Shown here: positions 1-64,000 of the stretch, piece by piece
How positions within the stretch are numbered: the stretch's first letter is position 1
How the letters are laid out: every line of letters starts with the position of its first letter
DNA from: Candidatus Omnitrophota bacterium
GTDB lineage: Bacteria > Omnitrophota > Gorgyraeia > Pluralincolimonadales > Pluralincolimonadaceae
NCBI GenBank assembly: GCA_003141835.1
Contig: PLNR01000008.1
Span: 132,472-196,471 of the forward strand
Length of the DNA stretch: 64,000 bases
Reading direction: 5' to 3'
The notes under the pieces: generated by a model
What the model was told of the DNA's origin: nothing
Databases searched by the model: none
Seen by the model: the letters and a program-made list of their open reading frames with translations, nothing else
Position numbers and translations under genes: made by a program

Positions 1-1033
1 TGATGGTCGCCGAAGGGCCGCCGAACGCGGACTTCGATTCGATGACGTCGGGATACAAGGTCCCCTGTGCCAGGAAGCCTATCTTGCCGAGCTTCTTCGC
101 CTCTTCCTCGAATACGCTGATGAACTCGTGGCCTATTATCTTGCGTTTCTTTTCCGGGTCGACGACCCCTTTCAGTTTCTTAATGAACCGCGTCTCGGCG
201 TTCACGTATTTCAGGTTGATATGGAAATGTTTCTTGAAAGTCTTTACTACGCGTTCGGCCTCGCCTTTCCTCAGGACGCCGTTATTAATGAATATGCAGA
301 TCAGCCTCTTGCCGACGGCTCTATTGATCAACACCGCAGCCACCGATGAATCCACTCCGCCGGAGAGGCCGCAGACAACCCTATCCTCCCCAACTTTGTT
401 TTTTATATTTTTGACCGTTTCGTCTATGAAGGACTGCATCGTCCAGTTGCCCTGGCACCTGCAGATATTGCGGAGGAAATTCGCGATTATCTTTGTGCCC
501 TTGGGGGTATGGGCGACCTCGGGATGGAACTGGACGCCGTAGAGACGCCTTGCCTTGTCAGCTATCCCGGCATATTCAGTATTATCAGTATGCGCAATCT
601 TCTTGAAACCGGCGGGGAGCCGGGAGACGAAGTCCCCATGGCTCATCCAGCTGATTATTTTATTGTCGAGCCCCTCAAAAAGGTCCCCGAAATCATCGAT
701 CAGGAGCTCGGCATGCCCGTATTCGCGTTTATTGGCCTTGGTGACCTTCCCGCCGAGCATATGGGCCATCGCCTGCATCCCGTAGCAGATGCCCAGGACA
801 GGGATCCCCATTTCGAATATCTCTTTTTTAGGTTTTGGCGCGCGTACGCCGTAGATAGAGGCGGGGCCTCCGGAAAGAATAAGCCCTTTCGGGTTTAGCT
901 TCCTGATCTCTTCGGCCGTGATGTCATGCGAGACGATCATGGAGAATACTTTATTCTCCCTGACACGGCGGGCTATCAACTGGTTGTATTGCGAGCCGAA
1001 GTCTAAAACAAGGATAACTTCATGCTGCGGCAT
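1..1033 (-). CDS. guaA: GMP synthase (glutamine-hydrolysing), 3'-truncated at the window edge
   Basis: Minus-strand translation from the ATG at 1033..1031 gives MPQHEVILVLDFGSQYNQLIARRVRE...GIPVLGICYGMQ (class I glutamine amidotransferase) followed by the ATP-pyrophosphatase region (...VCGLSGGVDSSVAAVL...). The start overlaps the upstream stop as TAGATG. Confidence 0.9.
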   Translation of the reverse strand, partial: MPQHEVILVLDFGSQYNQLIARRVRENKVFSMIVSHDITAEEIRKLNPKGLILSGGPASIYGVRAPKPKKEIFEMGIPVLGICYGMQAMAHMLGGKVTKANKREYGHAELLIDDFGDLFEGLDNKIISWMSHGDFVSRLPAGFKKIAHTDNTEYAGIADKARRLYGVQFHPEVAHTPKGTKIIANFLRNICRCQGNWTMQSFIDETVKNIKNKVGEDRVVCGLSGGVDSSVAAVLINRAVGKRLICIFINNGVLRKGEAERVVKTFKKHFHINLKYVNAETRFIKKLKGVVDPEKKRKIIGHEFISVFEEEAKKLGKIGFLAQGTLYPDVIESKSAFGGPSATI

Positions 1034-2194
1034 CTATTTGCCCATTCCGACCCTTTGGACCTGTTGGAATATCTTCCCTTCCGTCTTGATCGACGGGGCT
1101 ATTATGATCTCTGTCTTCTGGAATTCTTTTATGCTCGAGGCCCCGACCGAACCCATGGATGTCTGCAGCGCGCCCATCAGGTTTTGGGAACCGTCGTCGA
1201 ACCTCGCAGGCCCGAATAATATTTCTTCGAGCGTGCCTGTCGTCCCGACATGTATCCTCGTGCCGCGGGGTAGATTTGCGTGCGGTGTGGCCATTCCCCA
1301 ATGGTAGCCGCGCCCCGGCGCTTCTATCGCGCGGGCGAAAGCCGAACCGACCATGACCGCGTCAGAACCGCAGGCGAAGGCCTTGCAGATGTCGCCGCCT
1401 GTCCTCATCCCGCCGTCGGTTATTATGGGGATATATTTCTTGGTCTTCTTGAAGAAAGCGTCCCTTGCCGCGGCGCAGTCTACCGTCGCCGTGACCTGCG
1501 GGACGCCGATGCCTAAGACGCCTCTTGTCGTGCAGGCGGCTCCGGGACCGATGCCTACCAATATCCCTGCGGCGCCGGCAACCATCAGCTCGTATGCGAC
1601 CTCATACCCGACGCAATTACCGACGATGACCGGGATCTTTGAGGACTTGGCGAATCTCTTGATATCGAGCGCCTGGTATTCCTTGGATATATGTTTGACC
1701 GTGCTGACCGTCGATTGTATGACAAATATGTCGGCGCCGGATTCCTGGGCGATCTTGCCGAACCTTTCGGCGCGCTGCGGGATGGCGCTCACTGCCGCCG
1801 GGACGTCCGCGTCTTTTATCTGGCGGATGCGCTTCTCGATCAACTTTTCCTGGATCGGTTTAGTGTATATAGATTGGATTATCTCTGTGGCTTTTTCCGG
1901 GTCTGCCCTGACAAGCTGTTCCAGGACTTCGTCCGGGTCCTCGTACCTAGTCTGGACGCCCTCGAGGTTCAGGACCGCGATGCCCCCGAGTTTCCCCATG
2001 GCGATGGCGAACTTGACGTCTACCACGCCGTCCATGGCAGCAGCCAGGATCGGGACGTTGAATTTTTTCCCGTCAATTTTCCAAGTTGTGTCGACTTCGG
2101 CGGGGTTGATCGTGACTCTTCCGGGGGCTAACGCGATTTCATCGAACCCATAACAGCGGCGGGCCTTACGTTTGATGCCTATATATTCACTCAT
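1034..2194 (-). CDS. IMP dehydrogenase/GMP reductase family protein lacking the CBS subdomain (probable IMPDH)
   Basis: The 386-aa ORF has a TIM-barrel IMPDH core with the catalytic loop GIGPGAACTTR and no ~120-aa CBS pair insertion. It lies immediately upstream of guaA. SD AAGGAGG lies 8 nt before the ATG. Confidence 0.8.
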   Translation of the reverse strand: MSEYIGIKRKARRCYGFDEIALAPGRVTINPAEVDTTWKIDGKKFNVPILAAAMDGVVDVKFAIAMGKLGGIAVLNLEGVQTRYEDPDEVLEQLVRADPEKATEIIQSIYTKPIQEKLIEKRIRQIKDADVPAAVSAIPQRAERFGKIAQESGADIFVIQSTVSTVKHISKEYQALDIKRFAKSSKIPVIVGNCVGYEVAYELMVAGAAGILVGIGPGAACTTRGVLGIGVPQVTATVDCAAARDAFFKKTKKYIPIITDGGMRTGGDICKAFACGSDAVMVGSAFARAIEAPGRGYHWGMATPHANLPRGTRIHVGTTGTLEEILFGPARFDDGSQNLMGALQTSMGSVGASSIKEFQKTEIIIAPSIKTEGKIFQQVQRVGMGK

Positions 2195-2224
2195 CTAGCA
2201 GGAACCTCCTTGAAATAGGGTTAT

Positions 2225-2253
2225 ATGATACAAAAATCCCCGCTAAAAGTCAA
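2225..2253 (-). promoter_or_regulatory. sigma70-type promoter for the IMPDH-family/guaA operon
   Basis: The minus strand reads TTGACT (2253..2248), a 17-nt spacer, then TATCAT (2230..2225), about 30 nt upstream of the SD and ATG at 2194. Confidence 0.55.
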
Positions 2254-2259
2254 GGAAAT

Positions 2260-2580
2260 CAGAAGGCGATTTAAGACCGGGCGGGTCCTGCCTGCCGAGC
2301 ACCTCGCCCCTTTTGCTTCGGGCAAAAGGGCCAAGGGCTCCGTCGGCAGTCACCCGCTTGAACCAAAAGCATCGGTCGCAAATTCATTGCTCGGAAAACG
2401 AGGGTCTTTTGCCCCTCATCGCATTGGAAAGACTCGAGCGGGCACGGATCCCGAGAGAAGCGAGGGAGAGCGAGAGTATTTCAAGCGGCGCGGGCCTCGC
2501 AGGGGCCCGCAAGCGCGCGATGAGGGGAAAAGAACCCGAGTTTTAGACCGCTGTGAATTTGCGGCCGGACTTTACGAATA
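2260..2580. ncRNA. candidate structured non-coding RNA or large imperfect palindromic element (unclassified)
   Basis: The region is GC-rich and non-coding in composition. A long imperfect helix pairs 2377-2422 with 2517-2563 (cgcaaattca/tgaatttgcg, gcccctcatcgc/gcgatgagggg, ggaaaacgagggtctttt/aaaagaacccgagtttt). It encloses a ~94-nt apex containing the hairpin gcgcgggcc-tcgcagg-ggcccgc and a purine tract gagagaagcgagggagagcgagag. A further hairpin sits at 2297-2340. The only ORF here is a 118-aa low-complexity Arg/Lys/Gly-rich frame on the plus strand. Confidence 0.3.
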
Positions 2581-2583
2581 AAT

Positions 2584-2621
2584 ATAAAACGCCCCCTGAT
2601 TATGCATCAGAGGGCGTTTTT
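2584..2621 (-). terminator. bidirectional rho-independent terminator downstream of the groES-groEL-groES operon
   Basis: Stem cgccccctgat (2590-2600), loop tatgc, stem atcagagggcg (2606-2616). It is flanked by an A-run on one side and TTTTT on the other, giving a U-tract on either strand. It starts 15 nt after the groES stop. Confidence 0.75.
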
Positions 2622-2635
2622 GTATCCTGCTTGAG

Positions 2636-2923
2636 TTACTTGACTATCGCGAGGATGTCGTCAGCGTCGATTATCAGGTATTCCTTATCATCGACCTTGA
2701 CTTCGCTGCCGGAATATTTCCCGAAGATGATTATATCCCCGGCCTTTACGTCCGGCGCGACTACCTTTCCGTTCTCGAGAGTCTTGCCCGAGCCGACTGC
2801 GATGACTTTCGCTTCCTGCGGCTTTTCTTTCGCAGTGTCAGGAATGATTATCCCGCCTCTGGTCTTATCTTCGGCCTTTAGCACCTCGACGATAACTTTA
2901 CCGCCTAACGGTTTCAAGTTCAT
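2636..2923 (-). CDS. groES: co-chaperonin GroES (second, operon-distal copy)
   Basis: 95 aa: [14 protein letters not shown]...[25 protein letters not shown]...ILAIVK. The mobile loop is intact. SD AGGAGG is placed 17 nt after the groEL stop. Confidence 0.9.
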
Positions 2924-2940
2924 GTATCCTCCTTATAGGT

Positions 2941-4578
<1,638 letters not shown>

Positions 4579-4595
4579 CTACCGCCTCCCTTTTA

Positions 4596-4883
4596 TTATT
4601 TGACTATCGCTAAGACTTCCGATTCCCTTAATATTAAAAGATCTTCCCCTTTATAGTTGATCTCGGTGCCGCCGTAACGGCCGTAAAGGACCGTATCCCC
4701 GGCCTTCACTTCCAGTTCCTTAATCTTTCCGTCATCCAGGAGCTTGCCTTTACCAACGGATACTACCTTTCCCTTGGACGGCTTCTCCTGCGCCGTGTCC
4801 GGCAGGATTATCCCGCCCTTTGTCTTCTGTTCCTGATCCAGGGGCTTGACCAAAATCCTGTCACCTAACGGTTGAACCGCCAT
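4596..4883 (-). CDS. groES: co-chaperonin GroES (first, operon-proximal copy)
   Basis: 95 aa: MAVQPLGDRILVKPLDQEQKTKGGIILPDTAQEKPSKGKVVSVG...VLAIVK. SD AAGGAGG lies 7 nt before the ATG. Confidence 0.93.
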   Translation of the reverse strand: MAVQPLGDRILVKPLDQEQKTKGGIILPDTAQEKPSKGKVVSVGKGKLLDDGKIKELEVKAGDTVLYGRYGGTEINYKGEDLLILRESEVLAIVK

Positions 4884-4951
4884 TTGTACACCTCCTTAAT
4901 GATTGTTTTTGGCTTAAATTTAGCTAGATTTACCTAGGAATTAAGCGGAAA

Positions 4952-4978
4952 TTAGCACTCCAATTTACCGAGTGCCAA
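4952..4978 (-). promoter_or_regulatory. CIRCE operator (HrcA binding site) of the groESL operon
   Basis: TTAGCACTC-N9-GAGTGCCAA, an inverted repeat with the canonical 9-nt spacer and one mismatch to the consensus. It sits between the promoter and the groES SD. Confidence 0.85.
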
Positions 4979-4989
4979 ATTTGACCTAT

Positions 4990-5018
4990 ATTATAGGTTT
5001 TCTGCGGAATTTGTCAAG
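4990..5018 (-). promoter_or_regulatory. consensus sigma70 promoter of the groES-groEL-groES operon
   Basis: The minus strand reads TTGACA (5018..5013), a 17-nt spacer, then TATAAT (4995..4990), both perfect consensus hexamers. CIRCE begins about 12 nt downstream. Confidence 0.8.
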
Positions 5019-5092
5019 AAAAAAAACCATTCCTGAAATTTAAATCTCGCTTGGCCTCATTTATTACTCGCTTAAACTGATAGCAGCTGCGT

Positions 5093-5118
5093 CCCGCTCT
5101 TTCGTTAGAAAGAGCGGG
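5093..5118 (-). terminator. GC-rich hairpin directly 3' of coaX (weak terminator or processing structure)
   Basis: cccgctcttt-cgttag-aaagagcggg, a 10-bp stem that starts 7 nt after the coaX stop. No clean U-tract follows on the minus strand. Confidence 0.3.
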
Positions 5119-5124
5119 GCTGCG

Positions 5125-5877
5125 TCATAAACCGGCTCTGCGCGAGACGTTAAATTTCAGGTTATATATTATATTTAGCCCAAGCAATGTAAGATTGGGA
5201 TTTATTTTGTCGATCGCCGTAGAGTATTTTGCCATCAACGCGGCGTGGCCGCCGGTGGCGATGACTTTCATCGGGCCATAATTGGCTTTTAGCTTCGCGA
5301 TGACACCATCGCAGAGAGCTCCGATGCCGTAGAATACGCCGCTTCTCATGCTATCGACAGTGTCTCGCCCTATCAGTCCGCTGGGGGGCTCAACTTCTAT
5401 CTTAGGAAGGAGCGCGGCTTTTTGCGAGAGTGCGTTCAGCGAGGTCTCGATGCCCGGGAATATCAAACCGCCGAGGTACTCCCCTTTTTTTGAGATGACA
5501 TCAAAAGTTATGGCTGTCCCGAAATCTATTACAATTACAGGATAGCCATAGAGTACTTTTACAGCCACCGCGTCAACGAGCCGGTCCTGGCCCACCTGTT
5601 TAGGTTTGCGATAAAGGTTTTTTATAGGGGCCTCGATATTCTCCCCCAGGACAAGCGGGCGGATCTTATATTTTTTTGCGATTGCCTTCTTGAAGATAGG
5701 CGTTGCCTTGGGCACGACGCTCGATATTATTGCCGTCTCGATATCCTGCGGAAATTTTATCGTTTTCCCGGAAAGTACGTCCTGCGTCGAGATCTTCCAG
5801 TATGACCTGAGCCTCTTCCCTTGGAATATTCCGAACGCGACCGATGTGTTTCCTATGTCGATAGCTAATAACATCAT
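5125..5877 (-). CDS. coaX: type III pantothenate kinase
   Basis: 250 aa: MLLAIDIGNTSVAFGIF...IDFGTAITFDV...GG... The start overlaps the birA stop as ATGA. Confidence 0.9.
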   Translation of the reverse strand: MMLLAIDIGNTSVAFGIFQGKRLRSYWKISTQDVLSGKTIKFPQDIETAIISSVVPKATPIFKKAIAKKYKIRPLVLGENIEAPIKNLYRKPKQVGQDRLVDAVAVKVLYGYPVIVIDFGTAITFDVISKKGEYLGGLIFPGIETSLNALSQKAALLPKIEVEPPSGLIGRDTVDSMRSGVFYGIGALCDGVIAKLKANYGPMKVIATGGHAALMAKYSTAIDKINPNLTLLGLNIIYNLKFNVSRRAGL

Positions 5878-6839
5878 CTCACCATCAGCACGTCACCGGC
5901 TGTGATATGCTTCGTGAACCCGTTGTCCATGCGCACGACGAGCGCTCCGCTCGCGTCGAGGTCTATGGCCGTGCCTTCTATCTTCCTGTCCTGGCATACT
6001 ATCTTCACCTCTTCACCGAGGGTGTGCGAGAGGTCTTTCCATTCTTCTATGATCATTTTAAAACCTTTTCCCCTGAATATAATATATTGCCTCTCGAATT
6101 CCCTCAAAAGTTCCTGCGTAAGTTCTACGCGCGAAAAACTCCTGCCTGCTTCCGCCTTTAACGAAGTGGCTTCCTTGGGAAGGTGCTCCCTGTCGGTGTT
6201 AACGTTTATGCCGATGCCGAGGACGATATAATTTACCGTGTTGACCTCCGCGCTCATCTCAGTTAGTATCCCGCAGGCCTTGCGGTCGTTTATCATTATG
6301 TCGTTCGGCCATTTGATGAGCGCCCCGAGATCGGTCACTTTCCTTATAGCGAGCGCAACGGCGACAGCCGACATGAGGGTTATCTTCGGCGCTTCTGCCG
6401 GAGCTACATCAGGCCTCAGGATGGGCGAAAAATATATGCCTTTCCCTTTCGGCGAGACCCAGTGCCGCCCCATCCTGCCTCGCCCTTTCGTCTGGCTTTC
6501 GCTGAAGACCACAGTCCCGTCAGGCGACCCGGAGCGGGCGAGCTTATGCGCCACGTCCATCGTCGAATCGGTCGTCTCGTAGGAGTATATCTTTTTGCCT
6601 ACGATCTTCGTCCCGAGTCCGTGCGATATCTCCTCGGGTATGAGTTTATCAGGCGTTCCCGTAAGGCGGTAACCGACATGCGGTTCGCCGGTGATCTCGT
6701 AACCTTCTTTACGCAGCTGCTCGATATGTTTCCAGACAGCAGCGCGCGTGATCCCCAGTTTTTCGCTTATCTCCTCGCCGGAGATGAACTCGCCGTTCGA
6801 TGAACGGAAGATATTAAGGATTTTATCGTCCATATCCAC
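5874..6839 (-). CDS. birA: bifunctional biotin-[acetyl-CoA-carboxylase] ligase and biotin operon repressor
   Basis: 321 aa with an N-terminal HTH (ISGEEISEKLGITRAAVWKHIEQLR), a BPL catalytic core (GRGRMGRHWVSPKG) and a C-terminal SH3-like domain. Confidence 0.9.
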   Translation of the reverse strand: MDMDDKILNIFRSSNGEFISGEEISEKLGITRAAVWKHIEQLRKEGYEITGEPHVGYRLTGTPDKLIPEEISHGLGTKIVGKKIYSYETTDSTMDVAHKLARSGSPDGTVVFSESQTKGRGRMGRHWVSPKGKGIYFSPILRPDVAPAEAPKITLMSAVAVALAIRKVTDLGALIKWPNDIMINDRKACGILTEMSAEVNTVNYIVLGIGINVNTDREHLPKEATSLKAEAGRSFSRVELTQELLREFERQYIIFRGKGFKMIIEEWKDLSHTLGEEVKIVCQDRKIEGTAIDLDASGALVVRMDNGFTKHITAGDVLMVR

Positions 6840-6843
6840 CTGT

Positions 6844-9342
6844 TTAATTGGAATACTCTATGCGGTCGATCATAAACGATCCCTCGCCCTTCTCCTGCCC
6901 CGGCGCGACGAAAAGCAGCAGTTTTTTTACCGCGTCGCGCCCCGGGACTATCTGGCCGGCCTTATGTGTGTCGAACTTCATGACCGTCCATTTGTCTGTG
7001 TCCGAGGCCTCCTGCCGCTCCATGTCATATTGGAAATCGTCAGCGCACCATAATTTCCCGAGAAGGTCTACCTTTCCCTTCACTGTCACCAGCAGGTAAC
7101 GGTGAAGGGCCGTCATATCCGGGTCGAGCCGGAAACCGAGATAATCCCAGCCTTTGGCCTTGACGTAATTTATCCGGAGGCACTCTCCCTTTTCCGGGTC
7201 TTTAACGACGATTATATCCCATTTGGAGTCAGATGTCTCTATCGCTCCCGGAAGTTGTTTCCCGCATTTGAATACGGTGCGGTCCAAAGAGTTTTTGTTT
7301 GGCACGACCCTTTTCGGCGGCGAAAAAGGCGCGATGTGGCCGTATTCGTCAATAGCCGCGATCGAGACGTAGACAGGCCCTGTTGCGCTAATTAAGATCG
7401 TGCGCCTTTCTTCATTAGGATATTGTTTTGCGGGAAGCAGTTCCCGGGCATCAGCGTTGATAAGATCGGAGTTGTCCGCGGTCTCCAACAAATAACGCGA
7501 GAGATCGTCGCCGTCCTTATCGCGGGGAACGCGCCATTTCAGGTTGATCGACCCGCCGACCCTGCCGGTCGCCGCCTGCAGGTCGCGGATCTTTTCAGGA
7601 GGAAGCGAGTCCATCCGCGGCTCGAATGATATGTTATCTAGAGCGGCGTTCTTGCCGGCCGTCTCGCATTTGACCGCGATAGAACACACTGACGACGCCT
7701 TCTCCTTCGAAGGTATCATGAAATAATAGTGTTCCCATCCAAGGCCCTCGATCTTACCGGACTGCTTAAGCGGTATCTTGCGGTCATCCAGCGTGACATG
7801 ACATTCAAGGACATTGAGCCCGCGGGCCCACATAGATATGTACCGGTTGTTATCGAATTTCATGAGGTCATTATTAGTCAGCAGCCCTTCTATGACCACC
7901 GGCCCTCCCCCTGATGCAACCTCAAAGCATTTCCGGCCGTGCTGGGGGCTGTTTTCGCTTATCCGGCCCTCTCCTCCCGTTACGTTCCAGATGGCATACG
8001 GCGGGGCCTCAGGGGGGAGCTCGAAATCGTCGATCACTCCGGAGATCTTCGCGCGTTTGATGAAATTTTTCATGACCTTGCTCTGCGAGAAGAGGTCCCA
8101 TATCATGCCGCTCCTGTAATTCTCTATCATCATTATCATCGGCCCCGTCTCGATGCCGACATAGAGAGGGCTTACAAAATCATTCTTTAGGTTGACTGAA
8201 CTCGTTAACCCGTATTTCCCGTATACCCTGTCGCCGAACTTTTCTTTGATATATTTCATAGATCCCAGGGAGATCCCCGGGACGAACGGCAGCGCGCTGA
8301 CGATCGCGGTCATCCCTACCGTGCCGTCATTCTGGACCTGCCCCGGAGGCCCGCCGTGGGAATAGCTGTCCTTGCCGAAGCAGTCAGTCAAGCCCCAGAG
8401 CTCCGGAGGATACCCGTTCTCTTTTATGTTAAAGGCCCTGTCCGCGAGGATCTTGTTCACAGCTTCCAGGAAGTAGTCGATCTTCCGGTCGCGTTTACGG
8501 TTAAAATCGATGAACGAATGCGGTACCTCGCGCGAGTAGAGCGCGGCGGAACTAACCGCTTCGCAGCCCTCATATACATCCAGCGTATAACTGTCTACGT
8601 ATTTCTCCCATGTCTCCTGCGGGATGCGATGGGTGTCGGAACCTAACGCCAGGACATAGATAAGCAGGGAATTATCCACGAACCCGGTCATGTCATAGGG
8701 CAGCAACCCGTCAACTTCGTAGTAGCTCTTGGATACGTGCAAAGGGACCCACCCGAACGAAAGCAGGCCCGGCTTTTTGTTCTTGCCCATATCTACGAAC
8801 TTATCCCATTCGACCTCGTCGTATATCTTCTGCGCAAGGTCCCCCGCGGGGGTGCCCTTAAAATATTCCGCGATCAAGACTACGCCCCCGATGAAGTCGG
8901 CGCTGTCGCACATCGCTACGCAATCGATCGGTTCAAATTGAGATGTCTTGCCGTTGACGTAATGCCAAAAAAGCCCGTACTTCCCTTCGACATATGCATG
9001 TTTCGGGTCTTTAGGATCTTTGCAGAACGAATTAAGTATAAGCAGGGTGCGCTGGTACCCCTCGTCGCGGGTGATCCATCCCCTCTTGATCCCGATCGGG
9101 ATCGCGGCGAGCTCGAATCCCGTTGCTGCCACCTTCCCTATCCGGTTCTGCGTGTGGTCGATGGCGATCCCGGTCTCGGGGAATATCTCGGTCCAAAAAT
9201 AGTTGAATATCCTGTGCTCGAGGTCATCGAGGGATTTCTCCTGCTCTGCCGTGGGCGTGTAAAGGGGGATGCAGGTACCGGCGAAAACAGGGCCTTGGAT
9301 ACATAAGCATAGTATCAGGGAAAGAAAAGTTTTATTGGCCAT
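6844..9342 (-). CDS. secreted glycoside-hydrolase-like protein (glucoamylase-like/six-hairpin N-terminal region with C-terminal beta-sandwich domains)
   Basis: 832 aa with signal peptide [22 protein letters not shown]. The architecture is a large all-alpha region followed by beta-rich domains. The exact family cannot be assigned by eye. It overlaps uvrB by 11 nt. Confidence 0.5.
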
Positions 9343-11308
9343 TTAGTCTCTTTTTAAGGTCGGTGATCTTGTCGCGGATGACCGCGGCTTTTTCGAACTG
9401 GAGGTTGCGCGCGGCGAGGTCCATCTCGTATTCGAGTTCTTCTATGATCTTTTCTGTCTCATAGCCGCCGGCCTTGATGCCTAAAGCCTCCATCTCCACT
9501 TCTTCGGCATCCTGGAGCATCTCGATGCCCTCGCGGATGGCCTTCTGTATCGATCTCGGAGTGATATTATTCTTCTTATTATACTCCAATTGCAGGGCGC
9601 GTCTACGGTTTGTTTCGTCTATCGCGCGCTTGAGCGAGCCGGTGATGTTATCGGCATACATTATGACCCGGCCGTTTATATGGCGCGCGGCGCGCCCCGA
9701 AAGCTGGATAAGCGACGTCTCGGAACGCAAAAACCCCTCTTTATCCGCGTCGAGTATGGCGACGAGCGTGACCTCCGGGAGGTCCAGCCCTTCCCTTAAA
9801 AGGTTGACGCCGACAAGGCAGTCGAACTTGCCCTGGCGCAGTTCCTTGAGTATCTTTACCCGCTCTATCGCGTCGATATCCGAATGGATATATTTCACGC
9901 GTAGGTCGAGCTCCTCAAGGTATGCCGATAGGTCCTCTGCCATGCGCTTGGTAAGCGTCGTGACGAGGACGCGCTCATTCTTCTTCGCGCGTTCGCGGAC
10001 CTGCAGGATTATGTCGTCGACCTGGCCTTCGGTCGGTTTTATTATTATCTCAGGGTCGACAAGCCCTGTCGGCCGTATCAACTGCTCGACGACTTTTGCC
10101 CCGGATTTAAGTATCTCATATTCGGACGGTGTTGCTGAGGCGAATATCGCCTCTTTCATGAGCGACTCAAACTCGTCGAAACGCAGCGGCCTGTTGTCGA
10201 GGCACGACGGCAGGCGGAAACCGAATTCGACGAGAGTTTTTTTGCGCGAACGGTCGCCCTCATACATCCCCCTTATCTGCGGGATCGTGACGTGCGACTC
10301 GTCTATTATCAGCAAAAAATCTTTCCGGAAATAATCTATGAGGCAATACGGCCGCACGCCGGCAGGCCTGCCGCCCAAGTGGCGCGAATAGTTCTCCACG
10401 CCGTGGCAGTACCCGATCTCCTGCAGCATCTCCATATCGTATTTCGTGCGGCTCTCGAGGCGCTGGGCCTCAAGGAGCTTCCCTTTGGCGCGGAAATACT
10501 CCAGCTGAACGGCAAGCTCCTCTTTTATCAGTTTAATCGCTTCTTCTATCTTCGGCGGCGAGGTAAGGAAATGTTTTGCCGGATAGACGGCCGCGCGGTC
10601 GAGTTGGGATATGACTTTCTGCGAGACCGGGTCGAACTCGGTTATCTTCTCTATCTGGTCGCCGAACATCGATACCCTTATCGCCTTCTCGGAATACGCC
10701 GGGAATATCTCGACCGTGTCGCCGCGGACCCTGACCTTGCCGCGGACGAACTCGATGTCGTTGCGCTCGTATTGTATGCTGAGCAAGCGCCGCAGGACCT
10801 CGTCGCGGTCTACCTTCTGCCCCTTATCCAGCACGACCATCATGTTCGAATAATCCTCGGGCGAGCCGAGATTGTATATGCAGGATACGCTTGCGACTAT
10901 GATCACGTCGTCCCGAGACATGAGCGACGACGTTGCGGCAAGGCGCAGGCGGTCGAGCCGGTCGTTTACCGCGGAATCCTTTTCTATATACGTGTCTGTC
11001 TGGGGGATATACGCTTCGGGCTGGTAATAATCGTAATAACTTACGAAGTATTCAACGGCGTTCTCCGGGAAGAACTCCTTGAATTCGCTGTAAAGCTGGG
11101 CCGCGAGGGTCTTATTGTGGGAGATGACCAGGACCGGCTTCCCCGTCTTTTCGATGACATTGGCCATCGTGAAGGTTTTGCCTGAGCCGGTGACGCCCAG
11201 GAGCGTCTGGTAGCGCTTGCCGCCCAGGAACCCTTCGGAAAGCTCCTTTATCGCCTGCGGCTGGTCGCCTTCAGGCTTAAAAGATGAAACGAGCTTGAAC
11301 TTCGCCAT
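9332..11308 (-). CDS. uvrB: excinuclease ABC subunit B
   Basis: 658 aa: ...[15 protein letters not shown]..., helicase motifs, and a C-terminal UVR domain ([17 protein letters not shown]). Confidence 0.96.
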
Positions 11309-11309
11309 A

Positions 11310-14084
11310 TCAGAACTTTACTTCAAGTTCCTTCGTGTCAGCGGGGATCGCGGTTTTATTCTTTCCGAGGACCAGTGTATAACCCCCCGGAGGCGGCGTC
11401 GCGCAATCGATGGACAATTTGACCGAACCATTGGCGCGGGAACTCTCGACCCTGAAAGATACCTTGCCGAAATACGTGGGGGCGTTCTTTATCTCTATGA
11501 CTTTGCCGTCATCGAGCCACGAGTCCGGGATGCAGGACAAAAGCACCAGCTTGTCGCCGTCCTCGCGTAAAAGCATATCTCGCAATAACAGGATATAATG
11601 CGCGGCCGACCAGCCGTGCGGGACGTCGCCTACTATCCCTTCGGTGATCTCCCTCAATCCTTTCGAGTTGACCTTGGTCGGCATCGCCTCCATCCATCCG
11701 CCGGGACAGGATTGGTGCTCTATGCCCCACTCGATGCTCTTGAGCGCGATGTCTTCCATCCCAAGGTATATCAAGGGATGCGCGAGCTTGAAATTATAAC
11801 CCCAGAAGAGCTGTTCGTACTCGACGAACCACCCGCCGTCATATCCCGAGAACTTCCCGGCATTCTTCCAATATTGCTCGTATGAAGTCTTGAACAGCTC
11901 CGTCGGTACCGGGATGCCCATATTCTCTCCCGGGAATAATGCCGGCCTGTGAGCCCACGCCATCTGGGTATCTCCCAGTATGCGGTGGTCCATGTCCTTT
12001 ATGCGCATCTCTTTGGGCCAGTAATCGGCGAACCCGGGCATGAACGACAGCCCGTTCTTCTTCATCGATTTTTCGATGCTCGCGATAGTGGCGGAATGGA
12101 GGCTTTCATATTCGGCCTTCATCCATTTGGCGTCATCGGCTTTTCCGAGTATCTGCGCCGACTCATAAGCCGCCTTCAGGCCGATCATCGCCCACCAGTC
12201 ATCGACGTAAAGGTAAGCGGGTATCTTGAAATTATCCTGGCTTACCCCTTTTGGGAGCAGTCCGTAAGCCACGTCTTCCTTCGGAAGCGACATCTGCGGG
12301 GCGCGGAGCTTCCTGATGAGCTCGCATGCCGATCTCATCCTCGGATATACGGCCTCCAGGTATTTAACGTCCTTTGTCAGCCGGTAATGCTCATAAAGCC
12401 CGAATATGCTGCCGCCTAGCTCGTCGACGTAGCCGCCGCCTTCCTTGTAATTGAAATGATCGGTCGAGGCGAGCGCTTCTTCGGTGAGCCCTGCCTTGTC
12501 GAGCGCGTTATCCATGTCTACCGCGTCATGAAGGTATAATGAGGTATATTCATACGGCCCGGGGAAAAGTTTATGCTCTTCGTCCATTATCAGGATGTAA
12601 TAGAGCGATGAATAAAAACAATCACTGTACCGTTTATCCGGGATGTTCATTACGAGCGGGATGCGGCCTTTCCAGTATTTGAGCGTCAGTTCGAGGGCCT
12701 TATCGAACCCCAGGTCCTTGATATCGTTAAATGACAACTCCGCTCCTGTGCCTGATGGTACGACGAAATCGAGCGACTCGGTCCCGCCGGCAGGTATCAT
12801 TTTTTTGTAAGAGAGCGAATCCTTCAGGTCTTTGCCGAGAGGGCCTTCCGCCCTTTCATCGAGGAAGAGCCGCGGCGCGCCGTTTATCTTTACGGTATGG
12901 TCGGCGTCGTATTCGATCGTCTTCATATCCGTAACTTTCCATTTGGGATATAGCGGGTTGGGGCGTATTACCGCCATGATCGCCACTTCCTTGTCCTGCG
13001 CGCTTGTATTCTTGACAGATTCCCTTGCGAAGGTCAGCACTTTTCCGAGTTTTTCATCGAGCCAGGAGAATATCTTCGTCTCGCCTTCAATGCCGTCGCC
13101 CTTCCACGATACGACCGTTATCGGGTATCCGCCATCGACCAATCTCCAATCGGTATGGAGAGTTTCCGGCGTATAGAGCCGGCCGTTATCATTTACCCAG
13201 AAACTGACCCTGAACGGGTAAGGATAGACGGCAAAAGAACCGTCCTTTCCTATGAAAGTCTTGAATTTGGAACCCTCCCAGCCGGAGAGCCCGCGGGCCT
13301 TGTCCAGGCCCTTGTGTTTGGCGATATCGTCCCAGTCCTTGAATTCGATCTTCTTCATCACACTTTCCTTCCCTTTGTTGTCTTCACAGTTGATCTTAAT
13401 GTGGCGTTTCCCGAATATGTTAGCATATATCCTGTCCTGTCCGCCAGCGCAAACCTCTTTATTATAGACTGTCTTCCAGGCCTTATCTTCGGCCTCGGTC
13501 TCTACGCGGTACGATACGGGATGGTCCTCTCCCCACGTTATAAATAAAGCGCCGATGTTCCTGTCCTTCTTGAGCTCGATCGAGATCGTGGTCCTGCCGT
13601 TATCGCTCGAGGTCTTTATCGGTATCTCGTCATCGAGCCCTTTGATCCTGATCTCCCAGATCGAATATCCCCACGCCGTGCCGCGTTCTTTAAAGTCCAG
13701 TTTTATGAATCGCGCTTTCTTCCTCCCGAAATATACGTCATCGACTACGCCTTCGCCATCGGACGTGGAATAGGCGTCCTCCCAATTTTTCCCGTCTTCC
13801 GATATGAGGACGTCATAGGATCTCGCGTATGCGGCCTCCCAGTTTATGATCAGGCCGACGAGGTCTTCGCTCTTACCGAGGTCTATCTGGAGCCATTGCC
13901 TGTCGGAGAAGGTGCTTGACCAGCGCGTTTGGGAATTATTATCGAAGGCGTTAGAAGGGCTTACCGAGTCATTCTCGCGGGATGACGCGGTGACCGTCGC
14001 GGCGTTTACGCCCGGGGATATTACCGCAAGCGAGGCCGCCAGGATGATAAGAGATGCTATGGATAAAAATGGCAGTTTTTTCAC
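11310..14084 (-). CDS. secreted protein with N-terminal F5/8 type C (discoidin/CBM32-like) domains and a C-terminal (alpha/alpha)6-barrel glycoside-hydrolase-like domain
   Basis: 924 aa with signal peptide [28 protein letters not shown], then [26 protein letters not shown]...[10 protein letters not shown] (F5/8 type C) and a second degenerate copy. It is a paralogue of the 55890-59123 protein. Confidence 0.6.
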
Positions 14085-14419
14085 TTTTTTTCCGCCCTAT
14101 ACATTACGACGTTAGCTTTTTCCAGGGTGACGAGACCTTCCTTCACCATTTCATCCAGGTGCGGGATGAACCGGCTTATATTCTCTTCGCTGTCGACCAT
14201 CTCTATTATTATCGGCAGGTCGGATGAGAGCTCGAGAAGTTTTGCCGTGTGCATGCGGCTCTTGCAGCCGAAACCCATAGACCCCCTGACGACGGTTGCG
14301 CCGGCCATGCCTTCTTTCCTTGCGAGCAGCACTATCTCCTCGTAGAGCGGCTTCCCTTCCCATCTATCCGCTTCGCCGATAAAAATCCTGAGAAGCTTGC
14401 CTTCGGTGGGGATCTTCAC
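14081..14419 (-). CDS. DUF190 (PII-like) protein commonly paired with CrcB
   Basis: 112 aa: MKIPTEGKLLRIFIGEADRWEGKPLYEEIVLLARKEGMAGATVVRGSMGFG.... It lies immediately downstream of crcB. Confidence 0.75.
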   Translation of the reverse strand: MKIPTEGKLLRIFIGEADRWEGKPLYEEIVLLARKEGMAGATVVRGSMGFGCKSRMHTAKLLELSSDLPIIIEMVDSEENISRFIPHLDEMVKEGLVTLEKANVVMYRAEKK

Positions 14420-14431
14420 ATTGCCTCCTCG

Positions 14432-14806
14432 TTAGATTAGTTCGCCCGCAAGTACGCCTATCCTGAATACGACAAAACCAACGATAACGCTTATCAACAC
14501 GTTCAATAATGCCCTGAAAGTCTCGCCGTCCTTCATCAGGTTGGCTGTCTCCAGGATGAACGTGGAAAAGGTGGTGAACGCGCCGCAGAACCCGATCATG
14601 AGGAATATGCGGATATTCGTTCCGAAAAGGAATTTCTCCTCGGTGATAGCCGCGAGGAAGCCGATGATAAAGCATCCGGTAAGGTTTACCACGAGCGTCC
14701 CGTATGGGAAGTCGGCTCCGAGGGTCCTGTACGTGAAGACGGAGAGCGCATACCTCGCTACCGTCCCTATGGCGCCTCCTACAAGGAGCTGGATCAATTT
14801 TGACAT
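14432..14806 (-). CDS. crcB: fluoride ion channel CrcB/Fluc
   Basis: 124 aa, 4-TM protein: ...GTLVVNLTGCFIIGF...GFCGAFTTFSTF.... Confidence 0.9.
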   Translation of the reverse strand: MSKLIQLLVGGAIGTVARYALSVFTYRTLGADFPYGTLVVNLTGCFIIGFLAAITEEKFLFGTNIRIFLMIGFCGAFTTFSTFILETANLMKDGETFRALLNVLISVIVGFVVFRIGVLAGELI

Positions 14807-14810
14807 CGCG

Positions 14811-15638
14811 CTATTCCACTATCTCCAAAGAAAAGTCGATCGCCCTGGCCGAATGAGTGAGCGCGCCGATCGATATCATATCTACGCCGGTCGAAGCCAT
14901 CCTTTTTACGTTCTTCAGGTTCACACCGCCTGAAACTTCCAGCTTAAGCTCGTAATGGCCGTCATTGCGCATAGCCGTTGCAGTCTTAATGTCCTTCAGG
15001 CCCATATTATCGAGCATGATAATGTCAGGGTTCAACCTGATAGCCTCTTTGAATTGCCGTAAGTCCTGGACCTCTACTTCGACTTTTACCTTCCTCCTGC
15101 GGGAAGATCCCATGACGCGAGCGACGGCATTCCAATCGTATCCGAGCGCGGCGAGATGGTTGTCCTTTATCAGCACCTGGTCGTGGAGGCCTATGCGATG
15201 GTTGGTGCCGCCCCCGGTCTTAACCGCGTATTTCTCAAGTAACCGCAATCCGGGGGTCGTCTTGCGCGTATCCATTATCTTCGTCTTATAAGGCCTTACG
15301 GCTTCCAGAAATTGCGCCGTGAGCGTAGATATTCCCGAGAGGCGGCTTAAAAAATTCAACGAGGTCCTTTCGGCGCTGAGCACGGCTTTCGCGTCACCTT
15401 CTATATACGCGATCTGCTGTTCCGGGCGTATCCGTTCGCCATCCATCGCCAGCGGCATGAATTTTATCTTTGAGCTGCGCATGACGAAAACCGCCATGGC
15501 TATTGTGATGCCGCAGAGCACCCCTTCTCCGCCGGATATTATTACTGCTTGTATCGTCTTCGGCTTAGGGAAGAGCGCATCGGTCGTGATATCCCCGGCC
15601 CCGATATCTTCATCGAGGGCACGGCGTATCATCTCCAA
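14811..15638 (-). CDS. nadC: nicotinate-nucleotide pyrophosphorylase (carboxylating) / quinolinate phosphoribosyltransferase
   Basis: 275 aa: ...IMLDNM... type II PRTase fold residues. Confidence 0.9.
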   Translation of the reverse strand: MEMIRRALDEDIGAGDITTDALFPKPKTIQAVIISGGEGVLCGITIAMAVFVMRSSKIKFMPLAMDGERIRPEQQIAYIEGDAKAVLSAERTSLNFLSRLSGISTLTAQFLEAVRPYKTKIMDTRKTTPGLRLLEKYAVKTGGGTNHRIGLHDQVLIKDNHLAALGYDWNAVARVMGSSRRRKVKVEVEVQDLRQFKEAIRLNPDIIMLDNMGLKDIKTATAMRNDGHYELKLEVSGGVNLKNVKRMASTGVDMISIGALTHSARAIDFSLEIVE

Positions 15639-15652
15639 AATATCCTTGTCGG

Positions 15653-18304
15653 CTAGCTCTCTAATCGTTTTAAGTTCTCCCTTAATTTTTCCAAAGATAC
15701 CTTTGCCTCGGAGAGCTTCTCTTTCTCCTTGTCGATAATATCTTTCGGCGCCCTCTCAGCGAAATTCTTGTTGTTCAACTTCGCTTCGATGGATTTAACA
15801 TACTTCTCGAGCTCGCCGGCTTTCGACATCATCTTCTTCTTTTCCGCCTCGATGTCAACAAGCCCCTCGAGCGGCACGCATATCTCGCAATCTCCGAATA
15901 CCGCGACTGAAGAGGCCTTCGGCCGTTTCAATTTATCCGTGACCTCGAGCGACTCAAGCCTCCCGAGGTTCTTTATATAATCGAGTGATTTGTCGATGGT
16001 GGTCCTTTTCTTTTCGCTATCGACCACCACTATCGCCTTACATGTCTTCTGCGGAGGGATGTTCACCTCGGCGCGGATATTCCTGATGGCGGTTATTATG
16101 CCTATCGCGAGGTCCATCTCTTCTTCCACTTTTTTATCTATAAGGTCTTTCTGCAAGTGCGGCCATGGCTGGATCATTATCGAGTCCCTCTTGTGCGGCA
16201 GGATGCTCCATATCTCCTCGGTAAGGAACGGCATGATCGGATGCAGCAGCCTCAGGCTCTTCTCCAACACCTTATATAGGATCACCTGTGTATTCTTTTC
16301 TTTTATACGGCTCTTTGCTATCTCCAGATACCAGTCGCAATATTTATGCCAGATGAAGTCGTAGAGCAGGTTCGCAGCCTCGCTGAACCTGTACGATTCA
16401 AGGGCCTTCTCCAGGTCTTCCAGCGTCGAATAGAGGTTGCTGAGTATCCACCTGTCGGCGAGGGTCAGGTCCGCGGACTTGTATAAGACGCACAGGTCCG
16501 TGTCGACGTCTTCAGAGAGGTTTGTCATGACGAACCTCGACGCGTTCCATATCTTATTCGCGAAATTCCTTCCGACCTGGAATTTTTCCTTCGACAGGAA
16601 TACGTCCTGGCCTACCGCGGTGATCGAGATGATGCTGAACCTCAGCGCGTCGGTCCCGTACTCGTCTATTATTTCGATAGGGTCGATGATATTGCCGAGG
16701 GATTTGGACATCTTCGCGCCGGTCTCGTCGCGCACCGTGCCGTGGATGTAAATATCCCTGAACGGAGCATCGCCCATGAACTCGTATCCTGCCATTATCA
16801 TGCGCGCTACCCAGAAGAATATTATATCCTGGGCAGTTACCAGCGTAGATGTCGGATAGAAATACGCGAGGTCCTTTGTCTTGTCCGGCCAGCCGAACGT
16901 CGAGAACGGCCAGAGCCATGAAGAGAACCAGGTATCGAGGACGTCCTCGTCCTGGACGATATCAGTCCCGCCGCAATCCGGGCATTTCTGCGGTTTCGAG
17001 CGCGCTACTATTATCCCTTTCTTCCCCTCGGTCGCTTTCTCGCACTTCCTGCAATAATAGACGGGTATCCTGTGGCCCCACCATATCTGCCTCGAGATGC
17101 ACCAGTCGCGGATATTCTCCATCCAGTCGAGATATACCTTGCTCCAGCGTTCCGGGTAGAATTTTATCTTGCCGCTTTTGGCCGCCTCTATGCCGGGCTT
17201 TGCGAGTGGTTTCATCTTCACGAACCACTGTAATGAAAGGTAGGGTTCGACGACAGTGTGGCACCTGTAACAGTGCCCGACCGAATGCGCGTGCTGGTCG
17301 ATCTTCTCGAGCAGGCCCATCTCTTTCAGGTCCTCGATTATCGCCTCACGCGCCTCGAACCTGTCCATCCCCGCGTAATCCCCCGCATTCTTGCTCATAC
17401 TGCCGTCGGGGTCCATCACGACTATAGGCTCAAGGCTGTGGCGCCTGCCCATGTCAAAGTCGTTGGGGTCGTGTGCAGGGGTCACTTTGACCGCGCCTGT
17501 GCCGAATTCCGGGTCAACGATATCGTCGGCGATGACCTTGATCTCCCTGTTCATAAGCGGGAGTATTAAAATCTCGCCTACCAGGTTCTTATATCTTTCG
17601 TCCTTCGGATTAACTGCGACCGCGACGTCACCTAACATCGTCTCCGGGCGCGTCGTAGCCACTGTGACGTGCCTCTTCTCGCCTTTTACCGGGTATTTAA
17701 TGTAATAGAGCAGGCCGTTAAGGTCTTTGTGCTGTGCCTCTTCATCACTTAACGCCGTCTGGCACCTCGGGCACCAGTTGATTATATAATTGCCGCGGTA
17801 GATCAGGCCTTTCTCGTAAAGGCGGATGAAGACCTCGTTTACCGCGTCTGAAAGCCCCTCGTCCATCGTGAAACGCGTGCGGTCCCAGTCGCACGAACAG
17901 CCGAGCCTTTTAAGCTGCGAGATTATGGTCGTCCCGTACTGCTCGCGCCACTGCCAGACGCGTTCTATGAATTTTTCGCGGCCTAAGTCCTGCCTTTTCT
18001 TCCCCTCTTTGGCCAGCATCTTCTCGACCACATTTTGTGTGGCGATGCCTGCGTGGTCAGTCCCGGGAAGCCACTCGGCGTTCCAGCCCTGCATCCTCCG
18101 CCACCTTATGATGATATCCTGGATCGTGTCGTTGAGGGCATGGCCCATATGGAGGATGCCGGTAATATTAGGCGGCGGGATGACTATCGTATAGGGCTTG
18201 CGTTTCGGGTCAGGTTCGGCGTGGAAGAGTTTCTTGGATTCCCAGAGCTTATACCATTTGTCTTCCGTTGCCTTCGGGTTGTAAGCAGAAGGGATCTCTG
18301 GCAT
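15653..18304 (-). CDS. valS: valyl-tRNA synthetase
   Basis: Class I HIGH motif (PPPNITGILHMGHALN), KMSKS, and a C-terminal coiled coil. The start is assigned to the ATG at 18304 (MPEIPSAYNPKATEDKWYKLWE...). The ORF frame runs open 99 codons further upstream into cimA, but that extension is low-complexity. Confidence 0.93.
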   Translation of the reverse strand: MPEIPSAYNPKATEDKWYKLWESKKLFHAEPDPKRKPYTIVIPPPNITGILHMGHALNDTIQDIIIRWRRMQGWNAEWLPGTDHAGIATQNVVEKMLAKEGKKRQDLGREKFIERVWQWREQYGTTIISQLKRLGCSCDWDRTRFTMDEGLSDAVNEVFIRLYEKGLIYRGNYIINWCPRCQTALSDEEAQHKDLNGLLYYIKYPVKGEKRHVTVATTRPETMLGDVAVAVNPKDERYKNLVGEILILPLMNREIKVIADDIVDPEFGTGAVKVTPAHDPNDFDMGRRHSLEPIVVMDPDGSMSKNAGDYAGMDRFEAREAIIEDLKEMGLLEKIDQHAHSVGHCYRCHTVVEPYLSLQWFVKMKPLAKPGIEAAKSGKIKFYPERWSKVYLDWMENIRDWCISRQIWWGHRIPVYYCRKCEKATEGKKGIIVARSKPQKCPDCGGTDIVQDEDVLDTWFSSWLWPFSTFGWPDKTKDLAYFYPTSTLVTAQDIIFFWVARMIMAGYEFMGDAPFRDIYIHGTVRDETGAKMSKSLGNIIDPIEIIDEYGTDALRFSIISITAVGQDVFLSKEKFQVGRNFANKIWNASRFVMTNLSEDVDTDLCVLYKSADLTLADRWILSNLYSTLEDLEKALESYRFSEAANLLYDFIWHKYCDWYLEIAKSRIKEKNTQVILYKVLEKSLRLLHPIMPFLTEEIWSILPHKRDSIMIQPWPHLQKDLIDKKVEEEMDLAIGIITAIRNIRAEVNIPPQKTCKAIVVVDSEKKRTTIDKSLDYIKNLGRLESLEVTDKLKRPKASSVAVFGDCEICVPLEGLVDIEAEKKKMMSKAGELEKYVKSIEAKLNNKNFAERAPKDIIDKEKEKLSEAKVSLEKLRENLKRLES

Positions 18305-18305
18305 A

Positions 18306-19874
<1,569 letters not shown>

Positions 19875-19886
19875 ATTATCTGCCTC

Positions 19887-21113
19887 TTATTTTGCTTTTT
19901 TCAGGTCAAATTCGTCATGGAGCACTTTAAGCGCCAGTTCAGCGTGCTTCTTCCCTATGACGCAGGATATCTTTATCTCGGATGTGGATATCATCTCGAT
20001 GTTTATCTTCTTCGATGCCAGCGCCTTGAACATCCGCGCGGCGATACCGGCGTGGCTTCTCATTCCGATGCCGACTATCGATATCTTGGCGATATCCTCG
20101 TCCTTCACTACCTCGCCCGCGCCTATCTCTTTGGCGACCCTCTTGGCGACCTTCATTGTCTTGGCGAGGTCCTCGGTCAGGACGGTGAATGAAACATCGG
20201 TAGTCCCGGTGCGTCCTACGTTCTGGACGATCATGTCGATGACGATATTATTAATGCCCAATTCCTTGAATATGATGGCCGCGATGCCCGGCTTGTCAGG
20301 CACGTCGCAGATAGTTATCTTCGCTTCGTCTTTTTGCAGCGCTACACCGCTTACGTCGATTTTTTCCATCGATTTTGCCTCCTTGCAGATTATAGTCCCT
20401 TCGGCGTTCGAGAAACTCGAGCGGACATGTATGGGCATATCATAACGCTTGCCGTATTCCACCGACCTCGCCTGCATGACCTTCGCGCCCAGCGAGGCGA
20501 GTTCGAGCATTTCATCATAACTTATCTTAGAAAGTTTTTTTGCGTTCTTGACTATCCTCGGGTCGGCGGTATAGACCCCGTCTACGTCGGTATATATCTC
20601 GCATATCTTCGCGCCGAGCGCGCTCGCCAGGGCTACGGCGGTCAGGTCGCTTCCGCCTCGGCCGAGGGTGGTGATCTCTTTCTTTATGCTCATCCCCTGG
20701 AACCCGGCGACTACGACGACCCTGCCTTCCTTCAATTGTTCCTTTATCCTGTCAGCCGCCGATATGTTAAGTATGCGGGCCTTGGTGTGGATGTTATCGG
20801 TTATGATGCCGACCTGCGCGCCGGTAAAGGATATCGCGGGCGCGCCGAGCTTCTCGACTGCCATGGCCAGGAGGGCGCATGATATCTGCTCGCCGGTCGA
20901 GATGAGCATGTCCATCTCGCGTTCTGACGGGTCGTCGGTGACCTTATAGGCCAGTTCGATGAGCTCGTCGGTGGTGTCTCCGAGCGCCGATACAACGACC
21001 ACGACGTCATGGCCTTCTTTCTTGTAGCGCACGACGCGCTTGGCTACGTTTATGATCCTCTCGGGATTCGCAACGGAAGATCCGCCGTATTTTTGGACGA
21101 TTAGTGATCCCAC
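19887..21113 (-). CDS. lysC: aspartate kinase (monofunctional, with ACT domains)
   Basis: 408 aa: MGSLIVQKYGGSSV...VVVVSALGDTTDELI.... Confidence 0.92.
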   Translation of the reverse strand: MGSLIVQKYGGSSVANPERIINVAKRVVRYKKEGHDVVVVVSALGDTTDELIELAYKVTDDPSEREMDMLISTGEQISCALLAMAVEKLGAPAISFTGAQVGIITDNIHTKARILNISAADRIKEQLKEGRVVVVAGFQGMSIKKEITTLGRGGSDLTAVALASALGAKICEIYTDVDGVYTADPRIVKNAKKLSKISYDEMLELASLGAKVMQARSVEYGKRYDMPIHVRSSFSNAEGTIICKEAKSMEKIDVSGVALQKDEAKITICDVPDKPGIAAIIFKELGINNIVIDMIVQNVGRTGTTDVSFTVLTEDLAKTMKVAKRVAKEIGAGEVVKDEDIAKISIVGIGMRSHAGIAARMFKALASKKINIEMISTSEIKISCVIGKKHAELALKVLHDEFDLKKAK

Positions 21114-21134
21114 TTTTATTCTGCCTTCCTCCTT

Positions 21135-22334
21135 TTAGCTCTTAATGAAGTATTCCATAAGCTCGTGGCCGTGCCCGAAGGCAAGCCCGGTCGCCTTTGC
21201 CGACGCTTCGCTGTATTCCTGGGCCCCGTTAGGGGCGAAACCCTTGCCGAATACCGCGAACGGCACCGGTTCGGCAGTATGGGTCCGGAGCGATACAGGG
21301 GTATTATGGTCCGGCAGTACCATTACCCTGAAATCTTCTTGTTTCTTGAATTTATCGAGGATCGCTCCTACGATAAACCTGTCGAAATTCTCTATTGCTG
21401 CCATCTTCGCGCGCAGGTCTCCGTTGTGGCCGGCCTCATCAGGCGCCTCTACGTGCACGAAAACGAAATCCTTGTCCTTAAGTGAATCTATCGCGTATTT
21501 CGCCTTGCCCTGGTAATTGGTGTCGTAGTAGCCGGTCGCGCCCGGTACATTTATGACATCCAGCCCTATCAACTTGCCTATGCCTTTTATCAGGTCGACC
21601 GCAGAGATGACCGAGCCGGTGACGCCGAACTTGTCGCTGAACTTCGGCATGTTCGTCTCAACGCCCTGTCCCCATAGCCATATCATGTCGGCCGGGTTCT
21701 CTTTCAGGTCTATCCTCACATGGTTGACTTCGTGGCCCGAAAGTATTGCCCTCGAATCTTCCATTAGCTTTATAAGGAATTTCGCGCCGTCGCCCTTCGG
21801 CAAGTGGCCTTTTATCTCCATACCCGTTATGTCGTGCGGCGGCTCGCAATGGGTCTCGCGCAGCGCCTCTTTCAATGACCCGTCCCTGACTATAATCAGG
21901 TGCCTGTAGCTTACGCCCGGATAGAATTTTATCTTCTCCGAGCCGAGTTTTTTGTCGAGAAATTTTATCAAGGTAGCCGCTTCTTCGGAGGTTATATGCC
22001 CCGCCGAGTAATCGGCCATACGTTCCTTATCAATGGTAACAAGGTTGCACCGGAACGCGATGTCATCCGGCCCGAGCTTAATCCCCATGTTCGCGGCCTC
22101 GAGCGGCCCGCGGCCCGAATAATACTTCACCGGGTCATAACCGATTATCGAGAGGTTCGCGACATCGGAAGCCGGCGCTAAACCTTGCGGTATGGTATGG
22201 ACCAGGCCCGCCCTGCCGTTCTTGGCTATGAAATCCATGTTCGGGACTTTGGCGGCCTCGAGCGGCGTCTTGTTCCCGAGTTCCTTGATAGGATAATCCG
22301 CCATGCCGTCGCCGACCAGGACGATATATTTCAT
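21135..22334 (-). CDS. cofactor-independent phosphoglycerate mutase, archaeal-type (ApgM/COG3635 family), candidate non-orthologous homoserine kinase
   Basis: 399 aa: MKYIVLVGDGMADYP... alkaline-phosphatase-superfamily metal ligands. It lies between thrC and lysC exactly where thrB is expected, and no canonical GHMP-type thrB is present in the window. Confidence 0.75.
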   Translation of the reverse strand: MKYIVLVGDGMADYPIKELGNKTPLEAAKVPNMDFIAKNGRAGLVHTIPQGLAPASDVANLSIIGYDPVKYYSGRGPLEAANMGIKLGPDDIAFRCNLVTIDKERMADYSAGHITSEEAATLIKFLDKKLGSEKIKFYPGVSYRHLIIVRDGSLKEALRETHCEPPHDITGMEIKGHLPKGDGAKFLIKLMEDSRAILSGHEVNHVRIDLKENPADMIWLWGQGVETNMPKFSDKFGVTGSVISAVDLIKGIGKLIGLDVINVPGATGYYDTNYQGKAKYAIDSLKDKDFVFVHVEAPDEAGHNGDLRAKMAAIENFDRFIVGAILDKFKKQEDFRVMVLPDHNTPVSLRTHTAEPVPFAVFGKGFAPNGAQEYSEASAKATGLAFGHGHELMEYFIKS

Positions 22335-22337
22335 CTA

Positions 22338-23405
22338 TTATATGCCTATTGCCTTGAGGACCGACTTCATATCGGCCTTGACAGATTTTGGTTTACTTAA
22401 AGTCGAGATAGCCCTGTCCGGGTCTTTCAAGCCGTGGCCGGTCAGGATACATACGATCTTTATCTTTTTTGCCGGGTTCTTCTTGAAGAAACCCTTGCGC
22501 ATCATCTTCATGAGGCCGGCCACAGACGCGGCCGAAGCAGGCTCGGCGAATATGCCTTCTCTTAATGCAATATATTGGTAGGCATCAAGTATCTCTTTAT
22601 CCGAGACCATGTCTATGGTCCCGCCTGATTCATCGCGCGCAGCCTCGGCTTTCTCCCAGCTCGCCGGGTTGCCTATCCTTATCGCGGTCGCGATGGTCTC
22701 GGGATGCTCGACGATATGCCCCCTTACGATAGGCGCCGCGCCTTCGGCCTGGAAGCCCATCATCTTCGGGAGCGCTTTAATCTTCCCGTATTCCTTGAAT
22801 TCCTTATAGCCCTTCCAATACGCGGTGATATTCCCGGCGTTGCCGACAGGGATAAAATGGTAATCCGGCGCAGACTCGAGCGCCTCGCAGATCTCGAACG
22901 CCCCGGTCTTCTGCCCTTCGATCCTGTACGGGTTCAGGGAATTGACAAGGGTTATCGGATGTTTATCGGTTATCTCTTTTACGAGTTCCAAAGCCTCATC
23001 GAAATTCCCTTTAATGGCTAATACCTCGGCGCCGTAGATTATCGCCTGCGCCAATTTGCCTAGGGCAATTTTGCCCTCAGGGATAAGGACGATGCATTTG
23101 ATCCCTGCGCGAGCAGCATACGCGGCTGCAGAGGCAGAAGTATTACCGGTCGAGGCGCACATTATCGCTTTCGAGCCCTCTTCGACGGCCTTCGAGACGG
23201 CCATGGTCATGCCGCGGTCCTTGAACGAACCGGTCGGGTTAGACCCGTCGAACTTTAAATAGACTTCGTATCCTTTTCCGAGCTTATTGCTTAAATTGCA
23301 GGAATAGATAAGCGGGGTATTGCCCTCGTTAAGGGTGATTACCGGGGTCTTCGCAGAGACCGGAAGGTATTTCCTGTATTTGTCTATCAGTCCTCGCCAC
23401 ATCAT
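22338..23405 (-). CDS. thrC: threonine synthase
   Basis: 355 aa, PLP-fold: ...[15 protein letters not shown].... Confidence 0.93.
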
Positions 23406-23409
23406 TTTT

Positions 23410-24708
23410 TTATCTCTCGACCCTTATGGCGACGGTCTTGCGCCTTATGGCCGCCATCCTGTCTATCTCTTCAAGAGCCTGCCTCATGTTCTTCTCTTTC
23501 GCCTCGTGGGTCATCATGACGACCGGCACGATGCGCGCCGCGCGCCTTTCCTTCTGCCCGACGCTGGCTATCGATATCTTATTCCGGCCGAGGATGCCCG
23601 CGACCCTCGCGAGCACGCCGGGTTTGTCGATGCATGAGATGCGGATATAATAGCTCGCCTCGATATCGTCCATCTTCCTGATCTTCTTTATCGACTTGTC
23701 CTTCATATAGATCGGGACCCTGCCTACGGAATTGAACCGCAGGTTGCGCGCGAGGTCGATCACATCGCCGACAACAGAGCTTGCAGCCGGGTTCTGTCCG
23801 GCGCCGCGTCCGTAGAACAAAGTGCCGCCGACCATATCCCCGTGGACGTAGATGGCGTTATAGACCCCGTTTACGTTTGCGAGGAGATGTTCCTTCGATA
23901 AAAGGGTCGGATGGACCCTGACCTCTATCTCGTTATCGACTTTCTTGGCGATCGCGAGCAGTTTTATGGCGTAGCCGAATTCGTCGGCATACCTGATATC
24001 GTTCTGCGATATGTCGAGTATCCCCTCGACGTAAATATCCTTGAGTTTTACCGCTTTGCCGAAACCGAGAAGGGTAAGTATAGCGAGTTTGTGCGCGGAA
24101 TCATAACCCTCGATGTCGAGCGCCGGGTTGCGCTCGGCATAACCCTTCTTCTTCGCCTGTTCGAGGGCGTCGGAGAAACTCAACTCCTCTTCGGCCATGG
24201 CCGAGAGGATATAGTTCGAAGTGCCGTTGACTATGCCGAGTATAGTGTCGATCTCGTTAGCGACGAGCCCCTCGCGCAAAGACTTGATTATCGGGATGCC
24301 GCCGCCGACCGAGGCCTCGTAGAAGATGTCAACGCCGGCCTTCTTCGCCGCGTCGAATATCTCTTCGCCGTGTTCGGTAATAAGGGCTTTGTTGGCGGTT
24401 ACGACATGCTGGCCGCTCTTTATCGCTTTTAGGACAAACTCCTTGGCCGGATGGATCCCGCCGATGAGCTCCACTACGATATCGATGTCGGGATTGCCGA
24501 TGACCTTGTTGATGTCGCTGGTCAGTATCTTCCTATTGACCTTGATGTTCCTCTTGCGGCGCAGGTCATTATCGCAGATGGCCTTAAGCACGACTCGCGC
24601 CCCGACCTGACGCTCTATCCGGGCGGATTTCTGTAATAACGCCTTCGCGACGCCGACGCCTACGGTCCCGAACCCTATCAAACCTACATTGATCTTCTCC
24701 ATTCTCAT
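23410..24708 (-). CDS. hom: homoserine dehydrogenase
   Basis: 432 aa: [20 protein letters not shown]... with a C-terminal ACT domain. An extended -10 TGATATAAT (24737..24729) lies upstream, about 10 nt after the tRNA 3' end. Confidence 0.93.
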
Positions 24709-24742
24709 TACCTCTTATTATTCAGACAATTATATCAAAAAA

Positions 24743-24819
24743 TGGTCGGGGCGAGCGGACTTGAACCGCTGACCACTTGTACCCCATACAAGTGCTCTAC
24801 CAAACTGAGCCACGCCCCG
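24743..24819 (-). tRNA. tRNA-Pro (anticodon GGG), CCA encoded
   Basis: The 77-nt cloverleaf was folded manually. Acceptor 7 bp CGGGGCG/CGCCCCG, D-stem GCUC/GAGC, anticodon stem CUUGU/ACAAG with loop AUGGGGU (G37), T-stem AGCGG/CCGCU, TPsiC-like loop UUCAAGU, discriminator A and CCA. An extended -10 TGATATAAT (24851..24843) lies about 25 nt upstream. Confidence 0.85.
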
Positions 24820-24889
24820 GTTTATTCGGATTTAGGAAATAAATTATATCAGATTTTTGGGAAGGTGTATAGAGGGAAATTACGAAGCT

Positions 24890-25894
24890 TCAGTTATTGC
24901 TTTCTGACTTCTTCTTGCGGGTCATGAGGTCGCGGACCGCGGTTTTGGGGTCTTTGCCGTTATATATGATGGCGTAGATCTCTTCGGCTATCGGCATCTC
25001 GACTTTGTACTTCTTTTGCAGCTCGTGGCAAGATTCGGCCGTGCCGACGCCCTCGACGACCATCTCAGTCGATTTGAGGACCTGCTCCGGTTTCTTGCCT
25101 TTCCCTATCTCTTCGCCGAACCACCTGTTCCTGCCGTGGGTGCTGACACAGGTTGTTACGAGGTCACCTAACCCGCTGATCCCGTAGAATGTCTCCTGTT
25201 TTGCGCCCATCGCCGTGCCGAGGCGGGCAATCTCGACGATACCCCTTACGAGCATGCTCGATTTTGTATTTACGCCGAATCCCATCCCGTCGGATATCCC
25301 TGCGGCGATAGCGATGACATTTTTTATCGAGCCGCCAAGTTCCACGCCTATAAGGTCGGTATTCGTGTATACCCTGAAAGTTTCGGTCATGAAGAGGTCT
25401 TGTATCTCCTGCGCCGTCTTTTCGTCTTCCGAAGCGGCGACGACTGTCGTGGGAAGACCGCGCACGACTTCAAAAGATATCGTCGGGCCTGAAAGGACGC
25501 CGATCCTTACTTTCCCGAGGACGTCGTGGATGACCTGGGACATCCTCATCATCGTATGGTTCTCTATGCCTTTCGCGACACTGACCAGGAGTTTCCCGTC
25601 GAGCTTCATGCCTTTCATCCGTCCGGCGACTTCCCTCATATGCTGTGACGGAGCTGCGAGCACGAGGATATCGGAGTCACGGACAGCCGAGGCAAGGTCT
25701 GAGGTCAGTAGTATCTGGTCCGGTATTTTGATGCCGGGCAGGAATTTCACATTCTCCCTGGTAGACTTCATCGTCTCAATGTAGTCAGGGAACACCCCCC
25801 ATAACGTGACCTTATTGCCCTTTGCGTTCAATATCATCGCCAGGGTCGTTCCCCACCCGCCGTCGCCTATTACCGTTATTTTTTTAGTGTTCAT
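24890..25894 (-). CDS. gpsA: NAD(P)H-dependent glycerol-3-phosphate dehydrogenase
   Basis: 334 aa: ITVIGDGGWGTTLA.... Confidence 0.93.
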   Translation of the reverse strand: MNTKKITVIGDGGWGTTLAMILNAKGNKVTLWGVFPDYIETMKSTRENVKFLPGIKIPDQILLTSDLASAVRDSDILVLAAPSQHMREVAGRMKGMKLDGKLLVSVAKGIENHTMMRMSQVIHDVLGKVRIGVLSGPTISFEVVRGLPTTVVAASEDEKTAQEIQDLFMTETFRVYTNTDLIGVELGGSIKNVIAIAAGISDGMGFGVNTKSSMLVRGIVEIARLGTAMGAKQETFYGISGLGDLVTTCVSTHGRNRWFGEEIGKGKKPEQVLKSTEMVVEGVGTAESCHELQKKYKVEMPIAEEIYAIIYNGKDPKTAVRDLMTRKKKSESNN

Positions 25895-26510
25895 TTTTTT
25901 TCCCGAAAGTGAAGGCGTGTTCCTCGCCGCGCACCATCCTCTTTATATTAGGATAATGCTTGTAGACGGTGATACCGCACATTACCGCGGTTATGATGAC
26001 GAAGACCGGCGGATACGGCATTACCGCCAGCATTATGGGTATCGAGACCGCGCTGATTATCGAGGCGAGCGAGACGTAGCGTTTCCATGCGAAGATCGCT
26101 ATCCATATCACCAGGGCGACGAGGAATACATTCGGCGCCACCCCGATGAATACCCCGGATGAGGTCGCTATCCCCTTCCCGCCCTTGAACCCCAAAAATA
26201 CCGTCCAGATATGCCCGATGATAGCCATACAGCCGAGCATCAGCGCGTAGGTATCCGGTTCGATCGACGTCACTCCGATGCGGATGAACATCTTCGCGAC
26301 GAGCGCGACACAGACCCAGCCCTTGAGGATATCTACGATGAGGACCAAAAGGCCAGGGAGTTTCCCGACCACCCTTGCCGTGTTCGTCGCGCCGACGTTG
26401 CCGCTGCCGTGCTCGCGTATATCGATCCCCTTTAAATATTTCGCGACAAGAAAACTCGTCGGGATCGAGCCTATCAGGTAACAGAGTATGAATGAGGACG
26501 CGATCAGCAT
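25884..26510 (-). CDS. plsY: glycerol-3-phosphate acyltransferase PlsY
   Basis: 208 aa polytopic membrane protein: ...HGSGNVGATNTARV.... Confidence 0.9.
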   Translation of the reverse strand: MLIASSFILCYLIGSIPTSFLVAKYLKGIDIREHGSGNVGATNTARVVGKLPGLLVLIVDILKGWVCVALVAKMFIRIGVTSIEPDTYALMLGCMAIIGHIWTVFLGFKGGKGIATSSGVFIGVAPNVFLVALVIWIAIFAWKRYVSLASIISAVSIPIMLAVMPYPPVFVIITAVMCGITVYKHYPNIKRMVRGEEHAFTFGKKNEH

Positions 26511-26511
26511 A

Positions 26512-27063
26512 TTATTTTTTCCCGTGTGTACCGTTCAACTGTTTTGCCCCGCGGAAGACGTAATCGATGCCTGAGAGCAATGTGAATATCGCCGCGAGGT
26601 TCCATACGTATGCCGAGTGCTTATATAAGAGTAGCACGCTTATTATCGCCATCATCTGGAAGAACGTCGTAAGCTTGCCCAGCACGCTGGGCGCTATCTT
26701 CACGTCGCCGTTTGTCAGGAATATGACGACGACGCCTATTACGATGATTATGTCCCGGCTGACGACCGTGATCGGAAGCCAGAGCGGCAGTTTTACGCTC
26801 CCGCTCCAGACTGTCAGCGCGATAAAAGATATGATGAGCAGGAATTTGTCGGCGATCGGGTCCATTATCGTGCCGAGCGGGGTCTTTTGCTTGAGGATCC
26901 GCGCCAGGAAACCGTCCATCGCGTCGGTAAGGACCGCTATCACGAATATCGTGAGCGCGATGAACCTCAAGTTATCCTGCTCCGGCTTATAATAGAGGAC
27001 CAGGCCGAAGAATATCGGCGTCAGGAGCACCCTGAGTATGGTTATCTTATTTGCTATGTTCAT
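26512..27063 (-). CDS. pgsA: CDP-diacylglycerol--glycerol-3-phosphate 3-phosphatidyltransferase
   Basis: 183 aa with the CDP-alcohol phosphotransferase motif DAMDGFLAR...G...DPIADK. Confidence 0.88.
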   Translation of the reverse strand: MNIANKITILRVLLTPIFFGLVLYYKPEQDNLRFIALTIFVIAVLTDAMDGFLARILKQKTPLGTIMDPIADKFLLIISFIALTVWSGSVKLPLWLPITVVSRDIIIVIGVVVIFLTNGDVKIAPSVLGKLTTFFQMMAIISVLLLYKHSAYVWNLAAIFTLLSGIDYVFRGAKQLNGTHGKK

Positions 27064-27066
27064 CGT

Positions 27067-27666
27067 CTATTTGTCGGTTATGGTCTGCATCCTGTTAAGC
27101 GGCCATATGAGAAGGACGGCTTTCCCGATCAGGGAATTTTTAGGGACGAAACCCCAGTACCTGCTGTCCTTGCTGTTGGCGGAATTGTCGCCTAAAACGA
27201 AATATGAATCGTTCGGCACGGTGATCGGCTTGCCTTCGATGCCGTAATCGCCCCTGTTGTAATAAGTTACCCTCCTGAACGCGGGCGGGTCATTGACCTC
27301 CTTGCCGTTCACGATAAGCTTGCCGTCCTTGATCTCGACCGTATCGCCTGGGCCCGCGATGAACCTTTTTATGAATGCCACCGGGTCGTTCGGCGGCGGC
27401 GCCTTGAAGACGACGATATCGCCGGCCTTCGGTTCCCTAAATCCCGGGATACGGACGTTTATGAACGGCATCCGCGCCCCGTAGATAAATTTCACTACGA
27501 CTACCCTGTCGCCCTCTTGGAGGGTCGGCTTCATAGAACCGGACGGGATCTTGTAGAATTCAAAGATGAATACCTTTATGACGAACGCCAGGAGGAACGC
27601 GACTACGATTATCTCGATAAATTCCCGGAACCAGTGTTTCTTGGCCTTGTTTCCAATATTTTCCAT
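27067..27666 (-). CDS. lepB: signal peptidase I
   Basis: 199 aa with an N-terminal TM helix and the SGSMKPTL catalytic Ser box, ...GDNSANSKDSRYWG.... Confidence 0.92.
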   Translation of the reverse strand: MENIGNKAKKHWFREFIEIIVVAFLLAFVIKVFIFEFYKIPSGSMKPTLQEGDRVVVVKFIYGARMPFINVRIPGFREPKAGDIVVFKAPPPNDPVAFIKRFIAGPGDTVEIKDGKLIVNGKEVNDPPAFRRVTYYNRGDYGIEGKPITVPNDSYFVLGDNSANSKDSRYWGFVPKNSLIGKAVLLIWPLNRMQTITDK

Positions 27667-27676
27667 CTCGCCCCTT

Positions 27677-29467
27677 TTAGAGTTTAAGTACCGCCATAAA
27701 GGCTTCCTGCGGTATCTCGACTTTCCCGAACTGCTTCATGCGTTTCTTGCCTTCTTTTTGTTTCTCCCAGAGCTTGCGTTTCCTCGTAATGTCGCCGCCG
27801 TAGCACTTCGCGGTGACGTTCTTGCCGACAGGCCTGACCGTCTCCCTGGCGATTATCTTGCTCCCTATCGCGGCCTGGAGCGCTACCTCGAACAACTGCC
27901 TCGGGATAAGCTCCTTCAATTTAGTGACGAGCTGGTTGCCCTTCGTATGCGCGTTCTCCTTATGGATGATGAACGAGAGCGCGTCGCAGGGCTTGCCGTT
28001 TATGAGTATGTCAAGTTTTACGAGGTCGCTGGGCTTATATTCTTTGAACTCGTAGTCGAGCGAGCCGTAGCCCCTCGTCATGGACTTTATTTTATCATAA
28101 AAATCCACAATAATCTCGGATAATGGGAATTCATAGACCAGCATCGCCCTTGTCGGATCAAGGTATTCGGTCGATATATAGGTCCCCCTTCTCTCCTGGC
28201 ATAACTGCATCACGTTGCCGAGTGAATCCGACGGCGAGATGACGAACGCCCTTATGAACGGCTCCTCGATCTCATCGATCTCCTGCGGCGCCGGGAGCTT
28301 GCTCGGGTTCTCTATCTCGACTGTCTCGCCGTCGGTCTTTATGACTTTATATACCACGCTCGGAGTGGTCGCGATGAGGTTCAGGTTATATTCCCTTTCG
28401 AGCCGCTCCTGTATGATCTCCATGTGAAGCAGTCCGAGAAAACCGCAGCGGAAACCGAACCCGAAAGAAACTGAGGACTCGACTTCATATATGAAGGAAG
28501 CGTCGCTCAGTTCCATCTTTTCGAGCGCGTCCCTGAGGAACGGGAAATCCTTTGCGTTTACCGGGTAGAGGCCGCAGAAGACGAGCGGCCGTACTTTCTT
28601 ATATCCGGGTAGCGCGTCGGCAGCCGGCCTCCTGAAATCAGTCACCGTGTCTCCGACGTGGACCTCTTTTGGTACCTTGATATTACAGGTGATGTAGCCG
28701 ACCTCTCCGACCGAGAGTTCATCGACAGCGACAGGCGCAGGCTTGAATACGCCTACCTCTTCTATATCGTAGACGCGGCCGGTGCCCATCATCTTGATCT
28801 TCATTCCCTTCCTGATCGACCCGTTCTTGAGCCTTATGTAGACGACGACACCCTTGAACGTATCGAACGCCGAGTCGATTATAAGCGCCTGCAGCGGATT
28901 TACTGTTTCGCCTTTCGGGGCCGGTATTTTGTCGACGATCGCCTGTATTATCTCGTCCACGCCTATCCCGGACTTGGCGCTGGCCATTATCGGCTCTATC
29001 TCAGTCAAATGGAGCGTATCCCTGAGCTGCTGGACCACCCTATCCGGTTCGGCGCTCGGCAGGTCTATCTTGTTTATTACGGGGATGATGACGAGGTTGT
29101 GTTCCCGCGCCAGATAAAGGTTGGCGACTGTCTGGGCCTCGACGCCCTGCGCCGCGTCTACGACGAGAAGCACGCCCTCGCATGCGGCAAGCGCTTTTGA
29201 GACTTCGTAGGTGAAATCGACATGGCCGGGCGTATCGATGAGGTTGAGGATGTAATCCTTCCCCCCGGCTGAATGGTTTAATCTCACGGCTTTGGCCTTG
29301 ATCGTGATGCCGCGCTCCCTCTCGAGGTCCATGCCGTCGAGCATCTGGTCGTGGAACTCCCTCTGGGAGATAGCGCCGGTCTTCAAGAGCAGCCTGTCGG
29401 CTAAGGTCGATTTCCCGTGGTCTATATGGGCGATGATGCAGAAATTACGGATTAACGACTTATCCAT
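27677..29467 (-). CDS. lepA: elongation factor 4 (LepA)
   Basis: 596 aa: [20 protein letters not shown]... GTPase domains and the LepA C-terminal domain. Confidence 0.96.
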
Positions 29468-30909
29468 TATTTGATCGTCTTAGACATCCTGTCGACTATA
29501 GCGATGAGGTCCCTGGCTTCCTTGTCGGTATGAGCCTCGCTGTATACCCTGAGTATAGGCTCGGTGCCCGAAGGCCTTATCAGGAGCCAACTCTCGTCGT
29601 CGAATATGAATTTCAGGCCGTCGTAGGTCTTTATGTCGACGACCTTGCGTTTGAATATCTTTCCGGAGCCCTTACCCTGCAATTTAGCGAAAAGGCTTTT
29701 AACTACCTTTTCTCTCGTCTTTAAGGGGATCTCGACATCCTGCCTGTGGTACCTGAATTTGCCGAACTTCTTTTCCATATCATCGATGAGGACGAGGATG
29801 GGCTTCTTCTCCTGCTGCATCATCTCGACCAGTAAGAGCCCGGTCAATATACCGTCCCTTTCCGGAATGTAATTCTTTACGCCTATGCCGCCTGATTCCT
29901 CGCCGCCGACCAGTACGTTCTCGCGCTGCATCAGTTTCGCGATATGCTTGAAACCGACAGGCGTCTCGAAGAATTTCAGGTTATAATGTTTGGCTATCTT
30001 GTTCATGAGCATCGGGCCCGCGATATTCTTGACGAGCGCGCCTCTCCAGCGCCTGTTCTCGATGAAATGGAGGGCGATGAGGCACATTATCTCCCCGGGC
30101 GTGATGAACCTTCCTCCGGGGGCGACCGCGCCGACCCTGTCAGCGTCGCCGTCTGTCGCCAAGCCTATGTCATATTTGCCTTTTTTCATTATTGCCATTA
30201 ATTTCGGCATGTTATGCGGGAGCGGCTCAGGCTTCAATCCCTCGAATGTGGGGTTCGGCTCGGCATTGATTGTGTCTATCTTTACCTTCGTGCCTTTTAA
30301 TACGGCCGCGTGGTAGCTGTTCCCGGCGCCGTGCATCGCCTCAGCCACGACTTTGAGGTCACAGTTTTTCAAAAGGTCGAGGTCCAGGTATTTGCGGACC
30401 GCGTCGAGATATTTCGGCATCGGGTCTATCACTTCGATCTTCTTTGTCCTGACGGCTTCCTCGAGGGATAAAGTCTTTACCTTGTTCTTATAAAGGAACG
30501 CCTCTACTTTATGGGTAACGGTCTGGTCAGCAGGCGAACCGAACTGAGTCTTTATCTTGAGCCCGCTGAACCTTCCCGGGTTATGGCTCGCGGTGATGAT
30601 GAGCCCGCCGTTCAACCCAAGCAACCTTATGTTGTAGCTTGTAGTCGGGGTCGGCGATGGTTTATCCGAGAGATATACCTTTAAACCATTGGCCGCCAAA
30701 ACTTCGGCGACGGCCTGGGCGAATTTATCGGATATAAAACGGGTGTCGTAACCTATTATTATGCGGCGCGGAGCCTTGAATTCATTGTTGAAATAATCGG
30801 CGCATGCCTGCGCGACTATCCGCACATTCTCGAACGTGAAATCTTCGGCTATCAGGCCTCTCCAGCCGTCGGTACCGAATTTGATCTGTGGTCCCTCCGC
30901 CTTTTTCAT
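29467..30909 (-). CDS. phosphoglucomutase/phosphomannomutase family protein
   Basis: 480 aa: FGTDGWRG..., active-site [13 protein letters not shown], and a metal-binding DGDADR loop. Confidence 0.85.
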
Positions 30910-30928
30910 TTTTTCTCCTTTTAACCCA

Positions 30929-32200
30929 TCACCCGATATGCAAGACTTCTGAAATATTCTTTTCTTGGGACTTTCCCGCTGTCCCGATGACGGCCATGTT
31001 CAGGTGCCTGTCTGTGAATACGCGCCCGGCTACCCTTCTCACGTCATCAGGGGTTATCTTCTCGATCTCAACGACGACTTCCTGCGGCGTGGGGATCTTG
31101 CCTTCCGCCGAAAGATGCTCGCCCATCCATAACATCTGGTCAAGCGTGTCCTCCAACCCGAGGAGAAGCTGGCCTTTATAGAACTCGCGGGCGCGCTCGA
31201 ACTCGTCCTTGCCCACGGTCTTATCTTTTATCTTTTTGAGTTCCTTCATTACCAGTTCGGTGGATTTTATCACATTTTTGTTGTCGAGCCCGGCAGAGAC
31301 GAGGAAAGCGCCTGTATCGTTCAATTTCTTTGTGTGGGTGTTTATTTCGTATGCCAGGCCGCGTTTCTCGCGGATCTCCTTAAAGAGCCTGCTCGACATA
31401 TTACCGCCCAGGATTATATTCAGCATCGTCAGGGCGTATTTATCGGGATCACCGCGCCCGAAAGCGCGGATGCCTATCGCGAGGTGCGCCTGCTCCGTCT
31501 CTTTCGAGAGTGTCTTGAAGTTAGGCCTCTTCTGCGCCTCCGAGGCATTTTTATATGAGGATTTCATTCCGGGGCGCGCGGCATCAAGGTATTTTTCGCA
31601 GGATGAGAAGAACCTGTCCGCGTCAAGGTTCCCGGCGGCCGAGACGACTATATTTGCGGGATTATAATATTTATTTTTATAACCGGATATATCAGCTCTC
31701 TTCATATCCGAGACGGTTTTGACCGTGCCGGCCAGGTTACGGCCGAGAGGCTGGTCAGGCCAGAGAAGTTCCATAAGCATGTCCTGGACGTGGTGGTTCG
31801 GGAGGTCCATGTAAAGCTTGATCTCTTCCTGGATCACCGTCTTCTCTTTTTTGATATCGACGGGATCGAGTTTAGCGTTCAGGACCATATCCGAAAGGAT
31901 GTCGAGGGCAGTGTCCATATCCCTTCTTAAGACCTTAACGAGATAGCAGGTGAACTCTTCCGAGGTGAAGCCGTTCATCGCCCCGCCTCTCCCTTCGATC
32001 GCCTCTTTTATGTCGTCATTCGTCCTCTTCTTCGTCCCCTTGAAAAGGAGGTGCTCGATGAAATGAGATACGCCGCTTATCGCCTTCGGCTCGTAACGCG
32101 CGCCGACGTTAAGCCAGATACCTATAGAGATGGAATCCCTGTCCGGGATCTCCCTGGCAACGAACCGCCCGCCGTTACCAAAGGTCTTGAATCTATACAT
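30929..32200 (-). CDS. M16-family (pitrilysin-like) zinc peptidase
   Basis: 423 aa with the inverted zinc motif HFIEHLLF...E. Confidence 0.85.
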   Translation of the reverse strand: MYRFKTFGNGGRFVAREIPDRDSISIGIWLNVGARYEPKAISGVSHFIEHLLFKGTKKRTNDDIKEAIEGRGGAMNGFTSEEFTCYLVKVLRRDMDTALDILSDMVLNAKLDPVDIKKEKTVIQEEIKLYMDLPNHHVQDMLMELLWPDQPLGRNLAGTVKTVSDMKRADISGYKNKYYNPANIVVSAAGNLDADRFFSSCEKYLDAARPGMKSSYKNASEAQKRPNFKTLSKETEQAHLAIGIRAFGRGDPDKYALTMLNIILGGNMSSRLFKEIREKRGLAYEINTHTKKLNDTGAFLVSAGLDNKNVIKSTELVMKELKKIKDKTVGKDEFERAREFYKGQLLLGLEDTLDQMLWMGEHLSAEGKIPTPQEVVVEIEKITPDDVRRVAGRVFTDRHLNMAVIGTAGKSQEKNISEVLHIG

Positions 32201-32618
32201 TATGTTTCAACCTTTCGAGGTATGATTCGAGGATCAGTTGCGCGGCCATCTTGTCTATGACGCTCTTCCGCTTCTTTCTCGAGACATCAGCCGATATCAG
32301 GAATTTTTCGCTTTCTTTGGTGGATAACCTTTCGTCGTAGGTATAGACCGGTATGGAGAGGCGGCCCTTGAGCGTCTCGACGAATTCATTCACTTTTTCA
32401 GCGCTCTTGCCTTTAGTCCCGTCCATATTTATAGGCATCCCGACTACTACAGATTCGGCCTTATATTCCTCTATTATTTTTTTAATTTCGTTGAGATCAG
32501 CCTCAAGCTCTTTCCTTGCTATGACGGTCACGCCCTGGGCTATTATGCCGAGCGGGTCGCTTACAGCTACCCCTATCCTTTTTTCGCCTGCGTCCAGCGC
32601 CAGTACCCTCATAGGCAT
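32193..32618 (-). CDS. ruvX: Holliday-junction-resolvase-like pre-16S rRNA nuclease RuvX/YqgF
   Basis: 141 aa: MRVLALDAGEKRIGVAVSD.... Confidence 0.9.
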   Translation of the reverse strand: MPMRVLALDAGEKRIGVAVSDPLGIIAQGVTVIARKELEADLNEIKKIIEEYKAESVVVGMPINMDGTKGKSAEKVNEFVETLKGRLSIPVYTYDERLSTKESEKFLISADVSRKKRKSVIDKMAAQLILESYLERLKHNV

Positions 32619-33703
32619 CCCTTGAGGTCCTTATCCGATTTCATGAGCCCGACGAGCCTCTTGACGTCCTGCGCCCTGTCGCGGCTGCAGACGAGCACGC
32701 AGTCGCCGTCGCGCACCACTATTATATCGGATACGCCTATCGTCCCTATGATGCCCTGCGAGGAGACTATCACCGAATTTTTCGTGTCTATCTCCTTGTG
32801 GGAGCCGATCGTGAAATTGCCGTCCTTGTCTGTCGCGAGATGGCGGGCGAGCGAATCCCAGGAGCCGAGGTCATCCCAGTAAAATTTCCCTTCGACCGCG
32901 AATATCCTCTTCTCTTTTTCCAGGACGCCGTAATCTATCGATATCTCTTCGAGGTTCGGATAGACGCTGTTAAGTTTCCCGTAAAAGCTGAAATGACCGA
33001 TGCTCGGTTCAAGCAGCTGCAGGCCGAGGTAGAGCCTGGGGAGGTTCTCCTTTATCGCGTCGAGGATGCTCGTCGCCTTCCATATGAAGATACCGCCGTT
33101 CCAGTAATACCTCTTCTCTTTCAGGAATTTCATCGCGTTCGAAAGGCTCGGTTTTTCGACGAATGCCATGACCCTGTGGACCTTCGCTTTCAGGCCCGGG
33201 CCTTTTATCCTGAACTGGCCGCTCGTGTCTATCCTAAGGTAGCCGTATCCTGTTGCGGGGAAAGTGGGCTTTACGCCTATCGTCACAAGGCCGTTCGAGG
33301 CCTCGGCGACCTTTACGCCAGTCAGGAGCGCGTCTATGAATTTATCTTTTTCCTTTATGAAGTGGTCCGACGGCAGGACGATCAACGTCGCCTGGGGATC
33401 AGCTTTCTTTATGATCATTGCGGCGAGCCCGCATGCCGCAGCCGTGTTTTTCGCTGCCGGCTCGGCGATTATGTTCTTTATGGATGGCAGGTCGGCTTTT
33501 ATCGAACCGAACTGCTCCTTGTTCGTAATGACGTATATCCTTTCGGCCGGGACTATAGGCAGTATCCTGTCGACCGTCTCCTGGATGAGCGACCGCCTGC
33601 CCATCAGCTTAAGCGTCTGTTTCGGGGTCTTTGCCCTGCTCTTGGGCCAGAACCTCTCTCCTCTTCCGCCGGCGATAATTACCGCATAGATATTTTTATT
33701 GAT
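32609..33703 (-). CDS. mannose-1-phosphate guanylyltransferase (GDP-mannose pyrophosphorylase), probable AUC start codon
   Basis: The first in-frame ATG is at 33604 (MGRRSLIQ...). The conserved nucleotide-binding N-terminus ([28 protein letters not shown]) is encoded in frame upstream of it. No ATG, GTG or TTG occurs between it and the in-frame TAG at 33716. GGAGG sits 6 nt before the ATC at 33703..33701. Confidence 0.7.
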   Translation of the reverse strand: MNKNIYAVIIAGGRGERFWPKSRAKTPKQTLKLMGRRSLIQETVDRILPIVPAERIYVITNKEQFGSIKADLPSIKNIIAEPAAKNTAAACGLAAMIIKKADPQATLIVLPSDHFIKEKDKFIDALLTGVKVAEASNGLVTIGVKPTFPATGYGYLRIDTSGQFRIKGPGLKAKVHRVMAFVEKPSLSNAMKFLKEKRYYWNGGIFIWKATSILDAIKENLPRLYLGLQLLEPSIGHFSFYGKLNSVYPNLEEISIDYGVLEKEKRIFAVEGKFYWDDLGSWDSLARHLATDKDGNFTIGSHKEIDTKNSVIVSSQGIIGTIGVSDIIVVRDGDCVLVCSRDRAQDVKRLVGLMKSDKDLKGCL

Positions 33704-34493
33704 GGGAGGCCTCCGCTAATTTTTGGACGTAGTCGCCTACGAGCTTGATAAAGTCCTTGCGTTTAGAGTTTTTCTCTATTTCCTTTACGATGGCCGACCC
33801 GACTATGACCCCTTCGGCCATCTTTGCTATCTCGCGGACCTGCCCGGGCCTTGAGACGCCGAACCCGACGCAGACCGGTTTATCCGAATATCTTTTTATC
33901 AGGCGGACGCGCGATGCCAGCTCTTTCGGCAGGTTTGCCCGCGCTCCGGTGATCCCGGTGAGCGAGACGTAATAAATGAAACCTTTTGACTTCTTTGAGA
34001 CGAGCCTTATCCTATCGGGGGTGCTCGTAGGGCTCAATAAAAATATCGTCGCGAAATCCCTCTTCTTTGCTTCGGCTACCAGGTCTTCCGCCTCATCCGG
34101 AGGAAGGTCCGGGATGATCACCCCATCGACGCCGTTTCCCGCGCAGTCCGAGACGAATTTTTTCAATCCGTATTTCAGGACCGGATTATAATATCCCATG
34201 AGGATGACCGGGATACAGGTCGAGCGCCTCAGGTCTTTGACCAGTTTAATGATATCTTTAAGTTTCGTTCCGCGTTTTAAGGCGCGCTCGGACGAGGCCT
34301 GTATCGTTGGGCCGTCTGCGACCGGGTCGGAGAACGGCACACCGAGCTCGATGATGTCGACGCCGCGCCTGTCAAATTCAAGGACGAGCTTTTTTGTCGT
34401 CGAAAGGCCGAAGTCACCGGCGGTCAGGAAAGCGATGAGCGCCTTCTGCTTTTTCTTTTTAAGTTCCTTGAATTTTTTGTCTATTCTATTCAT
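33696..34493 (-). CDS. trpA: tryptophan synthase alpha subunit
   Basis: 265 aa: ...[14 protein letters not shown].... Confidence 0.93.
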
Positions 34494-35683
34494 CTTTTTC
34501 TTGACGCCAACGCTTTCGAGACCATATCAACGTCCTTGTCCCCTCTTCCCGAGAGGCATACGACGACGATATCGCTTTTTTTATGTTTCCGCGCGTGTTT
34601 CGCTAGGTACGCTATCGCGTGCGATGATTCGAGGGCTGGTATTATTCCCTCTGTCTCGGATAACAATTGGAACGCGTCCAGCGCCTCGTCATCCGTCACC
34701 GATACGTATTTCGCGCGGCCTATCGATTTAAAATACGCGTGCTCCGGACCGACGCCCGGGTAGTCGAGGCCGGCGGATATGGAATGGGCTATCTTTACCT
34801 GGCCCGCTTTATCCTGCAGGAGATAACTCTTGCTCCCGTGAAGTACGCCGACCTCTCCTTTTTCGAGGGTCGCGGCGTGCAGGCCCGTAGACAAACCTCG
34901 CCCTGCCGCCTCAACGCCGATGAATTTCACTTTTTTATCGTTGAAGAAATTATAAAAGAGCCCCATCGAATTCGAGCCGCCGCCGACGCACGCGAGCAGG
35001 TAGTCCGGCAGCCTGCCTTCGAGTTTCAATATCTGGCGCTTCGTCTCTTTCCCTATCACGGATTGGAAATCGCGGACCATCATCGGGAACGGATGCGGGC
35101 CTGCCACCGAGCCGATGCAATAATGTGTCGACCTGACGTTCGTGACCCAATCGCGCATCGCCTCGTTCATGGCGTCTTTTAAGGTCTTGCTCCCGCTTGA
35201 TACCGAAGTCACTTTTGAGCCGAGCAGGCGCATCCTGAATACATTAAGGGCCTGCCTCTTTATATCCTCCTCGCCCATGAAGACCTCGCATTCGAGGCCG
35301 AAGAGCGCGGCGACTGTGGCGGTTGCCACGCCGTGCTGGCCTGCGCCGGTCTCGGCGATGATCCTCTTCTTCCCCATCCTGAGCGTCAAAAGCCCCTGGC
35401 CCAGGGTATTATTTATCTTGTGAGATCCGGTATGGTTGAGGTCCTCGCGCTTAAGGTATATCTTCGGGCCTTTCAGTTTTTCGGTGAGGCGCCGGGCGTA
35501 ATAAAGCACGCTCGGCCTTCCCGCGAAGTCGGAGAGGTAATAATCCAGGAGTTTCCGGAATTTTTTATCTTTTTTTGCGGCCGCATACTCGCGCTCGAGC
35601 TCATCAAGCGCTGTCATGAGCGTCTCCGGGACATACTTTCCCCCGAATACGCCAAAATGGCCTTTTTTGTCAGGCAGTTTCAC
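34490..35683 (-). CDS. trpB: tryptophan synthase beta subunit (GTG start)
   Basis: 397 aa: ...HTGSHKINN... PLP lysine motif. The start is the GTG at 35683; an upstream ATG is out of frame and is followed by TGA. Confidence 0.93.
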
Positions 35684-35718
35684 GTCATAACCCCTTTATT
35701 TTAAGTAAGTAAACTTAA

Positions 35719-35747
35719 ATATTAGCACAGAGTTAAAGTGTAGTCAA
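35719..35747 (-). promoter_or_regulatory. sigma70-type promoter for trpB-trpA and the downstream genes
   Basis: The minus strand reads TTGACT (35747..35742), a 17-nt spacer, then TAATAT (35724..35719), about 35 nt upstream of the trpB GTG. Confidence 0.55.
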
Positions 35748-35770
35748 TTTATATTAGGTGCAGGACCTGT

Positions 35771-35920
35771 CTACTGCGGCTCTTTTTGTGGCGTAACGGG
35801 TGTGTTAAGGTAGTATTGTTCGGGGCTGTTCGTTACATTGCCAAGCCAGGTATTATTGTTGTTCCAGGTGCAATTTGCGTTAATCAGCGCCGGCCATACA
35901 AACACTGTCAAAAATATCAT
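35771..35920 (-). CDS. hypothetical 49-aa small protein with a hydrophobic signal-peptide/TM-like N-terminus (speculative)
   Basis: MIFLTVFVWPALINA|NCTWNNNNTWLGNVTNSPEQYYLNTPVTPQKEPQ. It starts 18 nt after the CHASE2-PP2C stop and ends 24 nt before the trpB -35 box. The SD is weak and the N-terminus lacks positive charges. Confidence 0.25.
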   Translation of the reverse strand: MIFLTVFVWPALINANCTWNNNNTWLGNVTNSPEQYYLNTPVTPQKEPQ

Positions 35921-35938
35921 CTTATTTTCGACCTTTTT

Positions 35939-37825
35939 CTATGTCAATTTAAGCACTATGACCGTCATATCGTCGTGCTGCGGCATGCCTGTGCTGAACT
36001 TGATGACCTCTTCTACCAGCTTATCTGCCAAACCCTGAGCGGGAAGGCGCCTGTTCAATAGTGCCGTATCTAGTATGCGTTTCTCGCCGAATTCCTTCTG
36101 GTTCTTATCGCGGGCTTCCGAGATGCCGTCGGTATACATCACGAATAAGTCCCCGGCCGAAACAGGGAATTCATCCGCGGTGAATTCGGACCCGGGGATT
36201 ATGCCAACCGGCGGCCCGACCGACTGCGTGAGAGATACCACGTCTCCAGTGTTCTTTACCCAGACAAGCGGGTTATGCCCTCCGTTGGAATATTTTATCT
36301 TTTTCTCTTTGGGTTTATAAATAAGGTATTGGAGGGTTACGAACATCCCGGATACTCCTTCTTCGACCAGCCTGTCGTTGACCGCGGTCATTGTCTCGTC
36401 CGGTTCATTATAATTATGCGATAAACCACGGAAATCCGCCATAGCCTTAGCCATGAATAACGCTGCCGACACTCCCTTCCCCGAGACATCGCCTATGACT
36501 ATCCCGAGCCTGTTTTCCTTAAGCTGCACGAAATCGTACAATAATTTTATGAAATCGTAGAAATCGCCTCCGACATGTTTTGCCGGGACACACTTTACGC
36601 CGACTTCGATGCCCTCCATCTGCGGCAGGCTCTGCGGCAGAATCGACTGCTGGATGCGGCTCGCTATCTGGAGTTCTTTTTCGATCAACCCCTTCTCAAA
36701 GCGCGTTATTATGAACTGGTCGAGCGTTATGGCCGGGTAGGCGATAAAGCAAAGCAGGAGCATCGTCGCAAAATCAACCCATATATTGAAGAATTTGAAT
36801 GCGATGATGGCTGTTATTACGATGGCTAATACAGCCACCAGGAAAAAGACGAGACTCCCGGAAGGCGTGCGTTTGGGGATAATTATCCCGAAGGCAGCGC
36901 CGATAAACAAAAGCACAAGGAATATCCCGGTCCCGGAAACCCTGTTGATAAAATCCTTTTGGAGCATTGTATTCACCGAGCTTGCCCTGATGCCTACTCC
37001 CGGATAGAGAGACGAAACCGATGTCGACCAATAGTCTTCCGCGCCTGTCGCGGTCAGGCCTATTATTACGATCTTATCCTTAAAGATGTTAAGGTCGATG
37101 TTCGGCTTCTCCCCTTTATCGAGCTGGTTGGCCGATAACGGAATATCCGAAAAAGAGACCCTCTTGAACCTGTCGAAACCGCCGGCATAATTTATCCACA
37201 TAAACCCGTTCTTATCAGTCTTCGTATGGAGCTTGGCCGGGTCTGCGCTCAGGTAATACGCCGCCGCGGAAAGGTCGAGGGACGGGCGGGCTTTCCCTTC
37301 GTATTCTATGAAGACTGGAAGCTTCCTTACTTTGCCGTCGGGTTCGACCATGATATTTACGAAACCGGAACCTTTCGCGCTGCGGAGGAGGTCTTCGATC
37401 GGCAAAGTCTCCTTGCGCGCCCTCAAACCTTTGCCATTATCAGGATAGAGGTCGAAATATGAGGCGAAGAAAACATTCCCGAGTTTTTTAGCCTCTAAAG
37501 CGAGTTGTTTGTCTTCTTCAGGATGCTCCGCTTCCGCTTCGGTAAAAAGGATATCGAATACGATAGCCTTCGGCTTATATCTCTCGAGTATATCTAGGAA
37601 CTCGGCGTGATAGCCCCTCGGCCACGGCCAACGCCCGAAATCATTTATTGCCCTGTCGTCTATCTCCACCACTATGATATCCGGGCTTACCGGTTTCGAA
37701 CCACGGGCTTTGAAGAGGAGGTCAAGCCCCTGGTATTCGAGCATGGCGAGCCAACCCGGGATATAAAGGGTGCCCAACACCAGCGCGCATACGATCCCTA
37801 TCAGTAACCCGCTCTTCTTCTTCAT
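35939..37825 (-). CDS. CHASE2 sensor domain-containing membrane PP2C-family (SpoIIE/RsbU-like) serine phosphatase
   Basis: 628 aa with an N-terminal TM, a periplasmic CHASE2 domain (GLDLLFKARG...IVVVEIDD...), three TM helices, and a C-terminal PP2C domain (...HVGGDFYDF...IGDVSGKGVSAALFMA...MYTDGISEA...). Confidence 0.8.
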   Translation of the reverse strand: MKKKSGLLIGIVCALVLGTLYIPGWLAMLEYQGLDLLFKARGSKPVSPDIIVVEIDDRAINDFGRWPWPRGYHAEFLDILERYKPKAIVFDILFTEAEAEHPEEDKQLALEAKKLGNVFFASYFDLYPDNGKGLRARKETLPIEDLLRSAKGSGFVNIMVEPDGKVRKLPVFIEYEGKARPSLDLSAAAYYLSADPAKLHTKTDKNGFMWINYAGGFDRFKRVSFSDIPLSANQLDKGEKPNIDLNIFKDKIVIIGLTATGAEDYWSTSVSSLYPGVGIRASSVNTMLQKDFINRVSGTGIFLVLLFIGAAFGIIIPKRTPSGSLVFFLVAVLAIVITAIIAFKFFNIWVDFATMLLLCFIAYPAITLDQFIITRFEKGLIEKELQIASRIQQSILPQSLPQMEGIEVGVKCVPAKHVGGDFYDFIKLLYDFVQLKENRLGIVIGDVSGKGVSAALFMAKAMADFRGLSHNYNEPDETMTAVNDRLVEEGVSGMFVTLQYLIYKPKEKKIKYSNGGHNPLVWVKNTGDVVSLTQSVGPPVGIIPGSEFTADEFPVSAGDLFVMYTDGISEARDKNQKEFGEKRILDTALLNRRLPAQGLADKLVEEVIKFSTGMPQHDDMTVIVLKLT

Positions 37826-39807
37826 TCTATTATTATCTCACAATCCGGCAGCGCCGACAAAAATTTCCTGCCGTACGGCTTGGTCAATATCCTGCTGTCC
37901 AGTATCACGACGATGCCCGTGTCATATTTTGTCCGCACGAGCCTGCCGAAACCCTGCTTTAATTTCAGTATCGCCTGCGGGAGGCTGTATTCCTGGAACG
38001 GGTCTCCGCCTTCGTCCTTTATCTTCTCCATCCTCGCCTCGGAGATCGGATGGTCCGGTACCGAGAACGGCAGCCTCGTGATGATGACATTGCTCAGCGC
38101 CTCTCCGGGTACATCTACGCCTGTCCAGAACGAGTCCACGCCGAATATAACCGAGCCGACATCGCGCTTGAATGCCTCCAGCATCTTGGTGCGCGGGAGC
38201 CCGGCCCCCTGCTTCAATACCGGGATGCCGAGGTCGTGGAGGAAAGGCGCGGTCTCCTCGTATACGTCATCCATGAACTTATAGCTCGTGAACAGGACGA
38301 ACGCCTTCCCCTCGGTCCGTTCGAGGTAATCTTTCAGTTTATTGACGACTTCCGTTTTATATTTGCCGTAGTCGTTGGGATCGGGCATCTTCTTCGGGAT
38401 GTGGATCTTCACGTTATTGGCGAAATCGAACGGCGAGCCGAGCAATTTCTCGTCGCACCGTTTTAACCCGAGACGGCCCTTTATGTATTCGAAATTCTTC
38501 TCGGTCGATAACGTTGCGCTTGTAAGGACTACCGTATCGATCCTTGAAAAGAGCATGCCGTTGAGCGCCGGGGCGATGTTGATGGGCGCGCAATCCAGGG
38601 ATATCCTGCGGAACCGCCTTCCCGATATCTCCGCCCAATAAACATAGTCTTCCGCATCTTGGGCCAGGAATATCGCAAGGGTCTGGACAAGCCCTTCGAT
38701 CCTGTTCATGTAATATTTATAATCCACCTCTTCTTCTTTGGAGCGGGCATGCTCGAACCTGTCTTCAAGCATCCGGGAGAGGCTCTTGAGCGGCCTCGAG
38801 AGGCAGTCGTCGGTGAAATCCGGCTCCCTGACCCTGCGTATCGTATCCCTGTCGAGCCAATCCGCGACCCCGTCAAAGAACTTATCCGAGGCCTTCCTCA
38901 GGTCGGAAACAAAATCTTTCAGCCCGTCGTCGCTTACAGATGTAAGGAACCCCTTCTTCTTCGTCGGATTATACAGGGAATCGAGGAGGTACTTTACCTT
39001 AAAATTCGAGATCTCGTAACCGAGGTGCTCCGTCGCAACGTCTTCGATCGTATGCGCTTCGTCGAAGACGACGCACGAGTAATTCGGGAGGAGCGAATAT
39101 TCGGATTGGCGCAATGCAAGGTCTGAGAAGAAGAGATGATGGTTGACTATCAGGATATCCGCTTCCTGCATATTGCTTCGCGCCTTCATGAGGAAACATT
39201 CGTTCTTGTACGGGCACTTCTTACCGAGGCAGGTGTCAGGCTCGCAGCATACCCTCTCCCACACCTTCGGGTTGGGTTCATCGCTGAAATCAGAACGCGA
39301 GCCGTCTGTCGTTACCTTTGACCAGGCGAGGATATTCCGCAGGTCGGCGACCTCCTCCTTTGATTCAAAGAGATCTGTCCTCGACGAAAAGACCCGGTTG
39401 AGCCTCCTGAGGCAGAGATAATTCGACCGGCCTTTTACTAGGCAATAGGTGAAGTCGTACGGCATGACCGACTTGATGAACGGGATATCTTTTTTGACGA
39501 GCTGTTCCTGGAGGCTGATGGTATTTGTGGAGATGACTGCTTTCTTATGCGACGATACCGCGGAGTCTATCAGCGGCACGAGGTAAGCGAATGATTTACC
39601 GACACCCGTGCCGGCCTCGGTTATAAGGTGCCTCTTCTTCCTGATGGCGTCCTCGACGGCCTTCGCCATCTGCCCCTGCTGCGGGCGGAATTCGTAATCT
39701 TTGAATGCGTTCGCGAGCAGCCCGTCCTTGCCAAAAAACCCCTCCGCGTCGATATTCGCGTCCGGATTATCGGTGCCTGTGAGCAACGGACTGTTAGGTA
39801 ATATCAT
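37822..39807 (-). CDS. dinG: DinG/Rad3-family ATP-dependent DNA helicase (Fe-S)
   Basis: 661 aa: Walker A EAGTGVGKSFAYLVP, DEAH-like VVFDEAHTIED, and a Cys cluster CCEPDTCLGKKCPYKNEC. Confidence 0.85.
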   Translation of the reverse strand: MILPNSPLLTGTDNPDANIDAEGFFGKDGLLANAFKDYEFRPQQGQMAKAVEDAIRKKRHLITEAGTGVGKSFAYLVPLIDSAVSSHKKAVISTNTISLQEQLVKKDIPFIKSVMPYDFTYCLVKGRSNYLCLRRLNRVFSSRTDLFESKEEVADLRNILAWSKVTTDGSRSDFSDEPNPKVWERVCCEPDTCLGKKCPYKNECFLMKARSNMQEADILIVNHHLFFSDLALRQSEYSLLPNYSCVVFDEAHTIEDVATEHLGYEISNFKVKYLLDSLYNPTKKKGFLTSVSDDGLKDFVSDLRKASDKFFDGVADWLDRDTIRRVREPDFTDDCLSRPLKSLSRMLEDRFEHARSKEEEVDYKYYMNRIEGLVQTLAIFLAQDAEDYVYWAEISGRRFRRISLDCAPINIAPALNGMLFSRIDTVVLTSATLSTEKNFEYIKGRLGLKRCDEKLLGSPFDFANNVKIHIPKKMPDPNDYGKYKTEVVNKLKDYLERTEGKAFVLFTSYKFMDDVYEETAPFLHDLGIPVLKQGAGLPRTKMLEAFKRDVGSVIFGVDSFWTGVDVPGEALSNVIITRLPFSVPDHPISEARMEKIKDEGGDPFQEYSLPQAILKLKQGFGRLVRTKYDTGIVVILDSRILTKPYGRKFLSALPDCEIIIE

Positions 39808-40665
39808 TTATCTCGGGCTTATGGCTAATTCCTCCAGCCGCGCGATCCTGCGTTCTATGGGCGGATGCGTGCTGAAGAGGTTAGTGATCCCGCCGCCGGT
39901 AAGGGGATTGACGATGAAGAGGTGCGCGGTCGTCGGGTTTGCCTGCATAGGTACCTGGCGTGAGTAATTATAGAGTTTCCGTAACGCGTTCGCGAGCGAG
40001 AGAGGCCTCCCGCACAACTTGGCGCCTGACTCGTCGGCCATATACTCCCTCGAGCGCGAGATCGCTAATTGTATAAACATGGCGACGAAGGGCGCAAGGA
40101 TAGCTATTGCAATCAGGGCGATCGGATTGCTGCCTTCCCTGTCATTGTCTCTTCCGCCCGCGCCTCCGAATATCGCCGCCCACTCCGCCATCCTGGCTAG
40201 CACATATATGGCACCCGCAATGGTTGCCACAACGGTCATGATCAGGGTATCCCTATTGTGGACATGGGAGAGTTCGTGCGCTATGACGCCCTCGAGCTCG
40301 TCGTCGCTTAATAAACGCATTATGCCTTCAGTCACGGCAATAGAGGCGTGCGCCGGGCTACGTCCGGTAGCGAACGCGTTAGGCGTTTCGACAGGTATGA
40401 CATATATTTTCGGTTTAGGGATGTCGGCTTTGGTCGCGAGGTTCTGGACTATCCTGTGGATCTTAGGGTAATCCTGTGCCGAGGCCTCTTTCGCGTGGTA
40501 CATCGCGAGGACTATCTTATCCGAGAACCAATACGAGAAGAAATTCATCACGACGGCGAACCCGAAAGCTATGATCATGCCGTTGCGTCCGCCTATGAGG
40601 CTCCCCACGAAAATAAGCAGGAGCGTCAGTAGCGTAAGGAAAAATACCGTCTTGAATACGTTCAT
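39808..40665 (-). CDS. htpX: zinc metalloprotease HtpX (M48)
   Basis: 285 aa with TM helices and [10 protein letters not shown] (HExxH). Confidence 0.9.
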
Positions 40666-40681
40666 GTTTAAACAACCCCCC

Positions 40682-41224
40682 TTAAAGATTCTTTATTTCG
40701 GATACTTCCCTGTCTATCAGGTGTGCCACTTCGGAGATCTCTTTGATCGCGTTATCTACGGCCTTCTTGAAATAAATGGCCCCGGGATGCCTCTCCCCGA
40801 GCTCTACCAGGCGCGCGCCCATATCTATGAGCGTCAGGTACATCTTTTTTAGTTCCTGCGCATCCTGGTAGTTCCTGAACTTCCTGTTGAGGAACTTTAC
40901 CAGTTCCTTCTTCTCTTCCGGATCTATTTTTATGAACCTGACCCCTATGCCGGGATAATATGTCGGGTTCTTGTCCTTATCGGCAATCCATGCGACGCGC
41001 CCCATCACCTCTATCGGGTTGGAGACGGTCGGCAGGCTGAATTCGAGGTCCATCTCCATGCCGAGCTTGAATTTTTTGGTGGTCTTGAGGAAGAGCCCGT
41101 GCTCCGCGAAATTTTTCGTCCTGAAAAGGTACGCCTTGCTGCTCGCGGACTTATCCTTCTTCCGGTGCCATTTGACCTCGACGTCCAGCGCCAGGCGGCG
41201 GTGCAATCTCTTATTGGAAGCCAT
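40682..41224 (-). CDS. PilZ domain protein (c-di-GMP receptor-like)
   Basis: 180 aa with an RRxxxR-like N-terminal motif ([10 protein letters not shown]) and a D/NxSxxG-like motif ([10 protein letters not shown]), plus a C-terminal helical extension. Confidence 0.6.
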
Positions 41225-41238
41225 ATCGGATCCTTTCG

Positions 41239-41859
41239 CTAGTTTGTCTTCTTCGTTTTTTCGATAAACTTTTTCATGCGGCCGCGGTCCTTCCTTCCCG
41301 GAGCGGCCTCAAGCCTGCTGCAGGCGTCCACAGCGTAAGGCCTTACTTTTTTAATGGCCGGACCGACGTTGCCGGCGTCGAGGCCGCCCGCCAGGATCAC
41401 GGGTTTGCCGTATTTTTTCGCTTTTACGGCCAGGGCCCAATCGAACCTCACGCCTGTGCCGCCGCTCTTTCCCTTGACGCACGAATCGAGCAGGAAAGCG
41501 TCTACCGCGTACCTGCCCAGCCCCTTCAGGTCGGCAGGCCCGCCGACGCGGACTGACTTTATTATTTTATAATATTTATTGAGCCCTTTGCAATAGGCTG
41601 GAGACTCGTTGCCGTGCAGCTGGAGCAGGTCGAGCCGGCATTCGCGGGCTGTCTTTAACACTTTATCTTTTTTTTCGTCGACAAAAACCCCCACCGTGAC
41701 TACGTATGGGGGCAATTTCGCTATTATATCCTTTGCTTTTTTCGGGGTGACAGCGCGCGGGCTTTTGGCAAAGACAAAACCCAGAACGTCTGCCCCGTAA
41801 AGGCATGCCGCCTCGGCGTCTTTATAATTGGTTATCCCGCAGATCTTCACTTTTACCAA
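41239..41859 (-). CDS. trpF: phosphoribosylanthranilate isomerase
   Basis: 206 aa: MVKVKICGITN...QLHGNES.... Confidence 0.9.
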   Translation of the reverse strand: MVKVKICGITNYKDAEAACLYGADVLGFVFAKSPRAVTPKKAKDIIAKLPPYVVTVGVFVDEKKDKVLKTARECRLDLLQLHGNESPAYCKGLNKYYKIIKSVRVGGPADLKGLGRYAVDAFLLDSCVKGKSGGTGVRFDWALAVKAKKYGKPVILAGGLDAGNVGPAIKKVRPYAVDACSRLEAAPGRKDRGRMKKFIEKTKKTN

Positions 41860-42629
41860 GCCATCACCCTCTTTACTTCGGCGCCGATATCGTCTGCCTC
41901 CATGAAGGCCGTCCCGATGAGGACCGCTTTTACTCCGGTGGAAGCAAGTGACTGGACGTCTTCCGGTTCCCTGAAGCCGCTCTCCGAGACGATTATCTTC
42001 TCCGGCGCGACCTTCGCGACCAACTCACGCGTTATGCTAAGGTCGGTCTCCAAAGTCATGAGGTTCCGGTTATTGATCCCGATTATCTCAGCCTCTATAC
42101 CCAGCGCCTTATCGAGGTCGCGCTGGTTGTGTACTTCTATGACCGTATCCATGCCGAGCGATCTCGCCTCGTGGAAGAGCGCTTTGAGCATCCCCCTGTC
42201 GAGCGCGGCGGCTATAAGGAGCACGGCGTCTGCGCCGGCTATCGCCGACTCATAGATCTGGTATTCCGATATGATGAAATCCTTGCGCAGGATAGGCAGG
42301 TCGACGGCCTGCCTTACCGCCTTGAGGTGGTCCAGGCTTCCCTGGAAATATTTATCCTCTGTAAGGACGGATAACGCGGCCGCCCCGCTCTTCTTGTATA
42401 TCCTCGCGATCGCCTCCGGGTCATAATCGTGCCTTATGACGCCGTGCGAGGGCGACGCTTTTTTCAGCTCTGCGATCAGGTTCATCCTGCCGCTTTTTGA
42501 GATCGCTTTCTTGAATCCGCGGTTCTTGACCGGGGAAGCCGTCCTCTCGATCTCATCGAGAGGCAGGATCTCCTGCGCTTTTTCAAGTTTGTGTTTCTTG
42601 TGTTCGATTATATCATCAAGGCCTATCAT
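41853..42629 (-). CDS. trpC: indole-3-glycerol-phosphate synthase
   Basis: 258 aa: ...LIAELKKASPSHGVIR... (the ORF spans residues 1-258; motif ~53-68). Confidence 0.92.
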   Translation of the reverse strand: MIGLDDIIEHKKHKLEKAQEILPLDEIERTASPVKNRGFKKAISKSGRMNLIAELKKASPSHGVIRHDYDPEAIARIYKKSGAAALSVLTEDKYFQGSLDHLKAVRQAVDLPILRKDFIISEYQIYESAIAGADAVLLIAAALDRGMLKALFHEARSLGMDTVIEVHNQRDLDKALGIEAEIIGINNRNLMTLETDLSITRELVAKVAPEKIIVSESGFREPEDVQSLASTGVKAVLIGTAFMEADDIGAEVKRVMAW

Positions 42630-43636
42630 GAGCTTGCCGCCTCCTTTAATGCCTGCAGTTTCTCGAGGGCCATGCCGGATTCTATAGACTCTTCGGCCAT
42701 TTGTATCCCCTCTTTGATGTCCGAAGCCTTGTCAGCCGCGTATATGGCGCAGCCGGCGTTCAACACGACGATATCGTATTTAGGGCCTTTCTCGCCGCTC
42801 AGGATATCCATCGCTATCTTCGCGTTCTCAGCGGGTTCGCCGCCCTTAAGGTCCCCGGCTTTTGCCTTCTTTATCCCGAAATCGCGCGGTGAGATCTCGT
42901 AGGTCCTGACCTTGCCGCCTTTGAGTTCGGATATCTGCGTTTTGTCAGTCGTCGTCACTTCGTCGAGGCCGTCTTTTCCGTGGACGACGAGCGCATGTTT
43001 TGAGCCCAATCTTCCGAGAACTTTTGCGATGGGCTCGGTCAATTCCCCGTCGTAAACCCCTAATAACTGGTTCGTGGCGCCGGCAGGGTTGGTCATAGGG
43101 CCCAATATATTGAATATCGTCCTGATCCCTATCTCCTTGCGCGGGCCTATCGCGTATTGCATAGCCTTGTGCATCTTTGGCGCGAAAAGGAACCCTATCC
43201 CGGCTTCATCGATGCATTTCGAGACGGTCTGTTCCTCCGCGTCAATATTTATCCCGAGTGCCTTTAGGAGGTCTGCGCTGCCGCAATTGGAAGAGACGCT
43301 CCTGTTGCCGTGCTTTGCGACGATGACGCCGGCGCCGGCCACGACAAAAGCAGTTATCGTAGAGACATTAAAGGTCTGGCATTCGTCGCCGCCCGTACCG
43401 CACGTGTCCAGCACGACCGGATGCCTGGTCTTTATCTTCACGGCGTGCCTGCGCATTATTTCGGCCGCGCCGGTTATCTCATCTATCGTCTCTCCTTTTA
43501 TCCGCATCGCGGTAAGGAAAGCGGCTATCTGGGCCGGGGAAGCCTGCCCCGTCATTATCTCCTCCATCGCGAGTTCCATCTCGTTCTTGGACAGGTCTTC
43601 GCATCTCACAAGTTTGGCTATCGCTTCTCTTATCAT
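42626..43636 (-). CDS. trpD: anthranilate phosphoribosyltransferase
   Basis: Start assigned to [10 protein letters not shown]...; it overlaps the trpG stop as TAATG. ...DTCGTGGD.... Confidence 0.9.
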   Translation of the reverse strand: MIREAIAKLVRCEDLSKNEMELAMEEIMTGQASPAQIAAFLTAMRIKGETIDEITGAAEIMRRHAVKIKTRHPVVLDTCGTGGDECQTFNVSTITAFVVAGAGVIVAKHGNRSVSSNCGSADLLKALGINIDAEEQTVSKCIDEAGIGFLFAPKMHKAMQYAIGPRKEIGIRTIFNILGPMTNPAGATNQLLGVYDGELTEPIAKVLGRLGSKHALVVHGKDGLDEVTTTDKTQISELKGGKVRTYEISPRDFGIKKAKAGDLKGGEPAENAKIAMDILSGEKGPKYDIVVLNAGCAIYAADKASDIKEGIQMAEESIESGMALEKLQALKEAASS

Positions 43637-44205
43637 TATGCTTTTAACTCCAGGAAATTCTTCAAGAGCTTCTTTCCGTCGACGGTCAATATCGATTCCG
43701 GGTGGAATTGGACCCCCCAAGCAGGGAATTTTTTGTGCCTCAGCCCCATTATCTCCTTATCCTTCGTCTCGGCGGTTATCTCAAGGCATTTGGGAAGGGA
43801 TTTTCGTTCCACGATAAGCGAGTGGTATCTTATCGCGTCGAACGGGCTCTTCAGCCCCTTGAATATCTCTCTGCCGTTATGGTAGATCTTCGAGGTCTTG
43901 CCGTGCATCGGCCTCTTCCCTTTTACCACCTTCCCGCCGAATACCTCGCCTATGCACTGGTGGCCGAGGCAGACTCCGAGGATAGGGACCTTTCCGGCGA
44001 ACTCGCGCACCACGTCATTGGAGATACCCGCGTCTTTGGGGAAACCGGGGCCGGGAGAGATCACTATTTTTTTAGGGCGCAGCGCTTTTATCTTTTGAAG
44101 GGTTATCTTGTCGTTCCTTACTACCTTAAGGTCCTGCCCCATCTCGCCGAGGTACTGGACGAGGTTGTACGTGAACGAATCGTAATTATCGATGACTAGG
44201 ATCAT
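43636..44205 (-). CDS. trpG: anthranilate synthase component II (glutamine amidotransferase)
   Basis: 189 aa: [19 protein letters not shown]...GVCLGHQ.... Confidence 0.92.
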
Positions 44206-44206
44206 C

Positions 44207-45691
44207 TCATGAAATCCCTTTTTCTGCGGCCTCGATCGCCTTCATGGTCGCCCTGGCTTTGTTCACGGTCTCCTGGTATTCCTTTTCAGGGTCAGAGTCG
44301 GCGACTACCCCGCCTCCGGCCTGGACATAGGCATTAGTTCCTTTTATGACGATCGTCCTTATATTTATGCAGGTGTCGGTATTCCCGGAAAAACTGAAAT
44401 ATCCGACAAGCCCTGCATACGGGCCGCGCCGCGTATTCTCCAATTCCTCGATTATCTCCATCGCCCTGACCTTCGGCGCGCCTGAGACCGTGCCGGCCGG
44501 GAATGTCGCCCTTATGACGTCGAACATATCCTTATTCGCCTTGAGCTTCCCGGTGCATTCGCTGACTATATGCATCACATGGGAATATTTTTCGATGACC
44601 ATAAGTTCGGAGACCTTCACCGTCCCGTACCTGCAGACGCGGCCGATGTCATTCCGCCCCAGGTCGACGAGCATTATATGTTCCGCCCTCTCCTTTATGC
44701 TGGAGAGGAGGTTCTTTTCAAGGCGTCTCTCCTCTTCTTCGTCCCTGCCTCTCGGCCTTGTTCCTGCTATCGGCCTAAGTTTTACTACACCGTCCTCGCT
44801 CCTGACCATAAGCTCCGGCGAAGCGCCGACCAGCGATAAGTCCTTTAACTTGAGATAATACATATACGGCGAGGGATTTATCATCCTCAGCGCCCGGTAG
44901 AGGTCTATCCCTGAGGAGGTTATCTTCGCGCTGAACCGTTGGGAAGGCACGACCTGGATTATGTCGCCGATCCTGATGTAACCCTTCGCCTTTTTGACCA
45001 TGGATACGAATTCGGACCTTGTAAGATTCGATCTTACGTCAAGCCGGAAATCTTTTGTCTTCGCGGCCCTTTTTGCCTTCACGGCGAGCGGCGCATCCAG
45101 GAGTTTTACCAGGCTGTTGATCTTTTTTACGGCCTTATCATACGCCTTTGAAGCGTTGCCTGCGACATGCGCGTTCGATACGACCTTTATCTTGTGTTTC
45201 ACGTGGTCGAATATCAATATCGTGTCGGTAAGCAGGAATACCGAGTCCGGCACTTTAAGGTCGTCCGGATTCTTTGACGGAAGTTCCTCGAAAAACCTTA
45301 CCATATCGTAGCCCATGAAACCTACAAGCCCGCCGCAGAAACGCGGCAACCCGGCAGTATGTACAAATTTATACCTGCCGATGATCTTCTTCATCTCATC
45401 GAGCGGGTCGCCGGAAGCTGTAAATCTCTTCGTCTTCCCTTCCTCGATCATCTCTATGTTCCGCCCCTTGCTCTTGAATATAAGGGACGGCCCTGAGCCC
45501 AGGAAAGAATATCTCGCTATCTTCTCGCCGCCCTCGACCGATTCGAGCAGGAACGAATAGTCGCTCTTGTCTATCTTCATGAAGGCAGAAACCGGCGTCC
45601 CGAGGTCAGCCGTGATGTCCTTGAAGACCGGTATCAGGTTGCCTTTTTTGGCGAGCCGTATGAATTCTTCTTTCGAAGGCGTGTAACCCAT
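44207..45691 (-). CDS. trpE: anthranilate synthase component I
   Basis: 494 aa: ...[15 protein letters not shown].... The start ATG shares its A with the hisI stop TAA. Confidence 0.93.
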
Positions 45692-46080
45692 TATTTTTTG
45701 TAGACCCTATCCGGGTCGAATATCTTCTTGCCGGATACGGAGGTATTCCCTTTCTTGTCTTTTAGTTTGCGGTAAAAACACGAACGATAGCCCGTGTGGC
45801 AGGCCCCGCCGACCTGTTCGACCTTGACGAGGAGGCAGTCGCCGTCGCAATCGAACCTTATCTCCTTTACTTTCTGCACGTGGCCTGACGATTCCCCTTT
45901 CAGCCACAGTTTCTTCCTCGACCGGGAATAGAAATGGGCCCTCTTCGTCTCTATCGTCTTCTTCACGGCGACGTCGTTCATGTAAGCCACCATCAAGACT
46001 TCACCGTTTTTATAGTCCTGGATGACGGCCGGTATAAGCCCGTTGCCGTCGAATTTCAAACTGGAGATGAATTTCCTCAT
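45691..46080 (-). CDS. hisI: phosphoribosyl-AMP cyclohydrolase (HisI domain only)
   Basis: 129 aa: ...[25 protein letters not shown].... Confidence 0.9.
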
Positions 46081-46832
46081 AGCCTGACAGCGACTCCTTT
46101 TTTCTTTAAGTATTGCTTGGCTTCCTTTATCGAAAATTCCTTAAAATGGAATATCGAAGCGGCCAGTACCGCGTCGGCCTTTCCTTTTGTCAAACCGTCG
46201 TAGAGGTCTTCGAGCGTCCCTGCCCCGCCCGAGGCTATTACAGGCACCACTACCGCCTCGGATATCGCGCGGGTGAGTTCCAGGTCATAGCCTATCTTCG
46301 TCCCGTCGCGGTCCATCGAGGTCAACAGTATCTCTCCCGCGCCCCGCCTCACGGCTTCTTTCGCCCATTTGACCGCGTCCTTTCCCGTAGGCGTCCTTCC
46401 GCCGTGGGTGTAGACTTCCCAGCCCTTACCGTTACGCTTCGCGTCTATCGCGACGACTATGCACTGGTCGCCGAACCTGCCTGACGCTTCGGATATGAAC
46501 CCCGGGTCATTGACCGCGGACGTATTTATCGAGACCTTGTCGGCGCCGGCCTTTAACAGGTTGCGTATGTCGCTTATATTTCTTATCCCGCCGCCGACGG
46601 TCAGCGGCATGAATATCTTCTCAGCCGTCCGCCTGACGACCTCGAGCATGATATCCCTGTCCTCGTAACTGGCGGTTATATCGAGGAAGACGAGCTCGTC
46701 GGCGCCGGCCCTTTCATAGAACGAAGCGTTCGTGACAGGGTCGCCTGCGTCGCGCAGGTCCAGGAATTTCACGCCTTTTACGACGCGCCCGTCCTTGACG
46801 TCGAGGCACGGTATTATCCTTTTTGTGAACAT
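46077..46832 (-). CDS. hisF: imidazole glycerol phosphate synthase cyclase subunit
   Basis: 251 aa: [20 protein letters not shown].... Confidence 0.95.
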
Positions 46833-47545
46833 ACCTTGTTCGCTTCCTTTATCAGTATCTTTCCGTCATAGATCGCGCGTCCGACTATCACTCCGATTAT
46901 CTCTTTCTTGTTATATTCCTTCAATATGCTAAGGTCAGCAAGGCTCGAGATCCCGCCGGATACTATCATGTCCATCTTCACACTGCCTAAAAAATCCAGG
47001 ATATTGGCGAAGCCCGGCCCCTGGAGCGTGCCGTCGCGGGAGATATCCGTATATTCTACCGTCTGCACGCCGAGCGTCTTTATCCTTTTGGCGAAATCCA
47101 TCGCTTTTATCTCGGTCGGGTTGACCCAGCCTTTTGTCTGCAAATAGCCGTCTTTTACATCGAGGCTCACGATTATCTTGTCCTTGTACCTGTCCACGGC
47201 CTTTTTAAGGAACGCCTCGTCCTCGCAGGCTTTGGTGCCGAGTATGGCGTATGAAGCCCCGGCGCTGATTATCGTCTGGAGGTCGGCCTCGGTCCTTATC
47301 CCGCCGCCTACTTCCACCGGGATGTCAATCGATGCGGTGATCTTGCGTATCCAATCCAGGTTCTTTAATTTTCCCTCTAGCGCGCCGTCGAGATCGACCA
47401 GATGCAGCCGTTTGGCGCCTTCACTCTGCCACCGCAAAGACATCTTGACAGGGTCGTTCGAATAGACCGTCTCTTTGGAGAAATCCCCCCTGAAAAGCCT
47501 TACGACCTTTCCTCCCCTAATGTCTACTGCAGGTATGACTATCAT
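46814..47545 (-). CDS. hisA: ProFAR isomerase
   Basis: 243 aa: [17 protein letters not shown].... Confidence 0.93.
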
Positions 47546-48153
47546 AGTTTTACGAAATTCCTCAGGATCTTAAGGCCCAACTCCTGGCTCTTCTCAGGAT
47601 GGAACTGGGTCGCATAAATATTATCCGAATACACCACCGACGGGAACTTGACGCCGTAGCCTGTCCAAGCAGCTACGCATTTTTTATCCGCAGGCACCGC
47701 GTAATAAGAGTGGACGAAATAGAAATACGAACCTTGGGGTACGCCTTTAAGCAGCGGGCAGTTCCCTTTTATATCCAACTGGTTCCAGCCCATATGCGGT
47801 ATCTTCAGTCTCCCGGGCCTGAACTTTACGACCTTTCCTTTTAAAAGGTCTAAACCTTTTGATATCCCGCCCTCTGCGCTTTTTGAAAAAATAAGCTGGA
47901 GACCGAGGCATAAACCCAGGAAAGGCTTGCCCTTCCCGGTAAATTCCTTTATCGGCTCTATCAGGCGGCGCGACTTAAGCTCCGCCATAGCGTCTTTGAA
48001 CGCGCCGACGCCTGGCACGATCACCTTGTCGGCGCGCAATATCTCGCGGGGTTTGCTTGAAATTATTACCCGCGCCCCGGCCTTCTCCAGCGCCTTTGAG
48101 ACACTGCGGAGGTTTCCCATCCCGTAATCTACTACTACGATACCGGGTTTCAT
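47542..48153 (-). CDS. hisH: imidazole glycerol phosphate synthase glutamine amidotransferase subunit
   Basis: Start chosen at MKPGIVVVDYGMGNLRSV.... An alternative ATG 7 codons upstream, at 48174, gives MSSECRG. Confidence 0.88.
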   Translation of the reverse strand: MKPGIVVVDYGMGNLRSVSKALEKAGARVIISSKPREILRADKVIVPGVGAFKDAMAELKSRRLIEPIKEFTGKGKPFLGLCLGLQLIFSKSAEGGISKGLDLLKGKVVKFRPGRLKIPHMGWNQLDIKGNCPLLKGVPQGSYFYFVHSYYAVPADKKCVAAWTGYGVKFPSVVYSDNIYATQFHPEKSQELGLKILRNFVKL

Positions 48154-48190
48154 ACCCCGGCATTCCGAAGACAACTAGGTGAGGTCGTCA

Positions 48191-48799
48191 TCATAACTTC
48201 CCTTTTGTTGACGGCACCCCTTTGATGCGCGGGTCTATTCGTGTCGCGTCGCACAGGGCCCGCCCCAAAGCCTTGAATATAGCCTCGAGGACATGATGAA
48301 GGTCCTCTCCGCGGTACTCGATATGCAGGTTTATTCCCGCGTTCCTGACGAACGCCTCAAGGAATTGTTTCGCGCTGTTCAGGGAATACCCCTGCCTGTC
48401 GATATAGGTCGGCGGGACGGGTTTTCCCACGCACCGCATGTAAAGCGACGGTCTTCCGCTTATGTCCAGGGCGATGCGGGCGAGCGCCTCTTCCATCGGA
48501 ACGGCAACGTTCATCGAGCCGAAACGGCGTATGCCTTTCTTCTTCCCGAGCGCCTTGGAGAACGCCTCGCCCAGGGCGATGCCCACGTCCTCATTCGTGT
48601 GATGGATATCCACCTCGAGGTCGCCTTTAGCCATGACTTTAAGGTCGAAACAACCGTGCCTGGCGAACAAAGATAGCATGTGGTCGAGGAACCCGACGCC
48701 GGTATAGACGCGGAATTTGCCGGTCCCGTCGATGTTCAACTCAACCTTCACGTCCGTCTCTGTCGTCTTCCTCCGGTGTTTTACGGTCCTTTTTTTCAT
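48191..48799 (-). CDS. hisB: imidazoleglycerol-phosphate dehydratase (no fused phosphatase domain)
   Basis: 202 aa with metal-binding His/Glu motifs (...HHTNEDVGI...). Confidence 0.92.
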   Translation of the reverse strand: MKKRTVKHRRKTTETDVKVELNIDGTGKFRVYTGVGFLDHMLSLFARHGCFDLKVMAKGDLEVDIHHTNEDVGIALGEAFSKALGKKKGIRRFGSMNVAVPMEEALARIALDISGRPSLYMRCVGKPVPPTYIDRQGYSLNSAKQFLEAFVRNAGINLHIEYRGEDLHHVLEAIFKALGRALCDATRIDPRIKGVPSTKGKL

Positions 48800-50023
48800 C
48801 TAGAACCTCACTTTGATCGATTCCATGTGCTTGCTGAGCCCCTCGAGCTTCGATATCTTCTCGATCGACTTCTTCGCCTTCTCAAGCGCCTTCTTCGAAT
48901 ACGATATTATGTGCGACGACTTCACGAAGTCCTCCACGCCGAGGCCGGAGAAGAACCTCGCGGTCCCGCTCGTCGGCAGCACGTGACTGGGCCCCGCGAC
49001 ATAATCTCCTATAGCAGTGGGTGAATATTGGCCCAGGAATATCGCGCCGGCGTTGTGTATCTTCTTAAGCCACTTCTGCGGGTTCTTTACCATTATCTGC
49101 AAATGCTCCGGCGCGAGGCGGTTGACTATATCGCACGCCTCATCAAGGTTCTTTGCCAGTATTATATAACCGTTCGCCACTTCTCTCTTTAAAAGTTTTG
49201 CCAGGGGTTTGGAAGTGGTTACCAGTATCGGCAATCCCTTGAAATGTTCGCTTTGCGCCTCGAGGTCCTTGATCGCGAAAAGCGGGTTCGTAGACCTGTT
49301 CGCCAGGACGACCACCTCGGACGGGCCGGCTATCATGTCTATGTCGACGTAACCGAAGACCTGCCGCTTCGCCTCGGTGACGTAATCGTTTCCCGGGCCG
49401 ACTATCTTATCCACTTTCGGGATGGTCTTCGTGCCGAAGGCGAGCGCGGCTATCGCCTGGGCGCCGCCGACCTTGTAGATCTCGTCTACCTTGAGCAGGT
49501 TCGCGACGGCCAGTATGTGCGGGTCGACGCTCTGGTATTTATTTGGCGGGGTGCAAAGGACGATCTGCTTCACCCCGGCCACCTGCGCCGGCAGGACTGT
49601 CATATATACCGTTGATATGAGCGGGGCCGTGCCGGCCGGGACATATATCCCGACCCTTTCGATCGGCGCATACTTCTCGCCCAGGATCACACCGTCCCCG
49701 TCGACGATCCTCCATGACTTCTTGCCCTTAAATTGTTTCTTGTAAAATTTTGTGACGTTATCGATGATATTCTTGAGTTCGGATATGAATTCCGAGTCTA
49801 TGTCCTGGAACGCGCCGCTCGCCTCGCTCTCGGTCACCCTGAGTTGTTTTGCCGAAAGCTTCACCTTGTCGAACTTGCGGGTGTATTTTATGACAGCGTC
49901 GTCGCCGTTCGCCTTTACGTCCTCGACTATCCTGTTGACGCATTCGGTTATGCGTTTCTTGCGATTGTTATACCTGTTGCAGAGTTTCTCGAATTCCTTG
50001 CTGTAAAGCTTTATGACTTTCAT
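48800..50023 (-). CDS. hisD: histidinol dehydrogenase
   Basis: 407 aa: ...GPGNDYVTEAKR... The start overlaps the alaS stop as ATGA. Confidence 0.93.
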   Translation of the reverse strand: MKVIKLYSKEFEKLCNRYNNRKKRITECVNRIVEDVKANGDDAVIKYTRKFDKVKLSAKQLRVTESEASGAFQDIDSEFISELKNIIDNVTKFYKKQFKGKKSWRIVDGDGVILGEKYAPIERVGIYVPAGTAPLISTVYMTVLPAQVAGVKQIVLCTPPNKYQSVDPHILAVANLLKVDEIYKVGGAQAIAALAFGTKTIPKVDKIVGPGNDYVTEAKRQVFGYVDIDMIAGPSEVVVLANRSTNPLFAIKDLEAQSEHFKGLPILVTTSKPLAKLLKREVANGYIILAKNLDEACDIVNRLAPEHLQIMVKNPQKWLKKIHNAGAIFLGQYSPTAIGDYVAGPSHVLPTSGTARFFSGLGVEDFVKSSHIISYSKKALEKAKKSIEKISKLEGLSKHMESIKVRF

Positions 50024-52689
50024 ATTTTAAGTTCCTTTACCGCCGCGACGCCGGCCTTCAATGCCTCATCCAGCTTTGAGATATCCTTGCCTCCGGCCTG
50101 GGCAAGGTCAGGCCTTCCCCCGCCGCCGCCCGAGATGATCTTCGATATATATTTAATGACAGCCCTCGAATCGAGCCCTGACTTAGCCAGGTCCTGGGAC
50201 ATTCCCACGACTATAAAGGCCTTTTCTTCGAACGCGCCAAGCAAGATAGTGACCGTCTTTTCTTTCAGGGACGCCTTTACCGCGTCGGTAAGGCTCACGA
50301 GAGTATCCCGAGCGCAGTCGTCCATCCTTCTCGCGACGAGAGTGATACTATTATCCAATAATTCCTTCTTTGAAACAAGTTCTTTCGCCTTCTCCGAGAG
50401 GTTTGCCGCCTCGTAACTCTTGAGCTTCTTTTCGAGGTCTTTAACCCGGCCTGCCAGTTTTTCTATCTGCGCGGGAAGGTCTTCCGGCTTTATCTTCAGC
50501 ATTTCGGCCACGGCCTTCAGGTCATCCTCGGATTCCTTTATCTTGTTGTAAGCGGCTTCGCCTGCGATAGCCTCGATCCTGCGAATACCTGCCGCGACAG
50601 ACGATTCGCCGGTTATCTTGAATAGCCCTATTTCGCCCGTAGCCTTAATGTGCGTGCCTCCGCATAACTCCTTCGAGATATCTTCGACGCTCACTACGCG
50701 CACCTTCATGTCGTATTTTTCGCCGAATAAGGCGGTCGCCCCTGACTTCTTGGCCTCCTCAAGGCCCATCTCTTTTACCGTTAACGGCGCGTTGCGCCTG
50801 ATGTAATCGTTGACCAGGCCCTCGGCCGCCTCGATCTCTTCGCCTGTGAGACCCTTGAAATGCGTAAAGTCGAACCTTAACCTCTCAGGCGCGACGAGAG
50901 AACCCGACTGGTTGACATGCGCACCAAGAACTTTCCTTAACGCGGCCTGCAGCAAATGCGTGGCCGTATGGTGCCTGGCGATCGCCATCCGCCGGTGGAT
51001 GTCGACTTTCGCATCGACCTTGTCGCCTGTTTTTACCCGCCCTTTTTCAAGCCTGCAGATATGCACCGTGATCTTTTCAATCAATTTCGTATCTATTACA
51101 TCGATCTTAAAATCGTTGTTCTCGATTATTCCCGCGTCTCCGACCTGGCCTCCGGTCTCCCCGTAAAAAGGCGTAACATCGAGGATGACGGCGAACTCTG
51201 CCGGTCCGGTCACTTCGCTAACCGGCTTATTATCTTTTATAATGGCTTTTATCGTCGAAGATGACTCTAATTTCTCGTAGCCTATGAACTCTGACTTCAC
51301 GCCGGCGCCTACGACCGCAGCTGTCAGCGTCTCAGCGAATATGTCCCCGGACAGCTTTGTCGCTCCGCGGGATTTCTTGCGCTGCTCTTCCATCAGCCGC
51401 TCGTAGCCTGCGAGGTCGAGTTTTAACCCTTCACCTGCGGCGAATTCTTTTATAAGGTCTATCGCAAGGCCGCGGGTATCGTGGAAATAGAAGATCTTAT
51501 CCCCGGGTATCGTATCTTTCTTTCCGGCCTTTAACGACGCGGACAAATTTTCAAGGTCAACCCTTAAGTCTTCACCTATCTGGTAGAACTTCTCCTCTTC
51601 GGATTTTATGATGACACTTATATTCTCGCGGCGCGAGCCGATCTCAGGATAGCCGCCTTTCATCGCCCTCACGACCGAATCGACCAGTTTATATAAGAAA
51701 GGCTCTTCAAACCCGAGATACTTTCCGTGGACGAGCGAACGGCGGATCAATGTCTTCAGGACATATCCCCTGCCCGTGTTAGCCGGAAGCACGCCGTCTG
51801 CGATGCAGAATACTGCCGCCCTCACGTGGTCAGCAACGGCATTCCTGTGGCCTGTGCCTTCCTTGTCCGAATTCGTATAGCTCTTTTTCGCCGGGTCTTC
51901 TATCAGCTGCGATATCTCGTCGATTATCGGTTTAAATATGTCAGTCTCGAAATTCGTCTCTACTCCCTGCATGACAGACGCAAGGCGCTCAAGGCCCATT
52001 CCGGTATCTATATTTTTACTGGGCAGAGGCTCGAGTTTATTCGGGCCTACGCGGTTGAACTGCGTGAAGACAAGGTTCCATACCTCGACATATCTCTTAC
52101 ATTTGTCACAGCCCGGCCCGCACTTAGGGTCTCCGCAGCCGTACTTCTCGCCGCGGTCGACATATATCTCGGAACAGGGGCCGCACGGCCCGTTCGGCCC
52201 GTCCTCAGGCGCGTTCGCCGGCCAAAAATTATCATGCGCGCCGAACCTCGTGATCTTTTCCTTGGGGACTTTTATCTTCTCTGACCAGATCCTGTATGCC
52301 TCATCATCGTCCTTGTAGACCGAGACCCATAGGTGCTCCTCCTTCATCCCAAGCTCTTTTGTCAAAAATTCCCACGCCCAGGCGATCGCCTCTTCCTTGA
52401 AGTAATCTCCGAAGGAAAAATTTCCGAGCATCTCGAAGAATGAATGGTGCGACGGGGTCTTGCCGACGTTATCGAGGTCGCCTGTCCGGAGGCACTTCTG
52501 GCAGCTCGCCGCGCGCTTCCGAAGGTCCTTGCGCTTGCCGAGGAAATAGTCCTTGAACTGGTTCATCCCGGCGCCGGTGAATAACAGCGACGGGTCGTCC
52601 TTAGGGACTAACGAGTCTGACGGGATGACCGGATGGCTTTTGGATTCGAAGAATGAGAGGAATTTACTCCTCAGTTGGTCCGTAGTCAT
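50020..52689 (-). CDS. alaS: alanyl-tRNA synthetase
   Basis: 889 aa: MTTDQLRSKFLSFFESKSHPV...; class II catalytic, editing (HTATHLL) and DHHA1 domains. Confidence 0.96.
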   Translation of the reverse strand: MTTDQLRSKFLSFFESKSHPVIPSDSLVPKDDPSLLFTGAGMNQFKDYFLGKRKDLRKRAASCQKCLRTGDLDNVGKTPSHHSFFEMLGNFSFGDYFKEEAIAWAWEFLTKELGMKEEHLWVSVYKDDDEAYRIWSEKIKVPKEKITRFGAHDNFWPANAPEDGPNGPCGPCSEIYVDRGEKYGCGDPKCGPGCDKCKRYVEVWNLVFTQFNRVGPNKLEPLPSKNIDTGMGLERLASVMQGVETNFETDIFKPIIDEISQLIEDPAKKSYTNSDKEGTGHRNAVADHVRAAVFCIADGVLPANTGRGYVLKTLIRRSLVHGKYLGFEEPFLYKLVDSVVRAMKGGYPEIGSRRENISVIIKSEEEKFYQIGEDLRVDLENLSASLKAGKKDTIPGDKIFYFHDTRGLAIDLIKEFAAGEGLKLDLAGYERLMEEQRKKSRGATKLSGDIFAETLTAAVVGAGVKSEFIGYEKLESSSTIKAIIKDNKPVSEVTGPAEFAVILDVTPFYGETGGQVGDAGIIENNDFKIDVIDTKLIEKITVHICRLEKGRVKTGDKVDAKVDIHRRMAIARHHTATHLLQAALRKVLGAHVNQSGSLVAPERLRFDFTHFKGLTGEEIEAAEGLVNDYIRRNAPLTVKEMGLEEAKKSGATALFGEKYDMKVRVVSVEDISKELCGGTHIKATGEIGLFKITGESSVAAGIRRIEAIAGEAAYNKIKESEDDLKAVAEMLKIKPEDLPAQIEKLAGRVKDLEKKLKSYEAANLSEKAKELVSKKELLDNSITLVARRMDDCARDTLVSLTDAVKASLKEKTVTILLGAFEEKAFIVVGMSQDLAKSGLDSRAVIKYISKIISGGGGGRPDLAQAGGKDISKLDEALKAGVAAVKELKI

Positions 52690-53134
52690 AATTTTCTTTG
52701 ATTATCTTCCATATCGTATTATACGAGAACCCGCGCCTGCCCAGGAAATCGAGGAGCTTCTTCTTAGCCTTCTCTTTTTCGATCCCTTTCATGTGCGCCA
52801 TCTTCCCGCGCACCAGCGGCATCGCTATCTCGTATTCGTCGAATGAGCCCTCTAATTCGCCGAATGCCCCGGCTATCGTCTCGTCATCGACGCCCTTGGC
52901 CTTAAGCTCCCTGCTGATAAGGTTCCTTCCAGACGGCCTGAGATTCATCCTGTCGCCGATCCAAAGCCTGGAGAAGACCCTGTCATCCAGGAACTTTTTT
53001 TCTTTCAACTCATCGATGACCCGGGCGATCACAAGACCCCGATGGCCTTTCTGCTTGAGCCGTTGGGCCATCTCCTTGACGCTGCGAGGGCGGAACCTCA
53101 ATAGCCTTGAGGCATCCGCCTTCGCCTTTTGCAA
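52664..53134 (-). CDS. recX: recombination regulator RecX
   Basis: 156 aa: ...LRFRPRSVKEMAQRLKQKG... helical repeats. Its 3' end overlaps the alaS start by 26 nt. Confidence 0.8.
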   Translation of the reverse strand: MQKAKADASRLLRFRPRSVKEMAQRLKQKGHRGLVIARVIDELKEKKFLDDRVFSRLWIGDRMNLRPSGRNLISRELKAKGVDDETIAGAFGELEGSFDEYEIAMPLVRGKMAHMKGIEKEKAKKKLLDFLGRRGFSYNTIWKIIKENYDYGPTEE

Positions 53135-53156
53135 TGCCTCTTCATCTATTTCGATA

Positions 53157-54596
53157 TTATTTCTGTCCGTTATCTTTTTCTTCCTCTTTTACTTCTTCTT
53201 TGACCACGGCGTATCCGCGCGAGGTGAGGATAAGCACGTCACCTTTTGCCGATTTCACCGCGCCATCGTAATCTTTCATATTTTTTACGGGCTTCTTATT
53301 TATTTCCAGGATCACGTCGCCGCGCCTGAGGCCCGCCTCATCGGCCGGGCTGCCCGGCTCTACATTCGTGACGACTATACCGCCCTTTTCCGTGACCTTG
53401 TATTTTTGTGAGACAGCCGGAGTCAACTCCTGGGCTTCCAACCCGCGCCAGTTGCCCAATTCCGCTTCGGCATATTCCTTGAGCTCTTCCGGCCTCTGGG
53501 CGATCTCTATATCAAGTGCGACATCTTTCTTGTCCCTGAGGACGACGACTTTGACCTTCTTTCCGATCGGCGCCCTTCCTACGAGCTTTAACAGCTCCCG
53601 GACATTCTCGACCGGTTTGCCGTCGAAAGATTTTATTATATCCCCGCTCTTCATCTTGCCCTTCTCTGCGGGGCTTCCTGCCAATGTCCTGGCGACCAGG
53701 ACGCCCTTCGTCTCGGTAAGGCCGAACTGTTTAGCTAGGTCCTCATCGAGGTCCTGCACGTTCACGCCTAGCCAGCCATAAAGCACCTTCCTGCCTGAGA
53801 TGAGGTCGCTTAAGACGCGTTTCGCTGTATTTATCGGGATAGCGAACCCGATACCCTGGTATCCGCCTGTCGTGGATATTATCGCGACATTTATCCCTAT
53901 GACCTTTCCCTCGATATCGACTAGTGGACCTCCACTATTACCCGGGTTTATCGCCGCGTCGGTCTGCAGGAGGTCGGAATAATCCTTGTCGCCGTATGAA
54001 CGGGGCAAAGAACGGTTGAGCGCGCTTATTACTCCTACCGTGACCGTCGGCTTGTTGGCTATGCCGAAGGGGTTACCGACCGCTATCGCGAATTGGCCTA
54101 TCCTCACATTGTCCGAATCGTCCAGCTCGAGGGCTTTAAGGTCCTTGGCGTTTATCTTTAATACCGCCAGGTCTGCCCTCTCGTCCTGCCCCTTCACCTT
54201 AGCGGGAAACTTCCTGCCGTCTGATAACGTGACCTCTATCTTATCGGCGCCGTCGATGACATGCTGGTTCGTGAGGATAAAACCGTCCGCGTCGATTATG
54301 AAGCCGGAGCCGAGGCCGCGCTGCTGGAACTCGCGTTCCGGGATATCCCCGAAGAAGTCTTTGAAGAACTGGCGGAACATCTCATCGTTTCCCATAGAGC
54401 CCTTAGCGCCGCCCATCTTCGTCGTATGGACTGTCGAGATGGAGACGACGGCTACGCCGGCCTTATCCGCCACTTCGCCGAAAGTATTCTCGAGCGCTTT
54501 CGCGACGCTTAAGTCCTGCGGGTTAGCCGATGCCAGGCCGTTAAGGCCGGCCGCTAAAACCCCGATTACCAATACAAGTACAAACCGCTTAAACAT
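53157..54596 (-). CDS. htrA: periplasmic serine endoprotease DegP/HtrA family with two PDZ domains
   Basis: 479 aa with a signal peptide, catalytic triad context (...GNSGGPL...) and two PDZ domains. Confidence 0.9.
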   Translation of the reverse strand: MFKRFVLVLVIGVLAAGLNGLASANPQDLSVAKALENTFGEVADKAGVAVVSISTVHTTKMGGAKGSMGNDEMFRQFFKDFFGDIPEREFQQRGLGSGFIIDADGFILTNQHVIDGADKIEVTLSDGRKFPAKVKGQDERADLAVLKINAKDLKALELDDSDNVRIGQFAIAVGNPFGIANKPTVTVGVISALNRSLPRSYGDKDYSDLLQTDAAINPGNSGGPLVDIEGKVIGINVAIISTTGGYQGIGFAIPINTAKRVLSDLISGRKVLYGWLGVNVQDLDEDLAKQFGLTETKGVLVARTLAGSPAEKGKMKSGDIIKSFDGKPVENVRELLKLVGRAPIGKKVKVVVLRDKKDVALDIEIAQRPEELKEYAEAELGNWRGLEAQELTPAVSQKYKVTEKGGIVVTNVEPGSPADEAGLRRGDVILEINKKPVKNMKDYDGAVKSAKGDVLILTSRGYAVVKEEVKEEEKDNGQK

Positions 54597-54619
54597 TTTA
54601 ATTTACTCCTTCCGCATGT

Positions 54620-55660
54620 TTACGCGATGGTTTTTTCTTTTATCTTTTTTTCCAGTTCGTGGAGGACTTTCGGGTTTTCCTTAAGGAAGGCCTTGGCGTT
54701 CTCCCTGCCCTGCCCTAATTTCTCGCCGTTGTAAATAAGCCACGAACCCGATTTCTCGATTAGCGCGAGACCCACAGCAAGGTCGATGATATCTCCGGTC
54801 CTTGAGATACCTTCGTTATAGATAATATCGAACTCGGCCTGGCGGAACGGCGCAGCGACCTTGTTCTTGACGACTTTGACCCTGACGTGGCTTCCGACAG
54901 ACTGGTCGTTGATCTTTATGTTCTCGATGCGCCTTATATCGAGCCTGACAGACGCGTAAAATTTCAGCGCGCGGCCGCCGGGCGTCGTTTCGGGATTGCC
55001 GAACATCACGCCTATCTTCTCGCGGATCTGGTTTATGAATATGACCGAGGTCTTGGATTTGCATATCGAGGACGTCAGTTTGCGCAGCGCCTGTGACATG
55101 AGCCTTGCCTGAAGCCCCATGTGCGAGTCGCCCATCTCGCCTTCGATCTCGGCGCGGGGAACTAACGCTGCGACCGAATCGATGACGACAACGTCGACAG
55201 CGCTAGACTTGACCAGCGTCTCGCAGATCTCGAGCGCCTGCTCTCCGGAATCCGGCTGGGATATCAAAAGATCATCGAGATTCACACCCAACTTCTTCGC
55301 GTATGTGGAATCGAACGCGTGTTCTGCGTCGATGAAAGCGGCGGTCCCGCCTTTCTTCTGCGCCTCGGCGATCACGCTCAATGAGAGCGTCGTCTTGCCG
55401 GATGATTCCGGGCCATATATCTCAACAACGCGGCCCCTGGGTATGCCGCCTACGCCTATCGCCAGGTCGAGTGAAAGAGCGCCTGTCGGGATAGATTCGA
55501 CGGCCACATGGGTCTCTTGCCCCAGCTTCATTATGGAACCCTTGCCAAACTGCTTCTCAATGTGCGCCAGCGCCAATTCGAGCGCCTTTGTGCGCTCTCC
55601 CTGCTCCTTCTGTGCCTCTTTTTCTTCCCTTTTTACTTCCTTCTCGTCCTTCTTTACCAT
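54620..55660 (-). CDS. recA: recombinase RecA
   Basis: 346 aa: ...[13 protein letters not shown]... with an N-terminal Lys/Glu-rich extension. Confidence 0.97.
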
Positions 55661-55837
55661 ATCCTTCTCTCCTCTATGTTGAAATGCGGTTAAGGTATTT
55701 CGCCTATAGTAATAGACGAAGCCTTAGTGGATTTTCTTTCAAAAATCTTTAGGTTGGCCCCAAAATCTTGTATTTATTATACGATTACGGGGTTATTATG
55801 TAAAGTAAAATCGGGGGCGGGATTTGTCGTAACTTAA

Positions 55838-55878
55838 ACGGCGGCTACCAGATAAAATGATAGCCGCCGCCGTTAAAA
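55838..55878 (-). terminator. putative rho-independent terminator 3' of the 55890-59123 gene
   Basis: cggcggcta (55839-55847), a 13-nt loop, then tagccgccg (55861-55869). On the minus strand the stem is followed by uuuaaguu. Confidence 0.45.
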
Positions 55879-55889
55879 CCGTAAATCAG

Positions 55890-58800
55890 TTATTCCTTCT
55901 TCGCTGTCATCTCCTCTAGCTTGAGGCCTTTGAATTCTTTAGGCAGGACGAACTTTACCCCTTTGGGGGGTTTGGCGGTGCCGTAGATGAAATACTTAAT
56001 GGTATCGCCTTCTTTCTTTATCACGTAGCAGATCTTGCCGTATGGCGTAGGCAGGTCCTTGACCTCGATGCCCTGGTCAAACCATTCCGGGGCTAAACCT
56101 TCGCCGAGGATAAGCTTTCCGTTATCATCATAGACGAACATCGTCCTGACCGCGTCGATATAACCCGACCCGACCCATGTATGCGGCATATCGCCGATAT
56201 ACGACGGCGTGCGCGGCTTGGCGTATACGACCTCTGCCATATGGTTCCAGCCGTATGGTCTTACGGAATCTTTCGTAAAGTATCTTAACATAGCAAGGCC
56301 GCGCTCGCGCTCATCCATCCTGAAATAAGCGTTCGCCGAGCGGACCTCGTAAGGGGTGAAAGTCCTCTCGTGCCCGGGCTCCATGCCTTTGCTGAAATCG
56401 GCAAAATACCTGTCGAAAGTGTTCTTCAGCAGGTCCTTCGGCATATATTCCAGTTCTCCGGCCGCTACTATGGCGATGGCAGTCGAGGTCGAGTCAAAAT
56501 CACCCTTCTCTACGCATCCGGCGATATAATTAATCTTGTCGCGTTCTGCCACTTTCTTTATCGAATCATACAGGCACTTGCGGAAATCGTCAACTTCCTT
56601 CTGCATCCATTCCGCGCTTGCCGTATCTCCCATTATATTGGCGAGATAGACCCCGTCCTTGAAACCTTTCAGCGCGAAGAAGTCATCCCAGTAGCTCGTC
56701 TGCGCCGGGTAATATCCCTCGTGGCTGTTAGACTTGGGAAGTATCCCGTAATACGGCTGTTTCTTCGGGTCGGTCTTGAAATCGTTGCCCATGGTGCGGC
56801 GGCGGAGGCCGCGGGTGAATTCCAGGACTTTCACGACCTTCGGATATACCGTCGGCAGATATGCCTTGTCGCCGGAATAATCGACGTAGTTCCTGACCGC
56901 AAAGACATATTCGCCCTGCGCGTCCCATTCTACGCCTTCGCCGGAACCGTTATCGTTATTGCCTACGGCATTGCCCCCCTCGAAAATTATATACGGGACA
57001 AATCCGTTATCCGCGACTTTTGAGGAGAACGCGTCAAGCCATTCCTTTACCGGCTCAACGACGCCCACCTTCAGGAGCGCCGCGCTCGTCAAACAACCGT
57101 CGCGCATCCACGAATGGCTGTAATTGCGCGAGCCGGGTTTTATCCATGGCCCGTCCTTATTGATGAGGATGTATGCGATGTTGGTCTTCATGACATCGAT
57201 AAGGCGTTTTTCGGGAATATTGATCGTGAAACGGTTCTCATACCCGGCCCACATCGCCGCCTGCTTCGCAAGCTCGGTATCAAAATCCGCGATCGTCTCT
57301 CCGGCCGGGAATTGGATTATAAAATCCTTCGTTTCGCCGGGACCGGCTTTGAGCTCATAAGTAAGCCCCGCGGATGCCGTTCCCTCGCCGCTTTGCGCTA
57401 TCGCGGAATCAGGCAGTCCGCCTTTCTCCATGAAATCGATTATATCTCCTGAAGAGTATGGTACAGCGGCCATTTTCACGCCGGCTGTACCGGTGGATAA
57501 TTTGGCCTGGCCGTTTATCAGCAGTTTCGGCGGCGCGCATTCTACCTTATTTATCGGGCTGAAGCCTCCGTACTGCCATGTGGGATTCACCTGGACCGGC
57601 CTCACCGCGAGGTCGAACAACCCGTCGAACGGCTTGGTGCCGGTATTCTTGAACCTGTACCTGACTTCCATCGTAGACCCGCCTGGCGCTATCGCCGTAA
57701 TTTCCAGCGACCAATCGGAATGGTCCCATTTTACCGTCGGTATAGGCAGGTAATCCTCAAGAAGGCTCTGCGTGACTTTGCAGTCGTTAGCCGTGTAAAG
57801 TTTTTTTCCGTCATAGACGAAAGGCATGACAGAAAAAGCCCCTTTGTACGGCTCGAACGTGCCGGTCTCGCTTAACAGGCCCTCATCGTTAGAATCCGGC
57901 GCGCCGATGACTGTCCAGAACTCCTGTACCCTGCCAAGCCACATCGGGTAATAGCCCGGCGGGGATAGTTTCGCGAGCATCTGGTAGATCTTTATAGGCG
58001 TAGCCTGCTCTTCACCGCTCTTCGGCTCAAAACTTTTTAAAACGTATTCCTTCCCCGTCGCGGATGCAGGGCAGTTAACCCTGAATTCCCTGACAGGACC
58101 GGCCTTGAAATAGATCCAGTTATCTTTTGACGCATTCTTGTCAGTCTTGAATACTTCATTCCAGGCCTGCCCGTCAGCCGAGGCCTCAACGGTAAAGGAC
58201 TTGGGATAGTTCTCGCCCCATCTAAGGACGATACCGCCGAGGTTCATCTTCGCGGGTAATTTTATATCGGTCTGAGCGCCGTTCCTGGCCACTACCGGCG
58301 GTTTATCACCGTCGAGGAAATTCACTTCCCACAGGGAATTGCCCCAGCCTGTGCCGCGCTGGATGCAATTTATCTTGAGCGCGGTCGCCACAACCGGGTC
58401 AAAATAGATTATATCGGTATTGCCGTCGCCCTCGGCGGTCTCGTAGACCTTCTTCCAGTTGCCCGAGGCGTCCTTTACTTCTATATTATATATCTCGGTA
58501 AAAGCGTTCTCCCATTTAAGGATGACACCGCAAATGTTGTGGGGGGTGTCAAACTCTGCCTGCCACCACTGGTTGTCCTCGAATTTACTCGACCAGCGCG
58601 TCGCCATATTCCCGTCTATTGCCTTATCCGCGCTGTAATCGGTGTCGCCGGATGAGGCGGTCGCCTTAGCCTTTATCGGGTCCGGGGCGTTAAGCTCAAC
58701 CTCAAACAGTGAGAATCCCCATTTGGTCGCGCGCTTTATAAGCTCTAGCTTTACGTAACGGGCTTTGACCGGGGTGATCTTTATGGTCTCGGTCCCGCCG

Positions 58801-59123
58801 GAGGAGTTCTTCTTTTCATATACTTTTTTCCATGAGGCCTTGTCGTTGGAGATGAGGATATTATATTCGGAGGCATAGGCCGCTTCCCAGGTAAGCGTTA
58901 TCTTCTTTATCTCGGTCGGTTGGCCGAGATCAATGATCAACCATTGGTTATCTTCGAACTTGCTGGACCAGCGGGTAGACGGGTCGCCGTCTATGGCGGA
59001 CTGGGGATCTAAATTCTCTCCGCTTGAAGAAGCGGACGCTTTCCATTCCGCGGCTTGGGTGAACTGGCTGAAACAGGCAAATACCGTAAAAACAAGCATA
59101 AAACCGAGCTTTTTACCGCACAT
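55890..59123 (-). CDS. secreted protein with two N-terminal F5/8 type C (discoidin/CBM32-like) domains, a beta-sandwich and a C-terminal (alpha/alpha)6 glycoside-hydrolase-like domain
   Basis: Start assigned to the ATG at 59123, with a perfect GGAGG 4-5 nt upstream: MCGKKLGFMLVFTVFACFSQFTQA (signal peptide). Two repeats of ...TRWSSKFEDNQW...WG.SL.EV... follow. The ORF frame stays open 24 codons further upstream. Confidence 0.6.
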   Translation of the reverse strand: MCGKKLGFMLVFTVFACFSQFTQAAEWKASASSSGENLDPQSAIDGDPSTRWSSKFEDNQWLIIDLGQPTEIKKITLTWEAAYASEYNILISNDKASWKKVYEKKNSSGGTETIKITPVKARYVKLELIKRATKWGFSLFEVELNAPDPIKAKATASSGDTDYSADKAIDGNMATRWSSKFEDNQWWQAEFDTPHNICGVILKWENAFTEIYNIEVKDASGNWKKVYETAEGDGNTDIIYFDPVVATALKINCIQRGTGWGNSLWEVNFLDGDKPPVVARNGAQTDIKLPAKMNLGGIVLRWGENYPKSFTVEASADGQAWNEVFKTDKNASKDNWIYFKAGPVREFRVNCPASATGKEYVLKSFEPKSGEEQATPIKIYQMLAKLSPPGYYPMWLGRVQEFWTVIGAPDSNDEGLLSETGTFEPYKGAFSVMPFVYDGKKLYTANDCKVTQSLLEDYLPIPTVKWDHSDWSLEITAIAPGGSTMEVRYRFKNTGTKPFDGLFDLAVRPVQVNPTWQYGGFSPINKVECAPPKLLINGQAKLSTGTAGVKMAAVPYSSGDIIDFMEKGGLPDSAIAQSGEGTASAGLTYELKAGPGETKDFIIQFPAGETIADFDTELAKQAAMWAGYENRFTINIPEKRLIDVMKTNIAYILINKDGPWIKPGSRNYSHSWMRDGCLTSAALLKVGVVEPVKEWLDAFSSKVADNGFVPYIIFEGGNAVGNNDNGSGEGVEWDAQGEYVFAVRNYVDYSGDKAYLPTVYPKVVKVLEFTRGLRRRTMGNDFKTDPKKQPYYGILPKSNSHEGYYPAQTSYWDDFFALKGFKDGVYLANIMGDTASAEWMQKEVDDFRKCLYDSIKKVAERDKINYIAGCVEKGDFDSTSTAIAIVAAGELEYMPKDLLKNTFDRYFADFSKGMEPGHERTFTPYEVRSANAYFRMDERERGLAMLRYFTKDSVRPYGWNHMAEVVYAKPRTPSYIGDMPHTWVGSGYIDAVRTMFVYDDNGKLILGEGLAPEWFDQGIEVKDLPTPYGKICYVIKKEGDTIKYFIYGTAKPPKGVKFVLPKEFKGLKLEEMTAKKE

Positions 59124-59280
59124 CTTTCCTCCTAAGTTGTATCCCCCTTGAATGTTATACAATAATACCTGAACATATCTCCAAATGCAAGCCATTTTGT
59201 GTTATCATTACCCTATGGCAAGAATATTCCACGGGCTCCCCCCTTTTGATGACGGTTTCTTGGAAAAACGGGAGTGTTTC

Positions 59281-61095
59281 ATGCTCTTCGAGACGAGCCT
59301 GTTTGACGGCGAAAATTCGAATAGTTATATCCTCCTCGACCCGGTCGATACCATAAAGATATACAAATTCAGCGATGTCAGGAGCGCTTTCGAGCGCATA
59401 GAGCGGTATTCCAAGACGCATTTCCTGGCCGGATACTTCTCGTATGAACTGGGATATTGTTTCGAAGGGCCGTCTTTCAAAACAAAAGGCTCTTTTCCTC
59501 ATCCCTTGATCAATCTGCGCGTATTCAAAAATATAACGTCATTCAACCATGTCACGGGACGGCTGTCCCGTTCCATTCCCGGGCTTTTCGCCGTCGATGC
59601 GAAAGAGAACGATTTTCACGTCGATGACCCCAAGTTCAGCCTTACGAGGCCCGCCTATTTCCGGAAGGTCTCCCGGATAAAAAAACATATAGCGGATGGC
59701 GACACCTACCAGGTCAACTTTACCGGGAAATATACTTTCGGCTTCTCGGGCAGCGCCTTTTCTTTTTACCGCGGTCTTAAGGAAAAACAGAGCGTCCCGT
59801 ACGGCGCATTCTGCAAGATGGGCGGCGAACAGGTCCTCTCGCTCTCCCCCGAGCTCTTCTTCAGGAGGGGCGGCCGCGCCATCTATTCCAGGCCGATGAA
59901 AGGGACGATCGACAGGGGCGCAACTATCAACGAGGACGCCGGCAGGACATCGCAGCTGAAACGTGATGCCAAGGAGATCGCCGGGAATTTAATGATCGTA
60001 GACCTGATACGAAACGACCTCGGGAAGATATCAAAGACCGGAAGCGTCAAAGTCTCTTCGCTCTTCGACGTGGAAAAATACAATACCCTCTTCCAGATGA
60101 CCTCAACAGTAAAAAGCGCCTTAAAAGACGGCGTGACATATTTTGACATATTCAGGAGCCTCTTCCCCGGAGGGTCGGTCACCGGCGCACCCAAGATAAG
60201 GACGATGCAGATAATAAAGGAGCTCGAAAAAGACGACAGGAAGGTATATTGCGGCGCGCTCGGGATCATCTTTCCGGGCAAAAAGGCGGTCTTCAACCTT
60301 CCGATAAGGACGATATCGATATCGCGCGGCAAGGGCGAGATGGGGGTCGGCGGAGGGATAACAGTCGATTCTGACCCTGAGGAGGAATACCGGGAATGTG
60401 CCCTAAAGGCAAGGTTCCTCATTGAAAGGCGCAGGCCTTTCTCGCTCATCGAGACGATGTTATGGGACGGTAGATTCATGCGGCTCGGCAAGCATCTCGG
60501 CAGGATGCGCGACTCAGCGGAATATTTCGGTTTTGTCTTCGACCGCGCAAAGATATCCAAAAAACTGAAAAACGCCCAAAAAAGCTTTAAAAGAGATCTT
60601 TCATACAGGGTGCGTCTCTTGCTGGCCAGGGACGGCTCTGCCACCGTCGAGACCGCTGAGATCATACCGAGCCCGGAGAATGCCTTGGCACATGCCACAG
60701 TATCAAAATTCAGGACCTCTCCCGGCGACATCTTCCTCTATCACAAGACGACGAACAGGGAGCTATATGGCAGCGAATACGAACGCTACCGGACAAAAGG
60801 ATATTTTGACGTCATATTCCTTAACACAAAAGGCGAAGTGGCAGAGGGCGCCATAACTAACATAGTGATAAAGAAAAACGGGAGGTTTTACACGCCCCCT
60901 CTCTCTTCGGGCCTTCTGCCCGGCGTATTCAGGGCCCGCCTCTTAAAAAGCGGCCGCGTAAAAGAAAAGAAAATATTTTTAAAGGACCTCCGGAAGGCGG
61001 ACAAGATATTCCTCTGCAATTCGGTCCGCGGGCTCGTTGAAGTCAAATTGACTTCTCCTCGCCCATCCCCTATAATAGACGATAATGAAAGCTGA
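59281..61095 (+). CDS. pabB: aminodeoxychorismate synthase component I fused to an aminodeoxychorismate lyase-like (class IV aminotransferase fold) domain
   Basis: Chorismate-binding core (...NLMIVDLIRNDLGKI...GGSVTGAPKIRTMQIIKELE...) plus a C-terminal ~250-aa PabC/DAAT-like domain (...IETMLWDG...). Start ambiguous between 59185, 59215 and 59281 (chosen: GGGAG SD 9 nt upstream). Confidence 0.8.
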   Translation: MLFETSLFDGENSNSYILLDPVDTIKIYKFSDVRSAFERIERYSKTHFLAGYFSYELGYCFEGPSFKTKGSFPHPLINLRVFKNITSFNHVTGRLSRSIPGLFAVDAKENDFHVDDPKFSLTRPAYFRKVSRIKKHIADGDTYQVNFTGKYTFGFSGSAFSFYRGLKEKQSVPYGAFCKMGGEQVLSLSPELFFRRGGRAIYSRPMKGTIDRGATINEDAGRTSQLKRDAKEIAGNLMIVDLIRNDLGKISKTGSVKVSSLFDVEKYNTLFQMTSTVKSALKDGVTYFDIFRSLFPGGSVTGAPKIRTMQIIKELEKDDRKVYCGALGIIFPGKKAVFNLPIRTISISRGKGEMGVGGGITVDSDPEEEYRECALKARFLIERRRPFSLIETMLWDGRFMRLGKHLGRMRDSAEYFGFVFDRAKISKKLKNAQKSFKRDLSYRVRLLLARDGSATVETAEIIPSPENALAHATVSKFRTSPGDIFLYHKTTNRELYGSEYERYRTKGYFDVIFLNTKGEVAEGAITNIVIKKNGRFYTPPLSSGLLPGVFRARLLKSGRVKEKKIFLKDLRKADKIFLCNSVRGLVEVKLTSPRPSPIIDDNES

Positions 61096-62317
61096 AATAA
61101 TCTCCATAGGCACCGAGATCCTCCTCGGACAGATACTTAATACTAACCAGCAATGGTTATCCCTGAAGCTGGCAGAGCTCGGGGTCGACGTCTATTACCA
61201 GTCAACGGTCGGAGATAATCCCGGCAGGCTGGCCCGCGCGATAAGGCAAGGGCTCCTCCGGTCCGATATCGTGATAACTACCGGCGGGCTCGGCCCGACC
61301 GTCGATGATATCACCCTCGAAGCAATATCGATCGCCCTCTCAAAAAAACTCGTCTATGATAAAAAAACAGCCTCCAAGATAAAAGCGCATTTCGGGAAGC
61401 AGTGCCTTAATATGCCTGCAGGCAACCTCAGGCAAGCGCATATACCCGAGGGCGGTAAAGTCCTCGAGAATGATGCCGGCACGGCGCCGGGATTCATCGT
61501 CGAGCAGTCTGGAAAAATGCTGATAGCCCTGCCCGGGCCGCCGCGTGAATTAAACCCGATGTTCGAAAAATACGCGATGCCTTATCTTAAAAAGAAAGCC
61601 GGACCTGGCCGGGTGATAAAGATCCGCACGATAAACATAACAGGCCTGCCTGAATCAGCCGTAGACCTGAAAGTAAAAGACTTGCTGGAAAGCCCTCCGC
61701 CTGTTACCGTCGGCATCTACTCGAAACCGGCCCTGATAGAATTAAAGATAACGGCGAAAGCGAAGGATGAAAAAACCGCTAATGCCATGATAGGCAGGAT
61801 CGACAGGAATATAACGTCCCGGCTTAATAATTTCATATTCGGCCGGGATAACGAAACTCTCGAGGGAGCCGTAGGAAAGTTGCTGGCCGCCAAGCGCAAG
61901 ACCCTTGCCATAGCAGAATCCTGCACCGGCGGCCGTATCGCAGACAGGATCACGAACGTCCCGGGCAGTTCGAGATATTTCAGGATGGGGATGGTCGTTT
62001 ACTCGAATGACTCGAAGACATCCCAACTGTGCGTCTCATCGGCAACAATTGATAAATACGGGGCTGTAAGCCGCCAGACGGCCCTGGAGATGGCAAAAAA
62101 TATCAGGGATATCTCAGCGGCGGATATCGGCCTTTCGGTGACAGGCATCGCCGGGCCCGGCGGTAGTACGAAAACAAAGCCGGTCGGGCTCGTGTATATA
62201 GCCCTCGCCATGCCGGGAAAAACTATCTGGAAAGAATTTCATTTCAGGGGCGAGCGCGAAGTGATCAAATTCAGGAGTTCCCAGGCGGCGTTGGACCTTC
62301 TCAGAAGATCTCTCTAG
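61085..62317 (+). CDS. cinA: CinA-family protein (MocF-like N-domain plus CinA/PncC nicotinamide-nucleotide amidohydrolase C-domain)
   Basis: 410 aa: MKAEIISIGTEILLGQILNTN...TTGGLGPTVDD.... It overlaps pabBC by 11 nt. Confidence 0.88.
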   Translation: MKAEIISIGTEILLGQILNTNQQWLSLKLAELGVDVYYQSTVGDNPGRLARAIRQGLLRSDIVITTGGLGPTVDDITLEAISIALSKKLVYDKKTASKIKAHFGKQCLNMPAGNLRQAHIPEGGKVLENDAGTAPGFIVEQSGKMLIALPGPPRELNPMFEKYAMPYLKKKAGPGRVIKIRTINITGLPESAVDLKVKDLLESPPPVTVGIYSKPALIELKITAKAKDEKTANAMIGRIDRNITSRLNNFIFGRDNETLEGAVGKLLAAKRKTLAIAESCTGGRIADRITNVPGSSRYFRMGMVVYSNDSKTSQLCVSSATIDKYGAVSRQTALEMAKNIRDISAADIGLSVTGIAGPGGSTKTKPVGLVYIALAMPGKTIWKEFHFRGEREVIKFRSSQAALDLLRRSL

Positions 62318-63818
62318 GATCCTTCTTCCCTATGTCCTTAACCAGGCAGACCTGGTCCTTGCCGTGCTGCTTAGCCCAGTATAACGCCTCATCCGCCTTT
62401 TTGAACAATTGCTGCTGCGTAGTGCCGTCGTCCGGATAGACGGCAATGCCCATGCTTACGGTAAAAGAGAGTGATTTCCCGTCGGTCTTCACTTCCTTGG
62501 CCTTGACCGCATCCCTCAGCCTCTTGGCTACGCCGAGCGCGGTCGACGCGTCTGCGCCGGCAAGCAGGAGCACGAATTCGTCCCCGCCGTACCTTCCTAT
62601 AGCGTCGAGAGGCCTGCCTTTTACGTCGAAGCTGCGGATATGCTGGTTCAATATGCCGGCCAGCGAGACTATGATCTCGTCACCGGCCTGGTGGCCGTAG
62701 ACGTCGTTATACCTCTTGAACCCGTCGATGTCGATTATCGTAAGCGAGAACTTCTCTTTCATCCTCGCCGCCCTCTTGACCTCTTCATCCAGCCGCGTCA
62801 GGAGGAAATTATGGACGTAGAGGCCGGTCAGGCTGTCGCGGATGGAAAGTTCTTTCACCTCTTCGTATAATCTCGCCTTCTCTATCGTGATCGCCGCCTG
62901 GTTCGCGAGGATATCGATGCTCTCCCTGTCATCTTTCGTTATGGGCTGCTGGCTGAAGACATTATCGACTACGAGCACGCCTATCTTGGCGTTCTTTACC
63001 ATCAACGGCACGTAAAGGAACATGCTCTCCGTCCTTTGCGCCGCCGGGACCCCTTCCTCGAATAAGCTGTCGACTATCGTGTTGACGCCTTTCTCTATCC
63101 TGTACTGTTCCATCTCTATGGGCCTGGTGACTTTCCTGATATCCGCGCTCGCGACCCCTTTCAGTATTTTCTTATCCTTATCTATCAGGTAGAGCTTCGC
63201 CCTGTCAAAATGCAACACCTCGATCGCGCTCTTCAGGATGACGGAAAGGACATGGCTTAATTCCAGGCTGCTGGCCATGGCCTCGCTTATCTTTGAGAGG
63301 GCTAAAAGCATCCCTATCTTCTGGAGGTTCGCGTGAAATACTTTTACATGCCTTATCCCCCTGCTGAATTCCCTGGCGTAATCGCCCAGCATATCTTTTT
63401 CTTCCGGCGTTATCTTCTTCTTGCTGGCCAGCTTATCCGCCATGAGGACCCCCAGCTTGTCATCCGCGGTATGCAGCGGAAGGCATATCTGCAGGCCTTC
63501 GTCCCATACCAAGGAAGCGTCTTTCCCGAGGAATACGTCGACCAGCGGCCCTCCGCCGGCCTCTTTGACCGGTATCCTGCTCTCGCCGGCTATTATCCCC
63601 TTTCCCTTCATCCTGGCCTGGTAGCATTCAAGCGAGTTGCTCGCCTCCTCGTATAAGAATATATAGACGGCGTCGAAATCGATATCGCCGAGGATGGACT
63701 TAAGGCCGGCCTTGAGGGTCTCGTCGAGCCCGGTTTCAAGCTGGAAGAAAGCCCTTACAGCTTCCTGCAGGACCTTCAGGTGATCCTGTAACCTTTCCCT
63801 GCCGATATTTTCTTCCAC
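62301..63818 (-). CDS. GAF-domain-containing diguanylate cyclase (GGDEF)
   Basis: 505 aa with two GAF-like regions and a C-terminal GGDEF domain (...RDSLTGLYVHNFL...RYGGDEFVLLL...). Its 3' end overlaps the cinA 3' end convergently by 17 nt. Confidence 0.85.
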   Translation of the reverse strand: MEENIGRERLQDHLKVLQEAVRAFFQLETGLDETLKAGLKSILGDIDFDAVYIFLYEEASNSLECYQARMKGKGIIAGESRIPVKEAGGGPLVDVFLGKDASLVWDEGLQICLPLHTADDKLGVLMADKLASKKKITPEEKDMLGDYAREFSRGIRHVKVFHANLQKIGMLLALSKISEAMASSLELSHVLSVILKSAIEVLHFDRAKLYLIDKDKKILKGVASADIRKVTRPIEMEQYRIEKGVNTIVDSLFEEGVPAAQRTESMFLYVPLMVKNAKIGVLVVDNVFSQQPITKDDRESIDILANQAAITIEKARLYEEVKELSIRDSLTGLYVHNFLLTRLDEEVKRAARMKEKFSLTIIDIDGFKRYNDVYGHQAGDEIIVSLAGILNQHIRSFDVKGRPLDAIGRYGGDEFVLLLAGADASTALGVAKRLRDAVKAKEVKTDGKSLSFTVSMGIAVYPDDGTTQQQLFKKADEALYWAKQHGKDQVCLVKDIGKKDPREIF

Positions 63819-63827
63819 AGCGCCTTT

Positions 63828-64000
63828 CTTATAACGATAAAATGTAATTTACCTGTGCGGCGGACCTGCGCGCCTCGGAGGCCAGGTACCTGTCGTCATA
63901 CTTCCGGGTCTTTACCGCCTCGATGAGGTTCCCGAAAAACTCGGCTATTATGAATTCGACCCCGCCCCAGAAATCTATCTGCCTGTAGCTCCTGCCGTAT
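63828..64000 (-). CDS. hypothetical protein, C-terminal fragment (5' end outside the window)
   Basis: Open minus-strand frame ...YGRSYRQIDFWGGVEFIIAEFFGNLIEAVKTRKYDDRYLASEARRSAAQVNYILSL*. It stops 10 nt upstream of the GGDEF gene start. Confidence 0.4.

Follow-up and report, generated by a model that had tools for sequence, protein, structure and literature searches.

A 195-nt intergenic element at positions 2373-2567 (+ strand) of a 64,000-nt stretch of Candidatus Omnitrophota DNA (the whole of which is called the window here) is a candidate for a new structured RNA family. The element folds and its fold is conserved through compensatory change, and what can most safely be said of it is that purifying selection maintains a folded RNA, acting on its shape and on two loop sequences. 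The element does not look like 6S RNA, is non-coding and is no leader, and the strand on which it acts is, we infer, the + strand. The 195-nt core appears to define a small family of folded RNAs that had not been catalogued before and that is, to date, known from Candidatus Omnitrophota alone, the phylum from which all MAGs carrying the closest loci also come. That 2373-2567 (+) encodes a free-standing structured small RNA of a family that is not in Rfam 15 has, in our estimate, about an even chance of being right.

Omnitrophota is a large uncultured phylum consisting mostly of very small cells, and a literature search found no reports on Omnitrophota non-coding RNAs. A covarying RNA that is absent from Rfam and whose purine-rich loop is rigidly conserved offers a tangible starting point for studying RNA biology specific to this lineage. 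Should the family gain members beyond these five and remain single-copy, it will make a new Rfam family; if it proves to be multi-copy and mobile, it will be an unusual repeat with selection on its fold rather than on its termini.

The locus and the fold of the element

The first-pass annotation had called this region the only sizeable non-coding stretch, which is roughly right: at 441 nt (2195-2635) the gap is the largest in the window, the next-largest gaps between ORFs of at least 90 aa being 229-255 nt long. The region had also been described as GC-rich, which holds to a modest degree (G+C of 0.59-0.60 vs 0.53 for the window), the element exceeding its flanks by 6-17 points. On the - strand, the gap is preceded by groES (4596-4883), groEL (2941-4575) and a second groES, groES2 (2636-2923, Cpn10), and is followed by the gene of a 386-aa IMPDH-family protein (the IMPDH-like gene, 1034-2194). 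The groES intrinsic terminator, an inverted repeat (I3, 2586-2620, listed without a strand), stands on one side of the element, and the sigma-70-like promoter of the IMPDH-like gene (TTGACT-17-TATCAT, 2253-2225, - strand) stands between the element and that gene. In L081, a locus without the element, this promoter has hexamers and spacing identical to those of the window, the terminator-promoter-gene layout is the same and the IMPDH-like protein is 83% identical; the distance from terminator to promoter is ~100 nt there and ~320 nt more in the window, the difference being the conserved unit together with a hairpin described below. This places the element outside the two - strand transcription units that flank it, so that it is not the leader of the IMPDH-like gene, in agreement with the first-pass annotation, which had placed it upstream of the -35/-10 of that gene.

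The surroundings of the element have several features of their own. The groEL gene of the window is located between two 95-aa groES genes that are 47% identical to each other; the groES-groEL-groES order is also present in L006, L007 and L081, a groES downstream of groEL is also found in L010, L025, L082 and L083, and groE genes are commonly linked to the IMPDH-like gene across Omnitrophota. A Logan contig (L161, run SRR7151659) that is 100% identical to the window covers positions 2539-4396 and stops within the element, at window position 2539, where a long inverted repeat would be expected to interrupt assembly. The closest relative with sequence upstream of the IMPDH-like gene, L010 (86% identity), has in its region 1730-4000, between groES2 and the IMPDH-like gene, a gene for a 522-aa TPR membrane protein and 700 nt of non-coding DNA, the latter rich in inverted repeats of the 'gtcattgcgaggaacgaagtgacgaagcaatc' type. 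The idea that the element is a pseudogene remnant of this TPR gene was rejected, as no similarity of the gene to the element was seen.

The 2225-2590 region folds on the + strand with -163.7 kcal/mol (z = -6.1) and on the - strand with -157.8 kcal/mol (z = -5.3), and none of the dinucleotide shuffles folded as well on either strand. The long helix with its perfect blocks, the 94-nt apex, the GC hairpin, the purine tract and the separate hairpin are all present where they had been described at first reading. The arms of the long helix (2395-2422/2517-2544 and 2373-2386/2554-2567) are inverted repeats that are 82-93% complementary, contain the blocks cgcaaattca/tgaatttgcg and gcccctcatcgc/gcgatgagggg and have inner ends 94 nt apart. 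What had been taken as one element spanning 2260-2580 has to be divided: the unit at 2373-2567 is conserved, and for the hairpin at 2281-2357 the searches returned no relatives.

The conserved unit (2373-2567, + strand) is, from its homologues and their covariation, a 195-nt candidate three-way-junction RNA made up of the helical parts P1, P2 and P3, and its ends form a perfect 10-bp inverted repeat. The 5' arm of P1 (2373-2422, + strand) consists of the closing stem CGCAAATTCA, a tandem G.A internal loop (CGAG) and the block GCCCCTCATCGC, and its 3' arm (2517-2567, + strand) runs from GCGATGAGGGG to TGAATTTGCG. P1 is ~50 bp long in the window lineage; in the diverged copies of the Omnitrophota genomes L026 and L027 it measures 11+8+3+5 bp and 16 bp plus an A/U helix, respectively, and is built from different sequence, including an A-tract and a U-tract that swap sides.

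The P2 arm (2427-2482, + strand) has a base helix (GAAA-G-ACUC / GAGU-A-UUUC), a tandem G.A, a GC/GC step and a conserved internal loop, the 5' side of which is the 12-nt sequence GAGCGGGCAYGG (2436-2447, + strand), identical in all five known copies, and the 3' side of which is the invariant GAGCGA (2468-2473, + strand). This loop is purine-rich and is framed by tandem G.A pairs. Beyond it lies a variable tip hairpin (2448-2467, + strand) that measures 19 nt in the window, 38 in L162 and 63 in L163 (the two metagenome contigs described in the next section), is a 3-bp stub in L026 and is absent from L027. The P3 arm (2485-2516, + strand) is composed of a GCG/CGC base, an internal loop, the stem GCGGGCC/GGCCCGC and a 7-nt loop; its hairpin (2490-2510, + strand) lies in the apex, where the purine tract is also found, with a stem of 7-9 bp across the members and a loop, UCGCAGG in the window (2497-2503, + strand), that reads NCGCWGG in all lineages. 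In L163, the P3 loop holds a 75-nt insertion that folds by itself.

Just 5' of P1 lies a short block, GCTTGAACCAAAAGCA (2356-2371, + strand), found only in the three near-identical copies, where its counterparts are GCTTCAACCAATAGCA in L162 and GCTTAAATCACACAAGC in L163. Between the conserved unit and the promoter of the IMPDH-like gene sits hairpin 1 (2281-2357, listed without a strand), a lineage-specific 77-nt imperfect palindrome (z = -4.1) formed by the repeats 2302-2316/2322-2336 and extended by 2289-2298/2343-2352. It had no relative in 163 loci or in protein-translation searches, and the whole 2260-2372 stretch that includes it has no counterpart in L162 or L163. Hairpin 1, being conserved in no other copy, was thus rejected as a part of the RNA. 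L162 has a hairpin of 100 nt (184-283) in the corresponding position that is unrelated to hairpin 1.

When the whole window was compared with the 4227 models of Rfam 15 at gathering thresholds, the only match was a tRNA at 24746-24819. With E up to 10, the 2150-2680 region gave four matches of 15-18 bits to sRNA and miRNA models with thresholds of 50-80 bits, and L162, L163, L026 and L027 gave nothing relevant. The proposal of the first-pass annotation that the element is a structured regulatory RNA of no known class is thus borne out by the lack of an Rfam match and by helices that are kept by compensatory changes in diverged relatives.

Relatives and compensatory change

Searches with blastn and nhmmer against 160 neighbourhoods of IMPDH-like genes (80 from genomes and 80 from metagenomes) gave no match to the element, which at first suggested that it is not conserved, a conclusion that was later overturned by a covariance model. 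The way to the relatives led through the + strand ORF of 118 aa (2225-2581), which is open across the whole element and matches two database proteins, P0001 and P0002. If these were genuine proteins, the element would be a gene for a basic protein. The two matches, however, are ORF calls over the same DNA element on short metagenome contigs, L162 (787 nt) and L163 (868 nt). A 1-nt indel and tips that differ in length by 19 and 44 nt disrupt the frame relative to the window, the N-terminal part of P0002 is read in another frame, and L026 and L027 keep the helices and no reading frame. A HMMER profile search, run exhaustively against 1.84 billion representative proteins with the +0-frame alignment, yielded P0001 and P0002 alone, the same two were the only relatives among 5.8 billion clustered proteins, and the ORF has no Pfam match. 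The broken frame refutes the coding reading, which the first-pass annotation had left to a test of conservation and which we now hold to be highly improbable. The protein-based search is also a weak census of the element, since the window's own ORF is absent from the protein collection.

L162 and L163 both carry a near-invariant copy of window positions 2373-2567 in unrelated surroundings. Over all shared alignment columns, the three cores are 88-92% identical, and they differ mostly at the two hairpin tips. The L162 copy is flanked by the 3' ends of the convergent ksgA and pyrE genes. Directly past the ksgA stop codon, L162 contains CCCTCATCGCGCG (95-107), the exact reverse complement of 13 nt in the 3' arm of the unit ~350 nt downstream; it may be left over from a second copy, serve as an alternative pairing partner or have arisen by chance. 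In L163, the left flank (1-164) has 58% G+C vs 39% in the right flank and showed no significant fold and no Rfam match.

A first covariance model (R1), confined to the apex and built from the three near-identical copies alone, matched L026 at 3404-3527 (31 bits, E ~5e-4 in 0.8 Mb) and L027 at 3050-3152 (17.7 bits). In both Omnitrophota genomes, the diverged copy lies upstream of the IMPDH-like gene and is oriented as in the window, and both copies hold GAGCGGGCAYGG and GAGCGA exactly. In 1.15 Mb of Omnitrophota and Verrucomicrobiota loci plus the window, GAGCGGGCAYGG with a downstream GAGCGA is found only in the five members, and by our own estimate ~0.01 such co-occurrences are expected by chance (2.3 Mb, both strands). 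A second model (R2), which includes L026 and L027 and in which the hairpin tips and insert columns were cut by hand, so that it is fit for searching and not for statistics, scored these two at 51.6 and 78.5 bits, respectively; with the speed filters off, it revealed no further member in any fetched locus or elsewhere in the window. The members range in length from 134 to 316 nt, and the z-scores of their folds are -6.9 for L162, -9.0 for L163, -4.6 for L027 and -4.8 for L026.

Plasmid and phage collections gave no blastn match to the element, and an exact-core search of viral contigs gave 0 matches. A search of the viral contigs with the loop pattern gave 77 matches, which by our own estimate is about the number expected by chance, and the matches that were inspected lie inside long ORFs or score at most 25 bits, with that in the IMG/VR contig L179 being intergenic. 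Located between an integrase gene and the next gene (1489-1568, - strand), this L179 site has GAGCGGGCACGG..GAGCGA with a flanking 8-bp helix, resembling the P2 module, and is probably a chance site: among ~72 chance pattern matches there are 3 distinct P2-like cases, with ~1 expected.

Covariation among homologues, named by the first-pass annotation as a check, was evaluated on a model-derived alignment of the five sequences, MAFFT having misaligned the diverged members and hence not being used. In this alignment, which was fitted to the model and is therefore biased towards the structure, 94.1% of cells are paired, and at 23 of 39 pairs both partners have changed with pairing retained. When the registers are slid by 1-3 columns, 34-59% of cells pair, and 0 of 500 shuffles match the observed value on any of five measures. 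The base of P2 has 7 of its 10 pairs changed on both sides with 98% of cells pairing, and the P3 stem has 5 of 9 pairs changed on both sides with all cells pairing, its GCGGGCC/GGCCCGC being replaced with GAAUUUCC/GGAAAUUC in L026 and with GAUUUGCUC/GGGUAAAUC in L027. Helix sequences, junction nucleotides and hairpin tips all vary among the members, and the structured tips of variable length and the 75-nt insertion fall exactly at hairpin loops. The support from covariation is good but thin, coming as it does from five sequences that represent three independent lineages. The combination of helices that change by compensatory substitution with loops that are invariant implies selection on a folded molecule with specific loops, rather than on the recognition of terminal repeats.

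Strand, transcription and mobility

The folds of the five copies point to the + strand as the functional one, and we consider it probable that this is so. When the shared structure is imposed, the + strand is the more stable in all five copies, by 1.7-9.6 kcal/mol, and unconstrained folds also favour it. In the apex, there are 5 G.U against 2 A.C; additional U.G pairs occur in P1, including two in the window that are permitted on the + strand only. The four CGAG sites form tandem G.A pairs on the + strand and U.C mismatches on the - strand, and G exceeds C in five of the five units.

The alternative is that the - strand functions, either as a 3'-UTR or read-through element or as a long-range leader or attenuator of the operon of the IMPDH-like gene. 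The copies of the window, L026 and L027 are indeed all upstream of the IMPDH-like gene or its operon and oriented alike, and on the - strand the element closely follows groES2 (by 55 nt), pyrE (~10 nt), a 1062-aa ORF (~90 nt) and tRNA-Val (~5 nt). In L027, P1 ends ~15 nt from the ribosome-binding site of a CT398-like gene, and a small hairpin, CCUCUU/AAGAGG, might mask this site. That the element recurs upstream of the IMPDH-like gene is suggestive: by our own estimate, the chance that L026 and L027 match the window in side and orientation is ~1 in 16, in loci that were chosen for the IMPDH-like gene. Since L026 and L027 were found only within neighbourhoods of that gene, the link to it is in part a sampling artefact. 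A function of the - strand has to contend with a fold that is weaker in all five copies, where tandem G.A pairs turn into U.C/C.U mismatches and U.G into C.A, and with the location of the window element between a strong terminator and a conserved promoter, i.e., between transcription units. In L026, a promoter-like TTGACA-17-TAAAAT likewise stands between the element and the gene, and in L162 only the antisense ksgA end lies downstream. On balance, we regard a functional - strand as unlikely, and the + strand is considered in what follows.

If the + strand is the functional one, the RNA would be transcribed on its own, divergently from the IMPDH-like gene, rather than act in cis as a leader. 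Its 5' and 3' ends would pair as P1, closing a three-way junction with two arms, of which P2 would present GAGCGGGCAYGG opposite GAGCGA and P3 would present NCGCWGG. The transcript may end either at P1 and the U-rich tract that follows it or at the shared terminator 2586-2620, which, with an A-tract and a T-tract on its two sides, could thus also stop a + strand transcript ~20 nt past P1. Neither a + strand sigma-70 promoter nor an intrinsic terminator common to the five copies was found, and a terminator-like U-run past P1 is present only in L027 and L163. The unit of L027 begins 20 nt from the start codon of a divergent gene, and its promoter would therefore lie inside that gene. Back-to-back promoter-like sites with a common -35 region are present in L026 at 3803-3852: the + site, TTGACA-17-TAAAAT, faces the IMPDH-like gene, and the - site, TTGTCA-16-GATAAT, faces the RNA unit at a distance of 245 nt. 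A similar but weaker + strand site, TTGAAA-16-AAAAAT, is present in the window at 2210-2237.

The variation of helices and junctions, the dispensable tips and the sealing of both ends by P1 suggest a stable trans-acting RNA that uses its loops as a binding surface. Judging by this architecture, the two conserved loops of such a stable RNA may form a docking surface for a protein or another macromolecule, as do the loops of 6S, Y and SRP RNAs, and the small RNA probably binds a protein. A trans-acting seed formed by the invariant loop was also considered and rejected, as the window holds only chance-level targets: the complement of the loop, CCRTGCCCGCTC, occurs there at chance frequency, and its best site is inside a 661-aa ORF.

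The distribution of the unit could also be that of a short non-autonomous mobile element of the MITE, REP, ERIC or PATE kind, which folds as DNA or as a single-stranded DNA or RNA intermediate and inserts in intergenic DNA beside gene ends, any transcript being a by-product. In L081, L006 and L007, groES2 is followed by the IMPDH-like gene with 140-210 nt between them and no element, and L031 has the tRNA-Val, CT398-like gene, IMPDH-like gene order of L027, also without the element; the absence from L081 and L031 at the same layout means that the unit is gained or lost as a block. The three near-identical cores occur in three unrelated contexts, with a lower G+C content around the L163 copy (0.45 vs 0.53), the copies lie from a few to ~100 nt past the end of a gene or tRNA or its terminator, and the 10-bp inverted repeat of the unit ends and the 13-nt inverted fragment near the L162 copy would both be at home in a mobile element. 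Insertions at fixed internal positions are also known from ERIC-type elements. On the other side, a single copy was detected in the 64-kb window, both by blastn and by the unfiltered covariance model, and L026 and L027 have one each in their 9-kb loci. There is also no target-site duplication or common target sequence at the three clade-1 junctions and no transposase nearby, and between lineages the helices change compensatorily while the loops stay invariant. The P2 tip of L163 has 30% G+C in a copy whose core is near-identical to that of the window, which argues for long residence under purifying selection rather than recent spread. We therefore regard mobility of this kind as improbable, if worth keeping in mind.

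A self-contained RNA or single-stranded DNA machine of a new kind, such as a small ribozyme or a self-mobilising structured element that inserts directly past gene and tRNA ends without an adjacent protein gene, would jointly explain the core in unrelated contexts, its presence and absence at syntenic sites and the selection on its fold. The GAGCGGGCAYGG/GAGCGA and NCGCWGG loops would then be the active or recognition core. We consider such a machine quite unlikely. The immediate neighbours of the copies are groES, the IMPDH-like gene, ksgA, pyrE, tRNA-Val, the CT398-like gene and the unannotated 1062-aa ORF. Omega RNA (of IscB/TnpB), IS110 bridge RNA and retron msr-msd were set aside as identities of the element, no partner protein gene being found among these neighbours.

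Comparison with known systems

ERIC, REP and MITE repeats resemble the element in being imperfect palindromes with inverted ends that are located just past gene ends, vary in presence among related genomes and have length variants with insertions at fixed internal points. Unlike these repeats, the element was not seen in multiple copies, has no target-site duplication and shows compensatory stem changes around invariant loops.

The purine riboswitch aptamer shares with the element a P1 that closes a three-way junction with two hairpin arms, and three of the five copies are near a gene of the purine-metabolism type (the IMPDH-like gene). In contrast to the riboswitch, however, the junction nucleotides of the element vary and its arm loops are conserved; the element is located upstream of the promoter of the gene, most likely on the opposite strand, and the L162 copy lies between convergent genes. 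A riboswitch or other cis-acting leader was thus rejected, given the conserved promoter between the element and the IMPDH-like gene and the preference for the + strand.

6S RNA is rod-shaped, and its large central bubble mimics an open promoter. The element is in the same size range, its 5' and 3' ends are likewise paired in a long interrupted helix, and it appears to be a free-standing gene, not a leader. The 6S-like character ascribed to it by the first-pass annotation was not upheld: instead of a bubbled rod, the element forms a three-way junction whose two arms lie side by side and carry conserved purine loops, and none of the 6S models matched it at E up to 10.

Comparative genomics of G+C-rich intergenic regions, of the Breaker/Weinberg type, has reportedly yielded orphan structured motifs of bacterial non-coding RNA. 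The element differs from these motifs in matching 0 of the 4227 Rfam 15 models and in having five representatives so far. It is like them in that it is intergenic and richer in G+C than its flanks, has covarying helices and conserved loop nucleotides, and is narrow in its phylogenetic range.

Follow-up and report, generated by a model that had tools for sequence, protein, structure and literature searches.

The 399-aa protein encoded between thrC and lysC is, judging from its sequence, very probably an orthologue of HomK (TIGR02535/ThrB2) that makes O-phosphohomoserine for the threonine synthase ThrC and so replaces the GHMP kinase ThrB. A mutase-like substitute for homoserine kinase is a family already described and not a new one; it is named ThrB2 in PMC9026213, where it carries the label EC 2.7.1.39 and where thrB and thrB2 occur complementarily across genomes, and HomK in the GapMind 2026 preprint. 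Two members have experimental support. Mutants of Bacteroides thetaiotaomicron in BT2402 require threonine (PMC7311316), and an E. coli thrB::kan strain was rescued by BT2402 and by DET_RS08350 of Dehalococcoides mccartyi (GapMind 2026 preprint). The rescue was weak, with OD600 rising by 0.14-0.25 in 47 h (GapMind 2026 preprint), and an earlier complementation attempt with BT2402 had failed (PMC7311316). The original prediction, which pointed to proposals that members of this family act as a non-orthologous homoserine kinase, was therefore accurate on the existence of the family.

We analyzed a 64-kb stretch of the contig (the window), and all four open reading frames of the predicted hom-thrC-[PGM-like]-lysC cluster were found, on the minus strand, within the following arrangement:

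24871 to 24843: promoter-like site TATACA-17-TATAAT with an upstream TG, by consensus match only
24819 to 24743, minus strand: tRNA-Pro(GGG), directly upstream of hom (Rfam RF00005, 62 bits; ARAGORN)
24708 to 23410, minus strand: hom, homoserine dehydrogenase with a C-terminal ACT domain, 432 aa (NF004976, 539.8 bits, cut-off 205)
23405 to 22338, minus strand: thrC, threonine synthase, 355 aa (TIGR00260, 345.4 bits, cut-off 167.1; PF00291)
22334 to 21135, minus strand: homK, ApgM-like, 399 aa (PF10143 PhosphMutase and PF01676 Metalloenzyme; TIGR02535)
21113 to 19887, minus strand: lysC, monofunctional aspartate kinase with two ACT domains, 408 aa (NF005155, 607.7 bits, cut-off 346)
19874 to 18306, minus strand: cimA, citramalate synthase (TIGR00977, 775.7 bits, cut-off 450)

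Homoserine, the product of Hom, is the substrate of HomK, and ThrC consumes O-phosphohomoserine, which means that some enzyme of the cell has to phosphorylate homoserine. LysC acts at the entry to the aspartate family pathway, and CimA provides a threonine-independent route to isoleucine. The Hom product has NAD_binding_3, Homoserine_dh, and ACT domains (Pfam); the LysC product has AA_kinase and ACT domains, and its gene begins with a GTG start codon preceded by AAGGAGG. The gene hom lies directly upstream of thrC with a gap of 4 nt, homK adjoins thrC, starting 3 nt past its stop, and 21 nt separate homK from lysC. Beyond lysC come cimA and then valS, whose start is 1 nt past the cimA stop.

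On family models, the 399-aa protein has the architecture of the ApgM-like superfamily (PF10143, 204 bits; PF01676, 169.5 bits), and the homology to ApgM that had been read from the sequence was borne out by a match to PDB 2zkt over residues 3-394 (E = 3.8e-65). It scored 569.7 bits against TIGR02535, "proposed homoserine kinase," above the cut-off of 446.3, and 550.6 bits against the apgM subfamily model TIGR00306 (cut-off 320); its top NCBIfam match by score was NF003242 (590.6 bits), and it failed NF003104, the archaeal ApgM equivalog, with 339.6 bits against a cut-off of 489. We scored two reference proteins against TIGR02535, NF003242, TIGR00306, and NF003104, in that order. BT2402, whose sequence we took as the open reading frame bounded by both published primers, gave 603.9, 581.2, 508.9, and 329.3 bits, and the true ApgM 2zkt gave 323.7, 324.4, 466.6, and 592.6 bits. 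The profile of the 399-aa protein thus nearly equals that of validated BT2402, to which it is 45% identical over 388 residues (E = 9e-123); validated HomK relatives are at most 45% identical to it.

The predicted nucleophile, S56, and the other catalytic and metal-site residues (D9, D299, H303, D342, H343, and H352) are all present and are invariant in close homologues. The published specificity position, BT2402 Glu299, aligns with Glu296 (HIEASDEAGH in BT2402 versus HVEAPDEAGH here), where mutases have Lys. This column is Glu in all 120 close homologues and in 125 of 144 diverse representatives, whereas it is Lys in 120/120 archaeal ApgMs. Those same 120 ApgMs all have Arg at columns 110, 113, and 221, which in the 399-aa protein are S110, H113, and W221, so that three Arg and one Lys invariant in the archaeal enzymes are replaced. 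An invariant ApgM His is replaced by Y143, and E300 is a further residue that ApgM does not have; S110, H113, Y143, W221, and E300 are HomK-specific. Columns 110, 113, 221, and 296 are probably substrate-binding residues in ApgM. The one published specificity residue is thereby extended to clade-specific charge changes at columns 110, 113, 221, 296, and 300, which are concrete targets for mutagenesis and speak against the idea that phosphoglycerate donates the phosphate. Together with the TIGR02535 score and the BT2402-like profile, Glu296 supports a role in threonine biosynthesis and not in glycolysis, as originally predicted.

With BT2402, the 399-aa protein has in common a passing score for TIGR02535, D9, S56, the specificity Glu, and the DxxGH and DH motifs. 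In both organisms homK adjoins thrC and a homoserine dehydrogenase gene, but the order in B. theta is thrA(fusion)-homK-thrC, while hom and lysC are distinct genes in the Omnitrophota order hom-thrC-homK-lysC-cimA; moreover, the 399-aa protein comes from another phylum and is known from its sequence alone. DET_RS08350, for which the N-terminal 125 residues were available from the gBlock, has C96, S110, H113, and the catalytic Ser in common with it, but that protein is a diverged HomK assigned to TIGR00306 by TIGRFAMs (GapMind 2026 preprint), whereas ours belongs to mainstream TIGR02535. The archaeal ApgMs (PF1959/PH0037, PDB 2zkt; Thermoplasma acidophilum 3kd8/3idd) share the fold, PF01676 and PF10143, the nucleophile, and the seven metal-site residues; in contrast to the 399-aa protein, they pass NF003104, fail TIGR02535, and are encoded, at the three loci examined, by genes unlinked to thr genes.

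We then considered the rest of the window. All open reading frames of 150 aa or longer could be placed in a family, and ThrB, GpmA, and GpmI were not among them; neither the 399-aa protein nor any other open reading frame in the window matched a GHMP family; and no GHMP or dPGM signature motif was found in the six frames of the 64 kb. The earlier statement that the window lacks a GHMP-type thrB is upheld by these family assignments and the motif scan. ThrB (GHMP, EC 2.7.1.39) and HomK share the pathway step, the product O-phosphohomoserine (predicted in the case of HomK), and the position in thr operons of other bacteria (PMC9026213), but their folds are unrelated and ThrB is ATP-dependent.

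Nearly the entire window consists of densely packed minus-strand genes. Because dense packing is general here, tight packing by itself is weak evidence in this genome, and to that extent the original argument from the close spacing of the cluster loses force. When we compared the neighborhoods of orthologues, the co-directional order hom-thrC-homK-lysC-cimA recurred in 80 Omnitrophota species with no contrary case; cimA, the conserved final gene of the block, followed lysC in 66 of these 80 loci, and most of the remaining loci end before cimA. Given this recurrence, the arrangement around homK is far from chance. In most other Omnitrophota, coaB-like, LemA/TPM, and cstA genes are wedged between thrC, homK, and lysC. 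These unrelated genes and the window-wide packing indicate that the block is a conserved synteny and not strictly a functional operon.

That unrelated genes occupy the same block would also suit a genuine glycolytic cofactor-independent phosphoglycerate mutase (PGM) that merely sits in an old syntenic block beside threonine genes. The highest-scoring model, NF003242, is named "cofactor-independent phosphoglycerate mutase," TIGR00306 was also passed, relatives carry the PGM name in NCBI and JGI, and the window holds no other PGM. However, NF003242 gives BT2402 581 bits and rejects Pyrococcus horikoshii ApgM (324 bits, below the cut-off of 426); a model that accepts a validated HomK and rejects a real ApgM has a name that does not fit its content. 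The protein also fails the NF003104 equivalog and has Glu for the invariant Lys and Ser, His, and Trp for the three invariant Arg, and no thr genes were found beside K-type archaeal ApgM genes at the three loci examined. We consider a purely glycolytic enzyme very unlikely indeed. A bifunctional protein, forming O-phosphohomoserine while retaining enough 2PG/3PG mutase activity for glycolysis or gluconeogenesis in a small genome, would be consistent with the fully kept catalytic machinery, with the lack of a second PGM in the window, and with Omnitrophota genomes that are reduced yet reported to encode glycolysis. Against this, with four cationic residues invariant in 120 ApgMs lost and two Glu gained, a tri-anionic substrate is unlikely to be tightly bound, D. 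mccartyi has a separate PGM beside its HomK (GapMind 2026 preprint), and 64 kb is a small part of the genome; such dual function appears very unlikely.

We give equally little credence to a true ATP-dependent homoserine kinase, the reaction that the original prediction proposed to assay. Functional replacement of ThrB and the EC 2.7.1.39 label in PMC9026213 speak for it, but only the Metalloenzyme and PhosphMutase domains were found and no nucleotide-binding domain; chemistry in this family proceeds via a phospho-serine formed from a phospho-ester substrate (established for iPGM/ApgM and cited in the GapMind 2026 preprint), and the authors of that preprint expect a donor other than ATP for HomK. 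A two-metal phospho-serine fold with no nucleotide-binding domain suggests that ATP-dependent phosphorylation of homoserine by HomK would probably be negative. The specificity Glu selects for an amino group and not for homoserine in particular (GapMind 2026 preprint), which leaves room for another hydroxy-amino acid as the substrate; the same preprint speculates that Glu-bearing homologues beside cobD make L-threonine O-3-phosphate for cobalamin synthesis. Here the neighbors are hom and thrC, neither the window nor the 80 Omnitrophota loci have cobD or cobalamin genes near homK, and cobD-linked homologues favor TIGR00306 over TIGR02535 (GapMind 2026 preprint) while the 399-aa protein favors TIGR02535, making this substrate extremely unlikely.

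For HomK itself, we propose that a phosphorylated donor would bind the two-metal centre (D9, S56, D342, and H343; D299, H303, and H352), that its phosphate would move to Ser56, and that the dephosphorylated donor would depart. L-homoserine would bind next, with Glu296, and probably Glu300 as well, holding its amino group, and its gamma-hydroxyl would accept the phosphate from phospho-Ser56, so that the overall reaction would be a ping-pong phosphotransfer and not an ATP-dependent kinase reaction. Ping-pong chemistry through phospho-Ser56 is likely, given the homology to ApgM/iPGM. Among candidate donors, we infer the order phosphoserine, then phosphoenolpyruvate, then 2- or 3-phosphoglycerate. 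Phosphoserine as the HomK donor is a speculation in the GapMind 2026 preprint, and we advance only tentatively, as a possibility with rather less than even chances, that HomK works without ATP as a phosphoserine:homoserine phosphotransferase, a kind of intermolecular mutase with a single pocket that successively accommodates two amino-acid phosphoesters. If this is true, the coordinated change from R,R,R,K to S,H,W,E, along with the gain of E300, would explain in structural terms how the pocket keeps out phosphoglycerate yet admits a zwitterionic donor; taken by itself, the residue analysis only makes phosphoglycerate a less likely donor. Serine and threonine biosynthesis would then be coupled, with one ATP saved per threonine. 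ThrH of Pseudomonas aeruginosa, a phosphoserine:homoserine phosphotransferase, is a member of the HAD superfamily. It is an earlier known case in which O-phosphohomoserine forms via a phospho-enzyme with a donor other than ATP, an analogy drawn in the GapMind 2026 preprint, but it is non-homologous to HomK (GapMind 2026 preprint), for which phosphoserine is only hypothetical.

The biology of this family being already described, the value of the assignment is mainly practical, as public databases still mislabel the gene. NF003242 names the HomK clade "cofactor-independent phosphoglycerate mutase" and so propagates a misannotation, since the equivalog name is passed to the same clade in genome annotation pipelines. 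As a result, metabolic reconstructions of Omnitrophota, or of any other HomK-using phylum, can assign to glycolysis a mutase that is probably no such enzyme and list threonine biosynthesis as incomplete.

At the upstream end of the cluster, tRNA-Pro(GGG) lies between gpsA and hom in all 11 loci checked, and it may be co-transcribed with the hom cluster.

The original prediction placed a gene for a phosphoglycerate-mutase-like protein in a four-gene hom-thrC-[PGM-like]-lysC cluster, and four closely packed minus-strand ORFs do lie at 24708-19887, with spacings of 4, 3 and 21 nt, in that order. The block and its surroundings are arranged as follows.

24819-24743, minus strand: tRNA-Pro(GGG), between gpsA and hom, upstream of the block
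First gene of the 24708-19887 block, minus strand: hom, 432 aa, homoserine dehydrogenase plus ACT domain (family scans)
Second gene of the block, minus strand: thrC, 355 aa, threonine synthase (TIGR00260)
22334-21135, minus strand: homK, 399 aa, Pfam pair PhosphMutase (PF10143) and Metalloenzyme (PF01676)
Fourth gene of the block, minus strand: lysC, 408 aa, GTG start, monofunctional aspartate kinase with two ACT domains
19874-18306, minus strand: cimA, citramalate synthase, 12 nt after lysC and beyond the cluster as originally delimited
15653-18601, minus strand: valS, a mechanical ORF with a 99-codon 5' extension overlapping cimA

Translation of valS most likely begins at the ATG at 18304 (MPEIPSAYNP...), 1 nt past the end of cimA, which carries the tight packing on into an unrelated gene. 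The tRNA-Pro gene is preceded by a promoter-like site (24871-24843) whose -10 is extended and which is a consensus match only, and a second TATAAT lies between tRNA-Pro and hom, just before hom. Upstream of the cluster we found no riboswitch, T-box or leader RNA, only the tRNA.

The closest solved structure to the 399-aa protein was 2zkt, the archaeal cofactor-independent phosphoglycerate mutase (ApgM) of Pyrococcus horikoshii (E = 3.8e-65, nearly full length), in agreement with the homology originally assigned; sequence alone makes membership of this fold clear. The accompanying statement, that this family had been proposed as an alternative homoserine kinase, was borne out both by a match to TIGR02535 and by the literature. 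The TIGRFAMs curators proposed that the family replaces ThrB, the GHMP homoserine kinase, with a donor such as PEP, and BT2402 of Bacteroides thetaiotaomicron was needed for growth without a threonine supplement (PMC7311316). The name ThrB2 comes from Ashniev et al., who found the family's occurrence complementary to that of thrB and its genes co-localised with thrC and hom (PMC9026213). In the GapMind 2026 preprint, an E. coli thrB::kan strain was rescued by BT2402 and by the diverged DET_RS08350, the family was named HomK, and Glu299 of BT2402, a Lys in true mutases, was proposed as the specificity determinant (10.1101/2024.10.14.618325). What began as a hypothesis about the HomK family thus now has support in the literature as its function. 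The ThrB-replacement hypothesis did not originate in the 2004 Methylococcus genome paper, and the homK gene is not taken up in the main genomics paper on Omnitrophota.

We compared the window protein with BT2402, a validated HomK, and with 2zkt, a true ApgM, against four NCBIfam models.

NCBIfam bit scores, with model cut-offs in brackets
TIGR02535, "proposed homoserine kinase" (446.3, trusted): window protein 569.7; BT2402 603.9; 2zkt 323.7
NF003242 (426): window protein 590.6; BT2402 581.2; 2zkt 324.4
TIGR00306 (320): window protein 550.6; BT2402 508.9; 2zkt 466.6
NF003104, archaeal mutase equivalog (489): window protein 339.6; BT2402 329.3; 2zkt 592.6

The window protein scored above the TIGR02535 cut-off and below that of NF003104, and its profile was nearly the same as that of BT2402, whereas the profile of 2zkt was reversed. 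The equivalog NF003242, although titled "cofactor-independent phosphoglycerate mutase", accepts BT2402 and the window protein and rejects the P. horikoshii ApgM; what it models is the HomK clade, despite the mutase title. Because it recognises this clade but not the true ApgM 2zkt, the PGAP misannotation in Omnitrophota probably stems from NF003242; relatives at 60-92% identity all came from Candidatus Omnitrophota MAGs and carried the label "cofactor-independent phosphoglycerate mutase". The HomK reading of the window gene is supported, and the phenomenon is one already known and curated.

For residue-level comparison, BT2402 was taken as the 407-aa ORF delimited by the two published PCR primers on four contigs from human-gut metagenomes (e.g. 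L088:5284-6507), an ORF whose numbering matches the published D9, S56, E299 and D346/H347. For DET_RS08350 the comparison covered ~125 N-terminal residues, from the preprint's gBlock. The window protein aligned to BT2402 with 45% identity (E = 9e-123), with the following correspondences.

Specificity Glu: BT2402 E299 (LHIEASDEAGH); window protein E296 (VHVEAPDEAGH)
BT2402 D302 / H306; window protein D299 / H303
BT2402 D346 / H347; window protein D342 / H343
BT2402 H356; window protein H352
BT2402 D9 and S56; window protein D9 and S56, same numbering

The second-metal ligands that the preprint gives for BT2402 (D274, H278 and H325) are N, E and V in the primer-bounded ORF, which is probably a numbering slip; by homology, these ligands should be D302, H306 and H356.

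We then set 144 diverse HomK-side representatives (39-61% identical to the window protein) against 120 archaeal ApgM sequences from Thermococcales and Thermoplasmata. Both groups share D9, S56, D299, H303, D342, H343, H352, R75, R95, R144, R207, K277 and K310, and they differ at six columns.

Columns separating ApgM (n = 120) from the HomK side (n = 144), window numbering
110: ApgM R 120/120; HomK side S 94, T 28, A 8
113: ApgM R 120/120; HomK side H 67, E 25, N 13, G 12
143: ApgM H 120/120; HomK side Y 130
221: ApgM R 120/120; HomK side W 141
296: ApgM K 120/120; HomK side E 125
300: ApgM V, A, I or L; HomK side E 132

At all six, both the window protein and BT2402 carry the HomK residue, and E296 is present in 120/120 close homologues. 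From what is known of the family, columns 110, 113, 221, 296 and 300 would line the substrate pocket. The loss of four invariant cationic residues and the gain of two Glu fit a tri-anionic substrate having given way to amino acids. D306 had seemed clade-specific against two PDB sequences and was dropped once the 120 ApgMs were included.

About 12 of the 144 HomK-side representatives (e.g. P0263, P0297, P0317, P0344, P0357, P0372 and P0382) have lost the catalytic Ser, several metal ligands or both, yet W221 is retained in nearly all of these, and pseudoenzymes or sequencing artefacts may account for them. A separate branch of 974-1123-aa proteins (P0252, P0256, P0272, P0274, P0281, P0287, P0319 and P0384) has an N-terminal HomK-like domain with all catalytic and HomK-specific residues intact; a linker rich in Lys, Glu and Asp then leads to a single transmembrane helix, with a beta-rich region of 550-650 aa behind it. 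The C-terminal parts are mutually homologous (blastp E 1e-8 to 1e-83), and as a 'Rosetta stone' clue this membrane-anchored region, which has no Pfam match, was uninformative.

The original prediction also took the tight co-directional packing as support for a role in threonine biosynthesis. Gene order is itself conserved: the co-directional series gpsA-hom-thrC-homK-lysC-cimA recurs in 80 Omnitrophota species-representative genomes, complete in 34 loci and otherwise stopping at contig ends, with a different order in none. The tRNA-Pro(GGG) gene lies between gpsA and hom in 11/11 Omnitrophota loci checked, which makes it a member of a very old syntenic block, and three K-type archaeal ApgM genes, serving as controls, had no threonine-pathway neighbours. 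Packing itself carries less weight, since the genome is tightly packed everywhere and unrelated genes interrupt the threonine block in most Omnitrophota beyond the window's close relatives. The thrC-homK gap contains a gene for a CoaB-like protein of ~210 aa (PF04127) and/or a LemA plus TPM-domain gene set (L006-L081), and ~19 of these loci have a 529-aa CstA-family transporter between homK and lysC; the compact form belongs to the window's lineage, with L002-L005. The residue signature and orthology to validated enzymes weigh more than gene adjacency. One Omnitrophota MAG contains two thrC-homK-lysC copies (L018, JBDRLN010000079.1; L037, JBDRLN010000064.1), which probably reflect strain redundancy in the bin and not a real duplication.

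Homology to ApgM/iPGM suggests a chemistry in which Ser56 at the two-metal centre takes phosphate from the donor, and phospho-Ser56 then hands it to the gamma-hydroxyl of homoserine, whose amino group may be bound by Glu296, as in the preprint's Boltz-2 model (10.1101/2024.10.14.618325). Because the window protein contains no nucleotide-binding domain, an ATP-dependent kinase reaction is unlikely, and the preprint too argues for a donor other than ATP (10.1101/2024.10.14.618325). Its authors disfavor phosphoglycerate on the ground that HomK and glycerate kinases do not occur together, and they speculate that the donor is phosphoserine (10.1101/2024.10.14.618325). The charge switch in the putative pocket argues independently against phosphoglycerate and favours neither phosphoserine nor PEP over the other. 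None of the insertions that separate thrC, homK and lysC in other Omnitrophota points to a donor, as serA, serC, serB or a glycerate kinase would have done; they comprise the CoaB-like, LemA/TPM and CstA genes and a small PilZ gene, all irrelevant to the donor.

Every window ORF of at least 150 aa was assigned to a family, and no GHMP kinase was among them, which upholds the claim that the window contains no GHMP-type thrB. Neither GpmA nor GpmI was present among these ORFs, and a search of the window in all six reading frames found neither GHMP motif II nor the RHGE motif of dPGM. The sole other "mutase" in the window is a phosphogluco/phosphomannomutase (29467-30909). The window otherwise holds housekeeping genes and near-complete trp and his operons, which indicate that the organism synthesises amino acids for itself.

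The trp operon comes in two parts, trpE-G-D-C-F (45691-41239, minus strand) and trpB-A (35683-33696, minus strand), with four unrelated genes between them (a PilZ protein, htpX, a DinG/YoaA-like helicase and a CHASE2-SpoIIE phosphatase). Two large minus-strand genes encode F5/8 type C (discoidin) proteins whose remainders have no family match: a 924-aa protein with one N-terminal domain (11310-14084) and an 1101-aa protein with three such stretches (55890-59195). Among the few plus-strand genes of the window is a PabB-PabC-like fusion of 636 aa with chorismate-binding and class IV aminotransferase domains (59185-61095).

Follow-up and report, generated by a model that had tools for sequence, protein, structure and literature searches.

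Confirmed bacterial start codons besides AUG, GUG and UUG are very few, and in E. coli infC and pcnB are the only two genes with confirmed non-canonical starts (preprint 10.1101/063800). These chromosomal genes, which encode IF3 and poly(A) polymerase respectively, start with AUU; in each, nothing can serve as a start except a near-cognate AUH codon, which follows a Shine-Dalgarno (SD) motif, and the weak codon limits expression. In the same organism AUC initiates at about 1-2% of the level of AUG and gives an N-terminal methionine (preprint 10.1101/063800). The second relevant system is the coupling of termination to reinitiation at overlapping stop and start codons, a general phenomenon (PMC6728339; PMC10666635) that is almost abolished in E. 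coli and Haloferax when stop and start are 19 nt apart (PMC10666635). Our literature searches returned no report on start codons in Omnitrophota, and few bacterial examples of AUC.

Translation of an Omnitrophota manC-type gene very probably begins at AUC (33703-33701; AUU in some relatives), aided by an SD motif, to give a product of 364 residues. The gene lies on the minus strand of the window, that is, the whole 64,000-nucleotide stretch of contig that was analysed, in the following arrangement:

34490..35683, minus strand: trpB, which begins a tightly packed gene string and overlaps trpA by 4 nt (ATGA)
33696..34493, minus strand: trpA, tryptophan synthase alpha (Pfam Trp_syntA, 4.4e-89), stop TAA at 33698-33696
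33716..33718, minus strand: TAG closing the manC frame upstream, made of a trpA Leu codon TTA and the next G
33710..33714, minus strand: SD motif GGAGG, within the trpA codons GCG-GAG-GCC, 6 nt 5' of ATC
33701..33703, minus strand: proposed initiation codon ATC (AUC)
32609..33703, minus strand: manC-type coding sequence as revised, 364 codons from ATC at 33703 to the stop at 32611-32609
33605..33700, minus strand: the 32 codons that separate ATC from the first ATG; the nucleotide-binding signature AGGRGERFWPKS is encoded among them (33673-33638)
33602..33604, minus strand: ATG, the first start of canonical type in the frame; it encodes an internal Met, and automatic callers derive a 331-aa product from it
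32193..32618, minus strand: ruvX/yqgF-like gene, overlapping the 3' end of manC by 10 nt
30929-32200, minus strand: M16 peptidase gene, following the ruvX/yqgF-like gene with an 8-nt overlap

The end of trpA reads AAA TTA GCG GAG GCC TCC CAT CAA TAA, so that both the SD motif and the ATC fall inside its last codons, and the trpA stop and manC start region overlap by 8 nt. Read in the +1 frame, the same DNA gives TAG CGG AGG CCT CCC ATC AAT AAA AAT ATC TAT GCG GTA ATT ATC GCC and continues GGC GGA AGA GGA GAG AGG TTC TGG CCC AAG AGC, reaching CTG ATG only at 33604-33602. A first-pass annotation, made from the sequence of the window, had stated that ATG, GTG and TTG are absent between the TAG (33718-33716) and 33604 and that GGAGG (33714-33710) stands 6 nt before ATC within the end of trpA; re-reading the sequence and its coordinates bears out both statements. 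Among the approximately 50 genes of the window, manC alone shows a gap (92 nt) between its first canonical start and the upstream gene, and a full GGAGG precedes just five of the 50 other gene starts. A run of 37 codons with no canonical start has, by a rough estimate, a chance of about 0.15 and is not rare; the significance of the missing start derives from homology and from its conservation in at least 24 related sequences. A general habit of non-canonical initiation was considered and rejected at the scale of the window, as the other genes, about 50 in number, have ATG, GTG or TTG adjoining the end of the gene upstream. Read-through of the TAG, or an alternative genetic code, was likewise set aside, since no canonical start lies upstream even if TAGs are read through and other lineages have TGA or TAA at that site.

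The collection of orthologous junctions drew on GTDB species representatives, on JGI metagenomes and on assemblies from Logan, ENA and NCBI. It holds 24 distinct start regions, to which three further variants (L040, L041 and L042) are added, 27 in total. Syntenic loci carry PF00291 upstream of trpA, and PF03652 (RuvX) and PF00675/PF05193 are also present. Across the clade that keeps the SD motif and ATC or ATT (hereafter ATY), amino-acid identity is 72-95%. The start position holds ATC in 19 and ATT in five of the 24 phylogenetically related, hence not independent, start regions, and ATG, GTG, TTG or ATA in none of them; L040, L041 and L042 also have ATC or ATT. The preceding codon is CCC in 22 of 24. 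An SD motif of the GGAGG type with a spacer of 3-6 nt is found in 20 of the 24, the other four having weaker motifs of the AGGAG, GAGG or AAGG type. In 18 start regions no canonical start occurs between the upstream stop and ATY, and 17 of these also have none down to the GG motif; the remaining six have an ATG, GTG or TTG further upstream in the same frame, which might in principle serve as the start there. The upstream stop in the manC frame is TAG, TGA or TAA in 18 of 24 orthologues. L039 narrows the interval: a TGA just two codons before ATC means that the start must fall within CCC ATC GAT AAG AAT GTA, before the Tyr codon, and in this interval ATC is the sole established near-cognate. 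On the evidence of ATY in all 24 regions and three variants, and of a switch in coding constraint at this codon (below), a start at AUC or AUU after GGAGG, favoured already by the first-pass annotation, remains the preferred reading.

In lineages with ATY inside trpA, an invariant His codon supplies the A and T as its bases 2 and 3. Conservation of ATY could thus be due in part to that His codon; three lineages keep ATY outside trpA. In L033 the trpA stop falls within the spacer, and in L035 and L042 it lies 19 nt upstream, with a weak SD motif (AAAGG), and ATC is retained in all three. L040 and L041 carry insertions of 51 and 63 nt right after the Tyr codon, which are in frame and free of stops, and both retain the SD motif and ATC; no convincing copy of the L041 insertion's terminal repeat was found in the window or at other loci. 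Canonical starts arise only through insertion or rearrangement at the junction (L032, L040 and L041). A 45%-identical Omnitrophota outgroup starts with ATG TCA ATC AAC AAG AAT (MSINKN), and only this clade has lost the ATG; since the outgroup branch of the neighbour-joining tree is very long and the sequence of the outgroup was truncated, the polarity of the L032 ATG is a matter of parsimony only.

The pattern of substitution locates the boundary between the two genes. In the manC frame, the 27 codons 5' of the internal ATG have a pN/pS of 0.076 with a pS of 0.667 and no stops across 24 sequences, while the other two frames of the same codons give pN/pS values of 1.6-2.3 and contain 21-61 stops. 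Over the 20 codons 5' of ATY the manC frame has a pN/pS of 1.21 and 41 stops across 19 sequences; the trpA frame has a pN/pS of 0.54 and is free of stops. Coding constraint thus leaves the trpA frame and enters that of manC at ATY, and the manC codons from about +1 onwards are under protein-level selection.

The product is a predicted ManC-type, mannose-1-phosphate guanylyltransferase-like protein, with NTP_transferase (PF00483, 1.7e-34) and ManC_GMP_beta-helix (PF22640, 1.5e-16) domains. It has the N-terminal GGxGxRxWP signature and C-terminal beta-helix of the short, single-function ManC/GDP-mannose pyrophosphorylase; as a bifunctional GMP/PMI (TIGR01479) it scores 273.4 bits against a cut-off of 372.95, and the match covers positions 1-349 of 467, so that the PMI domain is absent. 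The same two-domain architecture occurs in ManC of Thermotoga maritima (2x5s) and Thermus (2cu2), which have the same signature a few residues past the first Met. When the protein is started at ATC, the NTP_transferase alignment opens at profile position 2 and protein residue 7 (119.9 bits), and 2x5s matches residues 7-351 from chain residue 4 (E=5.8e-65); the GMP structure 2cu2 aligns from its residue 3. Started at ATG 33604, the protein aligns only from profile position 31 (88.7 bits), in agreement with the view of the first-pass annotation that such a start would remove the nucleotide-binding motif. Pfam positions 2-30 and residues 3-30 of 2x5s and 2cu2 are matched by the N-terminal extension alone, which argues that this N-terminus is needed for the fold. 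Distant homologues begin 7-16 residues ahead of the AGG motif, a distance that is 10 for the protein started at ATC; orthologues read from ATY are 364-368 aa long. Characterised and more distant ManC homologues start with ATG, and in this respect the Omnitrophota clade, with ATC or ATT, differs.

A start at another non-canonical Ile codon further downstream, as some public records imply, is the strongest competitor of the AUC start but still an improbable one. Annotations with such N-termini exist, P0016 begins M-A-G-G where L013 reads ATA GCC GGC GGA, and ATH codons are near-cognate starts; however, codon +4 is ACC in L001, GTT in L013 and GTA in L039, with no conserved near-cognate, and is 18 nt from the SD motif, no SD-like motif precedes the candidate codons, and a start at MAGG would forfeit strand beta-1, which aligns to 2x5s residues 4-9. 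Moreover, the Tyr-Ala-Val before Ile-Ile is conserved in amino acids with two, four and five codons used, respectively, so these codons must be translated. That the internal ATG at 33604 is the true start of a 331-aa protein, the 33 codons upstream being an untranslated leader or decaying remnant, is more doubtful again. It is the first canonical start and most automatic calls of the family give 331 aa, but the low pN/pS and freedom from stops of the 27 codons upstream, at near-saturated synonymous sites, are not those of a leader; furthermore, the codon varies, being ATA in L015 and GTG in L034, no SD motif precedes it, and the protein would lack the GGxGxRxWP signature.

The need for a manC start codon would disappear altogether if a programmed +1 frameshift near the end of trpA produced a TrpA-ManC fusion. 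The manC frame is indeed +1 relative to trpA, and a GGAGG shortly before the trpA stop superficially resembles prfB. In prfB the frameshift SD motif has a spacing of 3 nt. Here 8 nt separate the motif from the last sense codon, a slippery codon is lacking (re-pairing in +1 is impossible for CAA-TAA or CAT-TAA), and the locus does not conform to a prfB-like site. A TGA at p-6..p-4 closes the manC frame in L039, so that a shift must come after p-4, whereas in L033 trpA ends at p-4..p-2 and the shift must come before; these intervals are disjoint and no common shift site is possible. The trpA stop lies 19 nt upstream in L035 and L042, and none of 120 homologues listed combines Trp_syntA with NTP_transferase, which leaves a frameshift very unlikely indeed. 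Least probable of all is an error confined to this assembly, whether an added frameshift or the lost ATG that the first-pass annotation had offered as its alternative; nothing speaks for such an error beyond the missing canonical start in the window. Independent projects and assemblers yield the same arrangement in 24 distinct sequences, the start region of the L002 genome is repeated in three different JGI samples, and ATG occupies the equivalent position in no orthologue; given this agreement between independent assemblies, a sequencing artefact is effectively excluded. An exact look-up of the 331-aa product found no match in the collection searched, so the window's own assembly is absent from it.

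Initiation at AUC would proceed as follows. The strong GGAGG 6 nt upstream would hold either a 30S subunit or a ribosome fresh from termination on trpA; initiator fMet-tRNA would decode the AUC itself, pairing with it imperfectly, to yield the 364-residue protein, and the weakness of the start codon would keep production of ManC well under that of TrpA. By analogy with the measurements in E. coli (preprint 10.1101/063800), initiation may be inefficient and ManC output low. The trpA stop begins at +2, +5 or -4 and is within 7 nt of ATY in 23 of 24 start regions; because the stop is 2-7 nt from the start codon, initiation of manC is probably coupled to translation of trpA. The two genes are co-directional and show the proximity of stop and start seen in coupled pairs, with the exceptions of L035 and L042, whose 19-nt gap indicates that the coupling part of the model is not universal. 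A hairpin masking the SD motif was rejected as the basis of coupling: the initiation region folds no better than shuffled sequences (z = +1.23), and the palindrome GGAGGCCTCC occurs only in the window and L001.

The trpA-manC junction resembles ATGA/TGATG coupled pairs in the direction of its genes, in a trpA stop 2-7 nt from the manC start (22 of 24), in an SD motif inside the upstream gene, and in its setting, where the overlaps are 4 nt for trpB/trpA, 10 nt for manC/ruvX and 8 nt for ruvX/M16. It departs from such pairs, whose overlaps are 1 or 4 nt, in that its own is 5 or 8 nt (ATTAA or ATCAATAA), the restart codon is not AUG, GUG or UUG, TrpA and ManC are not subunits of one complex, and two lineages keep ATC despite a 19-nt gap. 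With infC and pcnB, manC shares an SD-preceded near-cognate AUH as its sole usable start; like bacterial genes of this class it lacks a canonical start and has a suitably spaced, conserved near-cognate codon. However, its codon is mostly AUC, with AUU in one sub-clade, its start is embedded in the last codons of the upstream gene and proposed from sequence comparison, and a limit on its expression is something that we infer. It also encodes a sugar nucleotidyltransferase rather than a translation or RNA-processing factor, with no obvious counterpart of IF3 feedback. The first-pass annotation had mentioned autoregulation as in infC, which is unsupported because ManC is not a translation factor; to our knowledge ManC has no role in translation initiation, and infC is absent from the window. 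On comparative grounds manC is a new, well-conserved case within the known rare class of non-canonical starts, with unusually strong comparative support and a weak codon conserved over a whole clade of uncultured bacteria.

A tentative extension of this reading is that selection keeps the weak AUC/AUU start as a fixed attenuator within a coupled gene string, through which a small, constant fraction of trpA ribosomes would enter manC. The tail of trpA would tolerate an ATG (CAT-GAA-TAA or CAT-GGA-TAA), yet the third base is only C or T in all 24 start regions (27 with L040-L042). The restriction of this base to C or T, near-saturated synonymous sites (pS 0.67) and the appearance of canonical starts only by insertion or rearrangement are consistent with such a role. 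If it holds, activation of envelope sugars would respond to IF3 and ribosome status, since IF3 discriminates against codons of this kind. The manC junction is a natural test case for the question whether selection favours weak start codons as a means of setting the ratios of expression in coupled operons.

In public databases the manC start is systematically misannotated. At least nine N-termini are found for this orthologue (331, 344, 355, 360, 363, 369, 373, 377 and 384 aa), and none of the public models found uses the SD-proximal ATY. With the N-terminus MYAVIIAGG, GenBank OGX41890.1 and its relatives put the start at the second ATC (33691), and the PGAP models MDD5073498.1 and MFH0771281.1 begin MAGG, on the ATA/ATC of Val-Ile-Ile (33679/33676). 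Most 331-aa models are without the catalytic nucleotide-binding loop, and wrong N-termini of this sort can mislead inference of domains, structures and pathways for Omnitrophota. The first-pass annotation had missed this inconsistency, as it had the clade-wide nature of the feature and the overlap of the trpA stop with the manC start. The upstream ATG of the 373-aa models was considered as an ancestral start and rejected, as it arises from the choice of trpA Tyr codon and has a stop after it in L008, L011, L015 and L036. More generally, the upstream ATG and TTG codons used by some callers are by-products of trpA codons, Tyr-Val being written TAT-G and Leu CTT-G, TTA-G or CTG-A.

On the minus strand, trpA ends ...AAA TTA GCG GAG GCC TCC CAT CAA TAA, and the +1 frame over the same nucleotides reads TAG (33718-33716) CGG AGG CCT CCC ATC (33703-33701). 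From that ATC the frame of manC, a mannose-1-phosphate guanylyltransferase-like gene (32609-33703), continues AAT AAA AAT ATC TAT GCG GTA ATT ATC GCC GGC GGA AGA GGA GAG AGG TTC TGG CCC AAG AGC.

34493-33696, minus strand: trpA (Pfam Trp_syntA, 4.4e-89)
33718-33716, minus strand: in-frame TAG closing the manC frame (sequence reading)
33714-33710, minus strand: GGAGG, a Shine-Dalgarno (SD) motif 6 nt upstream of ATC
33604, minus strand: ATG, the first canonical start in the manC frame (sequence reading)
30929-35683, minus strand: run of five co-directional, overlapping genes, trpB-trpA-manC-ruvX-M16 peptidase

The first-pass annotation had placed the manC start at this ATC, with a sequencing error as the alternative, and its coordinates and sequence statements on the start were all correct when the window was re-read. 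No ATG, GTG or TTG occurs in the manC frame of the window from the TAG to 33604. Among about 50 genes in the window manC alone has a sizeable gap (92 nt) between its first canonical start and the upstream gene's end, which indicates that canonical starts are not generally dispensed with by this genome. Full GGAGG precedes just 5 of 50 other starts, placing the manC SD among the strongest in the window. The initiation region has a high A/U content, and its structure does not exceed that of shuffled sequence (z = +1.23). The SD lies in a perfect 10-bp palindrome, GGAGGCCTCC (33705-33714, minus strand), with an anti-SD-like CCUCC right behind it in the spacer; this is seen in the window and one other locus (L001) only, with GGAGGCGTCC, GGAGGCTTCC or GGAGGCGGCC elsewhere, so that the palindrome is probably incidental. 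Across the window SD use appears modest: a 4-mer SD match of any kind lies within 22 nt of about 30 of the 50 gene starts; the start codons of the 50 genes are 38 ATG, 7 GTG and 5 TTG, and a single tRNA-Pro (GGG) gene (24743-24819, minus strand) is the sole tRNA of the 64 kb.

A protein search recovered a tight Omnitrophota clade (72-96% identity), most members of which are called as 331 aa from MGRRSL, the same truncation as a start at 33604 gives in the window. Orthologue DNA from GTDB species representatives, JGI metagenomes, and Logan, ENA and NCBI contigs gave a comparison set of 24 distinct start regions, with three variants in addition. Position 0, the codon homologous to the proposed start, is ATC in 19 of the 24 and ATT in the other five (collectively ATY), and is ATG, GTG, TTG or ATA in none. 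The preceding codon is CCC in 22/24, and a GGAGG-type SD match with a spacer of 3-6 nt is present in 20/24. Canonical starts are absent from the upstream in-frame stop to ATY in 18/24, 17 of which also have none as far as the GG motif. Since the arrangement recurs in 24 distinct start regions, and the start region of one genome (L002) is reproduced in three different JGI samples, the ATC is neither a sequencing error nor a one-off.

Nei-Gojobori statistics over the 24 sequences place the opening of the manC frame. The 27 codons from the Tyr to just before the internal Met show a pN/pS of 0.076 (pS 0.667) with no stops in this frame, against 1.6-2.3 with 21-61 stops in the other two. In the 20 codons 5' of ATY (19 ungapped sequences) the pattern is that of trpA, whose frame has a pN/pS of 0.54 and no stops, while the manC frame has 1.21 and 41 stops. 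The manC frame must therefore open between the SD and the Tyr codon. In locus L039 a TGA two codons ahead of ATC limits the candidates before the Tyr to CCC ATC GAT AAG AAT GTA, an interval in which ATC is the sole established near-cognate start. The conserved ATC/ATT in 24/24 and the switch of coding frame there support the proposed non-canonical start, and on this comparative evidence the SD-proximal AUC/AUU is very probably the initiation codon of manC.

Translation from ATC gives a 364-aa product matched by Pfam NTP_transferase from profile position 2 at residue 7 (119.9 bits) and additionally by the ManC beta-helix domain, whereas the ATG-start product is matched from profile position 31 only (88.7 bits). 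In alignments with solved guanylyltransferase structures, the match begins at residue 4 of 2x5s (Thermotoga) and residue 3 of 2cu2 (Thermus) and includes the signature (A/L)AGGxGERxWP(L/K)S. The ATC start leaves 10 residues before the AGG motif, compared with 7-16 in distant homologues (e.g., MDKSKNLYAVIMAGG, MNKKPQIYALIMAGG). By these alignments, the residues missing from the ATG-start model are real protein. Lacking an isomerase domain, the product does not reach the cut-off of the bifunctional GMP/PMI model and, on its domain content, is of the short ManC type.

The same orthologue has been annotated with at least nine N-termini (331, 344, 355, 360, 363, 369, 373, 377 and 384 aa; public protein records P0001-P0024 and P0121-P0155), and none of the annotated models examined uses the SD-proximal ATY (364 aa). 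Starts on ATC or ATA are already used in GenBank and PGAP records, but placed at codon +4 or +9: OGX41890.1 (GenBank) and relatives begin MYAVIIAGG, on the second ATC, and two PGAP models with MAGG at the N-terminus, MDD5073498.1 and MFH0771281.1, start on an ATA or ATC. However, codon +4 is ACC, GTT or GTA in three lineages, the downstream candidates lie 18-30 nt from the SD, the Tyr-Ala-Val upstream of them is kept via 2, 4 and 5 synonymous codons, and starting there would cost strand beta-1. The internal ATG at 33604, the start in the 331-aa models, is itself not conserved, being ATA in L015 and GTG in L034. The upstream ATG or TTG of the 369-, 373- and 377-aa models is a by-product of trpA codon choice (Tyr-Val as TAT-G; Leu as CTT-G, TTA-G or CTG-A), and in several lineages a stop follows it. 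On comparative grounds the rare start codon is robustly supported, and annotation of the whole clade is affected.

A +1 frameshift producing a TrpA-ManC fusion would also join the two frames, but no shift site is possible in common: L039 would need the shift after p-4 (counted back from position 0), in L033 the trpA stop, at p-4..p-2, comes before that, and in L035 and L042 the trpA stop lies 19 nt upstream. Alternative decoding of the TAG is contradicted by TGA or TAA at that site in other lineages.

The SD-proximal start is set within a compact junction. trpA invariably stops at TAA, whose first base is at +2 (CAT TAA = ATTAA) or +5 (CAT CAA/CGA TAA) relative to ATY in 22/24 lineages; in L033 the stop falls within the spacer (AGGAGGCC TAA T ATC). 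Overlaps are 4 nt for trpB/trpA, 8 nt for trpA/manC, 10 nt for manC/ruvX and 8 nt for ruvX/M16 peptidase, and this gene order is kept in relatives though the functions are unrelated. The TrpA C-terminal tail, beyond the Pfam domain (33699-33725, minus strand), is unusually conserved as L-x-E-(A/V)-x-H-(Q/R)*; its His is always CAT and almost every lineage writes its Glu as GAG, which would be expected of a codon doubling as SD. The pattern looks like a twofold constraint, exerted by the SD and the start codon of manC that lie within the tail. Termination-reinitiation coupling requires geometry of this kind (PMC6728339; PMC10666635). It is rather likely that in most lineages the start of manC translation is coupled to the termination of trpA. 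Such coupling cannot be universal, since in one sub-lineage (L035, 1380-1403; L042, 1239-1263) ATC is kept although it lies 19 nt past the trpA stop and is preceded by no more than a weak AAAGG motif; retention of ATC outside trpA also means that its conservation does not reflect trpA constraint alone.

In E. coli the only confirmed non-canonical starts are those of infC and pcnB, both AUU; initiation at AUA, AUC, AUU and CUG is approximately 1-2% of that at AUG, and a reporter started at AUC carried N-terminal Met (Hecht et al., preprint, 10.1101/063800). At codons of this kind initiation is inhibited by excess IF3, which also inhibits SD-less reinitiation (PMC2268962). Few cases of bacterial AUC starts, and no report on Omnitrophota start codons, were found in the literature. 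manC joins this known but rare class, and the mechanism is not new: as with pcnB and infC, expression would be limited by a weak codon, here placed inside an overlapping gene junction. The infC-like autoregulation that had also been suggested is unsupported. The start is testable with a simple reporter. trpA could accommodate an ATG at position 0 (CAT-GAA-TAA or CAT-GGA-TAA), yet none occurs there even with synonymous sites near saturation, which hints at selection for a weak start; that selection maintains the codon is a tentative proposal.

An Omnitrophota outgroup (45% identical) starts ATG TCA ATC AAC AAG AAT ATT TAC (MSINKNIY), which indicates that the Ile was once internal and that this clade has lost an ATG located two codons upstream of it. 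Canonical starts were regained in three lineages, by junction remodelling and not by ATC to ATG change. In L032, which clusters with ATC-bearing L036 and L039 in an NJ tree, the tail of trpA is rewritten, the spacer is 35 nt, and an ATG (MKRNKNIY) comes with an AGAGGG SD. L040 and L041 carry insertions of 51 nt (733-783) and 63 nt (651-714) at the same site, right after the Tyr codon of INKNIY (window ~33686), which bring in an ATG (with AGGAAAGA as SD) or a GTG lacking an SD. Both loci keep the earlier SD and ATC in frame, and the insertions are stop-free, as expected if ATC was the working start when they arose. The insertion resembles a small palindromic element of MITE or REP type, of which the window and the other loci gave no further copies. 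Both insertions have terminal inverted repeats, ACCCCGTTAGAAGTC...GACTTCTAACGGGGT in L041 (folding at -30.9 kcal/mol, z = -4.8) and ACCCCGC...GCGGGGT in L040.
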